Origin: a virus
Taxonomy: Duplodnaviria; Caudoviricetes
Direction: 5' to 3' (one strand)
Virus record (IMG/VR): IMGVR_UViG_3300044638_003693
Location: 1 to 52,578 of that record
DNA length: 52,578 nucleotides
Shown here: positions 1 to 52,578 of the stretch, in pieces
How the letters are laid out: each line of letters starts with the position of its first letter
Numbering within the stretch: the first letter of the stretch is position 1
Program-made: the position numbers and the translations under genes
Notes under the pieces: generated by a model
Told to the model about the DNA's origin: nothing
The model's input: only the letters and a program-made list of their open reading frames with translations
The model's database searches: none

Positions 1-37
1 TGCTCGCTTCGCACGCATAGGCATAAAGGCTTCCAAC

Positions 38-99
38 CTAACAATTTGGTAACGCTCGGGCGTGTCGGCCTTGACGGCGGGAGAGAGAGAGTGTATGCT
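38..99 (+). promoter_or_regulatory. Sigma-A-type early promoter P1 with upstream TAAC direct-repeat box and GTGTC box
   Basis: TTGACG (71-76), 17 nt spacer, TATGCT (94-99). GTGTC at 62-66. CTAACA-N5-GTAACG at 38-54. Confidence 0.75.
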
Positions 100-121
100 A
101 CGCCCGCTAAGGCCAGCCAAG

Positions 122-172
122 ATAACGATTTGGTAACGGCTATTGCCCTTTCCCCCATAGAGAGAGTAGACT
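122..172 (+). promoter_or_regulatory. Second tandem early promoter P2 with TAAC direct-repeat box
   Basis: ATAACG-atttg-GTAACG (122-138), TTGCCC (143-148), 18 nt spacer, TAGACT (167-172). Confidence 0.55.
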
Positions 173-195
173 ACTCCGCCGCGAGCGCGGAAAGA

Positions 196-262
196 GCCTA
201 ATAAGCCTATTAAAGAGAGAGGCTAGGCACGCAGTTAGGCTACTGCCTAATAGCCCTATTAA
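196..262. repeat. Pair of 18-bp near-identical repeats with internal palindrome
   Basis: gcctaataagcctattaa (196-213) and gcctaatagccctattaa (245-262). Core TAATAG-cc-CTATTA is an inverted repeat. Confidence 0.6.
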
Positions 263-453
263 CCACGCAGGGATAAGCCCAGATGTAGAGCAGGTTGCCA
301 AACTTATTAGTAACTAAGGCTGTGGGTAGGTCTGCTACAACTAAACAAGACTGCTTATCTATCTCTATTGGTATCTCTATGAGTAGTTAGTGGTCGAATT
401 GACCAAGCGCCCAATTTTTTCCGCTTGGTTTGGCGTAGCAGGTGGCTTTGATT

Positions 454-475
454 TAGGTGAACAATAGGTGAACAA
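454..475 (-). promoter_or_regulatory. PHO box-like element (PhoP/RegX3-type 11-bp direct repeat)
   Basis: Perfect tandem TAGGTGAACAA x2, which reads GTTCACC-N4-GTTCACC on the - strand, the actinobacterial PHO-box unit and spacing. Confidence 0.65.
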
Positions 476-570
476 ATGGGCAAAACCCTATTTAGATGTC
501 TGGTGCTGTGCTTAGAATTGAGGGCAGGCAACCGCCTACACCTAAATACCAGAAAGCGAGAATACCGCCC

Positions 571-1971
571 ATGTCCATAGCACTAATGATTGAGAGCGAG
601 ATTGAGAGTGGCAAAGAGCAAACTCTCATTATCCCGACCAACACCGAAGTCCTCATGTTTCACCGACTATCCAATGGTCAGAGAGGTCGTGGTCAGCGCT
701 GGCAGTCAGTCAAGACGACTGATGAATTGCCAACGACCCTTATCACGTCAGAACCAAAGGCAGTCCTAATCAGCGCCCGAGATGTAGCAACCGCTGAACT
801 CGGCAACGTCACCGCCCTAGCAGTCAAGTTGCTTGCCGTAGAAAGCAAGCCTGCTAATGAGGCGTTCCCTATCGCCCACGCTGAAATCGCAGGCGAGGTC
901 ATTGAGCAGTTGCTCGCAGGCGACCCTGAACTGAACGCCTACATTAGTGACGGCAGACTACGCAACCCTATTACCTTTACGGCTATCGGAGTTAATCAGC
1001 CTGTTATGGAAAGCGCCTTTTACCCTGTCCTAGCGCAAGAGGTTAGCAATCCTATTCAGGTAGCACCTGCCCCAATCGCCCAAGCCCCAATTCCTGCCGT
1101 ATCAGCACCTCGCAAGGCAGAGGTCGAACTTGCTCGTATCCCAGATAAGAAATGGGCAGACGACTACCTGAACCGCAAAGTCGTAAATGGAAAGACCGAC
1201 TTCGACATACTTGACGTTGCTAAGGCTAATAAGCAGAACGTTCTAATCCGAGGTCACGCTGGCTCGGGTAAGACCATGTGTATCTTGGCATGGGCAAGCG
1301 CTCGTCAGTATCGCTACTACAACATCTCGGCGAACGTTGGGCTAGAACCAAGCCACCTATTCGGCGCTTGGACACCTACCGAACAGGCAGGCGTATTTAA
1401 GTGGCAAGACGGCGCTGTGACTGACCTCGTTAGGCATGGTGGAGTGCTTTTGCTCAACGAAATTGACTTTATGCCAGAGCGAATTACCACAGTCCTATTT
1501 GGACTGCTTGACGACAGGCGTGAAATCCAGTTGCTCGAAAATGGTGGCGAGGTAATCAAGGCGCACCCTGACCTCGTTGTAATCGGCGACCACAACCCGA
1601 ACTACCGAGGCAGTCGCCCAATGAACCAAGCATGGAAAGACCGCTTTGCTCACAAGTTGGAGTTTGACTACGACAGGTCAATCGAAAAGAAACTTATTAA
1701 GAGCGCCTCGTTGCTTGACGTTGCCCAAAAACTCCGTGACCAAGCGCACAAGGGCGAACTTGATACGCCTGTATCGACCAGAGGGCTTATGTCGTTCTGC
1801 CGAAACGTTGAGAACGTTGGGCTTGATTATGCCGTCACCTCTTACGTCAATGGATTTTCTGATGATGAACGTGAGGCAGTCAAGTTAGTTTTCGACACCG
1901 CCAAGTCTGGTATCGCCAGCGACTTTGGTATCACAATCAAGACCGCCCCTACCCAGAGTGACGAGGCTTAA
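571..1971 (+). CDS. MoxR/CbbQ/CobS-like AAA+ ATPase
   Basis: Walker A GHAGSGKT, Walker B LLLNEID, NPNYRG...DRF motifs, and a VWA partner downstream. Start placed at ATG 571 after AGAAAGCGAG (track ORF begins 496). Confidence 0.9.
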   Translation: MSIALMIESEIESGKEQTLIIPTNTEVLMFHRLSNGQRGRGQRWQSVKTTDELPTTLITSEPKAVLISARDVATAELGNVTALAVKLLAVESKPANEAFPIAHAEIAGEVIEQLLAGDPELNAYISDGRLRNPITFTAIGVNQPVMESAFYPVLAQEVSNPIQVAPAPIAQAPIPAVSAPRKAEVELARIPDKKWADDYLNRKVVNGKTDFDILDVAKANKQNVLIRGHAGSGKTMCILAWASARQYRYYNISANVGLEPSHLFGAWTPTEQAGVFKWQDGAVTDLVRHGGVLLLNEIDFMPERITTVLFGLLDDRREIQLLENGGEVIKAHPDLVVIGDHNPNYRGSRPMNQAWKDRFAHKLEFDYDRSIEKKLIKSASLLDVAQKLRDQAHKGELDTPVSTRGLMSFCRNVENVGLDYAVTSYVNGFSDDEREAVKLVFDTAKSGIASDFGITIKTAPTQSDEA

Positions 1972-1975
1972 TAAA

Positions 1976-4048
1976 ATGGCTAAACACATACGCAAAAACG
2001 TAGAATACGACAACGGCGAGGCTTGGCAAAAGTGGTCGGAGTGGGAACGTGAAAACGCTGACCTCTTGGCAGACATGGATTACAGTCACTCAGCGCTAGA
2101 CAAGATTGTTGCCGAAACTGGTCGTGACCGCAACGAAGTCTTTTTGGAACGTCAGCAGGCTTATTGGGAACTGCGAGAAGTCTGGCGGGCAGAGGAATAC
2201 GCTCGGCAGATGAAAAGTGGCGAGTATCTGATTATCAGGAATAATAAACTTGATAGCGCCTGTGCCATTTACCAAAAGGCAGACCGCATTTTGACCAACC
2301 TGCCTGTCCAAGTCTTTCTCAATGACGACCAAGCCAGCGCACCTGCTCACAATGACGGCAAGAACATTACGTTTAATGCCACGCTTATCAAAGACCTTGA
2401 TGATGAAACTGTGAGGTCGCTACATGGACTTAACTATCACGAACTAGCGCACCTGCTATTCACCCCTCGCATTGGCACAGCGCTCGGCAAGTGGGTCATG
2501 GAAAAGGTTAGTAAAACTGTTAAGGTAGAAACTTACCGATACAACCCTGTAACTGGCAAAACAGAACCCTTTAACTACGACCATGAGGTAGAGGAATTGG
2601 CAGAACAGCGCAGGCTGACCGCCTTTAACATTTTAGAGGACAGCCGAGCCGAGCGCCTGCTCACGATTAAGTATCCGAGCGTTAAGCCGTTCTTAACAGT
2701 CTTGATAAGCGATTACATTGTCGAACAGCCCGAGCAACTTGGCGAGGCGTTCTACCTGCTGGCTGGTCGTATGTATCTTGACCGAGAACTCCGAGCGCTA
2801 TCAGCACGCCTTTACGCTGATAAGTATGGCGAGGACAGGGCGAGGGCTATCTACGAAGTCATGGCAGAGTATCGCAAACTTATTTTCCCTCGGGATTACA
2901 CTCGGGCGCAGGAACTAATCACGACCTTAGTAAATCTATTGCCAGAGGAACAGTCTGGCGGTCAGGGTCACGGCGGTCACGGCGGTAGCCCGACAGGTTG
3001 TAGTCACCGACCTCTCATGCGAAACGGCAAGCCCCAGAGTGAGAAAGCCCAAGACGAACTTGATAAGCAAGACGGCGAGGAAAGCGTAAGTCCGTTCCCA
3101 GAAATCGGCGAGGGTGGCGATACCAACACAGGCGAAATCAGCAAAGACAACTCGCACTTTAACGAGGTTGCTAAGGAACTTGTTGATAAAGCCCAAGAGC
3201 AGTCCGAGCGTGCTAAGGCTGATAAGTCACTCAAACAAAAGGTGAGGGATACAGTCGGCGCTATCGCTAGGGATAACTCAACCAAGTCTATTCTTGGAGT
3301 TGCTAGGACTACTAAGCAAGAACCAGCGCAGTCCGAGGTCTTGGCTAGTCGTCTATTCGCCCAAGAGTTAGAGCGCCTGCGTATCGACAGCGACCCTGCT
3401 TGGATTACCGAAATGCCAACAGGCAAACTGAACGTTCAGCGTGCCATGAACGCCGACATCAACGACATCAACAAATTATTTAATCGTTGGGTAATGGGTA
3501 ATGACGACTACGACATTGAGGCTTGTATCCTCATGGACAGGTCAGGCTCTATGTGGACACAGATAGGCGCAGTCTGCCGTAGCGCTTGGGCAATCAAGCG
3601 TGCCGTTGAGAAAATCAACGGCAGGGTGTCGGTCATGACGTTCGGTGATGTATCTCGCACGCTCTACACCGCTGACGAGAAAGCGAAAGCAACTGAAATC
3701 CGCATGGTCGAAAGCGCTGGTGGAACTGACCCCTCGCTTGCGCTCAAAGAAACCGAGCGCATAATGGGCTTATCAACTGCTAAAACGAGGTTGGTCTTTG
3801 TGCTGACTGACGGCGCATTTAATCACAACGAAAATGACCAAATTATTAAGAAACTAAAAGACAACGGAGTTTATACCTCTATCGTATTTTTAGGGCATGA
3901 GGATTACATCAAGCGCATTATGAACAACGCCGAGGAACTGGAAAACATGAGACACGGCGCTCACGACCTACAAATAATCGGCAACCCTAACGACCTTGTT
4001 AAAGTTGCCAAGAGTGTCGTGCGCCACAACGTAAAAGGGAGACGATAA
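1976..4048 (+). CDS. CobT-like VWA-domain protein with N-terminal HExxH metallopeptidase-like domain
   Basis: HELAH plus downstream NILED, an acidic Gly-rich linker, and MIDAS DRSGS...GGT...LTDG. ATG 1976 directly follows the AAA stop. Confidence 0.88.
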   Translation: MAKHIRKNVEYDNGEAWQKWSEWERENADLLADMDYSHSALDKIVAETGRDRNEVFLERQQAYWELREVWRAEEYARQMKSGEYLIIRNNKLDSACAIYQKADRILTNLPVQVFLNDDQASAPAHNDGKNITFNATLIKDLDDETVRSLHGLNYHELAHLLFTPRIGTALGKWVMEKVSKTVKVETYRYNPVTGKTEPFNYDHEVEELAEQRRLTAFNILEDSRAERLLTIKYPSVKPFLTVLISDYIVEQPEQLGEAFYLLAGRMYLDRELRALSARLYADKYGEDRARAIYEVMAEYRKLIFPRDYTRAQELITTLVNLLPEEQSGGQGHGGHGGSPTGCSHRPLMRNGKPQSEKAQDELDKQDGEESVSPFPEIGEGGDTNTGEISKDNSHFNEVAKELVDKAQEQSERAKADKSLKQKVRDTVGAIARDNSTKSILGVARTTKQEPAQSEVLASRLFAQELERLRIDSDPAWITEMPTGKLNVQRAMNADINDINKLFNRWVMGNDDYDIEACILMDRSGSMWTQIGAVCRSAWAIKRAVEKINGRVSVMTFGDVSRTLYTADEKAKATEIRMVESAGGTDPSLALKETERIMGLSTAKTRLVFVLTDGAFNHNENDQIIKKLKDNGVYTSIVFLGHEDYIKRIMNNAEELENMRHGAHDLQIIGNPNDLVKVAKSVVRHNVKGRR

Positions 4049-4263
4049 TGGGCAAGCCTATTAAACCAGACTACGAGTGCGAGGACTGCGGTGCTACCAC
4101 TAGCACCCCAGTTAGCGAGTGTTGCGACTGGTGCTTACTAACCTTGTTTAGTGGCGAACACTCACCAATGCTTGACCTAGCACTTCACCGATACAAAAGC
4201 GTAGCGGATTGGGTCAAAGATGAAACCGACTATTCACCTGACGAGGAAACCGAGGATAACTAA
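4048..4263 (+). CDS. Small Cys-rich (Zn-ribbon-like) early protein
   Basis: CEDC...CCDWC; TAATG coupling to the upstream gene. Confidence 0.7.
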   Translation: MGKPIKPDYECEDCGATTSTPVSECCDWCLLTLFSGEHSPMLDLALHRYKSVADWVKDETDYSPDEETEDN

Positions 4264-4533
4264 ATGGATAACTACAAACCGCAAACAGTAGGCGAACTAA
4301 TCAAGAACCTTAGCGCCCTAGACCCTGCCGAAATTATTATCGGTGCGCTCTTTACGGCAGAGGACTTACAGTATTACCCTGACCTTGACGAGTATGCTGA
4401 CGACTACGAGGCAATCAAGCCGTCACCAGAACTAATGGCAAAGGTCGCCAAGCGCTACGACAACTCTGACGAGGCTATGTTTCTATCACAAACCTTAGAG
4501 GGCTGGCTCGCCGAGGAATTGGGGGATAAATAA
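4264..4533 (+). CDS. Small acidic hypothetical early protein
   Basis: Abuts the previous stop, has a GAGG SD, 89 aa. Confidence 0.75.
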   Translation: MDNYKPQTVGELIKNLSALDPAEIIIGALFTAEDLQYYPDLDEYADDYEAIKPSPELMAKVAKRYDNSDEAMFLSQTLEGWLAEELGDK

Positions 4534-4534
4534 A

Positions 4535-4663
4535 ATGGCTATCCTAATGTGCGACAACTGCGGATACGAAGTTGATGAAGTTGATGAACTTGACTTCTGC
4601 CAGACCTGCCGTAATGCTTACGAGGCAGGGTATCTATCTGGTCGTGGGGGGGTGAACAAATGA
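4535..4663 (+). CDS. 42-aa Zn-ribbon microprotein (not in ORF track)
   Basis: Hand-translated MAILMCDNCGYEVDEVDELDFCQTCRNAYEAGYLSGRGGVNK. It fills the gap and overlaps the next gene by ATGA. Confidence 0.7.
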   Translation: MAILMCDNCGYEVDEVDELDFCQTCRNAYEAGYLSGRGGVNK

Positions 4664-4866
4664 GCGAACAATTCAGAGTTGGATTTAGCAACGAGGAATA
4701 CGGCTGGTATTATTTTAGCGCCGACAGCAAAGAGCAGGCTGAGGAACTAATTGAGCAACTCCAAGAGGGAGTGCTTGACCCCGAGGAACTGCCTGACTTC
4801 TACAAGAAAACTAACGGCGGTTCTGACGAGATAATCTCAGTAGTTGAGAACTTGGGCGACAACTAA
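4660..4866 (+). CDS. Small acidic hypothetical early protein
   Basis: 68 aa, coupled to the upstream ORF, followed by a terminator. Confidence 0.75.
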   Translation: MSEQFRVGFSNEEYGWYYFSADSKEQAEELIEQLQEGVLDPEELPDFYKKTNGGSDEIISVVENLGDN

Positions 4867-4882
4867 ATAGCAATAAAGCATT

Positions 4883-4910
4883 AAGGCGGTCAGAAATGAC
4901 CGCCTTTTTT
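4883..4910 (+). terminator. Rho-independent terminator of the early operon
   Basis: AAGGCGGTCA-GAAA-TGACCGCCTT followed by a T run. Confidence 0.9.
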
Positions 4911-4962
4911 GCTACCTGAAACACCCTACCAGCAGACTTACGCGTGATTTTTTTGCTGACGG

Positions 4963-4989
4963 CTGGCACTCGTAGAGCAAGAGTGCGAG
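4963..4989. promoter_or_regulatory. CIRCE-like element (HrcA operator)
   Basis: CTGGCACTC-N9-GAGTGCGAG versus consensus TTAGCACTC-N9-GAGTGCTAA. The GCACTC/GAGTGC core and 9-nt spacer are exact. Confidence 0.7.
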
Positions 4990-4993
4990 AGAA

Positions 4994-5135
4994 TTAAATA
5001 GTAATTAGGTATTAAAATCCACCTGCGGCGAGGGTTTGTATGCCACCTGCGAACCCCAAAGCCCGCAAAATTAAATACCGAATTACCTATTTAACCAGAG
5101 AACCCAGAGCCATTTGAGAGCCGCCTGCGAACCCC
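4994..5135. repeat. Imperfect AT-rich inverted repeat plus three CC(A/G)CCTGCG copies
   Basis: ttaaatagtaattaggtattaa (4994-5015) is the near reverse complement of ttaaataccgaattacctatttaa (5071-5094). CC(A/G)CCTGCG at 5019, 5043 and 5121. Confidence 0.6.
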
Positions 5136-5158
5136 CCACCGACATTGAGGCGGGTTGC

Positions 5159-5223
5159 GACACGCCGTAGTTTGACTACTAGATGTAGTGGTATAGGCTA
5201 GGGCTAACCACAAGATGTAGTGG
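5159..5223 (+). promoter_or_regulatory. Promoter overlapped by tandem NrdR boxes
   Basis: TTGACT (5172-5177), 16 nt spacer, TAGGCT (5194-5199). CTACTAGATGTAGTGG (5176-5191) and CCACAAGATGTAGTGG (5208-5223) lie 32 bp apart. GACAC at 5159-5163. Confidence 0.72.
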
Positions 5224-5244
5224 TCATAGCAGAGAGGCGTTATC

Positions 5245-5667
5245 ATACAAACTTTCTTGCCCTATCCCAACCTAGCAAAAACAGCCGAAGTGCTGGACTA
5301 TCGCAGGCTTGGTAAGCAACGGATAGAAACATTACAGATACTCCACACCCTCACAGGGGTCAGCCACGGCTGGCGCAACCACCCCGCAGTCAAAATGTGG
5401 GAGGGGCATGAGGTAGTCCTAGCCGACTACGGAATAGCCATGTGTGAGGAGTGGATAGCGAGAGGATACAAAGATACAACCCTGCCTCGACTGCGAGAGA
5501 TAAGAGATAACTTGGAGAACCAAGTGAGAGAACTCCCGAGATGGTGGGGAGAGCCTGCCCTACATATCTCGCACCAGAGCAATCTAATTCGCAAAGACCC
5601 TATTTTCTACGGGCAATTATTTAGTGAAGTACCATACAATTTGCCTTATTACTGGCCTCTGCCATAG
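5245..5667 (+). CDS. Pyrimidine-dimer DNA glycosylase / T4 endonuclease V-like protein (MSMEG_6728-type family)
   Basis: QTFLPYP...LDYRRLGKQRIE...GWRNHPAVKMW...HQSNLIRKDP...YYWP family signature. The conserved N-terminus begins at ATA 5245 after GAGAGG. Confidence 0.85.
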   Translation: MQTFLPYPNLAKTAEVLDYRRLGKQRIETLQILHTLTGVSHGWRNHPAVKMWEGHEVVLADYGIAMCEEWIARGYKDTTLPRLREIRDNLENQVRELPRWWGEPALHISHQSNLIRKDPIFYGQLFSEVPYNLPYYWPLP

Positions 5668-5678
5668 CCTGCTCATCT

Positions 5679-5704
5679 ACCGGCAGCGGCCTGTTGCTGC
5701 CGGT
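5679..5704. terminator. GC-rich hairpin between convergent operons
   Basis: ACCGGCAGCGG-CCTG-TTGCTGCCGGT; no clean U-tract. Confidence 0.55.
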
Positions 5705-5710
5705 GAAGGG

Positions 5711-5808
5711 TTTTGAGAGAGAGATTTCAGAGAGTTAAATAAGAGAGAGCCATTTTGAGAGAGAGATTTTGAGAGAGAAAGAGAGAGATTTTGAGAGAGA
5801 GCCATTTC
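5711..5808. repeat. GA-rich tandem low-complexity repeat (unit about ATTTTGAGAGAGAG)
   Basis: Several copies of TTTGAGAGAGAG/GAGAGAG and two GAGAGAGCCATTT within about 100 bp. Confidence 0.85.
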
Positions 5809-5823
5809 ACGTCAAAAAGAGTG

Positions 5824-6490
5824 CTATTAGTAACTAACTCTATTCGGGGTTAATCTGCTCGATAATGCGATTTGTCTGCTGTTCGTTCATGCCACCATTA
5901 GGTAATTCGTTAAGAACTTGCGCCCTATCACCGAATAAAGCAGAGAGAACTCCCGAGCCACCAGAGCGTTCAGCGGTAATTCTAATGGTCTCTTTTGACT
6001 GGTCTAATTTGTTAATTTGTTCCAGCATTTTAAAGAACCTGTCGATTTCTTGACCAACATTTGGGTCAGGATAACCACCATTTATGTCCTCTGTAAACTT
6101 AGCAAAAGCCACCCGCTGCCCTTGTATTTCAAGGAAAGCGTTGATTAGAGCCTTGAGTTGTTCTTTAGTTTTTAACTCGACTGGCAGGTTAAATGCGCAA
6201 GCGCTGTCGGGCTTGGCAGCAGGGCAACTATCCTTTACAAAACAGGTATTACATTGGCGCAAACTGCTACCGCTTGAGCGGGCAACAGGCACATCTTTTA
6301 CTACATCAATGCCGTTCTCATCAGTTTCGATTACTCGGGTAAAGTCAATGTTTAGGACAGGCAAAGTGCGCATTTCGTCAGGATTTCGCCCCTGAACTTT
6401 CCGCTGTTCGACCCCCCTCTTAGTAACATCAAGTGGGGTAGTTTCCGCTTTTTGGGGGGGTAGTGTATCGTCACTATTAGTAACTAACTC
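5824..6490. repeat. 17-bp perfect direct repeat CTATTAGTAACTAACTC
   Basis: Copies at 5824-5840 and 6474-6490; the 13-bp core is also at 305-317. Contains the palindrome TTAGT-A-ACTAA. Confidence 0.85.
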
Positions 6491-7285
6491 CATTTTATTA
6501 CTCCACGCTTCTAGTTGTAGATATGACCATACTGCTAATTTAGATATTTCAACAGCGTCATCGGCTAATATCTTATCAAAGTCTAGGTTTGCCTGCTCGT
6601 ATACGGCTTTGTATCGGCTTCTTGCCTGTTCTTTCATACGCTTTGGGTATCGCGTAAGAGTGTTTGCGTGCCACACAATAGTCTCGCCCCTCATCATTGG
6701 CGAGAGCCAAGCAAGAGTAGCCATGGTTTTAAATGGGGAATTACGTATTAAATCGGGTTTAGCCAGCCCTGCGGTGTGGAATTGAGTGCCATGCTTATCC
6801 GCGTAGCTTCTCATCTGCGCTGCGAGTCGAGCGTTATCCTCGTAGTCACTTCCGTGGATAAAAACATTTAAATACCTAGTAGCAAGGCTTTCTAGGTCGC
6901 CACCCGTATAAACTGCAGCAAACTTCTCATCAGGAACTTCTGCCCAGACTGTTGCTCGCTGCTGGTCAATGAACTCTTGGGTAAGGTCTGGGTGGGTTAC
7001 CTCGGTAAATAGGGTAATCCTATCTAGGTTCTCGGCAATAAATGTTTCATAGTCAGCGCAAAAATCTTCTAACTCTTCCCTGCTGAGTGAAGCGGCCGCA
7101 GGTATTCCAGGGGTTACAAATACCTCAACACCCTCAAGAAAATAGTTTTCTAGCAAATATTTCTTGGTTTTAGGCAATCCGCGCTTCATTAGCCCCCAAA
7201 CACTGACTCCCATCCTGGTTGCGTGTGCTTGTTCTAGGATTAGACGATTGCTAGGGACTTCTGCGCCCAAATAAACTATTTTCAT
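5840..7285 (-). CDS. Degenerate TGT/DpdA-like TIM-barrel protein fused to a C-terminal Cys-rich domain
   Basis: Motif order matches phage TGT-like proteins (KIVYLG...VFVTPG...YETFI...LFTEVT...QFHTAG...PFKTMATLAW...G). C-terminal CNTC-x5-C-x8-C. Confidence 0.5.
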   Translation of the reverse strand: MKIVYLGAEVPSNRLILEQAHATRMGVSVWGLMKRGLPKTKKYLLENYFLEGVEVFVTPGIPAAASLSREELEDFCADYETFIAENLDRITLFTEVTHPDLTQEFIDQQRATVWAEVPDEKFAAVYTGGDLESLATRYLNVFIHGSDYEDNARLAAQMRSYADKHGTQFHTAGLAKPDLIRNSPFKTMATLAWLSPMMRGETIVWHANTLTRYPKRMKEQARSRYKAVYEQANLDFDKILADDAVEISKLAVWSYLQLEAWSNKMELVTNSDDTLPPQKAETTPLDVTKRGVEQRKVQGRNPDEMRTLPVLNIDFTRVIETDENGIDVVKDVPVARSSGSSLRQCNTCFVKDSCPAAKPDSACAFNLPVELKTKEQLKALINAFLEIQGQRVAFAKFTEDINGGYPDPNVGQEIDRFFKMLEQINKLDQSKETIRITAERSGGSGVLSALFGDRAQVLNELPNGGMNEQQTNRIIEQINPE

Positions 7286-7746
7286 TGGTTGCCAATCCTT
7301 TTGTCGTCTATCATCAGGTCTACTTGTCGGTCTAACTCTCCGACCAGAGCTTCCCAGGTCTTGCGTCCGCTGCGTCCGTCTGGTCTGAACTTAGCGTTTA
7401 AATAGATTGGGTGTAGGAATAGTAGGGTTTTAATGCCCTTTTCTATTAATTTGGTAGCCAACTCCACATCGGCTGTGACAACGAGATGCAGCGGCCCCTG
7501 TGCCTGCTGGTGTTGGACTTTTAATACGTCTTTGTCCTCGTATTCGCCTATCGTGGCGTTAGAGATAAAGCCGTCAACCTCTTTGAGGTTGTTCTCTTTA
7601 CACCAGCGAACCGCTTCGTCCTGCTCATCGCAGGCAAGCATTACTGTGCCGTTGACGTTGAGCGACTTATATAGAGAAATCCCCTCATAAATAGGGGTTC
7701 TACTGCTAGAGCGGATAACGCCGTCCATAAATACGACTATTGCCAC
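7282..7746 (-). CDS. HAD-like fold protein (motif I degenerate)
   Basis: N-terminal IVVFMDGVI resembles hhhDxDGV but lacks the first Asp. Confidence 0.5.
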   Translation of the reverse strand: MAIVVFMDGVIRSSSRTPIYEGISLYKSLNVNGTVMLACDEQDEAVRWCKENNLKEVDGFISNATIGEYEDKDVLKVQHQQAQGPLHLVVTADVELATKLIEKGIKTLLFLHPIYLNAKFRPDGRSGRKTWEALVGELDRQVDLMIDDKRIGNQ

Positions 7747-7761
7747 GATTTAATCTTTCTG

Positions 7762-8652
7762 TTATTGCTTGTAAGTTGCTGCTCGTCTAATTAAGGTCTT
7801 GGTGTCGGGCAGGTCTACGCCGTAGGTGCTCTTAGTGGCCTCTTCGGACTGCTGTTCCATCTCTTTTTTTATGCCGCGCAATGCCTGAACTGCGCCGTTT
7901 CTTTTATTTGATTGCCAGCGGTAGTTATTAAAGTCAGAGTAGCCCTGGCCTTCTGAACTAAATGCCGAAGACCTATTTTCGTGGATGTCTTGATACAGCG
8001 CCAAAGCCTGTGAAGCCGCAACGCGCATCTCCGAGCGGGCGTTAGCCTTTACAGCCTCGTTGGTTGCTTGGGTGAACTTGTTTTTAGATGATATAAACCT
8101 AGTTAAAATCTCGATAACGCCACTTCTGTCACGGTCAACGAGTTTGTCCCACTCAGGAACTTCTTGCTGTGACATTGGAGTTGGCGCTACTGTCCAGTTG
8201 TCGTTGGTCAATGAGTAAGCGGCGTAAGGCTTAATCTCTAGGATGGTTGGTGAAACAATAGCAAAGAAGGTTAGCTCAAACGTGCCAAGGAATAGCTCCG
8301 TTAGCGGTTGCAGGTCGTTCCTGAACCCCTCATTTAGCATTTCCGCAATTTCTTTATCGCTAAGACCGCGGTAGTTATTATTTGATTGTCTGAACCTTGG
8401 ATAGTTGATGCCTACCAAGCAGTCCAGGTCTCCTGGCTCACGATTAGCGGCCCATTGGTATGAAACACCAGAACCGGCCAGCCAAGCCGTTAGCCAGCCG
8501 TCTGCGGCTGTATACGAGGCATTTAAATGGTTTAATAGCAACTGCAAAATAGCAGAACGCACAGACGAATCTAGTTTGCCATTCCTAAACAGCCGCGGGT
8601 CCAAACCTGCAGCCGGCGGGCTGAAGTAGGAGGTCTCCGTCGGTTGTAGCAT
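7762..8652 (-). CDS. Pol-beta-superfamily nucleotidyltransferase
   Basis: LAGSGVSYQW...GDLDCLV (GS...DxD) plus a third acidic residue in FELTFF; helical C-terminus. Confidence 0.8.
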   Translation of the reverse strand: MLQPTETSYFSPPAAGLDPRLFRNGKLDSSVRSAILQLLLNHLNASYTAADGWLTAWLAGSGVSYQWAANREPGDLDCLVGINYPRFRQSNNNYRGLSDKEIAEMLNEGFRNDLQPLTELFLGTFELTFFAIVSPTILEIKPYAAYSLTNDNWTVAPTPMSQQEVPEWDKLVDRDRSGVIEILTRFISSKNKFTQATNEAVKANARSEMRVAASQALALYQDIHENRSSAFSSEGQGYSDFNNYRWQSNKRNGAVQALRGIKKEMEQQSEEATKSTYGVDLPDTKTLIRRAATYKQ

Positions 8653-8856
8653 TTATTCCTCGTTGTCTTCTTTTTTAATCTTTGGCTTAATAACTGAATC
8701 TCGTCTGGCTTTTCCTGTTTCATCAGCAGCACTGCTCATGTATCCACAAACTGTATGCGCGTTTGCAAACCTGCTAGACATCAACATCGTGTAGGTATCG
8801 TTCACCCCATCCATCTGGACGGCAGCACCGCATTGGCATGACATCTCAATGAACAT
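8653..8856 (-). CDS. Small hypothetical protein (CxC...HxxC)
   Basis: Abuts neighbours, GAGGAG SD, TTG start. Confidence 0.65.
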   Translation of the reverse strand: MFIEMSCQCGAAVQMDGVNDTYTMLMSSRFANAHTVCGYMSSAADETGKARRDSVIKPKIKKEDNEE

Positions 8857-8874
8857 TTTGGGCTCCTCTATACG

Positions 8875-9153
8875 TTATTTTGCCTTAGTACTATCATCGC
8901 TGGTTGGGGCGCTTTCCCGCTGGTTATCCGCCGAGAAGTTTTCTACCAGCAGTGTAACGACATTAGCCGCAATGTCCTGCTGGGTGATAATATTAGCGAT
9001 TTCCTGGCAGCCGATACGGATATCTAGGCGCGTAGCCTGTGCCTCTGCGGTTATGGGGGTGGCTAGGTCTGTGGTTACGCGCCAAGTGCCGTCAATCTCC
9101 TTAATCATAAGGAAGGCAGTAGGGTAGGTTTGGATTTCTGGTGTCTCTGACAT
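8875..9153 (-). CDS. Hypothetical protein
   Basis: TAATG coupling with the upstream gene. Confidence 0.7.
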   Translation of the reverse strand: MSETPEIQTYPTAFLMIKEIDGTWRVTTDLATPITAEAQATRLDIRIGCQEIANIITQQDIAANVVTLLVENFSADNQRESAPTSDDSTKAK

Positions 9154-9665
9154 TATGTGTATAGTCCTTGCTGGTCGTTGTGCTTTTGCATATTAAAGGA
9201 TTTGACTGGGCAGAAGTCGCATAGGTAAATCTTTGGTCCACTGCCGATGGTAGGCAGGCCAGCGGCTCGGCGCTCTTGCTCAGTCTTAGGTGATAGCCAT
9301 TTCTTTTCAGACTTGTAGTCTGGGCATTGACCCTTCGGGCGCAAGTGCAGGCTAAAGCACTCCATAGCGTCCTCGGCAAACTGGCTCTTAGTCTCGTAGA
9401 ACTTGGTTCCAAACGCGTTAAGACCCGAGCCCACCTTGTCGTGGATTTGCTCGATTACGGCCTTCTTCATTTCTGGGGCCATCCAGATACCCTTTGGCAC
9501 GTTCCATAGAACTCCGTAGTGGGTGTCGCTGTGACGCTCTGCTGCAATAGTCAGCAGGACATCGCCTGGGTCTTCGTCAGCGCCTGGTAGTTCCTCGATG
9601 GTCGAGCAGGTACGGCAGACTAGAAGACGAAAATGTGGCTCTTGCTCGGCAAGTGGGTTGCTCAT
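9153..9665 (-). CDS. Cys/His-rich hypothetical protein
   Basis: CRTC...H, C...H...C...CDFC; AGGAG SD; TGATAGGCT extended -10 upstream near 9692-9700. Confidence 0.8.
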   Translation of the reverse strand: MSNPLAEQEPHFRLLVCRTCSTIEELPGADEDPGDVLLTIAAERHSDTHYGVLWNVPKGIWMAPEMKKAVIEQIHDKVGSGLNAFGTKFYETKSQFAEDAMECFSLHLRPKGQCPDYKSEKKWLSPKTEQERRAAGLPTIGSGPKIYLCDFCPVKSFNMQKHNDQQGLYT

Positions 9666-9726
9666 ATAATGCTCCTAATAGATAGACCGTCAGCCTATCA
9701 TACAACTACAAATAATAAAAGTGGAA

Positions 9727-10485
9727 CTAGGCTGCTGCGCCGCGTCCCTGGCTTAGGCCATTCTGCAATTCGGCGTTTCTAGATGTTGATTTAGCGGCAA
9801 CCGCTGTTCTTTGAACAGCACGCTCGTGAGGGGCATCAGTGTACTTCTTACCCGCTGGGTCTCCAGCAGCGGTGCAGTCTGTACAGGTAATCTCTGAAGT
9901 GTTGTTGTTACATCCTGGAGTAGCACAACGCTGGCTGTCTAGGCCGCTTCCTCCGCTGTATTGGGATATTACACCGATGGTGGCGCGGTCTTTTTCCTCT
10001 TGCTTTACAACGTTCTTTTTAGGCCTTCCGCCAGTGTCTCTAATTGCTTTGACTGCATCTAGCCTTCTCTGAGCCGCAGAAGCCGAGGTCAACTGTCTTG
10101 AGGTAGCGCGAGGTAGTGGGGCGTCAGCGCCTTTAAACACGTTAGGGTCTTCTACTACGCCCTTTTTAACGTCACGCTTAGTAGGCGTATACCTTGCACC
10201 TGCACGGTACTTTAACGCAAATGGGTCGCCCTCGGCTTTCTCCATTTTTTTGAAGTCTCTGCTTGCCTCGGCGTTGATTTCGCGCATAGACTTTTTCTGG
10301 CCAGTGGCCTCTGGGGCTACGTTCTCATATAGGTCTGTAGGTAGTTCAACAACGTCTTCTTGATACCTTTTACCCTGTTTAATGACCTTCTGTATTTCAG
10401 ACTTAGTCTGCCTACGAGTTGTAGGCCTTTGACCTGGGGCCTTGGCGGTTACGTCACCAATAACCCTTTTACCTTTACGTGCCAT
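9727..10485 (-). CDS. Basic hypothetical protein with C-terminal Cys4 motif
   Basis: 252 aa; CATPGC...CTDC. Confidence 0.75.
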   Translation of the reverse strand: MARKGKRVIGDVTAKAPGQRPTTRRQTKSEIQKVIKQGKRYQEDVVELPTDLYENVAPEATGQKKSMREINAEASRDFKKMEKAEGDPFALKYRAGARYTPTKRDVKKGVVEDPNVFKGADAPLPRATSRQLTSASAAQRRLDAVKAIRDTGGRPKKNVVKQEEKDRATIGVISQYSGGSGLDSQRCATPGCNNNTSEITCTDCTAAGDPAGKKYTDAPHERAVQRTAVAAKSTSRNAELQNGLSQGRGAAA

Positions 10486-10487
10486 GA

Positions 10488-10694
10488 TTACTTACCTGGG
10501 TTTACCTTGTTTGGGTCTTCGCTGTTTACAAATCCATAGTTCCAGTATGGGTGTAGACCTTCGCGGTTTGCCTTTACAGTCTGGTCACCTGCGCCAGGCT
10601 GCACCTGGGTGTTAGGGCGTGCCTTACGGTACTTACCGTCAGTTGCGCCCTCTAGTAGGCTTTCGTTCTCTGAACGTGATTGGTTAACTGCCAT
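10488..10694 (-). CDS. Hypothetical protein
   Basis: AAGGA SD, tight packing. Confidence 0.75.
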   Translation of the reverse strand: MAVNQSRSENESLLEGATDGKYRKARPNTQVQPGAGDQTVKANREGLHPYWNYGFVNSEDPNKVNPGK

Positions 10695-10704
10695 TTTATT
10701 TTCC

Positions 10705-10917
10705 TTACGCCATCCTGTTAGATAGTTGTTTTGATGCCTTACCCCGTGAACACGGCTGGCATATGTCTGAATGTAGGGCTACTGCGGGGTTGATAATCAC
10801 TCCACAATCGACGCAACCCTTGCTTCCGTTGTAGATGGTTGTCTTTAGGTCAGTTGGGTATGGCGTAGGGTACGCGGTACCATCGCCTGTTGGGTCTACA
10901 AAATTTAACTGAACCAT
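10705..10917 (-). CDS. Small Zn-ribbon protein
   Basis: CVDC...CQPC. Confidence 0.7.
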   Translation of the reverse strand: MVQLNFVDPTGDGTAYPTPYPTDLKTTIYNGSKGCVDCGVIINPAVALHSDICQPCSRGKASKQLSNRMA

Positions 10918-10926
10918 TTAAATATT

Positions 10927-11283
10927 TTACACCTGACCTAGGGTGTTTCGTGAGGTAGACTCCATCGTAGTTGGGGCCCCGCTGAAATCTGTTCTCTGGC
11001 TAGAACGGCCGCTAACCTGGATAATGTCGGTAATACCGTATTCAAACTGGCTAAAACCGTATCTGTCTGGGAACAACTCAATTTGTGGCAGGTTGGGGCG
11101 AACATACTGTTGCACCTCTGCTGCGGTCATCTGGGCCACCTGCATTGCTTGGGTTAGTAAGCGTTCCTGGTTAGACGCAAAAGGGCCAATGTACGCCTGT
11201 GGCGGCATCGCTGCTTGAACTGGGACGCCAACGGCCTTGTCCCAGGCACGGAAACCATATTTACCGTTTGGAATATTAGGCAT
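10927..11283 (-). CDS. Hypothetical protein
   Basis: Overlaps the upstream stop, AAGGA SD. Confidence 0.75.
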   Translation of the reverse strand: MPNIPNGKYGFRAWDKAVGVPVQAAMPPQAYIGPFASNQERLLTQAMQVAQMTAAEVQQYVRPNLPQIELFPDRYGFSQFEYGITDIIQVSGRSSQRTDFSGAPTTMESTSRNTLGQV

Positions 11284-11575
11284 TTGGGTCCTTTTGACCT
11301 ATGGCTGGTGGGGTTCCCCTGCCGTGCAAAAATTCTGCGGTGCGGTTTCTTACTTGCTGAACGGCGGTGTTTACCACATTACGTACTACTGGTGCAGCGG
11401 CGTCATAAACAGCGCCTACTGCCTGGTCTCTACGGCCGCCAAAACTAGGGACTCCAGCGCCAGCAACGGCAGCCTGGGCAACCTCTTTGCCTGTTCCGCC
11501 TTCTTTAGCCTTCTTAATACCTGCGACTGCTGCGCCTCCTAGGGCAGCTCCTATTCCTCCTGGAATCTTAGGCAT
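11276..11575 (-). CDS. Gly/Ala-rich hypothetical protein
   Basis: Coupled overlaps at both ends. Confidence 0.7.
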   Translation of the reverse strand: MPKIPGGIGAALGGAAVAGIKKAKEGGTGKEVAQAAVAGAGVPSFGGRRDQAVGAVYDAAAPVVRNVVNTAVQQVRNRTAEFLHGRGTPPAIGQKDPNA

Positions 11576-11819
11576 TGTGGTCCTTTCCGTGGGTAAAATC
11601 TTCTAGTCTGCCAGTCACGGGGTCGCCCGATGGGTCTGGCTTACCGTGCCAAATGGCAGACGCTCTTTTTTCAATTCGGCCTGGGTGAGCAGACAACTCA
11701 TGGTTTAGTATGGCTGTCTGAACATAGGTATCTGGAACAGCAGGAATGGCATCCCTATCTAAAACTCTGTACTTACTTTCAGACCTGCAATGCGGGCAAC
11801 TAACGGTTACTTTTTCCAC
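11568..11819 (-). CDS. Small hypothetical protein (CPHC...H...H)
   Basis: GTG start overlapping the upstream TAG. Confidence 0.7.
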   Translation of the reverse strand: MEKVTVSCPHCRSESKYRVLDRDAIPAVPDTYVQTAILNHELSAHPGRIEKRASAIWHGKPDPSGDPVTGRLEDFTHGKDHNA

Positions 11820-12352
11820 TACTTCCAGCCCGGCTTCATGTTGCGGAGCTGTGATTGGCGCACCTGGTTGACTTGGTATGGCGAGTCTGACTTAGCAAGT
11901 GGTCCAGCCTTACCATCGTTAGGAAGGTGAGGAGCAGGTGCCAAAAGGAAGGCTGGGGAAAATCGAGGAACTGGCACGCCTCTTTTGGCGGCAGCCATTT
12001 GGCGTTTGATACCGCGGTCTGCGGTTAAATTAGTTGGTAGGTAGTAGTCGTTCTGGTCAATGCGCTCACCACGGTGAACACCACGCTGGTATCCGCGCTG
12101 GGTTTGGCGAACCTTTAGGCCCTGTAATACCTGCTCAGATACGCTGTTTGGGCGACCACGGTCGTCACGGCGTGAACGGATTGTGCCTAGATAACCGTCT
12201 GGGTACTCCGCTGACGGCTCTCGGCCCACGCCCATGCGTAGGAAGTCCATCTCCGAACGTGCAACTGCAACACCACCACCACCGTAGTTGGTGTAGGTGC
12301 CATACATGCCATTGGCACCTAAGGACTGTATATTTTGATTTGGGGCCGCCAT
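11819..12352 (-). CDS. Basic hypothetical protein
   Basis: 177 aa in operon context. Confidence 0.75.
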   Translation of the reverse strand: MAAPNQNIQSLGANGMYGTYTNYGGGGVAVARSEMDFLRMGVGREPSAEYPDGYLGTIRSRRDDRGRPNSVSEQVLQGLKVRQTQRGYQRGVHRGERIDQNDYYLPTNLTADRGIKRQMAAAKRGVPVPRFSPAFLLAPAPHLPNDGKAGPLAKSDSPYQVNQVRQSQLRNMKPGWK

Positions 12353-12369
12353 ACCACCAGTTTAATAAC

Positions 12370-13380
12370 TTATTTAGGCGATTGTGCCCTAAACTCACGG
12401 CCCATAAACACGGCCCACTCGTCAATGATTGGGACTGATAACAGGGTAAACTCGCCAGTGTCTTTGTACCAGGCAAACCCGATGCCCTGCTGCCAGTTCT
12501 CCCAGTATTTTACTGGCTTCTCGTTTGGGGTTACTCCGCCCTTTACGCTTGGAACTGACCCGTCAACACGACATAGGCATCCTGGGCTAAACGCCGCGTT
12601 CCTAGCGGCTCCTGTGCTTGTGTGGTTGGTGTGGTACAGCATCTCGATACGGTGGATGTGGCCGTATACAACAGACACGTGGTGGTTCGAGTTAATATAT
12701 TTCATTGCGGTGCTACCGCTGGAATTAACACGGTCGCCGTGGATGCACCGTAGGTTCTCGTTTAGCCAATATTCTCCCGCAGGATAACCGCTGGCGAATA
12801 CAATGTCTAGCTCGTCCATGCGTAGCAGGTGGGGGAGGCTATTGACCGGCCACTCATCTGGCGTTTCACCAGCTCGTTTCATGGTCACGGCTGCAGGTGC
12901 ATTCTCGCTCAAATATTTATTAATGCGGCAGTCGTGGTTGCCCTCGAGGAACACAATCTTTGCGTCCGGTACGGTTGCACGCTGTTGCGCCAGGTATTCG
13001 TAGGCACGCTGTAGTGCGAGGTTTGTCGAGTTCTGGAATGCGATTTCCTGATGGTGGCGACTCTGCGCCGGTAGGTCAACGGTATCTCCCAGGTTTACAA
13101 TGGTGTCCACGCCGAACTGCTCATTAGCGTATGCCACAATTTGCATCGCAATGTCAATGGCTTTTTCGTCGTGGAACTCTATGACCGAACCGTCTTCGTA
13201 TACTCGGTATCCGATTTGGGTATCAGGTAAAAGCGCGGCTAATTTCCAGCCGTCGTTCTTATTTGGCTTGGTGATTGTAGATGGTTTGATTGTAAGTTTT
13301 TCTGCCCGCTTGTACGGCAGTGGGGCGTACGGGTCTTGCGCTAGTATTTCTTTAAGTACTTTGGCTAGACTGTCGGACAT
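12370..13380 (-). CDS. Calcineurin-like metallophosphoesterase
   Basis: PDTQ, LGDTVD, EGNHD, IHGD and YGHIHR motifs. Confidence 0.9.
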   Translation of the reverse strand: MSDSLAKVLKEILAQDPYAPLPYKRAEKLTIKPSTITKPNKNDGWKLAALLPDTQIGYRVYEDGSVIEFHDEKAIDIAMQIVAYANEQFGVDTIVNLGDTVDLPAQSRHHQEIAFQNSTNLALQRAYEYLAQQRATVPDAKIVFLEGNHDCRINKYLSENAPAAVTMKRAGETPDEWPVNSLPHLLRMDELDIVFASGYPAGEYWLNENLRCIHGDRVNSSGSTAMKYINSNHHVSVVYGHIHRIEMLYHTNHTSTGAARNAAFSPGCLCRVDGSVPSVKGGVTPNEKPVKYWENWQQGIGFAWYKDTGEFTLLSVPIIDEWAVFMGREFRAQSPK

Positions 13381-13607
13381 AGACATGCGCCTCTCATGTG
13401 GCTTGTGAATGCAGTGCGTTTAAAGGGTAAATCTGTGTTGTGGGATTTAACTGCTGCTAGTACCTGGGTCAGGTTTACGTTGGTGTTTCTTCGTAGACTT
13501 TCAAACACGGCCTGGAACTCTGCGTCTTGGGTTTGAGCCCAGACACCTACTACACAGCCTTCTAGCTCGGCCCTTTTGGCCAATGCCTTTAACTCATCAA
13601 TCAGCAT
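13365..13607 (-). CDS. Hypothetical protein (C...H-x3-C-x-C)
   Basis: ATG 13607 follows AAGGAGAGAG. Confidence 0.75.
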   Translation of the reverse strand: MLIDELKALAKRAELEGCVVGVWAQTQDAEFQAVFESLRRNTNVNLTQVLAAVKSHNTDLPFKRTAFTSHMRGACLCPTV

Positions 13608-13702
13608 CTCTCTCCTTAGTATTGCTATCAATACCTACACTCTAACACACGACACCGCGGAATGCCACAACTTGCCGAGACAAAATAATTACGCCAGAAA
13701 AC

Positions 13703-13728
13703 AAAAAACCCGCCATTGCTGGCGGGCT
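13703..13728 (-). terminator. Rho-independent terminator
   Basis: On the - strand GCCCGCCA-GCAA-TGGCGGGT followed by TTTTT. Confidence 0.85.
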
Positions 13729-13743
13729 CTTGTCTAAACGTAT

Positions 13744-14064
13744 TTAGTTGTAGTTAGTCATTCCCGCTTCAAAGTTTGGCTTTGTGCGGTTCAATGCTGA
13801 GGTGAACAGGCGACCGTTTCCCTGGGTTGCCCCAATCTGCGGGTCGCTCCATGCTGGCATCGAGGTGCGGATACCATAAGCAGCGCCGCCCTTTGCCTTG
13901 ACGTTACTACGTTCTGGGGCATCCTGTACGTAAGGGTCGGTACCGCCTTTGGCGTTACCGGTCTTCTTCATAAGCTTGCCCGACGTGCCCTCTGCCGAAC
14001 CGTTTTTAGCGGTCGTAGCGGCACTGTTCCCCATGGTAGGGAATTTGCTCTTTGGTTCGTTCAT
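13744..14064 (-). CDS. Hypothetical protein (possibly virion-associated)
   Basis: GAGGT SD, own terminator. Confidence 0.75.
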   Translation of the reverse strand: MNEPKSKFPTMGNSAATTAKNGSAEGTSGKLMKKTGNAKGGTDPYVQDAPERSNVKAKGGAAYGIRTSMPAWSDPQIGATQGNGRLFTSALNRTKPNFEAGMTNYN

Positions 14065-14126
14065 TAGTTACCTCTTTGGCCTAAAGGATTGATAATTTAA
14101 GGGTACAACCTAGAGCGGGTTTGTAC

Positions 14127-14408
14127 TTACTTAACTGATATTACTTTGAATACCATGGCGCTAATCTTGTCGCCGTTGCTTTCAACAGACGCGAAACCTG
14201 GTATACAAACGATGCTTATTCCTCGGGGGGCGGTATAGCCGCTGGCAATTGCAATCGCTTTTACGGCCTGGTTTACGGCTCCGGCACCTACGGCGCGTAG
14301 CTTAACCTGACCATTTTCGTAAATAGCGTGGGCAATAGCCGAGGCCACCGACTGGGGCGTGCTCCCTGCGCCTACGCGCAAAAAGTCTTCTTCTGGTGTT
14401 TCTGACAT
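14127..14408 (-). CDS. spoVS: SpoVS-family (Alba-fold) nucleic-acid-binding protein
   Basis: LRV...S.PQSVASAIA...RAVGAGAVNQAVKAIAIASGY...CIPGF is the SpoVS signature. Confidence 0.92.
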   Translation of the reverse strand: MSETPEEDFLRVGAGSTPQSVASAIAHAIYENGQVKLRAVGAGAVNQAVKAIAIASGYTAPRGISIVCIPGFASVESNGDKISAMVFKVISVK

Positions 14409-14487
14409 TAATACCTCTAATTGTGGTTGGGGTTCTCCCGCACTACCACTATAAAGGTATTTTGGCCCCTACCAGTGGGTTAACTGA

Positions 14488-14871
14488 CTATTTTTCTGGC
14501 CAGTCCCCATCGATTACCATAAGGGCAATAATGGCGTAATTGGCCATGTCCAGGAAGGAATCGCGCAGGCTCTCGTTTTTAGGCTCGACACCGCTGTCTA
14601 GCAGGTGGTTGATGCGGGCGCTCTTGTCGTGGATACGGACTCGTAGACCGTTCAGCGGGCCGCCAGGGGCGTTTGAAATGTTAGTAGGTCCGTAGTCCTC
14701 GTGCTTCTGTAGCAGCAGGGCCTTGGCTTCTTGGAACTTAAACTGCAGGGCGTCGTTGAACTCCTTGTTGGCACCGTTGTTGCGGACATTCTTCATCAGG
14801 TCTGTGGTTAGCTCAACAGGTATAACGCCGTTGGTATCAAAAATCCGTGAAAAGTCTTCATAGTTTGACAT
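14488..14871 (-). CDS. DUF1599 / nucleotide-modification-associated domain protein
   Basis: KHEDYG...RIHDKSAR...ESLRDSFLDMANYAII. Confidence 0.8.
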   Translation of the reverse strand: MSNYEDFSRIFDTNGVIPVELTTDLMKNVRNNGANKEFNDALQFKFQEAKALLLQKHEDYGPTNISNAPGGPLNGLRVRIHDKSARINHLLDSGVEPKNESLRDSFLDMANYAIIALMVIDGDWPEK

Positions 14872-15031
14872 TTGTTTTTCCTTTTTGTTTGGTTTTGGTA
14901 GCTAATTTGGAGGTGTCTTCTGGGAAACTGTGGCAGCTGCATTTGCAACGCAGCTCTGTTTCTGCGCTTCGGCTAATGGGACACATGTCGTGGTATCCGG
15001 TGTCGCAGTATCCTGTATTAGTTAGCGGCAT
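14858..15031 (-). CDS. 57-aa Cys/His microprotein (not in track)
   Basis: Hand-translated MPLTNTGYCDTGYHDMC...CKCSCH...; overlaps both neighbours. Confidence 0.6.
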   Translation of the reverse strand: MPLTNTGYCDTGYHDMCPISRSAETELRCKCSCHSFPEDTSKLATKTKQKGKTNVKL

Positions 15032-15176
15032 TGTTATCTATGCTAACTGCTATCAGTGCGACCGCTATTAATATTAAAATCGGCGATGCGGTGTTTCCTT
15101 CGGTTTGGATAGCAAACCCAAAAACACCTACAAACAAAATGCCGAGCGCAATACTACGCAACATGAACTTAATCAT
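15018..15176 (-). CDS. 52-aa two-TM membrane microprotein (not in track)
   Basis: MIKFMLRSIALGILFVGVFGFAI...PILILIAVALIAVSI. Confidence 0.6.
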   Translation of the reverse strand: MIKFMLRSIALGILFVGVFGFAIQTEGNTASPILILIAVALIAVSIDNNAAN

Positions 15177-15300
15177 CGGTGTAGTGGATATCGTCGTACG
15201 GGTCAGCGTTGAATATTACTGACAAGGTCATTGCTATGCCCACCCCTATTAAAATTAGCAGTGATAGCGCAGCAACTATTGTAATGATGGCTGTTAGCAT
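15169..15300 (-). CDS. 43-aa single-TM membrane microprotein (not in track)
   Basis: MLTAIITIVAALSLLILIGVGIAMTLSVIF... with GGGAG SD, directly after the ruvC stop. Confidence 0.65.
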   Translation of the reverse strand: MLTAIITIVAALSLLILIGVGIAMTLSVIFNADPYDDIHYTDD

Positions 15301-15888
15301 TTATTTCTCCCTGTATTTTGGGTCTTGTATATTGTGGTAAATCTCGCGCTCGTAGGCTAGGTCGCATTTACCTGCGGCTAGGTGCGCTAGGGCGTACGAG
15401 TCTGCGGCGTTATCGTCGTTAAACTCGACGTTCCACTTCTTGAACACGTGTAGCAGCATCTGGTTTTTCTGCACTCCTGTGCCTTTACCAGTTACGTACT
15501 TCTTTAGTACTGTCGGTGGAATGATGTATGGGTATGCACCGTGGTGCTTGTGTAACAGGTCTCTAAGTAGCAACTTAACAGTCGCCCCTAGTTCTCCCGC
15601 CATGTTTGCCATCTGTGACCCGAAGGCATACCCCTCCATGGCCACGATTACTTCTTTAGCGTCGTATGGAACGTTAGTCTCAATTAGCTCACCTAGTTTA
15701 ATCGAAATATCAACTAGTCGGTCTACTCCGATACCCTCGCCCTTAAACACTACGGTTTTATATGTACCTGAATCAATGTCGATGAAGGTTACGCCAAACC
15801 CCGAATAAGACTGGTCAATCCCAATCGCTACGCGCTTTGCTTTGGAGGGGATTGAACTGCCGAACGTACTGGCCTTACTTCTGGCCAT
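15301..15888 (-). CDS. ruvC: RuvC-like Holliday junction resolvase
   Basis: IGIDQS, MEGYAF, P.VLKKYVTGKG, DNAADS. Confidence 0.88.
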   Translation of the reverse strand: MARSKASTFGSSIPSKAKRVAIGIDQSYSGFGVTFIDIDSGTYKTVVFKGEGIGVDRLVDISIKLGELIETNVPYDAKEVIVAMEGYAFGSQMANMAGELGATVKLLLRDLLHKHHGAYPYIIPPTVLKKYVTGKGTGVQKNQMLLHVFKKWNVEFNDDNAADSYALAHLAAGKCDLAYEREIYHNIQDPKYREK

Positions 15889-16391
15889 TAGACGTTGAAC
15901 TTCCTGTTGCGCGTCTTGAAGTTGTCACCCGAGGTACGGCGGGTCAGCTCACGGCTGCATACGGCGCTGCTGCGCTCGCAGTTGTTCGCTAGGGTTTCCA
16001 GCACCTTGCGGTAAGCGTACTTGTTCATGTGCGCTTTCTTCAAGTCTTTGATGTTGCCATCAGAATCGACCATCGCCTTTAGGGCGGTCACTGTGGTCTT
16101 TGGGTGCGAGTCCTGCAGGCGTAGCATCGCCATAGACTCTTCGTAATCTACCTGGCGCTCTAGTTCTTTCTCGTCTACGATAGCGCAGGACAACTGGGTG
16201 TTGACGAAATCGCTATACGCCGCAAACTTGGTGTACAACAGCATCAGGTCTTCGTCGCCTAGCTCTGTAATGTCGGCTGGCATAGACGGGCGCTCTAGCT
16301 CGACCTCTCGGTCAATCGACAACCCTTGCTTATCCATCTCATCGAGGACGTACTTACTGACGTCGTCTGTGATTAGCGTACTCTTGCTCAT
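15888..16391 (-). CDS. Helical coiled-coil protein, possibly a UvsY-like recombination mediator
   Basis: All-helical 167 aa within the recombination cluster; function inferred from context only. Confidence 0.45.
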   Translation of the reverse strand: MSKSTLITDDVSKYVLDEMDKQGLSIDREVELERPSMPADITELGDEDLMLLYTKFAAYSDFVNTQLSCAIVDEKELERQVDYEESMAMLRLQDSHPKTTVTALKAMVDSDGNIKDLKKAHMNKYAYRKVLETLANNCERSSAVCSRELTRRTSGDNFKTRNRKFNV

Positions 16392-17266
16392 TCGTTAAAC
16401 CCTTCGCATTGCTTGCACTTTAGCGCTCCACCAACATTGCAGTCCGGCGCTGTATTCTTAGACAACGAGTCTACCACAAGTTTGGCACCATCAATGATGT
16501 GTTGGATAGCCCAGGTGTCACGGCGTACAATAAACTCTTTTACCGCCTGTGTGGGCTTAGCCTCATACAGGACTACGGCCTCGTTAGGGACATCTGTGAC
16601 CCCGCTAAGGTTTAGCACTTCCATGTACAACTGAATCTGTGCAACGTGTGACTCAAACGGCGAGGTAAGGTTCTTCCACGCTGTGTCGAAACTTTGGTCG
16701 TTGGCAAACCATGCGCCCTTGTCTAGCCACATAAACGTACCAGCACCTACCGACTTAATCTCCAGCATCAGGTCATCGCCAAACCCTTTCAGCCAACCAT
16801 CCGAGTGACCTGTAATCATCAGGTCTTTATGTACAATCGGCACTTCTTTGTACTTAACCCGGTCTGACCCGCAGTTTATACACCTAGAGGGACTTAAATC
16901 TGTCCAGTAGTTTGAACACTCACGGCACTGCCATGAACCATACAGCGTGCCCATCTCGTAAAACCAGGTCTGCCACGTGTCGTGAATTGCGTGGCCCTGT
17001 GCAAAAATTAGCTCGCGGCTAAACTTGCGCGGCTCTGGTGCTGGGTGATTACCCTTCAGGTGAAAGTAGGATGCGCGATGGCACCAGTACTTACTCACCA
17101 TTGCTGATGGGTGTAGCCCATCGAATGAACGCGAGTTATCAATCGGCTTAGCCAGAACGTGACGCTCTACCTTACCGATTACTCGTGTAGTTGATTTGCC
17201 TGCGTCTACAAAGTTCTTCAATGCGCCTGGGGCAAGTTTCTTTAGTGCTGGTGCTTTCTTAGCCAT
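16388..17266 (-). CDS. Cas4/RecB-like PD-(D/E)XK exonuclease
   Basis: HPS...C, GHAIH, GHSDG, LEIKS, QIQLY, a C-terminal Cys triad, and an inserted CREC/CINC ribbon. Confidence 0.85.
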   Translation of the reverse strand: MAKKAPALKKLAPGALKNFVDAGKSTTRVIGKVERHVLAKPIDNSRSFDGLHPSAMVSKYWCHRASYFHLKGNHPAPEPRKFSRELIFAQGHAIHDTWQTWFYEMGTLYGSWQCRECSNYWTDLSPSRCINCGSDRVKYKEVPIVHKDLMITGHSDGWLKGFGDDLMLEIKSVGAGTFMWLDKGAWFANDQSFDTAWKNLTSPFESHVAQIQLYMEVLNLSGVTDVPNEAVVLYEAKPTQAVKEFIVRRDTWAIQHIIDGAKLVVDSLSKNTAPDCNVGGALKCKQCEGFNE

Positions 17267-17286
17267 TTATACCGTCCTTGACTAAG

Positions 17287-17315
17287 AAGCTATCACACAA
17301 CTTCTAGATTGTCTA
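17287..17315 (-). promoter_or_regulatory. Putative sigma-A promoter for the nuclease/ruvC genes
   Basis: On the - strand TAGACA, 17 nt spacer, TAGCTT with TG extension. Confidence 0.5.
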
Positions 17316-17687
17316 CTTTGTTTTTTTAGCCAGCTCTTCTAACGTTTTTCCCTGGCGTGTTGCTTTTCGTTTTAGAGCAGCCCGCTCACGGTGGCTCATC
17401 CCACCCCAGATGCCGTGAACCTTATCAGTCTTATCAGCAAACAATAGGCACTGCATGCGAACTGGGCACTCGCCCCTGCCATCTTTCCCATAGCAAATGG
17501 CCTTAGCTTTATCAGCTATAGGCTTGTAAAGGCTTTTATCTCTGGGCGGAAACCACAAGTCTGGGTCATAAACATTTACCGGAGGCTTTGAGCCAGGGAC
17601 TGTGTCTGCACATTTAGCCTGCTCCATCCAGCCTTCATAAGTTAGAAAACCGGGCGTGTCGCTAGACGACTCGTAGGGTGACTTCAA
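17313..17687 (-). CDS. whiB: WhiB-family Fe-S transcription factor
   Basis: W..QAKC...LWFP...AKAIC...CPVRMQC...GIWGG. TTG start after GGAG assumed. Confidence 0.9.
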   Translation of the reverse strand: MKSPYESSSDTPGFLTYEGWMEQAKCADTVPGSKPPVNVYDPDLWFPPRDKSLYKPIADKAKAICYGKDGRGECPVRMQCLLFADKTDKVHGIWGGMSHRERAALKRKATRQGKTLEELAKKTK

Positions 17688-17710
17688 TGTTGCTCCGAAA
17701 AGTAGTAGGG

Positions 17711-18055
17711 CTACTTCTCTCCAGTGTGCTCCTCTAAGCATTGTAGCACATATTCTCGGAGTTCTAAGAAATCGTTTTCGTCCAGCAGCACGTAGTTGAC
17801 GTCGTTCAGGCTGACCCCTAGAACGGGCGTACGGCCGTCTAGGATGGCCTCTGTGGTTATCTTCTCAAGAACGTCGGACTTTAGCGTGAACGACTTCTTA
17901 CCAGTCCACTTGTGCTCAATCAACAGGTCTTTAGACCGCACGTCTCCCTTGCGAAACCAGAAGGCACCGGAGGCAGCACTACGCTGACCTCCGATGACTT
18001 TAGCTAGTCTCTTCTCGTGTTTGAGTGACTGCTTCTGGCCTTCTGATTTAGCCAA
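17711..18055 (-). CDS. Hjc-like PD-(D/E)XK endonuclease/resolvase
   Basis: HEKRLAK...SGA...KGDV...IEHK. Confidence 0.75.
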   Translation of the reverse strand: MAKSEGQKQSLKHEKRLAKVIGGQRSAASGAFWFRKGDVRSKDLLIEHKWTGKKSFTLKSDVLEKITTEAILDGRTPVLGVSLNDVNYVLLDENDFLELREYVLQCLEEHTGEK

Positions 18056-18242
18056 TATTTAGTTCCTTCTTGACAAACGCCCAAAAGTCTTCTGGGTCTA
18101 CTTCCTTGGCTGTTTTTCTGCCGCTGACATTTGGGTTAAAACTCTGCCTGTTCTTTTCCATGTAGCAGGGCTTACACAAACCCTTTGCGTAATGGCCCTG
18201 GCCACAGGTTATACAGTTGTCGGTAATTCTAGGTCTAGGCAA
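18048..18242 (-). CDS. Small Zn-finger protein
   Basis: CITC...HYAKGLCKPCY; overlaps the recA stop. Confidence 0.7.
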   Translation of the reverse strand: MPRPRITDNCITCGQGHYAKGLCKPCYMEKNRQSFNPNVSGRKTAKEVDPEDFWAFVKKELNIG

Positions 18243-19248
18243 GCTTTAGGGTTCCTAGCACGTCTTTCTGCAAGGTCTCCTGTAGGTCTACCTCTTCGCG
18301 GATTGAATTTAGCATAGCGTCAGCGCCCTGCCATTGGCGGTCTGCGTAACGGTAGTAAGCACCTGCACGAGTAATAATCTTGTTTAGGATACCCAAGGCT
18401 ACAATCTCCTTGGCGTAGTCGTACTCGCCCTTGTCAATACCGCCTCCGTCGTCAAAGTAGAAGTCGGTGTACGCAGTCTGGCCTGGGGGAGCTGACTTGT
18501 TCTTACGGGTCTGGAACTTGATAGTCTGGCCTACCTTGCGCTTTTCCTGGCCGGTGCCGGTTTCAATCCATTCGTCACGCTTGACGTCAATGCGGGTAAA
18601 GAAAAAGTAATTCTTTGCCTCGCCACCTGGGGTGGTGCGCGGGTCTCCGTACATTACGCCAATCTTCATTCGCCACTGGTTAATAATTAGACCAATGAAC
18701 GGGCGTTCTCCGCCGAGTAGGTCACGCTTTCCGGCCTTCTCCATCTTGCGGAAGAACTTGCCCATGAGCATAGCCCCACGGCCAACGGTAAATTCGTCCA
18801 TCTCTTTCTCGTCTTCAGCAGACGGGACCAGGGCAGGCAACGAATCAATAACTACACAGTCGACTTCCTGGGTCTCTACGAACTCTAGGACAGCGGTCAG
18901 CGCAATTTCCATGACGTTGCTAGTAAACACGTGAACGCGGGTTGGGTCTACGCCACACATCTCAGCGTACTCTGGTACCCACTCCTCGGCAGCAATCCAG
19001 ATGGTCGTGAAGTTAGGGTCGCGCCTCTGGTTGATGGCAATAGTCTTTAGGGCCAGGGCAGTCTTGCCGTTGCTAGCCTCTCCGATAATCTCGTGCCACT
19101 GGTTAGTAGGCCAGCCACCGCCAAGAATCATGTCTAGTGACAATGACCCGCTAGGAAAACGAGTTGGCTTAGCTACCTTAGATGCTAGTACGACGGTGTT
19201 CTCCCCGTACTTCTTGTTTATTTGTGCAAGTACTTTGTCTAGTGACAT
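18235..19248 (-). CDS. recA: RecA-family recombinase
   Basis: SGSLSLDMILGGG, GEASNGKT, VVIDS, INQWRMKIGVMYGDP.TTPGG, KNK.APP. Confidence 0.95.
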   Translation of the reverse strand: MSLDKVLAQINKKYGENTVVLASKVAKPTRFPSGSLSLDMILGGGWPTNQWHEIIGEASNGKTALALKTIAINQRRDPNFTTIWIAAEEWVPEYAEMCGVDPTRVHVFTSNVMEIALTAVLEFVETQEVDCVVIDSLPALVPSAEDEKEMDEFTVGRGAMLMGKFFRKMEKAGKRDLLGGERPFIGLIINQWRMKIGVMYGDPRTTPGGEAKNYFFFTRIDVKRDEWIETGTGQEKRKVGQTIKFQTRKNKSAPPGQTAYTDFYFDDGGGIDKGEYDYAKEIVALGILNKIITRAGAYYRYADRQWQGADAMLNSIREEVDLQETLQKDVLGTLKLA

Positions 19249-19619
19249 TAGCCAATCTTTCCGATAATAGTGCCTGGGTTAAAGTTATTTGCGGTGCTTA
19301 TCTGTGAAGCAGCAACGGTGTTGCCGTTAGACGGCACGTGCATGCCTGGCATTCCGGTACCAGACTGAATACGCGGGTAGCCGCAATCGTAGCAGCGTGA
19401 TTCGATTTCAGGCATGCCCGGCATCTTTCCGTAGTTTCCGCTAGAGCAGTTTGGGCAACGAGAATACGCTGTGGCGCTCTGTGGTAGTCGCTGCTCCTGT
19501 TGCGGTACGCCTTGAGGCATCTGCTGCATCGGTGCTTGTGACGGTGGCACCTGTGCTGGATATTGTGAGGGCTGCTGAGGCGTAGTTCCGAGCTTGTTAG
19601 CCCACCATGAGTTACTCAT
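19248..19619 (-). CDS. Pro/Gln-rich Zn-ribbon protein
   Basis: CPNC...CYDC. Confidence 0.75.
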   Translation of the reverse strand: MSNSWWANKLGTTPQQPSQYPAQVPPSQAPMQQMPQGVPQQEQRLPQSATAYSRCPNCSSGNYGKMPGMPEIESRCYDCGYPRIQSGTGMPGMHVPSNGNTVAASQISTANNFNPGTIIGKIG

Positions 19620-19626
19620 ATTTGTC

Positions 19627-20064
19627 CTAATCTATGTCAATCTGTGAGCTGTCGAGGTGCACTAGACCTAGCTCTAGCGCACTTGCAAGCATGGTAAGTA
19701 GGCCTGAAAACGTTATCTGTTTGTATAACTGCTTTAAGGAGCCTTTGTCATTGTCTAGTTTTTCCGCCGTAATTAAGCCGGACTCAATTAGGTCCTGTTT
19801 TTGCATCTCAAAAACATACTGCGCGTTCATGCTCGCATACAGGTTTATTAGCGGTAGTAGGGGGTCCAGCCTATTAGTTCTAAGACCCGACTCCTCTAGT
19901 TCTTTTTCGTGACCCTCTTCGCTAACAGGGGTGATATCAAACACGTCTAGGTGTTTATTTGGGTTATCAACATTCATGTCGTACATATACCAGCGGTATA
20001 GGGTAGTCAACGGAATCTTGCTAATCTCAACCTCACCTGACCTGTCATCGTCGGAGTACATCAT
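19627..20064 (-). CDS. Hypothetical protein
   Basis: ATGA overlap with polA. Confidence 0.75.
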   Translation of the reverse strand: MMYSDDDRSGEVEISKIPLTTLYRWYMYDMNVDNPNKHLDVFDITPVSEEGHEKELEESGLRTNRLDPLLPLINLYASMNAQYVFEMQKQDLIESGLITAEKLDNDKGSLKQLYKQITFSGLLTMLASALELGLVHLDSSQIDID

Positions 20065-22043
20065 TTAGCCTCTCCCCAACGGTCTACAATCTTTACGTCT
20101 GCAATTAGTGGCACTTTTAACACCTGTATCTCTTCCATTGCTTGGCGCAGTTTTTCTGCGGTTTCTTCTGCTAGCTCTGCTGGAGTAGTTAGCACCAACT
20201 CGTCGTGAACTGTAAGAATTATCTTACTACCTTTTGGAATCATCTGATGCGCACGTACCATCGCAATCTTGATGATATCGGCGGCGCTGCCCTGAATCTT
20301 AGTATTAAATGCCTGGCGCTCAGCCCCTGCTCGTACGCCATTGTCTCTGGCCTTAATCTCAGGCAAGTAGCGGCGGCGGCCCGTGATGGTCTTTACGAAT
20401 GGCACAGGAGTACCTTGACGAGTTGCCCCAATAACCTTTGCACGATACTTAGCGATTGAGTTAAACTCTGCGGCAAATCGGTCAAGTAGGTCACGGGCCT
20501 CAGTCTTGGTACAACCAATCTGGCTAGCAATCTTGTCTGGTCCAACACCGTACGCCATGGCTAGTACAAGCACCTTACCGGCTTTTCGGTCTACGCCCAT
20601 AGTCTCACCGACTGTGGTATAGATGTCCTTGCCGTTTAGGTAGTTGTCCATCATAATCGGGTCTTCCGAGAACGACGCAATAACACGGGGCTCAATCTGC
20701 GAGTAGTCAGCAACAATCAGCTTGTGACCTGGAGGGGCCACAAACAGGTTACGGATGGCCTTGCCATGCGACGTGTGCGGAGCTGGCACGTTCTGCAGGT
20801 TTGGATTACGACTTGAGAAACGGCCGGTCTCTGCACCAATCTGTACAAAGTCGCCGTGCAACTTACCGTTAATTAGCAGGCTATCTTTAGTCTCTACTTT
20901 GGTCTTACCGCCAACTGTCTTTTCTACATCGCCGCCAAGATACGGAATCACGTAAGTAGAAAGCAACTTGTTGTAGTCGGCGTACTCCAGCATGGCGGTA
21001 ACCAGTGGGTCCTTGTCACGGTAAGGCTCTAGGGCCTCGGCCGACACTGAGTAGTCAGATAGCATCAGGTCGCCATCTTCACGGTCTTTTTGAGTTCCCT
21101 TTGGCGTTAGGACTTGAGCTTTTAGGCCGCGTCCACCCTCTGACTTAGGGCCGTACAGTAGTAACTGCTTCTCTGGATTGGAGTTGATATTAAACTCACG
21201 CCCAGCGGCCTTGTAGATATTGCCGCGAGCCTCTTCTACCTTTTCCTCCAGGTCGGCCTTTAACTGCTTTAGCGACTCGGTATCAATAGTTGCGCCAGTA
21301 AGTTTCATGTCGCATAGAACGGCTAGAACATCCATCTCGAGCGAGAACACGCGCCCTAGGTCTCCAGCCTCTAGCTTTGGAACCAGCGACTTCCACAACA
21401 GGAATGTGTACTTTGAGTCTAGGTATGCGTACTTGGCAACGGTGTTGAAGTCGTAGACCTCTACCTCTTTACCAACGCCCTTGGCCATTTCGTAGCCAAA
21501 CTCACGCTTAAGGCAGTCAGCAAGGCCGCATTTGTTCTTGTTGCGATTATCTGAAACAAAAGACGCAACCATGGTGTCGAAGTACGGACCGCTTGGTACG
21601 CGGCCGCCGTAGTATTTAGCTACGGAGGTAAGGTCAAATACTAAGTTGTGACCTATGGTTAGTATGTCTTCGTTAAACATCAAGGGCTCTAGTCCCTTAA
21701 ATACCTCAGCCGGAAACAGTTGCTCGGGGGCTGGGCCAAATAGTTTAGTGGCTTTCTTAGCGTCACGGCTGTAGTCACTAGGGCGTAGAGCCAGGCCCTT
21801 TTGCTTACGGAGTTCTCCCTGACCTGTTAGCGGAAATATCTCCTCAATAAAGTCACCATGTGGGTGACCCATTGGGATAACGTCGCATCGGCCATGTGTG
21901 GCTAGTGTAATCCATAAGACCTCGTTAACAGGTGTGAGGCCTCGGAAGGGGCCTACGGTTTCAACGTCGTAGGCAAACGCGTCTTGAGTGAGGTAGTAAT
22001 CTACCATCTCGGTTAGTTGTTCGGCAGTTGTAATAATGTTCAT
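20061..22043 (-). CDS. polA: Family A DNA polymerase (3'-5' exonuclease + polymerase, no 5'-3' exonuclease)
   Basis: DVET, HNLVFD, TGRFSS..PNLQN, DYSQIEPR, RKAGKVLVLAMAYG, VHDE. Confidence 0.96.
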   Translation of the reverse strand: MNIITTAEQLTEMVDYYLTQDAFAYDVETVGPFRGLTPVNEVLWITLATHGRCDVIPMGHPHGDFIEEIFPLTGQGELRKQKGLALRPSDYSRDAKKATKLFGPAPEQLFPAEVFKGLEPLMFNEDILTIGHNLVFDLTSVAKYYGGRVPSGPYFDTMVASFVSDNRNKNKCGLADCLKREFGYEMAKGVGKEVEVYDFNTVAKYAYLDSKYTFLLWKSLVPKLEAGDLGRVFSLEMDVLAVLCDMKLTGATIDTESLKQLKADLEEKVEEARGNIYKAAGREFNINSNPEKQLLLYGPKSEGGRGLKAQVLTPKGTQKDREDGDLMLSDYSVSAEALEPYRDKDPLVTAMLEYADYNKLLSTYVIPYLGGDVEKTVGGKTKVETKDSLLINGKLHGDFVQIGAETGRFSSRNPNLQNVPAPHTSHGKAIRNLFVAPPGHKLIVADYSQIEPRVIASFSEDPIMMDNYLNGKDIYTTVGETMGVDRKAGKVLVLAMAYGVGPDKIASQIGCTKTEARDLLDRFAAEFNSIAKYRAKVIGATRQGTPVPFVKTITGRRRYLPEIKARDNGVRAGAERQAFNTKIQGSAADIIKIAMVRAHQMIPKGSKIILTVHDELVLTTPAELAEETAEKLRQAMEEIQVLKVPLIADVKIVDRWGEAK

Positions 22044-22064
22044 TTGGCATCCTGGCAATAGCGC

Positions 22065-22092
22065 AAAAGGCGGGGGAGGTTAGTCCCCCGCC
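22065..22092 (-). terminator. Rho-independent terminator after ssb
   Basis: On the - strand GGCGGGGGA-ctaacc-TCCCCCGCC-TTTT. Confidence 0.75.
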
Positions 22093-22106
22093 AATCGCTA
22101 GGTTAT

Positions 22107-22766
22107 CTAGATAAGCGAGTCAACAATCTCGTCAAGTTCCTCTAGTGAGTGCTCCTTGATGAGGTTGCGAGTGTAAACTTCGGCAGAGGTTACTGCAGCA
22201 GATGCCTTTTCAGCATCTAGGTTCCAGTCCTCTTCGAGGTCGCGCTCCTTGATAGGGGTGACGGTGTAAGAAGTCTGTGGACCCTTACCGATGCGAATGA
22301 TTGCCCAGTAACCCTTGGTAAGAGGGCCCTGTGGTGAGTAGTGAGCTGCGTGCAAGGCCTGGTAAAGACGAGCACCTGAGATTAGCATTTGACGCTGGAT
22401 ACCTGACTCTGAGTTCAGGGTTACAACGGTGAATGCACGCTTGTTCTCAGGGCGGTCCTGTAGCTTAACGCACAGTGGGCAGTCAGCTCCGATGCAGACA
22501 TACGAGCGCTTACCGCTGGTCTTCTGCTTTAGGAAGTGCTGCTTGTAGATAGCGAATGGTCCGTTCTCATCCAAGAACTTGAAGACCAGGTGCTTACCCT
22601 CTTCAAACTTTACTTCCGTTGGGAAGTCGCTAGAAGTGGTGAAGGTGTCCGCTGCATCCCAGCCCGAAAGGACTGAGGTTGACGAAGCAGTTGCCTGCTG
22701 TGGACGGTCGTCAATGTCGTCGGCAACATAGCTGGCGGCATCTGGGGCATTTTTCTGAACTGGCAT
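22107..22766 (-). CDS. gp32-like single-stranded DNA-binding protein
   Basis: KFLD...H...C...CPLC...R.GKG..TSY, acidic tail, located next to polA. Confidence 0.75.
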   Translation of the reverse strand: MPVQKNAPDAASYVADDIDDRPQQATASSTSVLSGWDAADTFTTSSDFPTEVKFEEGKHLVFKFLDENGPFAIYKQHFLKQKTSGKRSYVCIGADCPLCVKLQDRPENKRAFTVVTLNSESGIQRQMLISGARLYQALHAAHYSPQGPLTKGYWAIIRIGKGPQTSYTVTPIKERDLEEDWNLDAEKASAAVTSAEVYTRNLIKEHSLEELDEIVDSLI

Positions 22767-22773
22767 GTTTTCC

Positions 22774-23241
22774 TTATTTGTCGTTGTTTTGCATTTCTTC
22801 TGCGCGGATAGTTTCCCACGCCTCGGCTATCTTGTCAACAAGACTCCGGTGTAAAGACCATTCTATACGGTCAATTCCCAAAAGTCCAGCTTTATCGAAT
22901 AAACCTACAGTGGCCTCAACCATTGCTTTGCTATACAAGCGCCTACCAGCATACACCGCACCGTTTGCTCCCTGCTTGGAAGGGAGTCGGTATGGCGATG
23001 TTGGAAGTATTCCATTCTCCACCCAGTACCTTACGGTCTTGGTTGGTCGGCCTAGGGCCTTGGCTAACGAGCCTAGCGTATACATTTGAATCTGTCTACC
23101 ATTTGGCAAAACTTTATCAAACGCATCGGTTTCCCACGAAGTGTCTTTCGGAATCTCGGCAACAGGCTCTTTACGCTTACGCTTGCTGCCTGGATAAAAT
23201 GCGTCTAACCCCGAAAAAGATTCTTCGATAAAGTCACTCAC
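22774..23241 (-). CDS. MerR-like HTH DNA-binding protein
   Basis: YTLGSLAKALGRPTKTVRYWVENGILP...RRLYS. Confidence 0.8.
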   Translation of the reverse strand: MSDFIEESFSGLDAFYPGSKRKRKEPVAEIPKDTSWETDAFDKVLPNGRQIQMYTLGSLAKALGRPTKTVRYWVENGILPTSPYRLPSKQGANGAVYAGRRLYSKAMVEATVGLFDKAGLLGIDRIEWSLHRSLVDKIAEAWETIRAEEMQNNDK

Positions 23242-23413
23242 TAGATTCTCCGGTCACCAATTTTAAAGTTCGTTCTGGAAGAACTATTTTGTTTTTACTC
23301 AAGACAGTAAGTATACGCTCTCGCTCTGACATTGCAGTGTGCTCGTCGTGAAGTCTAAGCCACTCCGAGTACTCTGGTCCGAATCTTTTCAAAAAATTAG
23401 CTAATTTGCTCAT
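23234..23413 (-). CDS. Small protein of the ERERI cassette family
   Basis: MSKLANF...ERERILTVL...TGESSE; AAGGA SD before ATG 23413. Confidence 0.65.
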   Translation of the reverse strand: MSKLANFLKRFGPEYSEWLRLHDEHTAMSERERILTVLSKNKIVLPERTLKLVTGESSE

Positions 23414-23612
23414 TTGCGTCCTTCTTAATCTTGGTCTTGAGGTATACCAACACCGAGTTAATAATGGTTGCATTAGTGAAAGAGCCGGCCTCAATGAGGT
23501 CGTTAACTGCTTTAAGCATAGATGTTCGCTCCACATATCTGCCGTAAAGGTAAGCATCCCACTTAGCGGTAGAGATTGTTTGGAGGACTTCATCATGTTC
23601 TTCTGGGGTCAT
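23397..23612 (-). CDS. Small hypothetical protein
   Basis: 71 aa, overlaps the downstream gene. Confidence 0.7.
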   Translation of the reverse strand: MTPEEHDEVLQTISTAKWDAYLYGRYVERTSMLKAVNDLIEAGSFTNATIINSVLVYLKTKIKKDANEQIS

Positions 23613-23677
23613 TTTGTGTCTCGTGGTAGTTGGACAAGTAGTGTAGCAATTAATTTTTTTGGGTTTAGCGTGAAATG

Positions 23678-23905
23678 TTAAACCTGTTGACTAATTATGT
23701 AAATCAGTGCGTCAATGGTCTTAACCCGCACGCTGGGGTTAGCACTAGACGGTCCGTATCCCGTAGTAGTAATACTGGCCATCTTGTCTCGGTGCTCTTC
23801 TAGCAACGTAGTTATTCGGTCACGCTCTAGAGACTCTCCGTAGCATACCGGGCAACCAGTTGGGTCGCCAATGTCCCAATCCCAATCGTGCTTTTCGCAC
23901 TTCAC
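23678..23905 (-). CDS. Small protein of the ERERI cassette family (C..H...CPVC)
   Basis: GTG start inside the junction repeat; ERDRITTLLE. Confidence 0.7.
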   Translation of the reverse strand: MKCEKHDWDWDIGDPTGCPVCYGESLERDRITTLLEEHRDKMASITTTGYGPSSANPSVRVKTIDALIYIISQQV

Positions 23906-24150
23906 TTGTTCTCTCCCTTGATGAGAGCGATTTGCTCGCAACCTAAGCAACCGTCTAAATGGACTTTTTCCATAATCAGTTTGCCGTTCCAAGTTTCGCC
24001 AGCACTACCGATTAGGTGGAAATAGTCGTCTTCTAGCAGTTTGATAATGCGCTCACGCTCTGCAATAGCACCCTTGTTTTCACCCACAGCAGCGGCAGAC
24101 ACGATTTGTTGAGCAACCCAATAATCCATAGTCTTCGGTGTTTCACTCAT
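23902..24150 (-). CDS. Small protein of the ERERI cassette family
   Basis: ERERIIKLLE...IALIKGENK. Confidence 0.75.
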   Translation of the reverse strand: MSETPKTMDYWVAQQIVSAAAVGENKGAIAERERIIKLLEDDYFHLIGSAGETWNGKLIMEKVHLDGCLGCEQIALIKGENK

Positions 24151-24323
24151 TTGTTCTCTCCCTTGATAAAAGCCTCAATCTCAGCCCATTGTGTTTCTAC
24201 TAACGCCAGTAACTCACGCTGCTCGTCAGTCAAGTCAAGCCCCAAACGCTGATGCCATGAGAGCCAAAAGAAAGTGCGTAGTCTTTCCATGTTCCATCGT
24301 TGAACCTGTAGGTCTGCGCTCAC
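24147..24323 (-). CDS. 58-aa cassette protein ending AFIKGENK (not in track)
   Basis: Hand-translated from GTG 24323; exactly spans two junction repeats. Confidence 0.75.
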   Translation of the reverse strand: MSADLQVQRWNMERLRTFFWLSWHQRLGLDLTDEQRELLALVETQWAEIEAFIKGENK

Positions 24324-24523
24324 TTCCTCTCTCCCTTGATAAAGGCAATCAGTGACTCCGAGTCAAACTGGTCCCTGGTTATCACAACTTCTGAGTCGAA
24401 CTCAATCTTTGAACGGTGGGCTTCAATCCAGGCGATGATGCGCTCACTAGCATCTTCAAAGCCAATGTTGTATGAGTGAAGGTCTCTAACGCCTTGAGCG
24501 TCTAGGTCTGCGATTCTTCCCAT
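24320..24523 (-). CDS. Small cassette protein ending AFIKGERK
   Basis: ATG 24523 coupled to the upstream TAA; SERIIAWIE. Confidence 0.75.
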   Translation of the reverse strand: MGRIADLDAQGVRDLHSYNIGFEDASERIIAWIEAHRSKIEFDSEVVITRDQFDSESLIAFIKGERK

Positions 24524-24957
24524 TACTTCTTCTCCAAAACTAGTGCCCAAGTTACTTTCTCAGGGAACATCTTCTCGATGTCAGCGTCAGTCAACTTTCC
24601 CTCGTAGTAAGCGCCCATTACAGCGTCTTGGTCAAGAACAGTGATGGTGGTGGTGCAGGTCTCAAACAGGCCTTTGTCCTTTAGTAGGTCATTGGCGGTG
24701 TCTTCGTCAAACTGCTTAGATACACGGCGCTGCTTTACAATAGCGCGGGTGTTGGTGCGCTCGTCTTCTACAGGAAGAACGATGCTGCCTTTTTCGTTTG
24801 GCTCACCGAGGTCTTCGATGTACGCAGTAAGGCGCTTCTTGATTGTTGTGACTCGCTCAGCGATAGCATCGCCCTCTTCTTTTAGAGTGACGTACTGCTG
24901 TACTTCGCGGCGGATGTTGTCCATGTTTTGGTCTGGAGCATCATTGATGATTGGCAT
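24523..24957 (-). CDS. Hypothetical protein with N-terminal coiled coil
   Basis: AAGGA SD, strong promoter upstream. Confidence 0.75.
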   Translation of the reverse strand: MPIINDAPDQNMDNIRREVQQYVTLKEEGDAIAERVTTIKKRLTAYIEDLGEPNEKGSIVLPVEDERTNTRAIVKQRRVSKQFDEDTANDLLKDKGLFETCTTTITVLDQDAVMGAYYEGKLTDADIEKMFPEKVTWALVLEKK

Positions 24958-25012
24958 GTATTTCCTTAGTAGACTAAACCCTCTTGAGGGTTGCTAACTC
25001 TTAGCAATACAT

Positions 25013-25051
25013 AAGGTAAGCCTATTCGGCTACGTTGTCAAGTCCCGACAC
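25013..25051 (-). promoter_or_regulatory. Sigma-A promoter with GTGTC box 5 nt upstream of -35
   Basis: On the - strand GTGTC-gggac-TTGACA, 17 nt spacer, TACCTT. Confidence 0.8.
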
Positions 25052-25186
25052 GCGGTATTTTTCAAGGGCTTCGATAACCACGCTAGTCACAGTTACGCCC
25101 TCTTCAGCGGCCTTAGCCTGGACGGCAGCCCACAGCTCGTCAGAGACACGGATAGTCCTGGTAGGGGTCTTAGGCGCATTTGGCAT
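25022..25186 (-). CDS. Ribbon-helix-helix (Arc/MetJ-like) DNA-binding protein, probably leaderless
   Basis: TRTIRVSDELWAAVQAKAAEEGVTVTSVVIEAL. TGCTATACT -10 ends 6 nt before the ATG and there is no SD. Confidence 0.8.
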   Translation of the reverse strand: MPNAPKTPTRTIRVSDELWAAVQAKAAEEGVTVTSVVIEALEKYRVSGLDNVAE

Positions 25187-25244
25187 ACCCCAAGTATAGC
25201 AAAACCCGAGACGCAACATCGGTGTATCTCGGGTTTCGCTAACT

Positions 25245-25273
25245 ATGGTAGCAGACTACTTATTGAGTGTCAA
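25245..25273 (-). promoter_or_regulatory. Sigma-A promoter upstream of the RHH gene
   Basis: On the - strand TTGACA, 17 nt spacer, TACCAT; followed by an AAACCCGAGA...TCTCGGGTTT hairpin. Confidence 0.6.
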
Positions 25274-25813
25274 CTACAGGGTTTCGATTAGTCGCACGAA
25301 TTTAACAGTGCTGTGCTTGAATGCGGCGGATGACAACGAGATAATTTGCGTGGAGGTGCCTTTGCGGAACCCCGCGTGAATCGCTTTTCCGTCGCCAATG
25401 TATATTCCGGCGTGGTAGTAAGACTTGGAGCCTTTATAGCCCCATACCACAATATCCCCGACCTTCGGGTCTTTTACACCCTTGGCCAGGTGTCCCTGCT
25501 TATTAGCTGAATGAGGGACTTCTATTCCTAGTTGTTGATAGGTCCAGTAGACAAGACCTGAGCAGTCCCATCCCCTGGGGGTAGAGCCCGAGAATACGTA
25601 CCAGGTCTTGCCGACACGTTTTTCTAGGCGGTTTACTACTTTTTGAATTCGGTGAGCCTTAGCCATAAGAGCGACTTTAGCCATGAATTCAGGCGCAGGT
25701 TCCACAACCTGCTTTACTGCGGCTACTGCATTAGCCTTTGGTGATGGCCCAAGACTTGCGGCACACCCTGTCATTACTAGTGCGGTAACACTAACTGCAA
25801 TGAGCTTTTTCAT
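25274..25813 (-). CDS. NlpC/P60 peptidoglycan endopeptidase, predicted lipoprotein
   Basis: Signal peptide with lipobox MTGC; Y.FSG...GWDCSG, HAGIYIG, IHA. Confidence 0.92.
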   Translation of the reverse strand: MKKLIAVSVTALVMTGCAASLGPSPKANAVAAVKQVVEPAPEFMAKVALMAKAHRIQKVVNRLEKRVGKTWYVFSGSTPRGWDCSGLVYWTYQQLGIEVPHSANKQGHLAKGVKDPKVGDIVVWGYKGSKSYYHAGIYIGDGKAIHAGFRKGTSTQIISLSSAAFKHSTVKFVRLIETL

Positions 25814-26019
25814 TTAGCGACCTACCTTTCCTTGGTAGTTAGTACTCGGTCGTTTATTGTCAAAGTGACATTGTTTCGATATTCAGTTGTAGGTCAAGCC
25901 TAGCACAGAATACCGCCCTTCGGCTAAAACTGCTCGCCATTGGGCTAGGGCGGGGGAGTTTACACCCTAAAAACCAAGCTTATAGGGCAAAATTGAAATA
26001 AGTCAAATTTGAGGAGCTA

Positions 26020-27426
26020 ATGAACCGCCTGCGCAAAATCGCAGCATCATTTGGCATACTAACCGTTGTTTTTGGACCGCTCCTACTCGCCGCACCAGCG
26101 TACGCAAGTACCCGTATACAGTTCACATACTACTGGACTGAGCAGAACTTCACGTTTACCGACGAAATAGTAACGGTAGTCGTTACTAACGACATTACTA
26201 ACAAAATCGGCGGAGACGGTGAGGTCATTGACTCCTACCGAATTACCTTAGGCGACCAGGTTATTGAAGTAACCGAGAAGCACGCAGCACGTACCTACAC
26301 GTTTGAGATTACTGGCACTCAAACCATAAAGCTAGAAGGCATTGACAACGGCTTTTGGAGCGGTAACTACGGACCAATCATGGAGATTAGTTCTACTGCT
26401 CTGGCCCCGGTTGAGCCTAACTGGTGGGCCCAGGAAAACTGGGAAGGCGAATCCGTCACGTTAACCGCACCTGCAGGGTGGGAGTTTGCATTTGTCCGTG
26501 GGTGGTACGGCGACCCAAACGACTGGAACTGTGGCGTTGATGTGTCTAACGTTATGGGCACGTACATGCTAGGCAAAACTACCGCAACCATTGCTTTAGA
26601 TAACGGAACGTTTGGCGACCCTTGTGGTGGCATAGTGAAGGTGACTCGATTTACCTGGGGCATTGTTCCTCTTCAATTTACTCCAGAACCTACTCCTACC
26701 CCTACACCGACTCCTGAACCTACTCCGGAGCCTACCCCTGAGCCTACTCCAGAACCAACCCCAGAGCCTGAACCTGAGCCAAGCCCAGAACCTACGGAGG
26801 AACCTACAGTTGAACCGACGCCAGAGCCTGAACCTGAGTCAACCCCTGAACCTGAACCTACACCTGAGCCGTCCGAGGAACCTACTGAAGAGCCAACAAC
26901 ACCTGAGCTTGAACCGACACCAGAACCAGAGCCGAGCAATCCCACCGAAGAATCCGTTGCCGTAATCGAAGACCTGACTGCTATTAAGCCGGAAAACCTG
27001 ACTGATGCTGAAGTAGAAGAACTTGTAGCAGCGGCTGAGGAAGTCCTAGAGAACACTGAGCAGGGCTCACCAGAGTACCAGCAGGCTCTTGAAGCCCTAG
27101 CAGTAGCCGCTGTTGCTGACGACCCACAGGTGTCTGAGGAATTAGCCGCAGTTCCTGTGGTAGGAGCAGTTGCTACCGCAGTACTTGAGTCATTCAACGC
27201 CCTTGGAAACGTCGGTGCTGACATGGCACCTATCGTTCGTGAAGAAGCCGAAAAGACGATTCTTGCGTCCGTTATTGCAACAGGTGCAGCAGTTCAAGCA
27301 ACCGTAGGAGCAGCGACAGCAGCGGCCTCTATGGCAGCCTCAGCGCCCGTAGGAGGCTCTACAGGCGGCTCGTCTGGTGGCGGAGCAGTTTCAGCAGAAT
27401 CAACTATCAGAAGGAAAGAACAATGA
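26020..27426 (+). CDS. Secreted/surface protein with SUEL (Gal/rhamnose-binding) lectin-like domain and Pro-Glu-Thr stalk
   Basis: Signal peptide ending AYA; WYGDP...C...GK...N.TFGDPC.G.VK; (PEPT)n repeats; acidic helical region; hydrophobic Ala-rich C-terminus. Confidence 0.75.
26680..26940 (+). repeat. Coding PT/PEPT tandem repeats
   Basis: [18 protein letters not shown]... in the 468-aa protein. Confidence 0.9.
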
Positions 27427-27590
27427 AGAAATTCATAACTGACATGCTAGGACAGGTTTGGACCCTGCTAGGTATGTTCGTGGCATGGGTAGTACTTGAG
27501 GGGTCTGCAAAGACCATCGTTGGGTACTGCATTATTGGCACCCTAGCCCTGTGGTCGGTAACTTACCGCCTACGTAACCCAAAAGAATAA
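27423..27590 (+). CDS. 55-aa two-TM membrane protein, holin-like (not in track)
   Basis: [55 protein letters not shown]; ATGA overlap, AAGGA SD. Confidence 0.75.
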
Positions 27591-27608
27591 CAACCCGAAA
27601 GGAACAAC

Positions 27609-28124
27609 ATGGCATTTACACCATGGAAACTACCATTCCCTGAAAAGAAGGTAACCGAGCACTACGGTGAAATGAGTGCATACCGCAAGGCAAACAAAAT
27701 GCAGCCACACTCTGGTACTGACTGGGCTATGCCTGGTGGGACCAAAATTCCAGCCGTGGGTAATGGACGAATCAAGTTCGTTGGCGAGTCTAAGATTCTA
27801 GGCAACGTCATCGTACAGTCAATTGCCGACAAAGAGGGCAATATCTGGTACATCGGATACTGCCACCTACAGAAGGTTCCTACCCTAAAGGTCGGAGACC
27901 CAATCAAGGTTGGAGAAACTATCGGTCTAGTAGGAACAACTGGTAGTGCATCTAGTGGAAACCACCTACACGCCACCGCAAGCCGCAAGGTTAAGGGCGT
28001 ATTTGGTGCAACCTCAGACAAGGTTGACCTTGTCAAACTAACTAAGAAAAACTCAACTGCAGCAGCAACTCCCGCTGCTGCAGTAACTCCGGCAGCTACT
28101 GCTGCAGAAAGACCGACAGAATGA
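27609..28124 (+). CDS. M23-family peptidase, probable endolysin
   Basis: HSGTD, YCHL, GTTG.ASSGNHLH; flanked by membrane proteins. Confidence 0.88.
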   Translation: MAFTPWKLPFPEKKVTEHYGEMSAYRKANKMQPHSGTDWAMPGGTKIPAVGNGRIKFVGESKILGNVIVQSIADKEGNIWYIGYCHLQKVPTLKVGDPIKVGETIGLVGTTGSASSGNHLHATASRKVKGVFGATSDKVDLVKLTKKNSTAAATPAAAVTPAATAAERPTE

Positions 28125-28513
28125 AAGAACTTATTAAAACCATAATTGCCCGTGCGATTGGCTTGCTTTTTGCAACCTTCTTTGCAGGTACAGGTGTGGG
28201 TGCAATTGCTACCAACGGTGACTGGGTACTAGGTTCACTTATCGGTGTAGGCTCGGCATTTGCTGTTGTGCTAACCACCATTGGTGTAACCCTAGCCTGG
28301 TCAGGAACCCTGAACCCTCAGGATATTGCTAACGCTTTCCGTGCTGCTGTGGCTAAAGCCGCTGATGGCAACGAGAACCTAGAGGCAGCCCTAAAGGTCA
28401 AGCAGGACGACAACTTCGATTTCGATGACATCAACTGGGATTCAGATGATGACCTAAACGAAGATGACGATGATGATGACGCTACCGTCGCTCCTGGAGA
28501 AGACGCTAAGTAA
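28121..28513 (+). CDS. Two-TM membrane protein with acidic tail, holin candidate
   Basis: Two hydrophobic helices, Asp-rich C-terminus, ATGA-coupled to the M23 gene. Confidence 0.7.
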   Translation: MKELIKTIIARAIGLLFATFFAGTGVGAIATNGDWVLGSLIGVGSAFAVVLTTIGVTLAWSGTLNPQDIANAFRAAVAKAADGNENLEAALKVKQDDNFDFDDINWDSDDDLNEDDDDDDATVAPGEDAK

Positions 28514-28519
28514 CTAAAT

Positions 28520-28567
28520 ATAAAACCGCCCCTGCAGGCTATCTGCAGGGGCGGTTTTATTTTATTT
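28520..28567. terminator. Bidirectional rho-independent terminator
   Basis: ATAAAACCGCCCCTGCAG-gctat-CTGCAGGGGCGGTTTTAT between convergent genes. Confidence 0.92.
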
Positions 28568-28690
28568 GCTAACTAGACGGCGCTTGATTGCATCAAAAAT
28601 CTTTGGGCGCTTCTTAAACGCCTTCTTGTTGTTGCGGTCATCATTGCCACCCTTTTTAGGGGCAGGACCGCCACCTTTACCTTTTGCCAT
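28562..28690 (-). CDS. 42-aa highly basic microprotein (not in track)
   Basis: MAKGKGGGPAPKKGGNDDRNNKKAFKKRPKIFDAIKRRLVSK; AGGAG SD. Confidence 0.7.
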   Translation of the reverse strand: MAKGKGGGPAPKKGGNDDRNNKKAFKKRPKIFDAIKRRLVSK

Positions 28691-28925
28691 CTTGTCTCCT
28701 ATAGCCTGAATTGGATGCTCGCCATTGGGTAGGCGAGTGGTTTTCTTCGACCTTTAGTCTAACACCATCGTCTTCGTAAAATCTAATAACGTGGATGCAC
28801 GGGTCATCCCCATCAAGGTCTTCTTCTTCTTGCTGCGTCATAGGGGTGCCATCGTGGGTTGCACAGACCACCGGACCACACCAGCCCTTGTTCATGCCGT
28901 ATTCTAGCCACTCATCAAATGTCAT
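28677..28925 (-). CDS. Hypothetical protein (C..H.G...DPC)
   Basis: GGAG SD, 82 aa. Confidence 0.75.
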   Translation of the reverse strand: MTFDEWLEYGMNKGWCGPVVCATHDGTPMTQQEEEDLDGDDPCIHVIRFYEDDGVRLKVEENHSPTQWRASNSGYRRQDGKR

Positions 28926-28933
28926 TTTCTCTC

Positions 28934-30517
28934 CTAAACTGAGGTATCTAAAAGGAAACCACGAAGCGTTCCTATTGTCAAGTCCACCCCGCCCTTATCG
29001 TTAATGCCCTCGCCGTCAATCACGGCGGCGGCTACGGCGTTCTTTTGCTGTAAGGCGTCAAACTGACGAACCTCGATTGAGCCGTTGATAAGGAAATCCT
29101 GAATTACGATAGTGGCCCAAGCAGAGCTAGCACGCCTAATACGGCCATTGCGCTGAGTAGCCAAGCCACTAGACCAAGGCAAATCATAGTTGATGAGCAT
29201 GTTTGCCGCCGGTAAGTCGACACCGTATCCACCAGCATCGCTACTAACAATAACTCGAATACTAGGGTCGTTATTAAGAGCATTCTTGTGCTTTTCCTTA
29301 GTCTTGGCGTCTAGCTGACCTGTGTAGGTCACGGTGATGTCTCTACCAATTCTGTCAGCAATTAGGTCTACCATGTCTACATATGAACAGAACACTACGA
29401 GCTTGTTCTTCTCGTCCTGCTCTAAGAAGTCACGTACATAATGTACAAAATTATCTAACTTAGTATTTGGCAGCCCGTCCAGTAGTTCTTCTTGGTCTAG
29501 CTGGTGAGCATACGCAGAGCCCTCGCCGTTTCCAGCAAGGAACTTCTTGGCGCTTATTCTCAATAGCTCTGGTGAGCAGGCGAGCATCTTTAGCGCCCCT
29601 ACCTTAGACATCACCTGGCCCTGTAGCTCGTCCGCTGGTCCTCCCCATGACTTCTCATAGCCATAGTGAGCCATAATATTAAAAGACCCGCCAAATAATG
29701 TTTGAGCGTTATCTAGGTCAATAAGCAGGTCGTCCACAATCTTCTTGTAAAGCTTTGATGTTTTACGGTCTAAGTGAACTAAGATTGGGTCTTTGTGAAT
29801 AGTAGCCGGAAGGAATGGCGCTACGTCTGGGTCTTTTTGAGCCTTACGTACTGAGGCCTCTTTCATCTTCTCGTGCAAGATGGGCAAGTTACGATAACGG
29901 TCTACACCGCCCCAGTTATTGCGGACAATGAACGTCATGTCAAACTTGTCAAACCGACCAAGCACACTGTCGTCAACAAACTGCATGATGCTGTAAAGCT
30001 CTTCCGGCTTACCGTTCTCGACTGGGGTGCCAGTCAACGCAAATCGGTACTCGCAGGTAGCCAGCTTCTTAGTAGCCTTAGCACGCTTAGACTTGAAAGA
30101 CTTGATGGCGGTGGCCTCGTCTAGGACGATAAAACCCCGTGGCAACTTGCTGACATACTGCCAGTCATTTACTACCTGTTCGTAGTTCATGATGATGTAG
30201 TCAATGCCTGTAGTGCGCCACTTCATAGCTCTGTCATACTGCTTCTTGCGCTGCTCTGGGTTGCCGTCTATAACTACTGCCTTGGAGCTGTCAGTGAACT
30301 TTTTAATAGACGCTTCCCACTGATATTTTAGGCTAGAAAGGCAGATAATAAGCCCTGGCTCTGTGACCTTGCGCTCGTCCATCAAGCGCTCTACAGCAGC
30401 GATAGTCAAAACAGTTTTGCCAAGCCCCAAGTCATACGCCACGAGCATCTTGCCGCGCTCGCACATCTTGTCTACAGCCTCAGGCTGATATGGAAGCAGG
30501 GTACCTACAAAACTCAT
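28934..30517 (-). CDS. SNF2-family helicase/translocase
   Basis: DLGLGKT, LDEAT, LTGTP.EN, GYGVDL, QRNGRIRR. Confidence 0.92.
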   Translation of the reverse strand: MSFVGTLLPYQPEAVDKMCERGKMLVAYDLGLGKTVLTIAAVERLMDERKVTEPGLIICLSSLKYQWEASIKKFTDSSKAVVIDGNPEQRKKQYDRAMKWRTTGIDYIIMNYEQVVNDWQYVSKLPRGFIVLDEATAIKSFKSKRAKATKKLATCEYRFALTGTPVENGKPEELYSIMQFVDDSVLGRFDKFDMTFIVRNNWGGVDRYRNLPILHEKMKEASVRKAQKDPDVAPFLPATIHKDPILVHLDRKTSKLYKKIVDDLLIDLDNAQTLFGGSFNIMAHYGYEKSWGGPADELQGQVMSKVGALKMLACSPELLRISAKKFLAGNGEGSAYAHQLDQEELLDGLPNTKLDNFVHYVRDFLEQDEKNKLVVFCSYVDMVDLIADRIGRDITVTYTGQLDAKTKEKHKNALNNDPSIRVIVSSDAGGYGVDLPAANMLINYDLPWSSGLATQRNGRIRRASSAWATIVIQDFLINGSIEVRQFDALQQKNAVAAAVIDGEGINDKGGVDLTIGTLRGFLLDTSV

Positions 30518-31467
30518 GCTAGGGCTCCTAGTCCGTGTACGTTATGCTTGGCTTTTTCTAGTCCAGTAATAATCTCTGACCTACTCATGCCACCTACATC
30601 TTTCATCTCAGTGTGCGCGTAGTTAAAGAACCTCGCCTCAAACCCTAACTCAATACTCTTCTCAAGCATGGCCTTTGATGAGGCTAGCCCAGACTCGTCG
30701 TTGTCTAGGGCAAATACAATCTCGTCTGCGTCCCTAATCATGTTGAGCTGGGTGTTTGAAATCATAGAGCCGTATGTAGACACTGCGCCAGGTATTCCTA
30801 CCGACTCAAGTCTAACTACGTCTAGTGGAGACTCGACAACAATCATCTGGCCGCCCTTATACCTGTTAAGGCCAAACAGCGTGGTGGACTTCTGAACCCC
30901 AGGCGGATAGTTCTTAAAGTAGCGACGCTTGTAACCCTTCTCCTGCCAACCCAGCAACTTGTTTGTCACAGGCTCGCGGATAACAGTAATCCAGTTAGAG
31001 AAGTTGGGGTCCCACAATAGTTGGTGCTTTTCTGCAGCGGGTAATGTAAACCCACGCGCTTTCAGGGCCGAGTCTGGTGGATAGGTGAACAGCGCTAGGC
31101 GTGACTCGCCCATGCTGGTAACTTCTTTGAATACAGGCTCGTCGTCCTGGTCATCCTCTTCTTTACCCAATGACAGATTGTCAAACGACAAGTAAAGCCA
31201 GTCTTTGGCATCGGCGTAATCTAAAAACCCATTAGCGTCCTTGAGGCCCTGCACAGTTGCAATCAGAGACCAGATGTTTCCCTTGAATCCGCAGGAGAAG
31301 CAGATGTGCGCACCAGTCTCAGAGTTAATCCACCAAGACGGGTTGTGGTCTTCCTTGCCGGTAATCTCTTTGTGGCCAGGACATAGAGCAAGAATCTCTG
31401 AGCCTCGAGTCTGAACAGGCTCAATGTTTAGACGCCCTAGGACGTTCTCCATCTCTTCTAGTCTCAT
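30514..31467 (-). CDS. dnaG: DnaG-type DNA primase
   Basis: CPGH...CFSC zinc finger; TOPRIM VVES.LD, LDNDESG, KDVG. Confidence 0.9.
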   Translation of the reverse strand: MRLEEMENVLGRLNIEPVQTRGSEILALCPGHKEITGKEDHNPSWWINSETGAHICFSCGFKGNIWSLIATVQGLKDANGFLDYADAKDWLYLSFDNLSLGKEEDDQDDEPVFKEVTSMGESRLALFTYPPDSALKARGFTLPAAEKHQLLWDPNFSNWITVIREPVTNKLLGWQEKGYKRRYFKNYPPGVQKSTTLFGLNRYKGGQMIVVESPLDVVRLESVGIPGAVSTYGSMISNTQLNMIRDADEIVFALDNDESGLASSKAMLEKSIELGFEARFFNYAHTEMKDVGGMSRSEIITGLEKAKHNVHGLGALA

Positions 31468-32690
31468 ACGTCGTCACTGCTCATCTCACGGAACATACCA
31501 GACGCCCAGTCCCACATCAAGGACGCTTCAACGTTACCGCTGTTACGAGCGGCCATGACCTTTAGGATACGGGTGTCGTCTACGTTCTCGTCTTCGCGCT
31601 CAAGACCAAACACAACGTCTGCGTCCTGTAGGAACGAGGATGAGTAACCGATTGAGTCTGTAGATACCTTGCCCTTTTTGGTCTTCCAGTTAAGCGCCTG
31701 TGTAGTAATTACCACTGGCTTGTTCATGCGCTGCGCAAGTCGCTTCAGCGAGCGCGTAATTCCCGTCAGAGCCTGTGGGGTGTTTGACTCGCCAGTCTGC
31801 TCGTCCATCATCAAGTAGACACCGTCAATGAAGATAACGTCAGGCTGTAGCGTCTGAACCTTGCTCTGAATAGCAGAGACAGTAATGCCGTGCGCCGAGT
31901 CAACCAGCCAGAAGTTAGCCTCGTCCTCGGACATCTTGTCTAGCGACTCCTTGTAGCGCTTTTCTTCTTCGGCGTTTAGCGAGCCGGTGATTAGTCGGTT
32001 GTGAGAAATCTGGGCACGCATCGAGTCGTAGCGGTCCTGCTGCTCACGGTTTGTCATCTCGAAAGACTGGAACATCGGAGATAGTCCCTGCTTGTGGATG
32101 TTGTTTGCAATCTGTAGCGCAAGCGTTGACTTACCAGTCTTAGGCGTGGCTACAACGACAATCAACTGGCCCTTTTGCAAACCGTTGGTGACGGCATCGA
32201 TAGTCGGGAATCCGGTCGCAACACCTAGTAAGCCAGGGTTGTTCTTCCGAAAGATGTAGTCGTCCCAACGTGACTCTGTGGTCTGCACAAGGTTGACGTC
32301 AGAGGTCTTGTTTAGCCCCTCTTCTTCAAGTCGAACTATGCCGCCCTGAATTACCATCAGCGCAGACTCGTGGTCCTTGTTGTTCTGAATCTCTTCTACC
32401 GCTGTGCGTATCGTTGCGGTAATCGAGTTCTTACGGCGCTTGTCAATTAGGTCGTCTAGCAGGTAGTCAACCGAGTCGGTTAGCTCGTGAATCTGATAGG
32501 TGGGGAAGTTAGCCTTTACAACTTCTACGCTTGGGCACTCCGCATACTTGGCGAAGTGTGAGCGTAGGAATGTCCAGACGCGCTTGTCCTCTTCGTCGGG
32601 GAACCATGCGTCAGACACGTTGCGCTCAAAAAGCGGCGATAGGTCTCTAACGTGGATGATAGAGCCGAGTAGTTTTGCTTCTGTACTCAT
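31464..32690 (-). CDS. dnaB: DnaB-like replicative helicase
   Basis: TGFPTID...G, ATPKTGKS, SFEM, IFIDG, QDADVV, ARN. Confidence 0.93.
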   Translation of the reverse strand: MSTEAKLLGSIIHVRDLSPLFERNVSDAWFPDEEDKRVWTFLRSHFAKYAECPSVEVVKANFPTYQIHELTDSVDYLLDDLIDKRRKNSITATIRTAVEEIQNNKDHESALMVIQGGIVRLEEEGLNKTSDVNLVQTTESRWDDYIFRKNNPGLLGVATGFPTIDAVTNGLQKGQLIVVVATPKTGKSTLALQIANNIHKQGLSPMFQSFEMTNREQQDRYDSMRAQISHNRLITGSLNAEEEKRYKESLDKMSEDEANFWLVDSAHGITVSAIQSKVQTLQPDVIFIDGVYLMMDEQTGESNTPQALTGITRSLKRLAQRMNKPVVITTQALNWKTKKGKVSTDSIGYSSSFLQDADVVFGLEREDENVDDTRILKVMAARNSGNVEASLMWDWASGMFREMSSDDV

Positions 32691-33094
32691 AACGAAGGAA
32701 AGTCCAATCCCCATCGGCCGTACCTTAGCAGGCGCGATGGAATGTCGATTACACCAATAACCTCTGGTCTGAAAGGTAGTTCTTCAACTAACTTGCTGAC
32801 CGATTTATAGGCAGACCCGTAACGAAACGGGTTCGTACCAATCTTGTCCAAGTGGAGCATAAACTCTACCACCTCTTTTTCAGAGCGGGAGAAGTCTATG
32901 AGTTCCATGGTGATGCCGCGTTTTACGGTAACCATGTAAAGGTGACTAAGAACTAATCGGTTGTACTCTAGCCTCTTTGACTTGACTGGCACAAACCCTA
33001 GCACTTTTTTCTTGTCTTCGTATTCGTCGGTAATAACGTCAGACGTTACTAGTATCCTTTTAGGCATAGCGTTGCTGATGTCACCGCCTAGCAC
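32687..33094 (-). CDS. Hypothetical protein (possible degenerate HAD/Rossmann-like fold)
   Basis: Coupled within the replication operon. Confidence 0.7.
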   Translation of the reverse strand: MLGGDISNAMPKRILVTSDVITDEYEDKKKVLGFVPVKSKRLEYNRLVLSHLYMVTVKRGITMELIDFSRSEKEVVEFMLHLDKIGTNPFRYGSAYKSVSKLVEELPFRPEVIGVIDIPSRLLRYGRWGLDFPSL

Positions 33095-33381
33095 TAGATA
33101 ACCTCTACCTTTGTGCTCTGAATAATGAAGTCTCTAAAAGTGACCTCGCTATCCATAGCAAACTTTATGTCGTGCTCTGAAACCTCAGTAAGCCAGTTAA
33201 ACGGATAAATCCCGTTATTAGCCATGATTCTGTCGTAGACCAACTTCGCGTGCTTGCACTTAGACCTTGAAGCAAACCCCGGGCAACTGCACACTAAGGT
33301 CTTGTCCTCCTGGGCGTTGACCTCAAATATTGCGGCAGTTGGTGAACTGCTCAGAAAAATCTGAATTAGCCTGTATCCCAT
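33094..33381 (-). CDS. SWIM zinc-finger protein
   Basis: CSCPGF...CKH. Confidence 0.8.
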   Translation of the reverse strand: MGYRLIQIFLSSSPTAAIFEVNAQEDKTLVCSCPGFASRSKCKHAKLVYDRIMANNGIYPFNWLTEVSEHDIKFAMDSEVTFRDFIIQSTKVEVI

Positions 33382-34067
33382 TACTTCCTCAAATCTTCTG
33401 CAGAGTTCATGTTTAGATAGATAAACGCCTCGTAGATAAACGATTGCGTAGCAGACCCGTAGTGAGCCTCCCAGTCGTTTATAGCCACGTTAGTCGTAAC
33501 TATGGTCGGCAAGCCGTTATTGAATCTGGTCCTTAGTACGTGGTGAAGCATGTTTTTCTGCCAACCAGATGCACTGGAGTGCTCCTTGCCAACGTCGTCT
33601 AAAACTAGGATGCGTACGTTGTATGAGTCGTCCGTAGCCTCGCCAAGGATGCCATTGTATAGCAGCTCATCATTGCTGTCGTGGTCCTCCATAATCGCGC
33701 CTTTTAAATCTAAAAGCCCATTATAGGTAATGAAATAGCAAGGTCGAGGCACTGCTCTCCCCGGCCCCATGCCGACCACAGCGGGGTCTATGTTTCGGAT
33801 AATATCCTGTATCACAGCGTTAGCTACAGTGGTCTTACCGCGCCCTGGGAGGCCGTAGAACATCATTCCAAGGCCGCAGGTCTCTTTACCCTCAGCACGG
33901 ATGATTTTGCCGTTATAGAGCGATTTAAGCCACTTTGAGATGACATCTGTAGAGTCTCCCGCAATGTCCTTGCAGTCCTCCAAAGTCCACCCAATCTTGG
34001 CTGGCGGCACGTTTGCGGTCTTTACCCAGGTACGGCGGCGGGCTGGCAGCTCGTCTGGCTTAAACAT
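33381..34067 (-). CDS. DnaC/IstB-like AAA+ helicase loader
   Basis: GLPGRGKT, LVLDDVGKE, R...LPTIVTTN. Confidence 0.88.
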   Translation of the reverse strand: MFKPDELPARRRTWVKTANVPPAKIGWTLEDCKDIAGDSTDVISKWLKSLYNGKIIRAEGKETCGLGMMFYGLPGRGKTTVANAVIQDIIRNIDPAVVGMGPGRAVPRPCYFITYNGLLDLKGAIMEDHDSNDELLYNGILGEATDDSYNVRILVLDDVGKEHSSASGWQKNMLHHVLRTRFNNGLPTIVTTNVAINDWEAHYGSATQSFIYEAFIYLNMNSAEDLRK

Positions 34068-34929
34068 CGTCGTCCTCGTCTAGTAGGGATAGCTTCTTTG
34101 AAGTAGTCTCTTGGTCCCGAATAATCGCGGTCTCAAGCTCTTCGACTGACACTACACGTTCTTTCGCAGATTGCAATAGCAACGGGGCCTTGTACATAAA
34201 GGCTCTCCAAAGGTGGTTGCCGTCTGTGTACTTTTCGGCCTGTAGCGTGGAGAAGAACAGGTTAATGAGCTCTACCTCCAGAGCGCCATTGGTGTCGTGC
34301 TGTTTGCGGAATACTGATAGAGCCTGAACAAACCTGGACTGCGTCACGCTAAACGGGGCAATGCTCCAGATGTCAGCCATGCGGTCGGCAAACTCATACG
34401 CAACGTCCTTGCAGGTCCAGTTAATCGGGTCGAGCTTTGAGCGGTGCATGTCTTTACGCTGCTGAGCTTTCTTCTCACGAGCCTCGACGTATTCGGCTTT
34501 CTTCTGGACCATGTGCTTTTCGCGCTCGCGGACCAGGTCATCGTCACTAGACGACGAGCCTTCAAAGAAGTCCCATCCCATCTCAATCTCTTTCCCCTCG
34601 ACCCTGTCGAGGAATTTATTTGTAGCTATATTAGTAGTTCTAGCTGTATTGCTATTAGAAATATGGCTTACTAGCTGAACTGCTATATAGCTGTTACCAG
34701 ACTCGACCACTGTGGGCGAGTCAGACTCGACCACTTTTAAGGTGGTTCCGCCGCCAACATACTTGACCATTTTGACCAAATTTGCGTCTCGTAACTCTTT
34801 TAGGATGGCATAGCTTTTGCGTTTGCTTAGGCCTTGGTCCATTAGGGTACGGTGATTTATCCGAATATTCGGGTGGGTAACAAAAAATTCCAGACAAGCC
34901 AATGCTTGCCTGCTGATAGTCGCTTGCAT
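34060..34929 (-). CDS. Putative replication initiator (lambda O/RepA-like architecture)
   Basis: N-terminal winged-HTH-like segment, low-complexity linker carrying DNA repeats, directly upstream of the DnaC-like loader. Confidence 0.6.
   Translation of the reverse strand: MQATISRQALACLEFFVTHPNIRINHRTLMDQGLSKRKSYAILKELRDANLVKMVKYVGGGTTLKVVESDSPTVVESGNSYIAVQLVSHISNSNTARTTNIATNKFLDRVEGKEIEMGWDFFEGSSSSDDDLVREREKHMVQKKAEYVEAREKKAQQRKDMHRSKLDPINWTCKDVAYEFADRMADIWSIAPFSVTQSRFVQALSVFRKQHDTNGALEVELINLFFSTLQAEKYTDGNHLWRAFMYKAPLLLQSAKERVVSVEELETAIIRDQETTSKKLSLLDEDDDV
34614..34778. other. Putative replication origin inside the initiator gene
   Basis: 14-bp direct repeat CAGACTCGACCACT (34698, 34722), TTGACCA x2, and an adjacent AT-rich tract with four TAGCT copies. 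Confidence 0.55.
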
Positions 34930-35603
34930 TACGAGAGGTTCTTGAACTTAGCTATTAGTTCTTCAGCGACCTTATCTGCAAAGATGGTGGCCATCTCTTC
35001 AATCAGGGACTTCATTAAATCGCCAAGGTCGTCGATAACTTCAGAGTATTCCTCTTCTTCGTCTTCCTCTTCTTCGCTTTCTTCTTCCGGAACATCAGTA
35101 AAGAAGGTTTCTAACTCGCCGATACTTACACGGACAGGCTGATGAAGTGTCGGTGTAGATAGCTGAGCTTCGACCGGCTCTTTGCTTACCGACTCCTCTA
35201 CAGCGGGTACTGCAGCCACTGCTGGGCGTGAGATGGGCTCTGAGTTAAACGGAATCATAATCAGTCCGTCAGTTAAATCAAACGCAGGTATCTTATTAGA
35301 CTGAGCGACTGATGCGGCGAGCTGGCACTCTGGGTCTTCGTCATCCCAAAGTATAAAGAACTTAATTTCGTTCTTCTGCTCTTTTAGAAGGGTCTTGTAA
35401 TCATTGTGGTCATAGACCCCAGTCTGAAGACCCTTGTCGGTAGCATACTGCTCGGCCCAAACTTGGCCGTCTGACTGTTTCTTATCGAATACGGTTACCA
35501 CCGCAGCCTCATCTACTGAGTCTACAATGTCTCCGATTAGGGCCTCTACATTGGCCCTGGTTGTTTTTGCGTTACCTATAACCGCGATGGTTACTCGTCT
35601 CAT
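34929..35603 (-). CDS. Hypothetical protein, Rossmann/SLOG-like N-terminus with acidic C-terminus
   Basis: TIAVIGN start of a beta-alpha fold; AGGAGG SD. Confidence 0.65.
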   Translation of the reverse strand: MRRVTIAVIGNAKTTRANVEALIGDIVDSVDEAAVVTVFDKKQSDGQVWAEQYATDKGLQTGVYDHNDYKTLLKEQKNEIKFFILWDDEDPECQLAASVAQSNKIPAFDLTDGLIMIPFNSEPISRPAVAAVPAVEESVSKEPVEAQLSTPTLHQPVRVSIGELETFFTDVPEEESEEEEDEEEEYSEVIDDLGDLMKSLIEEMATIFADKVAEELIAKFKNLS

Positions 35604-35630
35604 GGTTTACCTCCTGCTGACGGAGACTCC

Positions 35631-35670
35631 AGATTAGACCCTGCTTAGAAGTTTGTCAACTCTAAGACAC
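35631..35670 (-). promoter_or_regulatory. Sigma-A promoter of the replication operon with GTGTC box
   Basis: On the - strand GTGTC-ttagag-TTGACA, 17 nt spacer, TAATCT. Confidence 0.8.
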
Positions 35671-37680
35671 ACCAACAAACAAAGCCCATTGAGCACCGTA
35701 AGGGAGGTAGTCAGGTAAGACCGCTGAGAGACGCTTAGTTACATTAGTTCTATTCCTATAATACAAGCTTCGTCCATTGACGGCACTGCCGTCTTCCCAG
35801 AGCAAATCATCAGTTTCGTAGTAGCCAGTAGAGCCATCGAAATAAGCTTGAAGATAAGGAGCGGCCTCAAACATCGCCGCATCCACAGAAACTACACGGC
35901 CTGACACGGTTGTAAAGTCAATGAATACCATAGCTTTAGCAGCGTTTACGGGAGAGGTTGCTGTTGCGGAATACCTTCCCCAAGAAGTAGAGATGCTGGT
36001 ATAGTCAGCGCTGTAAGTGCTAATCGTATTGCTTGCGCTATCTAGCCACGCTATGCGAACCCTAGCTGAGTCTCCTGAATCGCTACTTTTTAGGTAGGCG
36101 CTAAACGTGTAAGGGGTATTAGGGAATACGGTAACTAGTCCGCCAGCGCCATTTCCTGCCGCCTTGAGGATTGGGGATGCTCCGCTAGCAGTTAGGGCTC
36201 CCCACGCATCGCTAGAGCCAAAGGCGCCTGTACCAGTAACTCTAGCAAGAGAGCCGGTGAAGGCTGTCCAGTTGTTTGTATTAGTTGAAAAACTTGGGTT
36301 AATTAGTTCGTTAACTCGGTTAGGTCCCAAGTAAATATCTATTCGTCTAGCATCTACGTAGTTTGTGGCAGAAGAACCGGCCTCAAACTGTGCAGCATCG
36401 AAGTAGTGGATTTCCCCGGCACCACCGCTAGCAATTGATACGGTTGGCACAGCAAAGTAGGCATCGCTAGGTGCCGTAGCAGTTACTTTAGTTGCCCTGC
36501 TCCAAGCAGAAGTAGAGTTAGTAGATGTAGCAGCCGTTCCTGCGCTGAGATAAGTGCCAAAACGGTCATACCAGTTAATGTTAAGTGACACAGAACGCGC
36601 ATTAGTTTTAGCCCGGCTATAAATGGTAAAACTATAAGCGCTACCAGCAGTTACTGGGATACCCCTGGTAGTTGGTGCCGTTTGTCCGCAGGAAAAAGAT
36701 GCCGTAGCCGCCGCAGTAATAACTGATTTTAATATACCGCTAGTAGCGTTAGGGTAATTAGAGGGGGAGGTGGATTCTAGATAAGGAACTACAGCGGGCG
36801 ACTCTCCAGAGCCTGTGATGCTAGAAAGGGTAACGTTAGTAACACCGTTCCAGCCTCCTACTGATTTTTCAAAAGAAGAGTCATTAATGCTAAGCATTAA
36901 GTTTTTAGCCGGACCTAAATCAACGTTGTATCCTGAGAAAGCGGAGACAAATACCCGCAGCCCAGCTACTGACCCTTTTTTACGGTATATTTCTATAGCG
37001 CTCTGTAGTAGTCGACGGCCTTGCTGTATTCCTAATTCGGCCTCGTACACAAACCCAAATTGGTTCATCATAATAGGAATTAGTTTTCCGTTTAAGTTAG
37101 CTATGTCATATCTACGCTTAACGTTTTCAGCGTCAGTTTTAAATTTGTCGTACTCAAACGCAAACAACTTTAAGAAGTTATATAGGTCTAGGTTTACTTC
37201 GCTGACATTAGTAGTTAGCCCATTAATGTTCGGCGACTTGTACATCAGCGGAAGGTACGCGTACATCAAGTCCGCGGTACCAAAGTTTTTTACAGCAATC
37301 CCACTAGCAACTCCAGCATTAATCCATGAGCCGTCTGCTACGGACCGTACAAAAATAGAATAATAATAAATCTTACCTTCTACAATTTTAGGGTCAATTA
37401 CAGCTCCAGTATCTGGGTGCAGTCGGCGGTCCTCGTAAGACGTTACAGAGATTGCAGGGGTGGTAGATACAAGTAAGTCTCCGTCGTCCGGAGTCACTGG
37501 AAACCCTAATGTGTTTCTAACCAGGTGTAGTAAGTCCCAATCTCCGGTTGGAAGTTTCCACTTAAGGTCAATTACTGCATAGTCTGGAGATGTGGCGGTA
37601 AATGGGGATGCGTCAAAACTTACTAGGGTAGCTGGGCCGTACTTAAACAAGCCATAAAAACCATCACCGTATAGCGCCAT
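35662..37680 (-). CDS. Baseplate/tail protein (P2 gpI/T4 gp7-like) with two carbohydrate-binding-module-like domains
   Basis: FN3-like N-terminus, YRKKGS..GL..F, two NPSF/SSFE...YTFSAY...DAAQFE jelly-roll repeats. Confidence 0.78.
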   Translation of the reverse strand: MALYGDGFYGLFKYGPATLVSFDASPFTATSPDYAVIDLKWKLPTGDWDLLHLVRNTLGFPVTPDDGDLLVSTTPAISVTSYEDRRLHPDTGAVIDPKIVEGKIYYYSIFVRSVADGSWINAGVASGIAVKNFGTADLMYAYLPLMYKSPNINGLTTNVSEVNLDLYNFLKLFAFEYDKFKTDAENVKRRYDIANLNGKLIPIMMNQFGFVYEAELGIQQGRRLLQSAIEIYRKKGSVAGLRVFVSAFSGYNVDLGPAKNLMLSINDSSFEKSVGGWNGVTNVTLSSITGSGESPAVVPYLESTSPSNYPNATSGILKSVITAAATASFSCGQTAPTTRGIPVTAGSAYSFTIYSRAKTNARSVSLNINWYDRFGTYLSAGTAATSTNSTSAWSRATKVTATAPSDAYFAVPTVSIASGGAGEIHYFDAAQFEAGSSATNYVDARRIDIYLGPNRVNELINPSFSTNTNNWTAFTGSLARVTGTGAFGSSDAWGALTASGASPILKAAGNGAGGLVTVFPNTPYTFSAYLKSSDSGDSARVRIAWLDSASNTISTYSADYTSISTSWGRYSATATSPVNAAKAMVFIDFTTVSGRVVSVDAAMFEAAPYLQAYFDGSTGYYETDDLLWEDGSAVNGRSLYYRNRTNVTKRLSAVLPDYLPYGAQWALFVGVS

Positions 37681-37690
37681 TTAAAATCCT

Positions 37691-38155
37691 TTAGCCGAAT
37701 ACGTAGGTAAGTACGTACAGGTTATCAATATCTGAAGTTAGTTTGGTGTCCACAATCTCGCCTGCAGCATTCACAGATGCCAAAACAGTTCCAGATGAGT
37801 TTTGCCACTCTTGCAGGTTAGCTGACTGGCTAGATGCTCCCTTGACAATAAGGCCCTTGGTGCTTGAGGTAGCTGACGTAATTGTTTCTCCGCCAGCACG
37901 CTTCATGTACTGAGGGTGAGCATCGCCAATAACTCCGGCTTCTATGTTGCTAAGGCGGGCATTAAGGGTAGCATACACAGTACTAGCAGCTGTGAATGAT
38001 GTTGAAATCGTACCGTTCTGAGGGTTATTTCCAATTATGGATTGAATTGCTACGACCTCTTCCTGCAAGAGGTTTGGGTGCGAGGCGTCTACTGTGTCAG
38101 TGCTGTTTACTTTAGTAGTAAAAGTAGCAGTGGCGTTTGGATAACTAGCGGCCAT
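37691..38155 (-). CDS. Small tail-fibre/baseplate-associated protein
   Basis: ASHPNLLQEEVVAIQ, HPQY and SQSANLQEWQ motifs typical of fibre proteins; position. Confidence 0.65.
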   Translation of the reverse strand: MAASYPNATATFTTKVNSTDTVDASHPNLLQEEVVAIQSIIGNNPQNGTISTSFTAASTVYATLNARLSNIEAGVIGDAHPQYMKRAGGETITSATSSTKGLIVKGASSQSANLQEWQNSSGTVLASVNAAGEIVDTKLTSDIDNLYVLTYVFG

Positions 38156-38165
38156 TTATATCTCC

Positions 38166-39851
38166 TTATGAAATTCCGCCAGAGGCGGTGATGGTGAACG
38201 TTCCCTCAACAGGGATTTCATTAACGGCACAAACAACGGTCTCTGATACAAGGGCTAGTGAGCTTCCAGTAGCTGCAGTTGAGGTGACGTTGCTTCCGGT
38301 GTTGGTAAACGTAAAGGTGTTGGTAGCAACTCCAGTAACTACATGCGTACCATTAACAGTTGCATCTACGCCTGTAACTCTTACCCTCTGACCCACTGTA
38401 AAGTTGTGCCCAGTTGCGGTTAGGGTGACTACGTTAGAGCTTCTGGCCCAGAGAGTTACAGCAAACTCTTGTTTGGCACTAACTTTACGTAGGACGTCAA
38501 TAGTGGCATAGTTGACTCCGTTTACTTCAGCTATGGCGTTGAGGACAAATTGCTCTGGAACCTTATCAGCAAAATAAGAATTTTCAGTAGATACTAGGCT
38601 TCTAATAGCTGCCAGCACCTGGTTGGTGACAGAGTCTTGTCGGTACTGCGGTTGAACGTACACAGTTACCTCCATGTCCACAGGAACATACGTAGGCGGA
38701 AGAACGGTTAAGGTAACGTTAGGCGCGGTCTTGTCCATGAAGTACTCCGACACCCTGTCAGCAACTATAGTAAACGCAGGGGTTTCTGTAGTCCCTATTA
38801 CACCTGGGTCACCAAATATGCCGATGTACAAAAGGATGCTGTTGAAGTTAGTAGAGTCGGCAATTGCTTGGGCTACTCCATTTACCTGATAGGCCATATA
38901 AGAGTAGTCTTTCAAAGACACCGCTCGGGTAATTGACTTTAGCGCTGTGGGAGCATTGACCCTAATTGAGTCAGTCGATTCCTCGTTAGCTCCACCAGAA
39001 GCAGCTACCTGATTAGAGGCAGTAATACCAAAATTAATATTAGTTAAGAAAGTATTAATGGCTCCTGCTGGCACGTTACCGGCTGACCCGGCACCAACTC
39101 GATAGGTGGCTAGAATAGAACCGGCGCTAGGTGGAATTCTTCCGCCGATGCCGTCTCCAAATACCACATACGTATTTCCTTCAGCATCGTTAATAGTACT
39201 AAACACAGGGCTATTAATTGAGCTGTCTACTAGAGACCCCGAGTAGAAGTAGTCTATTCCATTTACAGAAATCTCGATGCTTCCAACAATCACCGGAGCG
39301 TTAAATAGTTTAAATATTTGGCTAGGAGACCCGTTAGATACGCCAAGTAGCTCATCGTATACAGTGTATCCCTGTGAAACAGTAACTGAGGCGGTTCCAT
39401 TAACCGTCCCTACCTTGGCTGGAACTGTTACTTCTTCATCTGTCTCAAAGATAATTTGGCTTGACGTACCGCTAACCACTGCTGTGTTTGAAATTTGAGT
39501 TAGCGCAGGTATAGTAACAGCGCTTCCAGTCGTGTTAACCAAACCTACTGTAGCCGAAGCGGCGGTTGTGCCGGTAGGAGAATAACCCAACATAGCAGCG
39601 ATTTGAAGAATGCTGTCTCGTTGGCTGGCGGTGGCTAGGAAACCCTCATTAGTAGCACGGTCAATATAGAAGTTTAGAAGGTCACCCATGTAGGAAAACA
39701 AATCCACCATGGTCATACCAAAGTCTGCGGGGTCACGGCTAGTCCACTTTGGGTTATACAAAGGGATTAGATTGACTAAATCTTCTCGTATAGAGGCGTA
39801 GTCCCTCGAGGTGTAGTCTACCTGAGGTACGAAGTTCACTCCATCAGCCAT
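38166..39851 (-). CDS. Baseplate wedge protein (T4 gp6/P2 gpJ-like)
   Basis: DYTSRDY...DFG...LGY, FGDG..GRIP, GG...ES...RAVSLKDY. Confidence 0.9.
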   Translation of the reverse strand: MADGVNFVPQVDYTSRDYASIREDLVNLIPLYNPKWTSRDPADFGMTMVDLFSYMGDLLNFYIDRATNEGFLATASQRDSILQIAAMLGYSPTGTTAASATVGLVNTTGSAVTIPALTQISNTAVVSGTSSQIIFETDEEVTVPAKVGTVNGTASVTVSQGYTVYDELLGVSNGSPSQIFKLFNAPVIVGSIEISVNGIDYFYSGSLVDSSINSPVFSTINDAEGNTYVVFGDGIGGRIPPSAGSILATYRVGAGSAGNVPAGAINTFLTNINFGITASNQVAASGGANEESTDSIRVNAPTALKSITRAVSLKDYSYMAYQVNGVAQAIADSTNFNSILLYIGIFGDPGVIGTTETPAFTIVADRVSEYFMDKTAPNVTLTVLPPTYVPVDMEVTVYVQPQYRQDSVTNQVLAAIRSLVSTENSYFADKVPEQFVLNAIAEVNGVNYATIDVLRKVSAKQEFAVTLWARSSNVVTLTATGHNFTVGQRVRVTGVDATVNGTHVVTGVATNTFTFTNTGSNVTSTAATGSSLALVSETVVCAVNEIPVEGTFTITASGGIS

Positions 39852-40245
39852 TAGTTATCTCCAAAATTAGGTCGCCCGAGCGGTTAAATAGGGCGGTGTT
39901 AATGTTCACCGTATCGGTCTCCCCAGAAGGAAGAGTATAGAGAAGTGTTATTTCTAGGAAGCCGGTGTCATAGTTGTATAGTGGGGTTACATTTTTTAAG
40001 TTTAGCTCTTTTAGCCACTTATTAAAGGCGATATTGATTGTTTTAACGGCCACCTCACTGGCTGTGCCCGCACTCTCAAACAATATAGAGCCTAAGTCGC
40101 TACCAAAACTGGGGGTCATGAGCTTTTCGTGGAACCTAGTAAAAAGCACTAGAAAAATACGGTCACGCCACATCTTTCTGGAATCAGTAGTGGTATTTAC
40201 TTGGCCAAACTCGTTAAAGCTAAATGGCATGGTTATTACAGGCAT
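39844..40245 (-). CDS. Baseplate wedge subunit (T4 gp25/P2 gpW-like)
   Basis: PF...LFT...E.LM.PSFGSDL..ILFE. Confidence 0.85.
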   Translation of the reverse strand: MPVITMPFSFNEFGQVNTTTDSRKMWRDRIFLVLFTRFHEKLMTPSFGSDLGSILFESAGTASEVAVKTINIAFNKWLKELNLKNVTPLYNYDTGFLEITLLYTLPSGETDTVNINTALFNRSGDLILEITNG

Positions 40246-40949
40246 TAGAATGTTCCAATCCATAGTGGGAAATTAGGGTCTCCGCCTTCAAAAGCCGCCC
40301 AGACCCCGCCTCCAGTGGGTGGGGTTACCTTACCTACGGCAGCAACTGTAAGTATGGAGCTGGCGGCAGCGGGGTGGGCCGGTGTAGTTCCTGGAGCGTA
40401 GTAAGGCATGCTCACAGTAGTGCTCTCTACGTGCCACTCAAGCTCAAAGTAGTCATTAGCATCAAATTTAAGCACGTAGTTCCAAGCCGCAATTGTGCTG
40501 CCTGGAATGCTTCCGTGCTTACCGGGAACAGTCACAATTCCAGCAGAGCCAGGGACATCTACGCCATTTTTATTAAGCCAAACGGTGGCGTTTTGGTCAG
40601 CTGTGTCAGTATTTTGAAACTGAAACGAGAACTGAATGTTATATACACCAGATAGGCTAAAGTGAATTTGGCTATTATTCAGTAGCTCTAATCCATCGGC
40701 ACCATCGTTAGTCCCAAATGTAACTGGATAGGCAACCCCAGTACTAGCGGCTGTCTGGGTGTAGTCTGCTTGCCACTCACCGTATATAGGTTTAAATCCA
40801 GAAATGCCGCCCAGCACAGGCCAAGCCCAGTCAGTCACGTTCTCACCTGATACCTGCGGAACCATCATACGAATCCTGCCGAGGTTCTTTGGGTCATTGT
40901 TGTCAACGACTACCCCACGATAAAACCCTGGGTAACTAGTTACTAACAC
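40245..40949 (-). CDS. gp5/gpV-type OB-fold baseplate protein with inserted beta-sandwich domain
   Basis: YRGVVVDNNDP..LGRIR..VP...WAWP and P..G.GVW..FEGGDPNFPLWIG halves separated by about 150 aa. Confidence 0.8.
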   Translation of the reverse strand: MLVTSYPGFYRGVVVDNNDPKNLGRIRMMVPQVSGENVTDWAWPVLGGISGFKPIYGEWQADYTQTAASTGVAYPVTFGTNDGADGLELLNNSQIHFSLSGVYNIQFSFQFQNTDTADQNATVWLNKNGVDVPGSAGIVTVPGKHGSIPGSTIAAWNYVLKFDANDYFELEWHVESTTVSMPYYAPGTTPAHPAAASSILTVAAVGKVTPPTGGGVWAAFEGGDPNFPLWIGTF

Positions 40950-42252
40950 GGTTAATCATCACCTTCTGCATAACAGCCGGAGAGCGCCTAGGCTCAGCCG
41001 GTTTAGAATTAAGGTTACTTTCAGTAGCCGACCACGTAGACGTAGAGAGCAGTTTGCCCTTGGGCTTAGCTCGGTTAGCCCTATCCACTATCTGGCTTGC
41101 TTTTATTGGGGCTATGTTTATCCCAGGAACACGAAGAGCAGTACCGGCTTTTACTCGGGTGTTTCGGACATTTGGCTTAATGTGCCTAACCCCTCTAGGA
41201 TTTGGCCTTGCAGGAAAATCTGCATTAGACAGCTCACCTAAAGAGTCGCTGCCCACAGCAATGTGGGTAGTAAACTTTTGTAGGTTAACAGACTCTTCAA
41301 TTATGTCGTGTTCAACCTCTAGTATTGTCCAGTAACCAGAGTAGGCCTGCCCTACGTTCCCCAGGTATATCGGCATACCCGGCCGTAAAGTGGATTTACC
41401 ATAAACTTCCGCTGTTGCGTGATATGGAAAAAGGCTCTTATCATCTGCGCTATTAGCCTCAGCTATTGCCGTGGTGTAGCTGTTTGCCACAACTCCTGTG
41501 GCATGTTTATCAAATAGCTCAGGGTGAGAAATTTTGCGGGTAGAAGGCTGCCTAGTCTGTTTAGTGTATTTAAAGTAGGCACCTGTTTCGGGGTTTACTC
41601 CGGCAATAGAGGTTGCGCTCTTATCGGAGCCCTGATGTGCCAGGGTCTCTCCGATTACCGGCCTAAAGTTATATATAGGGTTTAGCGGTTTAAACCCAGC
41701 GTCTGCTTTATCAAAAGCTGCTGCTTCATAAATTAAGTCATTAAAGTCCTGTAGCAACGGCTGGAAGTATAGGGCGGTGTTCTCTGCACGTAAAAAGTAG
41801 CCAGACTGTTTAGCTAGTTTAACCATAAATTCCCAGTCAGTCATTCCAGCCTGGGATACCTGCGGGTATACACGGGGGTGCGGAGAGGTCTTATACGAGA
41901 AGTTATATTTTTTTGCAATCTCAGTAACAATCTGGTCCGCAGTTACGTTTCTGTAAACTTTTTGGCTTGCCTGACGCATCACATACGAAGCCCCAATAAA
42001 CCCGACCTCAGTTATGTCATGCTGGGCATCTTTCATGCTTTTAACGTCGTGGACATATCCGTAAAATTCTTTTTTATCAATAGTCACTTTAATTAAGCTG
42101 CCTGGCCTAATAGATGTTGGAGAGATGTTCCAGTCCCTAAACCTAATCTTTGCGTAATCGTGCTCGTAGTTCTGCTGACGATAGGTAGCGCTGTATATTT
42201 TTTTCAGCACTATTTTATTATTAGGAAGCTCTACAGAAACTAGGTTATACAT
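40936..42252 (-). CDS. Baseplate hub protein (T4 gp27/P2 gpD-like)
   Basis: F.GYV, T..QIV.EIA, Q.GMTDWEF..KLA...GY, LRPG.PI...SGYW.I..V.H. Confidence 0.85.
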   Translation of the reverse strand: MYNLVSVELPNNKIVLKKIYSATYRQQNYEHDYAKIRFRDWNISPTSIRPGSLIKVTIDKKEFYGYVHDVKSMKDAQHDITEVGFIGASYVMRQASQKVYRNVTADQIVTEIAKKYNFSYKTSPHPRVYPQVSQAGMTDWEFMVKLAKQSGYFLRAENTALYFQPLLQDFNDLIYEAAAFDKADAGFKPLNPIYNFRPVIGETLAHQGSDKSATSIAGVNPETGAYFKYTKQTRQPSTRKISHPELFDKHATGVVANSYTTAIAEANSADDKSLFPYHATAEVYGKSTLRPGMPIYLGNVGQAYSGYWTILEVEHDIIEESVNLQKFTTHIAVGSDSLGELSNADFPARPNPRGVRHIKPNVRNTRVKAGTALRVPGINIAPIKASQIVDRANRAKPKGKLLSTSTWSATESNLNSKPAEPRRSPAVMQKVMINRVSN

Positions 42253-42526
42253 TCGGAATCCTTAGTTCAGTTCCGGCAGGTATGTTCTGTGGGTCAGATA
42301 CTTCAGGGTTATATTCAGCAATTAGCCACCACTGTTCTGGAGATGAGTAAAACTCCATAGCAACCTGGTCTAGGCGGTCGCCCTCTTTCCATACGTAGAT
42401 GCTGTAGTTTATTAGTCCTATGTCGGTAAACTCATAAAACACAACTGGCAACGCCGCGGTAGTTGAGGTAAAGGCCACAAAATCAACTACTGACGGCTCA
42501 TATCGAGAGCCTAAATAAATTGTCAT
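42245..42526 (-). CDS. LysM-like baseplate protein (P2 gpX/T4 gp53-like)
   Basis: GDRLDQVA..FY...WWLIAEYNP...IPAG.ELRIP. Confidence 0.85.
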   Translation of the reverse strand: MTIYLGSRYEPSVVDFVAFTSTTAALPVVFYEFTDIGLINYSIYVWKEGDRLDQVAMEFYSSPEQWWLIAEYNPEVSDPQNIPAGTELRIPNV

Positions 42527-43824
42527 GGTCGGTTGTTTAATCCTCTCCTATAGTCCTCAGAAGCTACAAAACCAGTAGACGCGGTGGTAAGACCAGCAGT
42601 AGACAGGAGCTGTAGAGATATTGTAACGTCCGTACGGATAGGGACCATGTCCGGAGTAAAAGCAATATGGGTTACCGCTAAGTTGTTAACGTATCCGTTA
42701 AAAGACAGCGGACCAATATCTATGTTTAAAAGAGTGGGCTGCAGGAATCCAATGTCCGCGGTAGCAATTCCGCGTGCGTTTATCCACTGGTCCCCGAGTG
42801 ACCCAGATGGCCCAATGCCATTTATAGCCCTATACAAAAACTCTAGGTCCGCTATGGTCCCTCTAGTAAATAGGTCTACTAACTTATCTTCAATACTCAG
42901 GCCTCGAGCGGAATCCGAAAGTGAGGCAATACCATGTTTGTAAAACTCTTCAAGCCCCCTAACTTGGTCCGTAGTTATGTAAGAAGCTACCGGAGCACCA
43001 ATATTAGATACGTTTATTGAGTTAGTTGGCCTATTAAACCTAGCTGCAGCACATGCAAAGTCGTTGGTTCTGTCAAGACGAATATTAAAAGTTATACCCT
43101 CAGTAGCCGGGAAGAAACCAGCGCCTCCAAGGAACCTGTCTTGAGCTGTTGGGGTTACGTCCATAGATACTGAAACGGTAGTTCCAAAGGCCTCTGGATT
43201 CCATAGGAACTGGAATCCAAATCGTCTTTCAGCGTTTTTGTCACGGATTACTTTAGTGTTTGCGCTACCCGTGACTAAATCGATACTAGGGTCGCTGGCT
43301 TTCCACCATATTCTTCCTCGGCGATACTTTTCGTTATCTTGCCCGAAGCTAAAGTTTTTTTCATCACCCAATCGCTGAACCAGCGGTAAACTCCACTTGT
43401 GCGGAGGCAAGTTCCATTTCCACTCAGAAGGGTTTGAGTACTCGGGCGTAGGCGCTATTGGGGCCGGAGCACGCTGTGAGGTGTCAGCCATTTTTGCCAC
43501 AGAGTCCCTACCCCTGTTTTTACGTTTTGTGGTATAGGTGTACGCATCCAAAACGCTGCTACCACCGTAACCCAGCTGAGGCTGGTTGTTGCCGTCACCA
43601 CTAATTTTGCTTCTGGTACTTACTTGAAAGCGTTTTTTGTACCCCACTAGCCAGGTGTTAAAGTATACTCCGGCACCAAATCCGTAGACGTTATCTTCGT
43701 TATATATCTTTTGTAGCTGGTTGATAGATGGAAAGTCGGTTCCGTATTGTTTTTTAAGAGCGGCAATATCGGCTACTGCGCGGTACTCTTCCGCTGCACT
43801 AGTAGTTCCTTTTTCAATAGCCAT
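42523..43824 (-). CDS. Tail tube initiator-like baseplate protein
   Basis: FQFLWNP...GYV..L.VTH..F...MVP.R..V; lies between tape measure and LysM genes. Confidence 0.65.
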   Translation of the reverse strand: MAIEKGTTSAAEEYRAVADIAALKKQYGTDFPSINQLQKIYNEDNVYGFGAGVYFNTWLVGYKKRFQVSTRSKISGDGNNQPQLGYGGSSVLDAYTYTTKRKNRGRDSVAKMADTSQRAPAPIAPTPEYSNPSEWKWNLPPHKWSLPLVQRLGDEKNFSFGQDNEKYRRGRIWWKASDPSIDLVTGSANTKVIRDKNAERRFGFQFLWNPEAFGTTVSVSMDVTPTAQDRFLGGAGFFPATEGITFNIRLDRTNDFACAAARFNRPTNSINVSNIGAPVASYITTDQVRGLEEFYKHGIASLSDSARGLSIEDKLVDLFTRGTIADLEFLYRAINGIGPSGSLGDQWINARGIATADIGFLQPTLLNIDIGPLSFNGYVNNLAVTHIAFTPDMVPIRTDVTISLQLLSTAGLTTASTGFVASEDYRRGLNNRP

Positions 43825-46265
43825 TATCTAGTCACCGCCATTCTTAGCTGTTCTTGGTCTTCCAAAATTCGTTTTACTTCCCTAGCAAGTTTTGTCTCGT
43901 TTACTGCGACGCCTTGAGGAACATTTATAGTTACGTTTACGCCGCCATAGTAGGTGCCTCCGCCGCCACCAGAATTAATGGTTCCACTAGAGTCGCCAGT
44001 GCCAGGGTTGTTTCCCGGGAACAATGAGCCAGCACTAGTTTGGAATAGTTTTCCAGGATTGTATGCACTTCCGCTGGTCATTCCAGACGCCCCTGTAGGA
44101 CCACCAGTGGGCGATGCTCCGCCCATAACGAGACCAGTGGGGTCACTCACGCCACCGTCTTTGTCCTCTAGTGCGACGTGAAGGTGTGCGCCAAATGAGC
44201 GACCAGTGTTACCGCTAAGGCCAATCTGTGAGCCTTCCGCAACTTCCTGGCCATCTCCTACAAGTTGAGACTTTAAGTGCCCGTAAACAGTGGCCGTGCC
44301 GTCTGAGTGCCGGATACGAATCATGTTACCGAGGGCACCCTCAACACCCGACTTTTCTACTTTTCCGCCCTTGATGGCAAACACCTTACTGCCCTCTGGG
44401 GCCACAAGGTCTATACCGCGGTGAGATTGAGTTCTAAACGACGCCTTATTACCAAACTCTCCATTTTCAGGAATCTGAAGAGTGTTCATTAGCGGAGACG
44501 AATCTCCGGTACCCTTAGCGTCAAAGTTAGAGCCAACCGCCTTTCCCAGGCTTCCTCCGGCCCAACTACCAACAGCACCACCAATAAGCGCACCTAGCAC
44601 AGGAATAGGAATTAGCATCTGGCCTAAGGCAGCGCCGGCAACTCCACCTGCAACAGAGCCCGCGGTTTCTCCCCAAGCACTGCCGCCCTGGCCTTGATTA
44701 GTAGCTTCAATGTTTCCTGGAACAGCCATAAGTGCGGTTGCTCCAGCCATAACACCACCAAATTTTAAGCCGCCCTTAAATCTGCTGGCCATGTTGGGCT
44801 TAGAATAGGCGCCCGATTTACCGTCTTTCCCAGCGCCGCCGCCTCCACCGTCAGCAACTACTGCGCCCCCGCCGCCCCCGCCGCCGACTATTGAGCCCGC
44901 ACCTAGCTGGCTAAAGAAAGTAGCAAACATTCCGGTTAAGCGTTCTTTTAAGAAATTTTCAAAGCCAGATTTAATTATTGCTCCGGCAGAGTCGAGCACG
45001 CCACCTAGAATAGTACCGCCAGCCCCGTTACCTCCGGTAGCTAGCGTTTGTCCATAAGATACTCCCTGAACAATTCCGCCAAACATCTCAACACTGTCTC
45101 TGAAGTAATTAGAAATATCACTTATGTTTGAGTTTCCACTTAACACGCCCTGGACACCGCTCTTAGTGTAGGCGTTGGTTGCACCATACTCTGCTGAGAA
45201 CCGCTTTCCAAAAGACTGAGCTACTTCAGGCAGAGCGCCACTTTCTTGCAAACTTCCCGGACCAGTCTTGTTGAGGTTGCCACCACCAGCCTTCTGGTAC
45301 AGCATAGCGATAACGCCTTGGCGAAGTACTTCATCATTACCGAAATACTGGTTAAGCATTCCGTCCAACGAGTTTCCAGGCTGCAAGGAAAGAGAAATGT
45401 CTTTGGCAGTAATACGCCCGCCACCAGTTTTAATCTTGGTAAGGTAGGCCCAAATCTGGTTACCTACTTGCTCGGCGCTGTTCATCAACCCTGTAGAGGG
45501 GTCACGAACTTGAATGCCAATCATCTTAAGTTTGTTTACGTTTTGCGCCTGGTTTAGTGCGACAGTTGCCTGCATACCGCCTTCAAGGCCTGCACCAGGA
45601 GTAAGATTGCTAAACAGTTGAGCGCTCTTAGAAACGGTCTCGTAGTTGGCTAAGCCCGCCATCATACCGCTACTGTTTCCAAGACCTACGGCTCTAGAAG
45701 CATCCATTTTATCGGTGGCAGTGCCGCCAATCATCATGCTTTGAAATACTTGAGCGCCTGCCTTAGCGCCCGCGTCTCCGCCAATACCCATGTAGAATCC
45801 GGCCCGGCGGCGTGAGATGTCGTTCTCAACATACTCCTCAGGCCTAATTGCCTGGAAGGTAGCCATAACCCCAGTGGCTACGAGAGACTTGCCGGCGGCA
45901 AACATGTCAGCGCCGAATGTACTTTGGCGCTTTGGTTGTATATATCCGAGGGAGGTCGACTCACCTGGTTTAAAGGTGCCCTGTTGCACAAAGCCCGTAG
46001 GAACAGCGCCCCCAGAAGGGATGGCGCTTTGTGGAGAGAAGCCCATTGTTCCTGATACATCAGGTGCCATAGGGTTCATGGCTGTGCCGCTGTTACCGCT
46101 AGCCGCAGACTTAAGGTTCTTGGCGATAGTCTCTGAAAGCTGCTTAGTCTTCTCTAAGGTGGTGTTCAGAGCTTTAAAGGCAGAGTTAAGGTCATCGACT
46201 AGCTTGGTCTTCTTGACCATGCTTCGGCTTCCGCCCAAGTTCAGTGACTGTTTAGTATCAGCCAT
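43824..46265 (-). CDS. Tape measure protein with C-terminal M23 peptidase
   Basis: Long Ala/Gly-rich helical protein with TM-like segments; HRGID...YGHL...SGNTG.S.GAHLH. Confidence 0.88.
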   Translation of the reverse strand: MADTKQSLNLGGSRSMVKKTKLVDDLNSAFKALNTTLEKTKQLSETIAKNLKSAASGNSGTAMNPMAPDVSGTMGFSPQSAIPSGGAVPTGFVQQGTFKPGESTSLGYIQPKRQSTFGADMFAAGKSLVATGVMATFQAIRPEEYVENDISRRRAGFYMGIGGDAGAKAGAQVFQSMMIGGTATDKMDASRAVGLGNSSGMMAGLANYETVSKSAQLFSNLTPGAGLEGGMQATVALNQAQNVNKLKMIGIQVRDPSTGLMNSAEQVGNQIWAYLTKIKTGGGRITAKDISLSLQPGNSLDGMLNQYFGNDEVLRQGVIAMLYQKAGGGNLNKTGPGSLQESGALPEVAQSFGKRFSAEYGATNAYTKSGVQGVLSGNSNISDISNYFRDSVEMFGGIVQGVSYGQTLATGGNGAGGTILGGVLDSAGAIIKSGFENFLKERLTGMFATFFSQLGAGSIVGGGGGGGAVVADGGGGGAGKDGKSGAYSKPNMASRFKGGLKFGGVMAGATALMAVPGNIEATNQGQGGSAWGETAGSVAGGVAGAALGQMLIPIPVLGALIGGAVGSWAGGSLGKAVGSNFDAKGTGDSSPLMNTLQIPENGEFGNKASFRTQSHRGIDLVAPEGSKVFAIKGGKVEKSGVEGALGNMIRIRHSDGTATVYGHLKSQLVGDGQEVAEGSQIGLSGNTGRSFGAHLHVALEDKDGGVSDPTGLVMGGASPTGGPTGASGMTSGSAYNPGKLFQTSAGSLFPGNNPGTGDSSGTINSGGGGGTYYGGVNVTINVPQGVAVNETKLAREVKRILEDQEQLRMAVTR

Positions 46266-46267
46266 TC

Positions 46268-46423
46268 TTACCTACCTCTGAGCCTTCCAGCTCTAGAAAT
46301 CCAATTCATACGCTCTCTTGCGGACAAGCTTCTGATATCAGCTAGCGTCCATCCAGTAAATGCTCGAGATAGTGATTCGTATTGGTCCAGTAAGTTCTCG
46401 TAATCTGATTCTTTATAGACGAA
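46268..46423 (-). CDS. Frameshift extension of the tail assembly chaperone (start-less 51-codon ORF)
   Basis: The +1 frame reads FVYKESDYENLLDQYESLSRAFTGWTLADIRSLSARERMNWISRAGRLRGR. It opens after a TAG just upstream of TTT-CGT and has no usable start codon. Confidence 0.7.
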   Translation of the reverse strand, partial: FVYKESDYENLLDQYESLSRAFTGWTLADIRSLSARERMNWISRAGRLRGR

Positions 46424-47213
46424 ACAAGTCTGCTAACGACAACGGCATAGGAATCTCCTCGCCGCATGCCTCACAGGTCGTCTTCACCTCCCCAAGGCGT
46501 GGCCCTGGGTTACGGGTCAGAATCTCAGAAATAATCTTTTCGCGGTCCTTCATGCCCAACTTGAGCACAGTAGTTGCGCCCATAGACACGATGCCGTTTA
46601 CAGATTCAACACAGCCGGCTAGAAGAATAGTGTTAATCTCCGCAGCAGTCTTGTCAGCATTTTCTAGCAATTTCTTCTGAGTTACTCCAGTAGGCAATCC
46701 GACTACGATAGTCCCAGCCTTGGCTGACTCGTAAGTAAACTTACGGTCTTCCAAAGGGCTCTCTAAGTTTTTGTAGGGAATGTCGGTAGTAAGGTCTACT
46801 GAAACAGAAAGGTCAGTTTGGCAATGAGGGCACGGAAACTCAAAGTCAATTTCGTTACCGAAAGTGACCCTGCGGATTCCAATAAGGATTGCGTCTCGGT
46901 CTCCGCTAAGGAGGCTGTCGAACGCATCTTTATCAGGCTTTTCCATACCTAATGAAACAAGCCCGCGCTGTAGCATGACTACAAGGGCTCTGCCGGTAGA
47001 CCCTGCTTTAGAAATGGCCTCTTCGTCCATTCCGTTTAGCTCACGGACCTCGGCGTATTTGACGAGGCTACCATCCCCGGCGACAAATCCGCCGGGGAGG
47101 ATAACCTCAGAACTAGAAGGAGCAACCGTCTTAATTTCAGGCGCTGGCTCTTCAAGTAATTGTTCAGCTAGTTGGTTGATGACCGTTGGGTCACTGCTCG
47201 TATTTTCAGACAT
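46413..47213 (-). CDS. Tail/baseplate assembly chaperone (T4 gp26-like)
   Basis: VRELNG.DEE, GDRDAIL..IR..TFG, CPHC...CEAC; lies between tube and tape measure genes. Confidence 0.8.
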   Translation of the reverse strand: MSENTSSDPTVINQLAEQLLEEPAPEIKTVAPSSSEVILPGGFVAGDGSLVKYAEVRELNGMDEEAISKAGSTGRALVVMLQRGLVSLGMEKPDKDAFDSLLSGDRDAILIGIRRVTFGNEIDFEFPCPHCQTDLSVSVDLTTDIPYKNLESPLEDRKFTYESAKAGTIVVGLPTGVTQKKLLENADKTAAEINTILLAGCVESVNGIVSMGATTVLKLGMKDREKIISEILTRNPGPRLGEVKTTCEACGEEIPMPLSLADLFRL

Positions 47214-47266
47214 TTAATGCTCCTAGTTAATTATTTAAATAATACCACAGTCAGTACAGGTGTTGG

Positions 47267-47881
47267 CTACGTACGGATGTAGTCACCGCGAACGTCGCTA
47301 GCTAGCTCTACAGATAGACCCTCGTGAGCCAACGACATGGTTTCCATGATAATTTCGTTGCCCTGAGCGTTTAGGTCTGAGAAGCTTAGGCTGCTAATCC
47401 AGGCGTTGTACACGTTGAACTTCATCTTGTAAGCCTGCTGAGAGATAAGGTCGTTAGCAGTAATCTGAGGTCCGCCGGTAGCTGGGTGGTCTAGCACGTA
47501 GATAGCCAAGTTGCAACGGAAGGTAGTGTTAGTACCTAGTGGCAAGCCCTGTCCAGATGTAGCAGCAAATAGGCTGCGCATCCATTTAATGGCCTGGTCG
47601 TTGCCGAGGATAGTTCCACGGGTTAGGGTTAGCGGCTGGAATGAGGTCATTCCAGGAACCTGGTGTAGCGAGGTGTTCATCCCACCTTCGCGGTAACCGA
47701 TTGCGTTGGTGGTGATTGCTAGACCTGATACTGAGGTAAAGCCTCCACGCAAGGTGGTTAGCTCACCGCTAACTGGCTGACCGTCGCCAGTTGCTGTAAA
47801 GTCCACGACAAAGCGGAAATTACGTAGCGGGTCAGTCTGGATGGTGGAGAAACGAGCTAGTGATTTAGCTTGCTGTGCCAT
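47267..47881 (-). CDS. Tail tube protein (T4 gp19-like)
   Basis: DPLRNFRF, GF..VSGL, YREGG, LTLTRG, NAW...SDLNA...E...LAHEG. Confidence 0.93.
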   Translation of the reverse strand: MAQQAKSLARFSTIQTDPLRNFRFVVDFTATGDGQPVSGELTTLRGGFTSVSGLAITTNAIGYREGGMNTSLHQVPGMTSFQPLTLTRGTILGNDQAIKWMRSLFAATSGQGLPLGTNTTFRCNLAIYVLDHPATGGPQITANDLISQQAYKMKFNVYNAWISSLSFSDLNAQGNEIIMETMSLAHEGLSVELASDVRGDYIRT

Positions 47882-47892
47882 TTATTTGCCTC

Positions 47893-49383
47893 CTAGGCGA
47901 TAGTGACAACAGCGCCGCTGTCGTACTGGCTAATGCGGATAACTACAAATTCAGCAGGGCGCTGCAAAGCAACTCCGACCTCGATGTTAACCTGACCGTT
48001 CTCAACTGAGATTAGCGGGTTATTCTCGGCGTCACACTTTACAAAGAAAGCGTCAGCTGGGGTTACACCACGTAGACCGCCCTGAGCCCAAAAATCAGTC
48101 AGGAATGATTCAATTGTGGTGGTTACTCGACGCCATAGACGGAAGTCGTTTGGCTCGAATATGGCGAACTGGGTCATGTCACTCAAGCTCTTGCGCAAGT
48201 AAATCAAGCTTCGGCGAACAGACACGTAGCGGTCTGCGTAGCCTGGCTTTAGAGTGCGAGCACCCATGATTACAATGCCTGAGCCCGGGATATAGCGAAT
48301 TGCATTTACTGGTGCCACTGCGCTGTTAAGCGAATCAAGCTCAGCGTTAGTTAGCTTAGGTACTGAAACGGCTCCAGAGATGCGAGTAGACAATCCAGCT
48401 GGTGACTTGAACACTCCATTAGAAGCATCGGTAGCCATGAACTGACCTACTACTGCGCCGCCTGGTGGCACAACCTTAGTTGCTCCAGCTGCTAGTGCTA
48501 GTGGGTCAGCAATAGTTAGGCTAGGGTAATATACAGCAGCCTGCGAAGACGCGGTGTAAGCATCTGCTCTGGTGAGCTGAGCTGACACAGTATCTACAAG
48601 CGGGTCGATAACTAGGAAGATATCTTCGCGGCTAGTAATGTAAGAAATTACAGAGTTGACATCAGTAGTGGTCACTAGTCCAGGAACGTTAAGTACCAAA
48701 GGAACATCTACAGTATCGAACTTGCTTGTTCCCGCTGCAATGTTAGCGGTAGTAAGTGCGGTACCATTAGCGCCAGTTGATAGGCTAGCGTTAGCTGTAG
48801 TAGCAGGGTTGTCAGTAGCTTGGTGGCTGTCACTTGGGCTAGAGTCAGTTGCAGTCAGGTAGGTTGACGAACCGTTGATTACAGACACAGCATAGCGCGG
48901 GTCTGAGTTCAGCATGGTTACGTCAGTGAACCTCTCAACAACGTACGCATCAGTCGTGCCGCCGTAGAATACGGTTACATCAAAGTAACCAGTAATTACT
49001 GAAGCTGAGATGGTCACGTTGATGCTGTTACCCCATGCTCCAGGGTTATTAGCAGTGAGCACTAGGGTTGCGGCTGGGGTTGTGTTAGTGTCGTTAAACG
49101 TGCGAGTAGCAGCTACTGCGTCGCTTGCGGTGACGCGGCTAATGTAGCACTGGTTTCCACCATTCGCAAAGAACAGATAGACCGCAGTGGTCACATCATT
49201 TAGGGTGCCCCATGAGCCGTACAATCTGGTGTACTGAGACCATGAGGTTACTAGGGTAGCGACTGTTGGGCCTCTGTCAGTTGCGCCCATAAAGGCGGCA
49301 ACAGAGCCGGCAGCAGCACCGCCCACAGGTGAGATAGCGTTAAGGGTTTCCTCAACGTAAACTCCGGGACGTAGGTACGTCAT
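47893..49383 (-). CDS. Contractile tail sheath protein
   Basis: YLRPGVYVEE, FFANGG, PGAWGN, VYYP, GVFKSPAG, GART, YVSVRR, FEPN, PAEFVVIRI. Confidence 0.96.
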   Translation of the reverse strand: MTYLRPGVYVEETLNAISPVGGAAAGSVAAFMGATDRGPTVATLVTSWSQYTRLYGSWGTLNDVTTAVYLFFANGGNQCYISRVTASDAVAATRTFNDTNTTPAATLVLTANNPGAWGNSINVTISASVITGYFDVTVFYGGTTDAYVVERFTDVTMLNSDPRYAVSVINGSSTYLTATDSSPSDSHQATDNPATTANASLSTGANGTALTTANIAAGTSKFDTVDVPLVLNVPGLVTTTDVNSVISYITSREDIFLVIDPLVDTVSAQLTRADAYTASSQAAVYYPSLTIADPLALAAGATKVVPPGGAVVGQFMATDASNGVFKSPAGLSTRISGAVSVPKLTNAELDSLNSAVAPVNAIRYIPGSGIVIMGARTLKPGYADRYVSVRRSLIYLRKSLSDMTQFAIFEPNDFRLWRRVTTTIESFLTDFWAQGGLRGVTPADAFFVKCDAENNPLISVENGQVNIEVGVALQRPAEFVVIRISQYDSGAVVTIA

Positions 49384-49423
49384 AAGAATTTCTCCTTGTC
49401 GGTTTGGTTAGAATAGTCGAATA

Positions 49424-50035
49424 TTAAGGGTGTTGTAGACCAAGCGGGATATCGATTGTTGTTGGGTTGAGCAGGACTTCATCGGCACGTACACCTTTAA
49501 CTACGGTGTTTGCCTGTCCTTCGCTACTCACTGTAACCGTGAACACGTTCCTGTACAGCCTGCGGCCGTCTAGTACTGTGTCGCGCTTAGTGAATTCTTC
49601 TAGGATGAGGTGTCGGTAAGTAACTCCGCCCCCCACGTCATCTGTAATAGGCAAATAGCCTCGTCTTGATGGGAAAATATTATTTAGCAAATGGGCAATA
49701 ATCTGGCGGTCGTGAATCGGGTGGCGAGCGTAGGTCACAACCTGGTACACGACATCCCAAGCCACCGGCATTTCGTAAGTGTAGATGTCAGTAGCGTTTA
49801 CCGTTTTGGTGCCTTGGGCCGAGTCATCAACGTAGATTCCAGAGCTCTGGCGGTAGGCCGCCCAGTTAGTGTCCAGCATCTCAATGGTCATAAAGGGGTA
49901 TGACTGAGAGCGAAGCTCGGTATCAGGCATGGCGTAGTAGACCCCGACCGCACGGGTAGAGTTTTTTTCGTCCGCTACCGTGAACCCAGTTAGGATTGTT
50001 TTGAGCGCAGCGTCTTCGCTGAGTAGAAAACTCAA
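49424..50035 (-). CDS. Probable tail terminator/completion protein
   Basis: Immediately upstream of the sheath gene; beta-rich; TTG start overlapping the upstream TGA. Confidence 0.6.
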   Translation of the reverse strand: MSFLLSEDAALKTILTGFTVADEKNSTRAVGVYYAMPDTELRSQSYPFMTIEMLDTNWAAYRQSSGIYVDDSAQGTKTVNATDIYTYEMPVAWDVVYQVVTYARHPIHDRQIIAHLLNNIFPSRRGYLPITDDVGGGVTYRHLILEEFTKRDTVLDGRRLYRNVFTVTVSSEGQANTVVKGVRADEVLLNPTTIDIPLGLQHP

Positions 50036-50346
50036 GGGAGAACCCCCGAATCAAATAGGTTATCTATTACTGACTCAGACACAGAGTTGTGCACAGTCGC
50101 CTCGTTTTTAGTCAAGAACGTTCTGAACACTGAGGCAGGCGGGTGGTCCATTGTCCCATACTCTAGGTCCTCTATTTGGTCAGCAATACCCAGAGGGTAT
50201 TCGATGTTAAGCCCTGTGTCGTCAGCCACAACGCTTAGTTGTGCGACGAGCATGCTGTCCCAGCCAGCAGCCAAGGCTGCTTCTTTAAGTGCGCTGGTAA
50301 GGGGGCCAGATAGGCCGTTAATTGAGTCTTTAGTAAAATCTGTCAC
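50032..50346 (-). CDS. Probable neck/head-tail protein
   Basis: LEYGT...P...R motif reminiscent of HK97 gp10-like proteins; position. Confidence 0.5.
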   Translation of the reverse strand: MTDFTKDSINGLSGPLTSALKEAALAAGWDSMLVAQLSVVADDTGLNIEYPLGIADQIEDLEYGTMDHPPASVFRTFLTKNEATVHNSVSESVIDNLFDSGVLP

Positions 50347-50516
50347 TTGCGCCCCCCGCGGCTACCAAACTTACCAACCAAGAAAGAAACTAGAAAACCT
50401 GCCGCAAGGCTTGTCCTACCCTGAGAGTAGTTAGCGCTGTTTGCTATACCGCGGATAAAATCCGCTTCGGTAGGGTGAGACACCTTTCGTTTAGGGTCTC
50501 TGTCAATACTAGACAT
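50343..50516 (-). CDS. 57-aa hypothetical protein (not in track)
   Basis: MSSIDRDPKRK...GRK; GGAG SD; GTGA overlap with the next gene. Confidence 0.65.
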   Translation of the reverse strand: MSSIDRDPKRKVSHPTEADFIRGIANSANYSQGRTSLAAGFLVSFLVGKFGSRGGRK

Positions 50517-50589
50517 TCAGTCTCCATTGGAGTAAGCAAGATACAGCGCAGGGTTTAAATCTAGCCTCGCACGAGGCTACTTCTAGGGT

Positions 50590-50616
50590 AAAAGAAAAGC
50601 CCCCTAGAAGGGGGCT
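50590..50616 (-). terminator. Rho-independent terminator
   Basis: On the - strand AGCCCCCT-tct-AGGGGGCT-TTTCTTTT. Confidence 0.8.
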
Positions 50617-50630
50617 AAACTTTTATTTAA

Positions 50631-50972
50631 TTACCGGTCTCCAGTACCGCCTGGGTAGACGTAGTCTGGATTAGCAGCTTTCCAAGCCTTGGCTTCTTTG
50701 TAGTCCTTATCCATTTCTGCTTGGACTTCGCGGGTGCCCTGTATAGAGCGTTGAACCTTACCTAGCTCAAACTCTCTGGTTCTTTTGGGTAGCCCTGAGT
50801 TTCGTACTCCATAGGACGAGATGTAGCCAATGTTCTTTAGAACACCGTTGCCAAACCCGCCAGAATCCTTAGACCTCCAGATAGCGCGATTTGGATTCCC
50901 AGTAGTGGGATTCCTTCTAACTTCTGCGCTTCTCTTGGCGTCCTTACGGACAGGCTTGGGGGTGTTAGCCAT
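50631..50972 (-). CDS. Basic hypothetical protein
   Basis: TAATG coupling. Confidence 0.75.
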   Translation of the reverse strand: MANTPKPVRKDAKRSAEVRRNPTTGNPNRAIWRSKDSGGFGNGVLKNIGYISSYGVRNSGLPKRTREFELGKVQRSIQGTREVQAEMDKDYKEAKAWKAANPDYVYPGGTGDR

Positions 50973-51247
50973 TAGTACTTCTTCTTGACGTCCCTAGCGA
51001 GCTTCTTGTCCATCTTCTTGTCAGCTGCTTCGCCAGGCTTCTTGTCGTCATGCTTCTTGTCGCCAGCCCTGAACTTAGCCTTCTCGATAGGGTTCATGCC
51101 CTCCATGAGCTTTGCATCGGCCTTCTTGTCAGCAGGTGAGCCTGACCATGGCATCTTTCCTGCTGGCTTCTTTCCTGCTGGCTTCTTTGCTGCCGGCTTC
51201 TTTGAGTCTGCCTTCTTTGGTGCTGGTTTCTTCTTGTCCATTGCCAT
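50972..51247 (-). CDS. Lys-rich protein with KKPA repeats
   Basis: KKPAPKK..KKPAAKKPAGKKPAGK; AAGGA SD. Confidence 0.8.
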   Translation of the reverse strand: MAMDKKKPAPKKADSKKPAAKKPAGKKPAGKMPWSGSPADKKADAKLMEGMNPIEKAKFRAGDKKHDDKKPGEAADKKMDKKLARDVKKKY

Positions 51248-51256
51248 TTATTTTCC

Positions 51257-51553
51257 TTACGCTGGGACTACGGTTGAGTATAGTACTGCAACGCCATAAG
51301 CCGAGGTTCCGGCTGCAGAGATGGCGTATAGGGTGTCTCCACCATTCAACCAGACTTCCTGGTTGGTGTTGGTGGCAACTTTGATTCCCCGGTCTACGCT
51401 AGCGCCTGTAGAAACGCTAGAATCTCCAAGGAATACGGAGGCGGAATCTGCGTTAGTCACAATGACCGAGGTTCTAGGGTTGTACAGAGGAATAGTCGCA
51501 ATGGCGGTTACCGTAGCAGCCGCTAGGGTGTATGAGTTATGAACTAGGGCCAT
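51257..51553 (-). CDS. Small beta-rich, probably virion decoration, protein
   Basis: R.SVIVTN...VFLG...G...L.GGDTLYAIS pattern. Confidence 0.65.
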   Translation of the reverse strand: MALVHNSYTLAAATVTAIATIPLYNPRTSVIVTNADSASVFLGDSSVSTGASVDRGIKVATNTNQEVWLNGGDTLYAISAAGTSAYGVAVLYSTVVPA

Positions 51554-51602
51554 TAGGGTCCTTCTTTCCGCAGCGGCAGTCGCCGCACTTGCATTCTGCC
51601 AT
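51537..51602 (-). CDS. 21-aa Cys-rich micropeptide (not in track)
   Basis: MAECKCGDCRCGKKDPNGPSS; AAAGGAG SD 5 nt before the ATG. Confidence 0.6.
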   Translation of the reverse strand: MAECKCGDCRCGKKDPNGPSS

Positions 51603-51614
51603 TATAGCTCCTTT

Positions 51615-51791
51615 TTATTTATTAAAATCGTCAATTGACTTGTTCTTAGAAGCGCCGCGAGTACGGGCCCGGTTCGGCTCAGAGCTGTGAGCTCCAGTCC
51701 TGAACTTGCCCATGTTCTTATTAAGTTCTGCGGACTCTACGTTGCGTCGAGCCTGAGCAGCCTTATTAAGCGGGGACTTCTTTGGTTTCAC
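51615..51791 (-). CDS. 58-aa basic protein (not in track)
   Basis: GTG start overlapping the upstream TGA; fills the gap exactly. Confidence 0.65.
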   Translation of the reverse strand: MKPKKSPLNKAAQARRNVESAELNKNMGKFRTGAHSSEPNRARTRGASKNKSIDDFNK

Positions 51792-52099
51792 TTCTTCTTT
51801 TTGCCTTCTAGCCTTTTAGACATAGCCGCTGCCTTCTTCTTGGCGTCAGCTTTTGAGGATGCTCCCCAAGCTTGCAATGATAGCAGAAGACGAGTAGGTT
51901 CGCCATTAGGTTTACGCTCAGGGCCAGGGTTACCGCCCATACGGGCTAGGAAGGACGCACGACGGGGGTTATCCCCAGACTTAACTGGGGCCTTTAGGTC
52001 AGAGCCAGGATTGGCTTTCTCGTAAGACTTGCGGCCCTTTTCGTTAAGGCCGCCCTTCTTGGCTTTGCCTTCTTTTTTCTGCCAGGCTTCACTTGCCAT
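51788..52099 (-). CDS. Basic phage protein, DUF6321-like
   Basis: AWQKKEGK..KGGLN.KGR.SY...NPGSDLKAP...RR.SF.ARM.G...R...SL.AW. Confidence 0.7.
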   Translation of the reverse strand: MASEAWQKKEGKAKKGGLNEKGRKSYEKANPGSDLKAPVKSGDNPRRASFLARMGGNPGPERKPNGEPTRLLLSLQAWGASSKADAKKKAAAMSKRLEGKKKK

Positions 52100-52259
52100 T
52101 TTTCTTCTTCTTTGCTGCGTTCATGTTGTCTACAAGGTTAGGGTAAGGACGACCAGCAGCCTTAGCCTTAGCTTTGGCGGCAGCCTTCTTCTTGCTAGAT
52201 AGCGGCTTGTCTTTTTTGGTGGGGTCTGGCTTCTCCCAGACAGGTTTCTTCTTTTCCAT
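52089..52259 (-). CDS. 56-aa Lys/Ala-rich protein (not in track)
   Basis: MEKKKPVWEKP...AAGRPYPNLVDNMNAAKKKKNGK; TAATG coupling. Confidence 0.75.
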   Translation of the reverse strand: MEKKKPVWEKPDPTKKDKPLSSKKKAAAKAKAKAAGRPYPNLVDNMNAAKKKKNGK

Positions 52260-52576
52260 TACTTCTTCTTTGCTGGGGCAGCCTTCTTGGCTGCTGGCTT
52301 AGCCGCTGGCTTAGCCGCTGGCTTTGCAGGGGCTTTTGCGGCGGGCTTAGCCGCTGGCTTAGCCACTGGCTTTGCTGGTTCTCCGTAGGCCTTCTTTAGG
52401 ACAGAGTGGGCCTTAGGGTTTTCCTTTTTAAAGCCGTCTAGGGTACCAGACGACTCCATGTACTTATACATGCTAGCCATCGCTTTTTTGTTCTTGTTTG
52501 AAAGGTCAGCGCTCTCCGCCGGGTTTATAGGCCTAGAAAGCCCGGTCTTGCTGTCTTCAGTGAGGATTGGGTTGTC
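52259..52576 (-). CDS. Protein with histone-H1-like PAAK tail, probably 5'-truncated by the window edge
   Basis: The frame stays open from the track start (52480) to the window end; C-terminal (KPAA)n repeats. Confidence 0.75.
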   Translation of the reverse strand, partial: DNPILTEDSKTGLSRPINPAESADLSNKNKKAMASMYKYMESSGTLDGFKKENPKAHSVLKKAYGEPAKPVAKPAAKPAAKAPAKPAAKPAAKPAAKKAAPAKKK

Positions 52577-52578
52577 AT

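Follow-up and report, generated by a model that had tools for sequence, protein, structure and literature searches.

The two non-coding blocks on either side of a CobS-like/VWA operon are probably promoter regions of the phage itself, with motifs that act in cis on phage genes. Regulation of these promoters by host factors can be regarded as secure, on predicted sites, for NrdR only. The region lies in the window, i.e., the whole stretch of 52,578 nucleotides analyzed here. An earlier note on this DNA had read the motifs as a bank of host operators that titrate host repressors and had named, as its alternative, promoters that respond to the status of the host. All motifs named there were found in place. 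Each regulator has a single site built into a promoter, so that a decoy or titration bank was not borne out, and the alternative fits the anatomy better. Our statements on binding, direction of regulation and timing are drawn from motifs, positions, conservation and published criteria, and are worded as predictions.

The window is a viral contig of a lake actinophage with a completeness of 57%. Base 1 is therefore a contig end and not a genome end. A WhiB-like gene is encoded by the phage according to the Pfam/PHROGs annotation of the window, and the nearest cultured relatives are phages of Brevibacterium, Gordonia and Streptomyces, making an actinobacterial host plausible. No RNA run occurs among the sequencing runs listed as holders of this DNA; thus, every promoter described here is a prediction at the level of consensus.

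Two NrdR-type 16-mers, CTACTAGATGTAGTGG (box 1, 5176–5191) and CCACAAGATGTAGTGG (box 2, 5208–5223), neither assigned to a strand, are located downstream of the operon. The criteria for NrdR sites (six conserved positions, linker length and A/T share) were taken from PMC13584703. All six positions (C4, A6, A8, T9, T11 and G13) are present in each box, i.e., 12 of 12 over both. The linker of 16 bp agrees with the published 15–16 bp, and the A/T share between C4 and G13 is 75% in either box, compared to a required share of at least 63%. Box 2 is identical to a logo-derived synthetic box at 13 of 16 bases, and AGATGTAGTGGT begins at 5181 and again at 5213, 32 bp apart. The 52.6-kb window contains a single NrdR-type pair, and 7 of 1000 shuffled sequences had at least one. 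The earlier observation of two such 16-mers 32 bp apart was thus confirmed, as the pair is above chance compared to shuffles and conserved in relatives. We predict that it is a genuine host-type operator.

The boxes are not remote from genes: box 2 ends only 21 nt upstream of the start of a Pyr_excise gene (5245–5667, plus strand; PF03013, E 3.7e-21), which encodes a DenV-like pyrimidine-dimer DNA glycosylase. A ribosome-binding site, GAGAGG, is positioned ahead of this gene at 5232–5237. Its start codon is likely ATA; in the window, L002, L004 and L013, the codon before the conserved QTFLPY is ATA, ATT or ATC. A promoter-like unit for this gene, consisting of TTGACT, a 16-nt spacer and TAGGCT (5172–5199, plus strand), was read from the sequence; the promoter scan did not pick it up. 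With box 1 between TTGACT and TAGGCT and box 2 just past the predicted –10, the boxes span both the predicted –35/–10 pair and the transcription start predicted for a phage gene. Downstream of the pair there is no reductase operon, the gene in this position being Pyr_excise. No ribonucleotide reductase (PF02867) and no Cpn10 or Cpn60 gene was obtained in five records searched, three of which are at least 97% complete. The claimed absence of a reductase or chaperonin gene near the sites therefore held, and it extends to three near-complete relatives. Likewise, no ATP-cone protein was found in the window or four relatives, and any NrdR binding these boxes would thus necessarily be a host protein.

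L002/L003 and L013 also have the NrdR pair in this position, ahead of the DenV-like gene. The CobS-like and DenV-like proteins of L013 are 62% and 64% identical, respectively, to those of the window, and in L013 a –35 hexamer TTGACC, 16 nt, and a –10 hexamer TATGCT flank box 1 exactly as they do in the window. The window and the genomes G001 and G002 have one pair each. No pair was found in three near-complete relatives, nor in L004, in which the DenV-like gene sits inside the operon, indicating that NrdR control would be specific to one lineage.

Strict NrdR pairs were also observed in 77 viral contigs, in most cases with packaging or head genes as neighbors. Among the neighbors scanned in these contigs, reductase genes never occurred. 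In many unrelated viral contigs the pairs are located directly in front of genes.

According to PMC9110341, NrdR binds DNA when loaded with both dATP and ATP and dissociates when ATP is its only nucleotide. The block at 4911–5256 would accordingly represent a separate predicted promoter for the DenV-like DNA-repair gene, with a tandem NrdR operator placed over the –35/–10 spacer and the predicted transcription start. A host NrdR tetramer loaded with dATP and ATP would occupy this operator and leave it when only ATP is bound. The promoter would therefore be shut as long as dATP is plentiful. As phage DNA synthesis drains the dATP pool, the promoter would open, and such an NrdR-gated promoter would act as a replication-coupled switch borrowed from the host.

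The upstream block, positions 1–570, is the visible part of a non-coding region of about 850 bp that is conserved in 19 related contigs and precedes the CobS-like/VWA operon (571–4866, plus strand). According to Pfam and PHROGs, this operon, which is syntenic in relatives, encodes an AAA_5 (CobS-like) ATPase (571–1971), a VWA protein (1976–4048) and four small ORFs extending to 4866, among them zinc-ribbon-type ORFs (DUF7575). It is followed by an intrinsic terminator with a 10-bp stem and a T run (4883–4913, plus strand) that is conserved in L002 and L013. The upstream block would comprise three sigma-70-like units, P1 to P3, each behind one direct repeat of the GTTACC or GTTCACC type with an 11-bp period. 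P1 (71–99, plus strand) was identified by the promoter scan and consists of TTGACG, a 17-nt spacer with a GAGAGAGAG run, and TATGCT; relatives also show TTGAC, a GA run and TAnnnT. P2 (143–172, plus strand), consisting of TTGCCC, an 18-nt spacer with a GA run, and TAGACT, was read from the sequence and from an alignment of relatives (A1), which have TTGAC at its –35. It was not flagged by the scan. P3 (491–518, plus strand), again from the scan, has TTTAGA, a 16-nt spacer and TAGAAT, and its T513, A514 and T518 are invariant across 19 sequences.

Direct-repeat box 1, TAACAATTTGGTAACG (39–54, plus strand), is an exact match to TAAC-N7-TAAC, which on the reverse strand reads GTTACC-N5-GTTA, and is positioned 16 nt upstream of the P1 –35; a repeat of this type precedes promoter-like units in relatives as well. 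Box 2, TAACGATTTGGTAACG (123–138, plus strand), is also an exact match and lies 4 nt upstream of the P2 –35. These two are the only TAAC-N7-TAAC matches in the window, compared to an expected 0.12. In alignment A1 the box 2 positions T123, A124, A125, C126, A128, T129, T134 and A136 are at least 90% conserved, and in four lake metagenome runs no listed difference falls within the box while differences occur on its flanks. Box 3 (454–475, plus strand), upstream of P3, comprises TAGGTGAACAA twice in tandem, on the reverse strand GTTCACC with an 11-bp period; in the corresponding columns of A1, many relatives have a two-unit repeat, often GGTAAC. In L011, L012 and L020, other plus-strand genes are likewise preceded by a direct-repeat box with TTGAC, a GA run and TAnnnT behind it. 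The TAAC boxes and the GTTCACC tandem are therefore present as claimed, and their conservation in relatives places them beyond chance.

Their assignment to MtrA/GlnR and PhoP as separate operators did not stand, as they are variants of one direct-repeat class with an 11-bp period. An MtrA site consists of two hexamers 5 nt apart (PMC5650626), and boxes 1 and 2, in reverse GTTACC-N5-GTTA(G/T), agree with the MtrA consensus [G/T]T[G/A]ACC-N5-GT[G/T]ACN at 9 of 11 specified positions. A PHO box is defined as two 11-nt units with GTTCACC (PMC6988585), and exactly this is found on the reverse strand of 454–475. The GTTCACC core is not kept at this site in relatives, which carry GGTAAC, GATGAAC or GGTTAAT units. 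Since relatives hold GTTACC-type units at the same place, the repeat class is not specific for PhoP. The geometry of the repeats would be that of sites for response regulators of the OmpR/PhoB family (MtrA, GlnR, PhoP), the candidate binder being a host or a phage protein. Judged by sequence, the boxes could equally be sites of phage proteins or UP elements.

Two further elements are located in the upstream block. The first (236–285, plus strand) consists of GGCTACTGCC, 21 nt, and AGGGATAAGCCCAGATG, with the halves equally spaced in 19 of 24 records examined. It had no Rfam match and no covariation supporting an RNA structure, and its conservation is therefore at the level of sequence. The second is the palindrome TTAGTAACTAA at 307–317 (no strand assigned), which recurs at 5827–5837 and 6477–6487, with 5 matches compared to 1.3 expected; its T308, A309 and T315 are invariant in A1. 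One explanation for these elements, as well as for the direct-repeat boxes and the GA runs, is that the repeats and palindromes other than the NrdR pair are sites of phage proteins acting in autoregulation of early genes, in replication or in packaging. We consider this rather unlikely. It would account for the conservation of the elements across phages with protein identities of only about 60%, for their recurrence within phage genomes and for the lack of RNA covariation in the invariant block, and the zinc-ribbon-type ORFs of the operon are in its favor. No candidate binding protein was identified, however, and the geometry of the boxes fits published response-regulator sites. Also in its favor, the ends of 9 of 24 related contigs fall within 600 nt upstream of the CobS-like gene, and four contigs have their start in one and the same alignment column; however, this shared start coincides with a strain-variation junction at base 38 and thus need not mark a packaging end.

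The GTGTC/GACAC boxes of the earlier note were present at 62 and 5159, and there they are part of an enriched 9-mer; the 5-mer itself occurs at background frequency, with GACAC densities of 1.75 per kb in one block and 2.99 in the other compared to 1.37 per kb in the window. The 9-mer, GGCGTGTCG, is located at 59–67 (plus strand), 3 nt upstream of the P1 –35, and at 5158–5166 (minus strand; CGACACGCC on the plus strand), 5 nt upstream of the –35 of the DenV-like gene. A third copy falls within the reading frame of the WhiB-like gene. The expected number for the window is 0.27, and none of 100 shuffles reached three. In L003 and L013 the promoter equivalent to P1 is preceded by the 9-mer as well, and the copy at 5158–5166 is also found in L002/L003. 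WhiA recognizes GACAC motifs ahead of the –35, in either orientation and with variable spacing, and is bridged to sigma by WhiB (PMC10243135). By its sequence, the 9-mer beside the two –35 hexamers may be an activator site of the WhiA (GACAC) type, which could cooperate with the phage's own WhiB-like protein.

An inverted repeat, GCACTC-N9-GAGTGC (4966–4986, no strand assigned), is an exact match to the CIRCE core (12 of 12 bases) and matches the full consensus TTAGCACTC-N9-GAGTGCTAA at 14 of 18. Matches this good occur at a mean of 0.19 per shuffled window and are present in 18% of shuffles, so that the repeat is borderline and, taken over the window as a whole, does not reach significance. 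With up to four mismatches it occurs once in the window. The repeat is identical in L002/L003, and L013 has GCAGTC-N9-GAGTGCTAAC, with another spacer, also just after the terminator. The nearest genes are the small ORF ending at 4866 and the DenV-like gene. The repeat had been placed about 255 bp from any gene, which is incorrect, as it begins only 100 nt past the ORF ending at 4866. No recognizable promoter or chaperone gene is tied to it. It may be an HrcA site or a mere hairpin.

The proposal of an operator-decoy bank holds that the multiplying phage genome soaks up host NrdR, HrcA and other factors and thereby turns on host reductase and chaperonin genes. This appears very improbable, even though it would suit a phage group without reductase, Cpn10, Cpn60 or ATP-cone genes. 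Clustered high-affinity sites for one factor were not observed: there is no array of NrdR pairs (one each in the window, G001 and G002) or of CIRCE-like repeats (one in the window), and not one NrdR pair was found in the three near-complete relatives. Rather than being separate from the control of adjacent genes, the sites overlap promoter-like units of phage genes or are directly adjacent to them. NrdR boxes on a predicted promoter 21 nt from a gene start have the layout of a regulated promoter, and the MtrA- and PhoP-type sites are one repeat class adjoining –35 hexamers. In favor of a decoy, the NrdR pair of the window is of better quality than the natural S. coelicolor sites listed in PMC13584703, and a genome present in many copies must, on physical grounds, titrate repressor to some extent. 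Against it, strong induction of the host NrdR regulon was reported for one lytic infection (phage SpSL1 on S. pneumoniae) with no appeal to a decoy (PMC6755750). Least probable of all is chance resemblance of everything except the NrdR pair, with the CIRCE-like repeat as a hairpin after a terminator and the boxes as AT-rich upstream promoter elements without a dedicated regulator: the frequency of equal CIRCE-like matches in shuffles, the background frequency of the GACAC 5-mer and the number of GTTACC-N5-GTTA matches with at most one mismatch (3 in the window, 3.4 expected) are in line with it, but L013 keeps the CIRCE-like arms while the spacer differs, specific G and C bases within the boxes reach a conservation of 90% or more, and the 9-mer is over-represented.

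The decoy idea would have added a new means of host reprogramming by viruses, but the anatomy is against it. Cis-acting phage promoters instead provide what appears to be a clear case of a virus in which a gene with no part in dNTP synthesis has acquired a copy of the operator recognized by a universal bacterial dNTP sensor. A literature search returned no description of NrdR control of non-reductase phage genes. There are signs that NrdR sites front packaging genes in many phages. It is conceivable, and we propose this tentatively, that in many unrelated phages host NrdR gates the phage promoters according to dNTP supply. The DenV-like promoter would then be one instance of a portable NrdR cassette that elsewhere heads the packaging and head-gene module, late genes opening once phage DNA synthesis lowers dATP, as a replication-coupled late switch without a phage-encoded regulator. 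If NrdR gates these promoters, this would be a simple, testable route tying late expression to replication in phages without late regulators of their own, and the NrdR regulon would extend past reductase genes.

Several known systems resemble parts of this region. The sites of MtrA, GlnR and PhoP, OmpR-family regulators of actinobacteria, have in common with the direct repeats two hexamer or heptamer units at an 11-bp period. Box 3 resembles a PHO box in carrying GTTCACC twice; unlike MtrA sites proper, boxes of the window match the MtrA consensus at 9 of 11 positions only. WhiA/WhiB activation at actinobacterial promoters (sepX) would be a parallel to the 9-mer in that GACAC is found just upstream of a –35, here predicted, on either strand, with a WhiB-family gene in the genome. 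In contrast to that system, no more than 3 to 5 nt separate the motif from the predicted –35, conservation extends over a 9-mer and WhiB is phage-encoded. The exact core and the 14 consensus bases are shared with CIRCE/HrcA control of groES and groEL; in contrast to that system, no chaperone gene or recognizable promoter is beside the repeat, which is borderline compared to shuffles. The locus datA titrates DnaA, and, to our knowledge, the titration loci described so far consist of clustered sites with no additional role as promoters. A high-affinity site present on many genome copies could in principle lower free repressor here too, but unlike datA-type loci the window has a single pair built into a predicted promoter. 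The closest parallels to the DenV-like promoter are reductase operons repressed by bacterial NrdR (S. coelicolor nrdAB and nrdRJ, E. coli nrd), with which it shares a pair of 16-bp boxes of partly palindromic sequence, complete at the six conserved positions, and the 16-bp linker; the overlap with a promoter and its transcription start, here predicted, would be a further parallel. It differs in that the gene is a phage DenV-like glycosylase instead of a reductase and that the site is carried by a virus without NrdR or reductase of its own. Host operators have been borrowed by phages before, as in the PhoB-controlled pstS and phoA genes of cyanophages and in LexA-controlled prophage genes, in which a host operator is likewise located in a viral promoter and expression tracks host physiology. 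In contrast to these cases, the signal at the DenV-like promoter would be the dATP/ATP balance, sensed via NrdR.

The non-coding DNA of the window carries a pair of NrdR-type boxes (5176-5191, CTACTAGATGTAGTGG; 5208-5223, CCACAAGATGTAGTGG) ahead of the Pyr_excise (DenV-like) gene. The positions that the earlier note had given for this pair and for its other motifs were all confirmed in the sequence, with a statistical weight that varies between motifs. In an NrdR site as defined in PMC13584703, a linker of 15-16 bp separates two 16-bp boxes that are partly palindromic; each box has conserved C4, A6, A8, T9, T11 and G13, with A or T making up 63% or more of the bases between C4 and G13. The window pair shows all of these features, and its boxes share 13 of 16 bases with a synthetic box derived from the logo. 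A pair matching at 12 of 12 positions occurs once in the window, and any such pair was obtained in 7 of 1000 shuffles. A scan for pairs matching at 11 or more of the 12 positions, covering the window and 58 loci, yielded, besides the site and its copies, two 11/12 matches (one in coding sequence of L015, one in L038), approximately the number expected by chance. The copies are found in the related loci L002/L003 (also represented as L025/L026) and in L013, where the pair precedes the same DenV-like gene at protein identities of 62% (CobS-like) and 64% (DenV-like). In both lineages, a TTGAC-type -35 and a TAnnnT -10 element (5172-5199 in the window) enclose box 1, which fills their spacer, and box 2 lies over the predicted start.

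The surrounding genes are arranged as follows. A CobS-like AAA_5 ATPase gene (571-1971), a VWA protein gene (1976-4048) and four small ORFs reaching up to 4866 are all located on the plus strand, followed downstream by a strong terminator (4883-4913) and an intergenic stretch extending to about 5245. The DenV-like gene ends at 5667, and the queuine-transferase-like ORF at 5840-7285 runs in the opposite direction. The DenV-like frame opens at a conserved QTFLPY, directly before which stands ATA, ATT or ATC; this places the end of the NrdR boxes 21 nt upstream of the start codon. The start is an apparent isoleucine codon in all four lineages compared (ATA at 5245-5247 in the window, ATT in L002 and L004, ATC in L013), and a GA-rich ribosome-binding site is located 7 nt upstream of it in the window. 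Within the intergenic stretch, a small ORF of 25 aa (5040-5117) was rejected as a gene, as alignment with L002 showed no conservation. Plus-strand folding of 4955-5175 gave a z-score of -3.1; it was likewise set aside, the long AT-rich stem being absent from L002. No Rfam match was obtained for positions 1-6000 at E values up to 1.

No ATP-cone protein was detected in the window and four relatives, indicating that any protein binding the NrdR pair would be the NrdR of the host. The DNA-binding form of NrdR is a tetramer with dATP and ATP, and the ATP-only form cannot bind (PMC9110341); strong induction of the NrdR regulon has been reported for one lytic infection (PMC6755750). Taking this binding rule and this induction together, we infer that an NrdR-controlled phage promoter would open once dATP is drained by phage replication. 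When bacterial genomes were searched with a single, overly strict phage-like NrdR pattern, the only match was a Chloroflexia MAG contig unrelated to the window. This match (L079:4949-4994) adjoins the apparent end of a tRNA gene.

The earlier note had proposed that the non-coding blocks form a decoy bank that titrates host repressors. Reductase and chaperonin genes are indeed missing from the phage group: the five records searched for each family, including three with a completeness of at least 97%, contained none. The decoy bank was not borne out, as the NrdR pair is single per genome in the window and in two relatives' genomes (G001 and G002) and is missing from three near-complete relatives. 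The sites sit inside predicted promoters, in the arrangement of regulated promoters; titration by these sites may occur as a side effect. In the related locus L004, the DenV-like gene is located within the CobS-like/VWA operon and the NrdR pair is absent.

Strict NrdR-type pairs were also found in further viral contigs. IMG/VR was scanned with three patterns, which returned 18, 3 and 74 contigs, the 74 including the 18, for a total of 77 with a GC content of 0.33 to 0.70, three of which are relatives of the window (example pairs: L074:42-85, L072:2724-2767, L097:1863-1906 and L127:1123-1166). Neighbouring ORFs were scanned in part, 19 by Pfam and then 25 and 55 by PHROGs, omitting contigs that share a site with one already scanned. 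In 23 contigs, a chain of ORFs starting no more than 130 nt from the pair had a packaging, head or connector gene in first or second place, a count to be read against the enrichment of short viral contigs in hallmark genes. These neighbours encode a terminase small or large subunit, portal, major head protein, protease, scaffold or adaptor; the others comprise RusA once and many unknown proteins. No reductase occurred among the scanned neighbours, and 18 contigs lacked any ORF of 60 aa or more that started within 130 nt. We found no description of such phage NrdR sites in the literature covered, which did not extend to subscription journals and supplements.

The CIRCE-like repeat was present where the earlier note had placed it (4966-4986), but equal matches occurred in 18% of shuffled windows. 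It matches the CIRCE consensus quoted in PMC13435591 at 14 of 18 bases, with perfect six-base arms. The repeat is identical in L002/L003, and L013 carries GCAGTC-N9-GAGTGCTAAC with a spacer wholly unlike that of the window, again soon after a terminator. This retention speaks for some constraint on the repeat. No promoter or gene for it to control was seen nearby.

By gene content (Pfam and PHROGs, 58 ORFs), the window belongs to a contractile-tailed phage, with ORFs for tail sheath, tube, baseplate, PolA, DnaB, primase, RecA and a WhiB-like regulator. WhiB-like proteins are described as confined to Actinobacteria (PMC6282962). Among cultured phages, the closest matches are to actinophages. 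Over about 58% of its length, the CobS-like ATPase shares 44-47% identity with proteins of Brevibacterium and Gordonia phages; for the tail sheath, identity to proteins of Streptomyces phages is 41-42%. Megablast of positions 1-6000 gave no match to cultured phages. Parts of this region occur in 24 public runs from 21 studies; ten of the runs, all labelled lake water metagenome, contain half or more of the sampled words, and no RNA run is among those listed. The WhiB-like gene and the actinophage matches make an actinobacterial host plausible. Two minus-strand ORFs, one queuine tRNA-ribosyltransferase-like (DpdA-type, 5840-7285) and one DUF1599 'nucleotide modification associated' (14488-14871), hint at modified bases in the phage DNA, possibly 7-deazaguanine.

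The window is an entire IMG/VR virus record (52,578 bases), classed as linear and estimated to be 57% complete, which makes base 1 the end of a contig. Contig ends cluster in the first block (1-570), 9 of 24 related contigs ending within 600 nt of the CobS-like gene. Directly upstream of the window's start, relatives carry an inverted repeat of about 24 bp (TTGTTGAGTTGGAAGCCTTTAGCC and its complement; columns 370-450 of A1, the alignment of the region ahead of the CobS-like gene), and four related contigs start at a single alignment column, the right edge of this repeat. Since the Logan contigs from two runs part from the window immediately after base 38, strain variation may cause the contig breaks near base 37; the boundary at 37-38 could be a genome end, a terminal-repeat edge or a strain-variation junction. 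Further into the block (236-285), GGCTACTGCC and AGGGATAAGCCCAGATG are invariant at fixed spacing; 19 of 24 records carry them, at 320-363 nt ahead of the CobS-like gene. A structured RNA (228-300, 16 sequences) was rejected because none of six predicted pairs showed a compensatory change, and the invariant block gave neither an Rfam match nor RNA covariation. The palindrome TTAGTAACTAA occurs at 307-317, at 6477-6487 and in the stretch 5700-5840, where the DenV-like and queuine-transferase-like genes converge. There it follows tandem TTTTGAGAGAGAGA repeats, and GA-rich repeats lie at 5700-5800; L013 has the same arrangement of repeats and palindrome at 10370-10500.

The GTGTC/GACAC boxes of the earlier note are at background frequency as 5-mers, but both lie inside an overrepresented 9-mer, GGCGTGTCG, with three copies in the window against 0.27 expected. 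Two copies, in opposite orientations, precede a -35 element by 3 to 5 nt, one at the promoter-like unit P1 (71-99) and one at the predicted DenV promoter; the third (17653-17661) lies inside the WhiB-like reading frame and shows no promoter layout. WhiA binds GACAC on either strand, ahead of the -35, and is linked to sigma by WhiB (PMC10243135). As the phage encodes a WhiB-like protein, a WhiA/WhiB-type role of the 9-mer would be a candidate function.

We aligned the region of the first block across 19 related contigs. In contigs reading through, the non-coding stretch ahead of the CobS-like gene spans about 650-1050 bp and is conserved blockwise. Three promoter-like units lie in it: a promoter scan gave P1 and P3 (491-518), and P2 (143-172) was read from the alignment; T, A and T of the P3 -10 are invariant. 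Ahead of each unit stands a repeat of two units at an 11-bp period (39-54, 123-138 and 454-475). In the second box (TAACGATTTGGTAAC), eight positions are at least 90% conserved, and four metagenome runs list no differences within it while differences flank it on both sides. At the site of the window's GTTCACC tandem, relatives carry GGTAAC-type units (e.g. TAGGTAACGATTAGGTAACGAT in L019), so that the MtrA/GlnR-type and PhoP-type boxes, previously regarded as separate, constitute one class. This box also recurs ahead of other plus-strand genes in L011, L012 and L020, with TTGAC, a GA run and TAnnnT after it, indicating that box and promoter together are a standard module in this group of phages. 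The direct-repeat boxes share their geometry with the MtrA consensus (PMC5650626) and the PHO box (PMC6988585). Base by base, they agree with the MtrA consensus at 9 of 11 positions.
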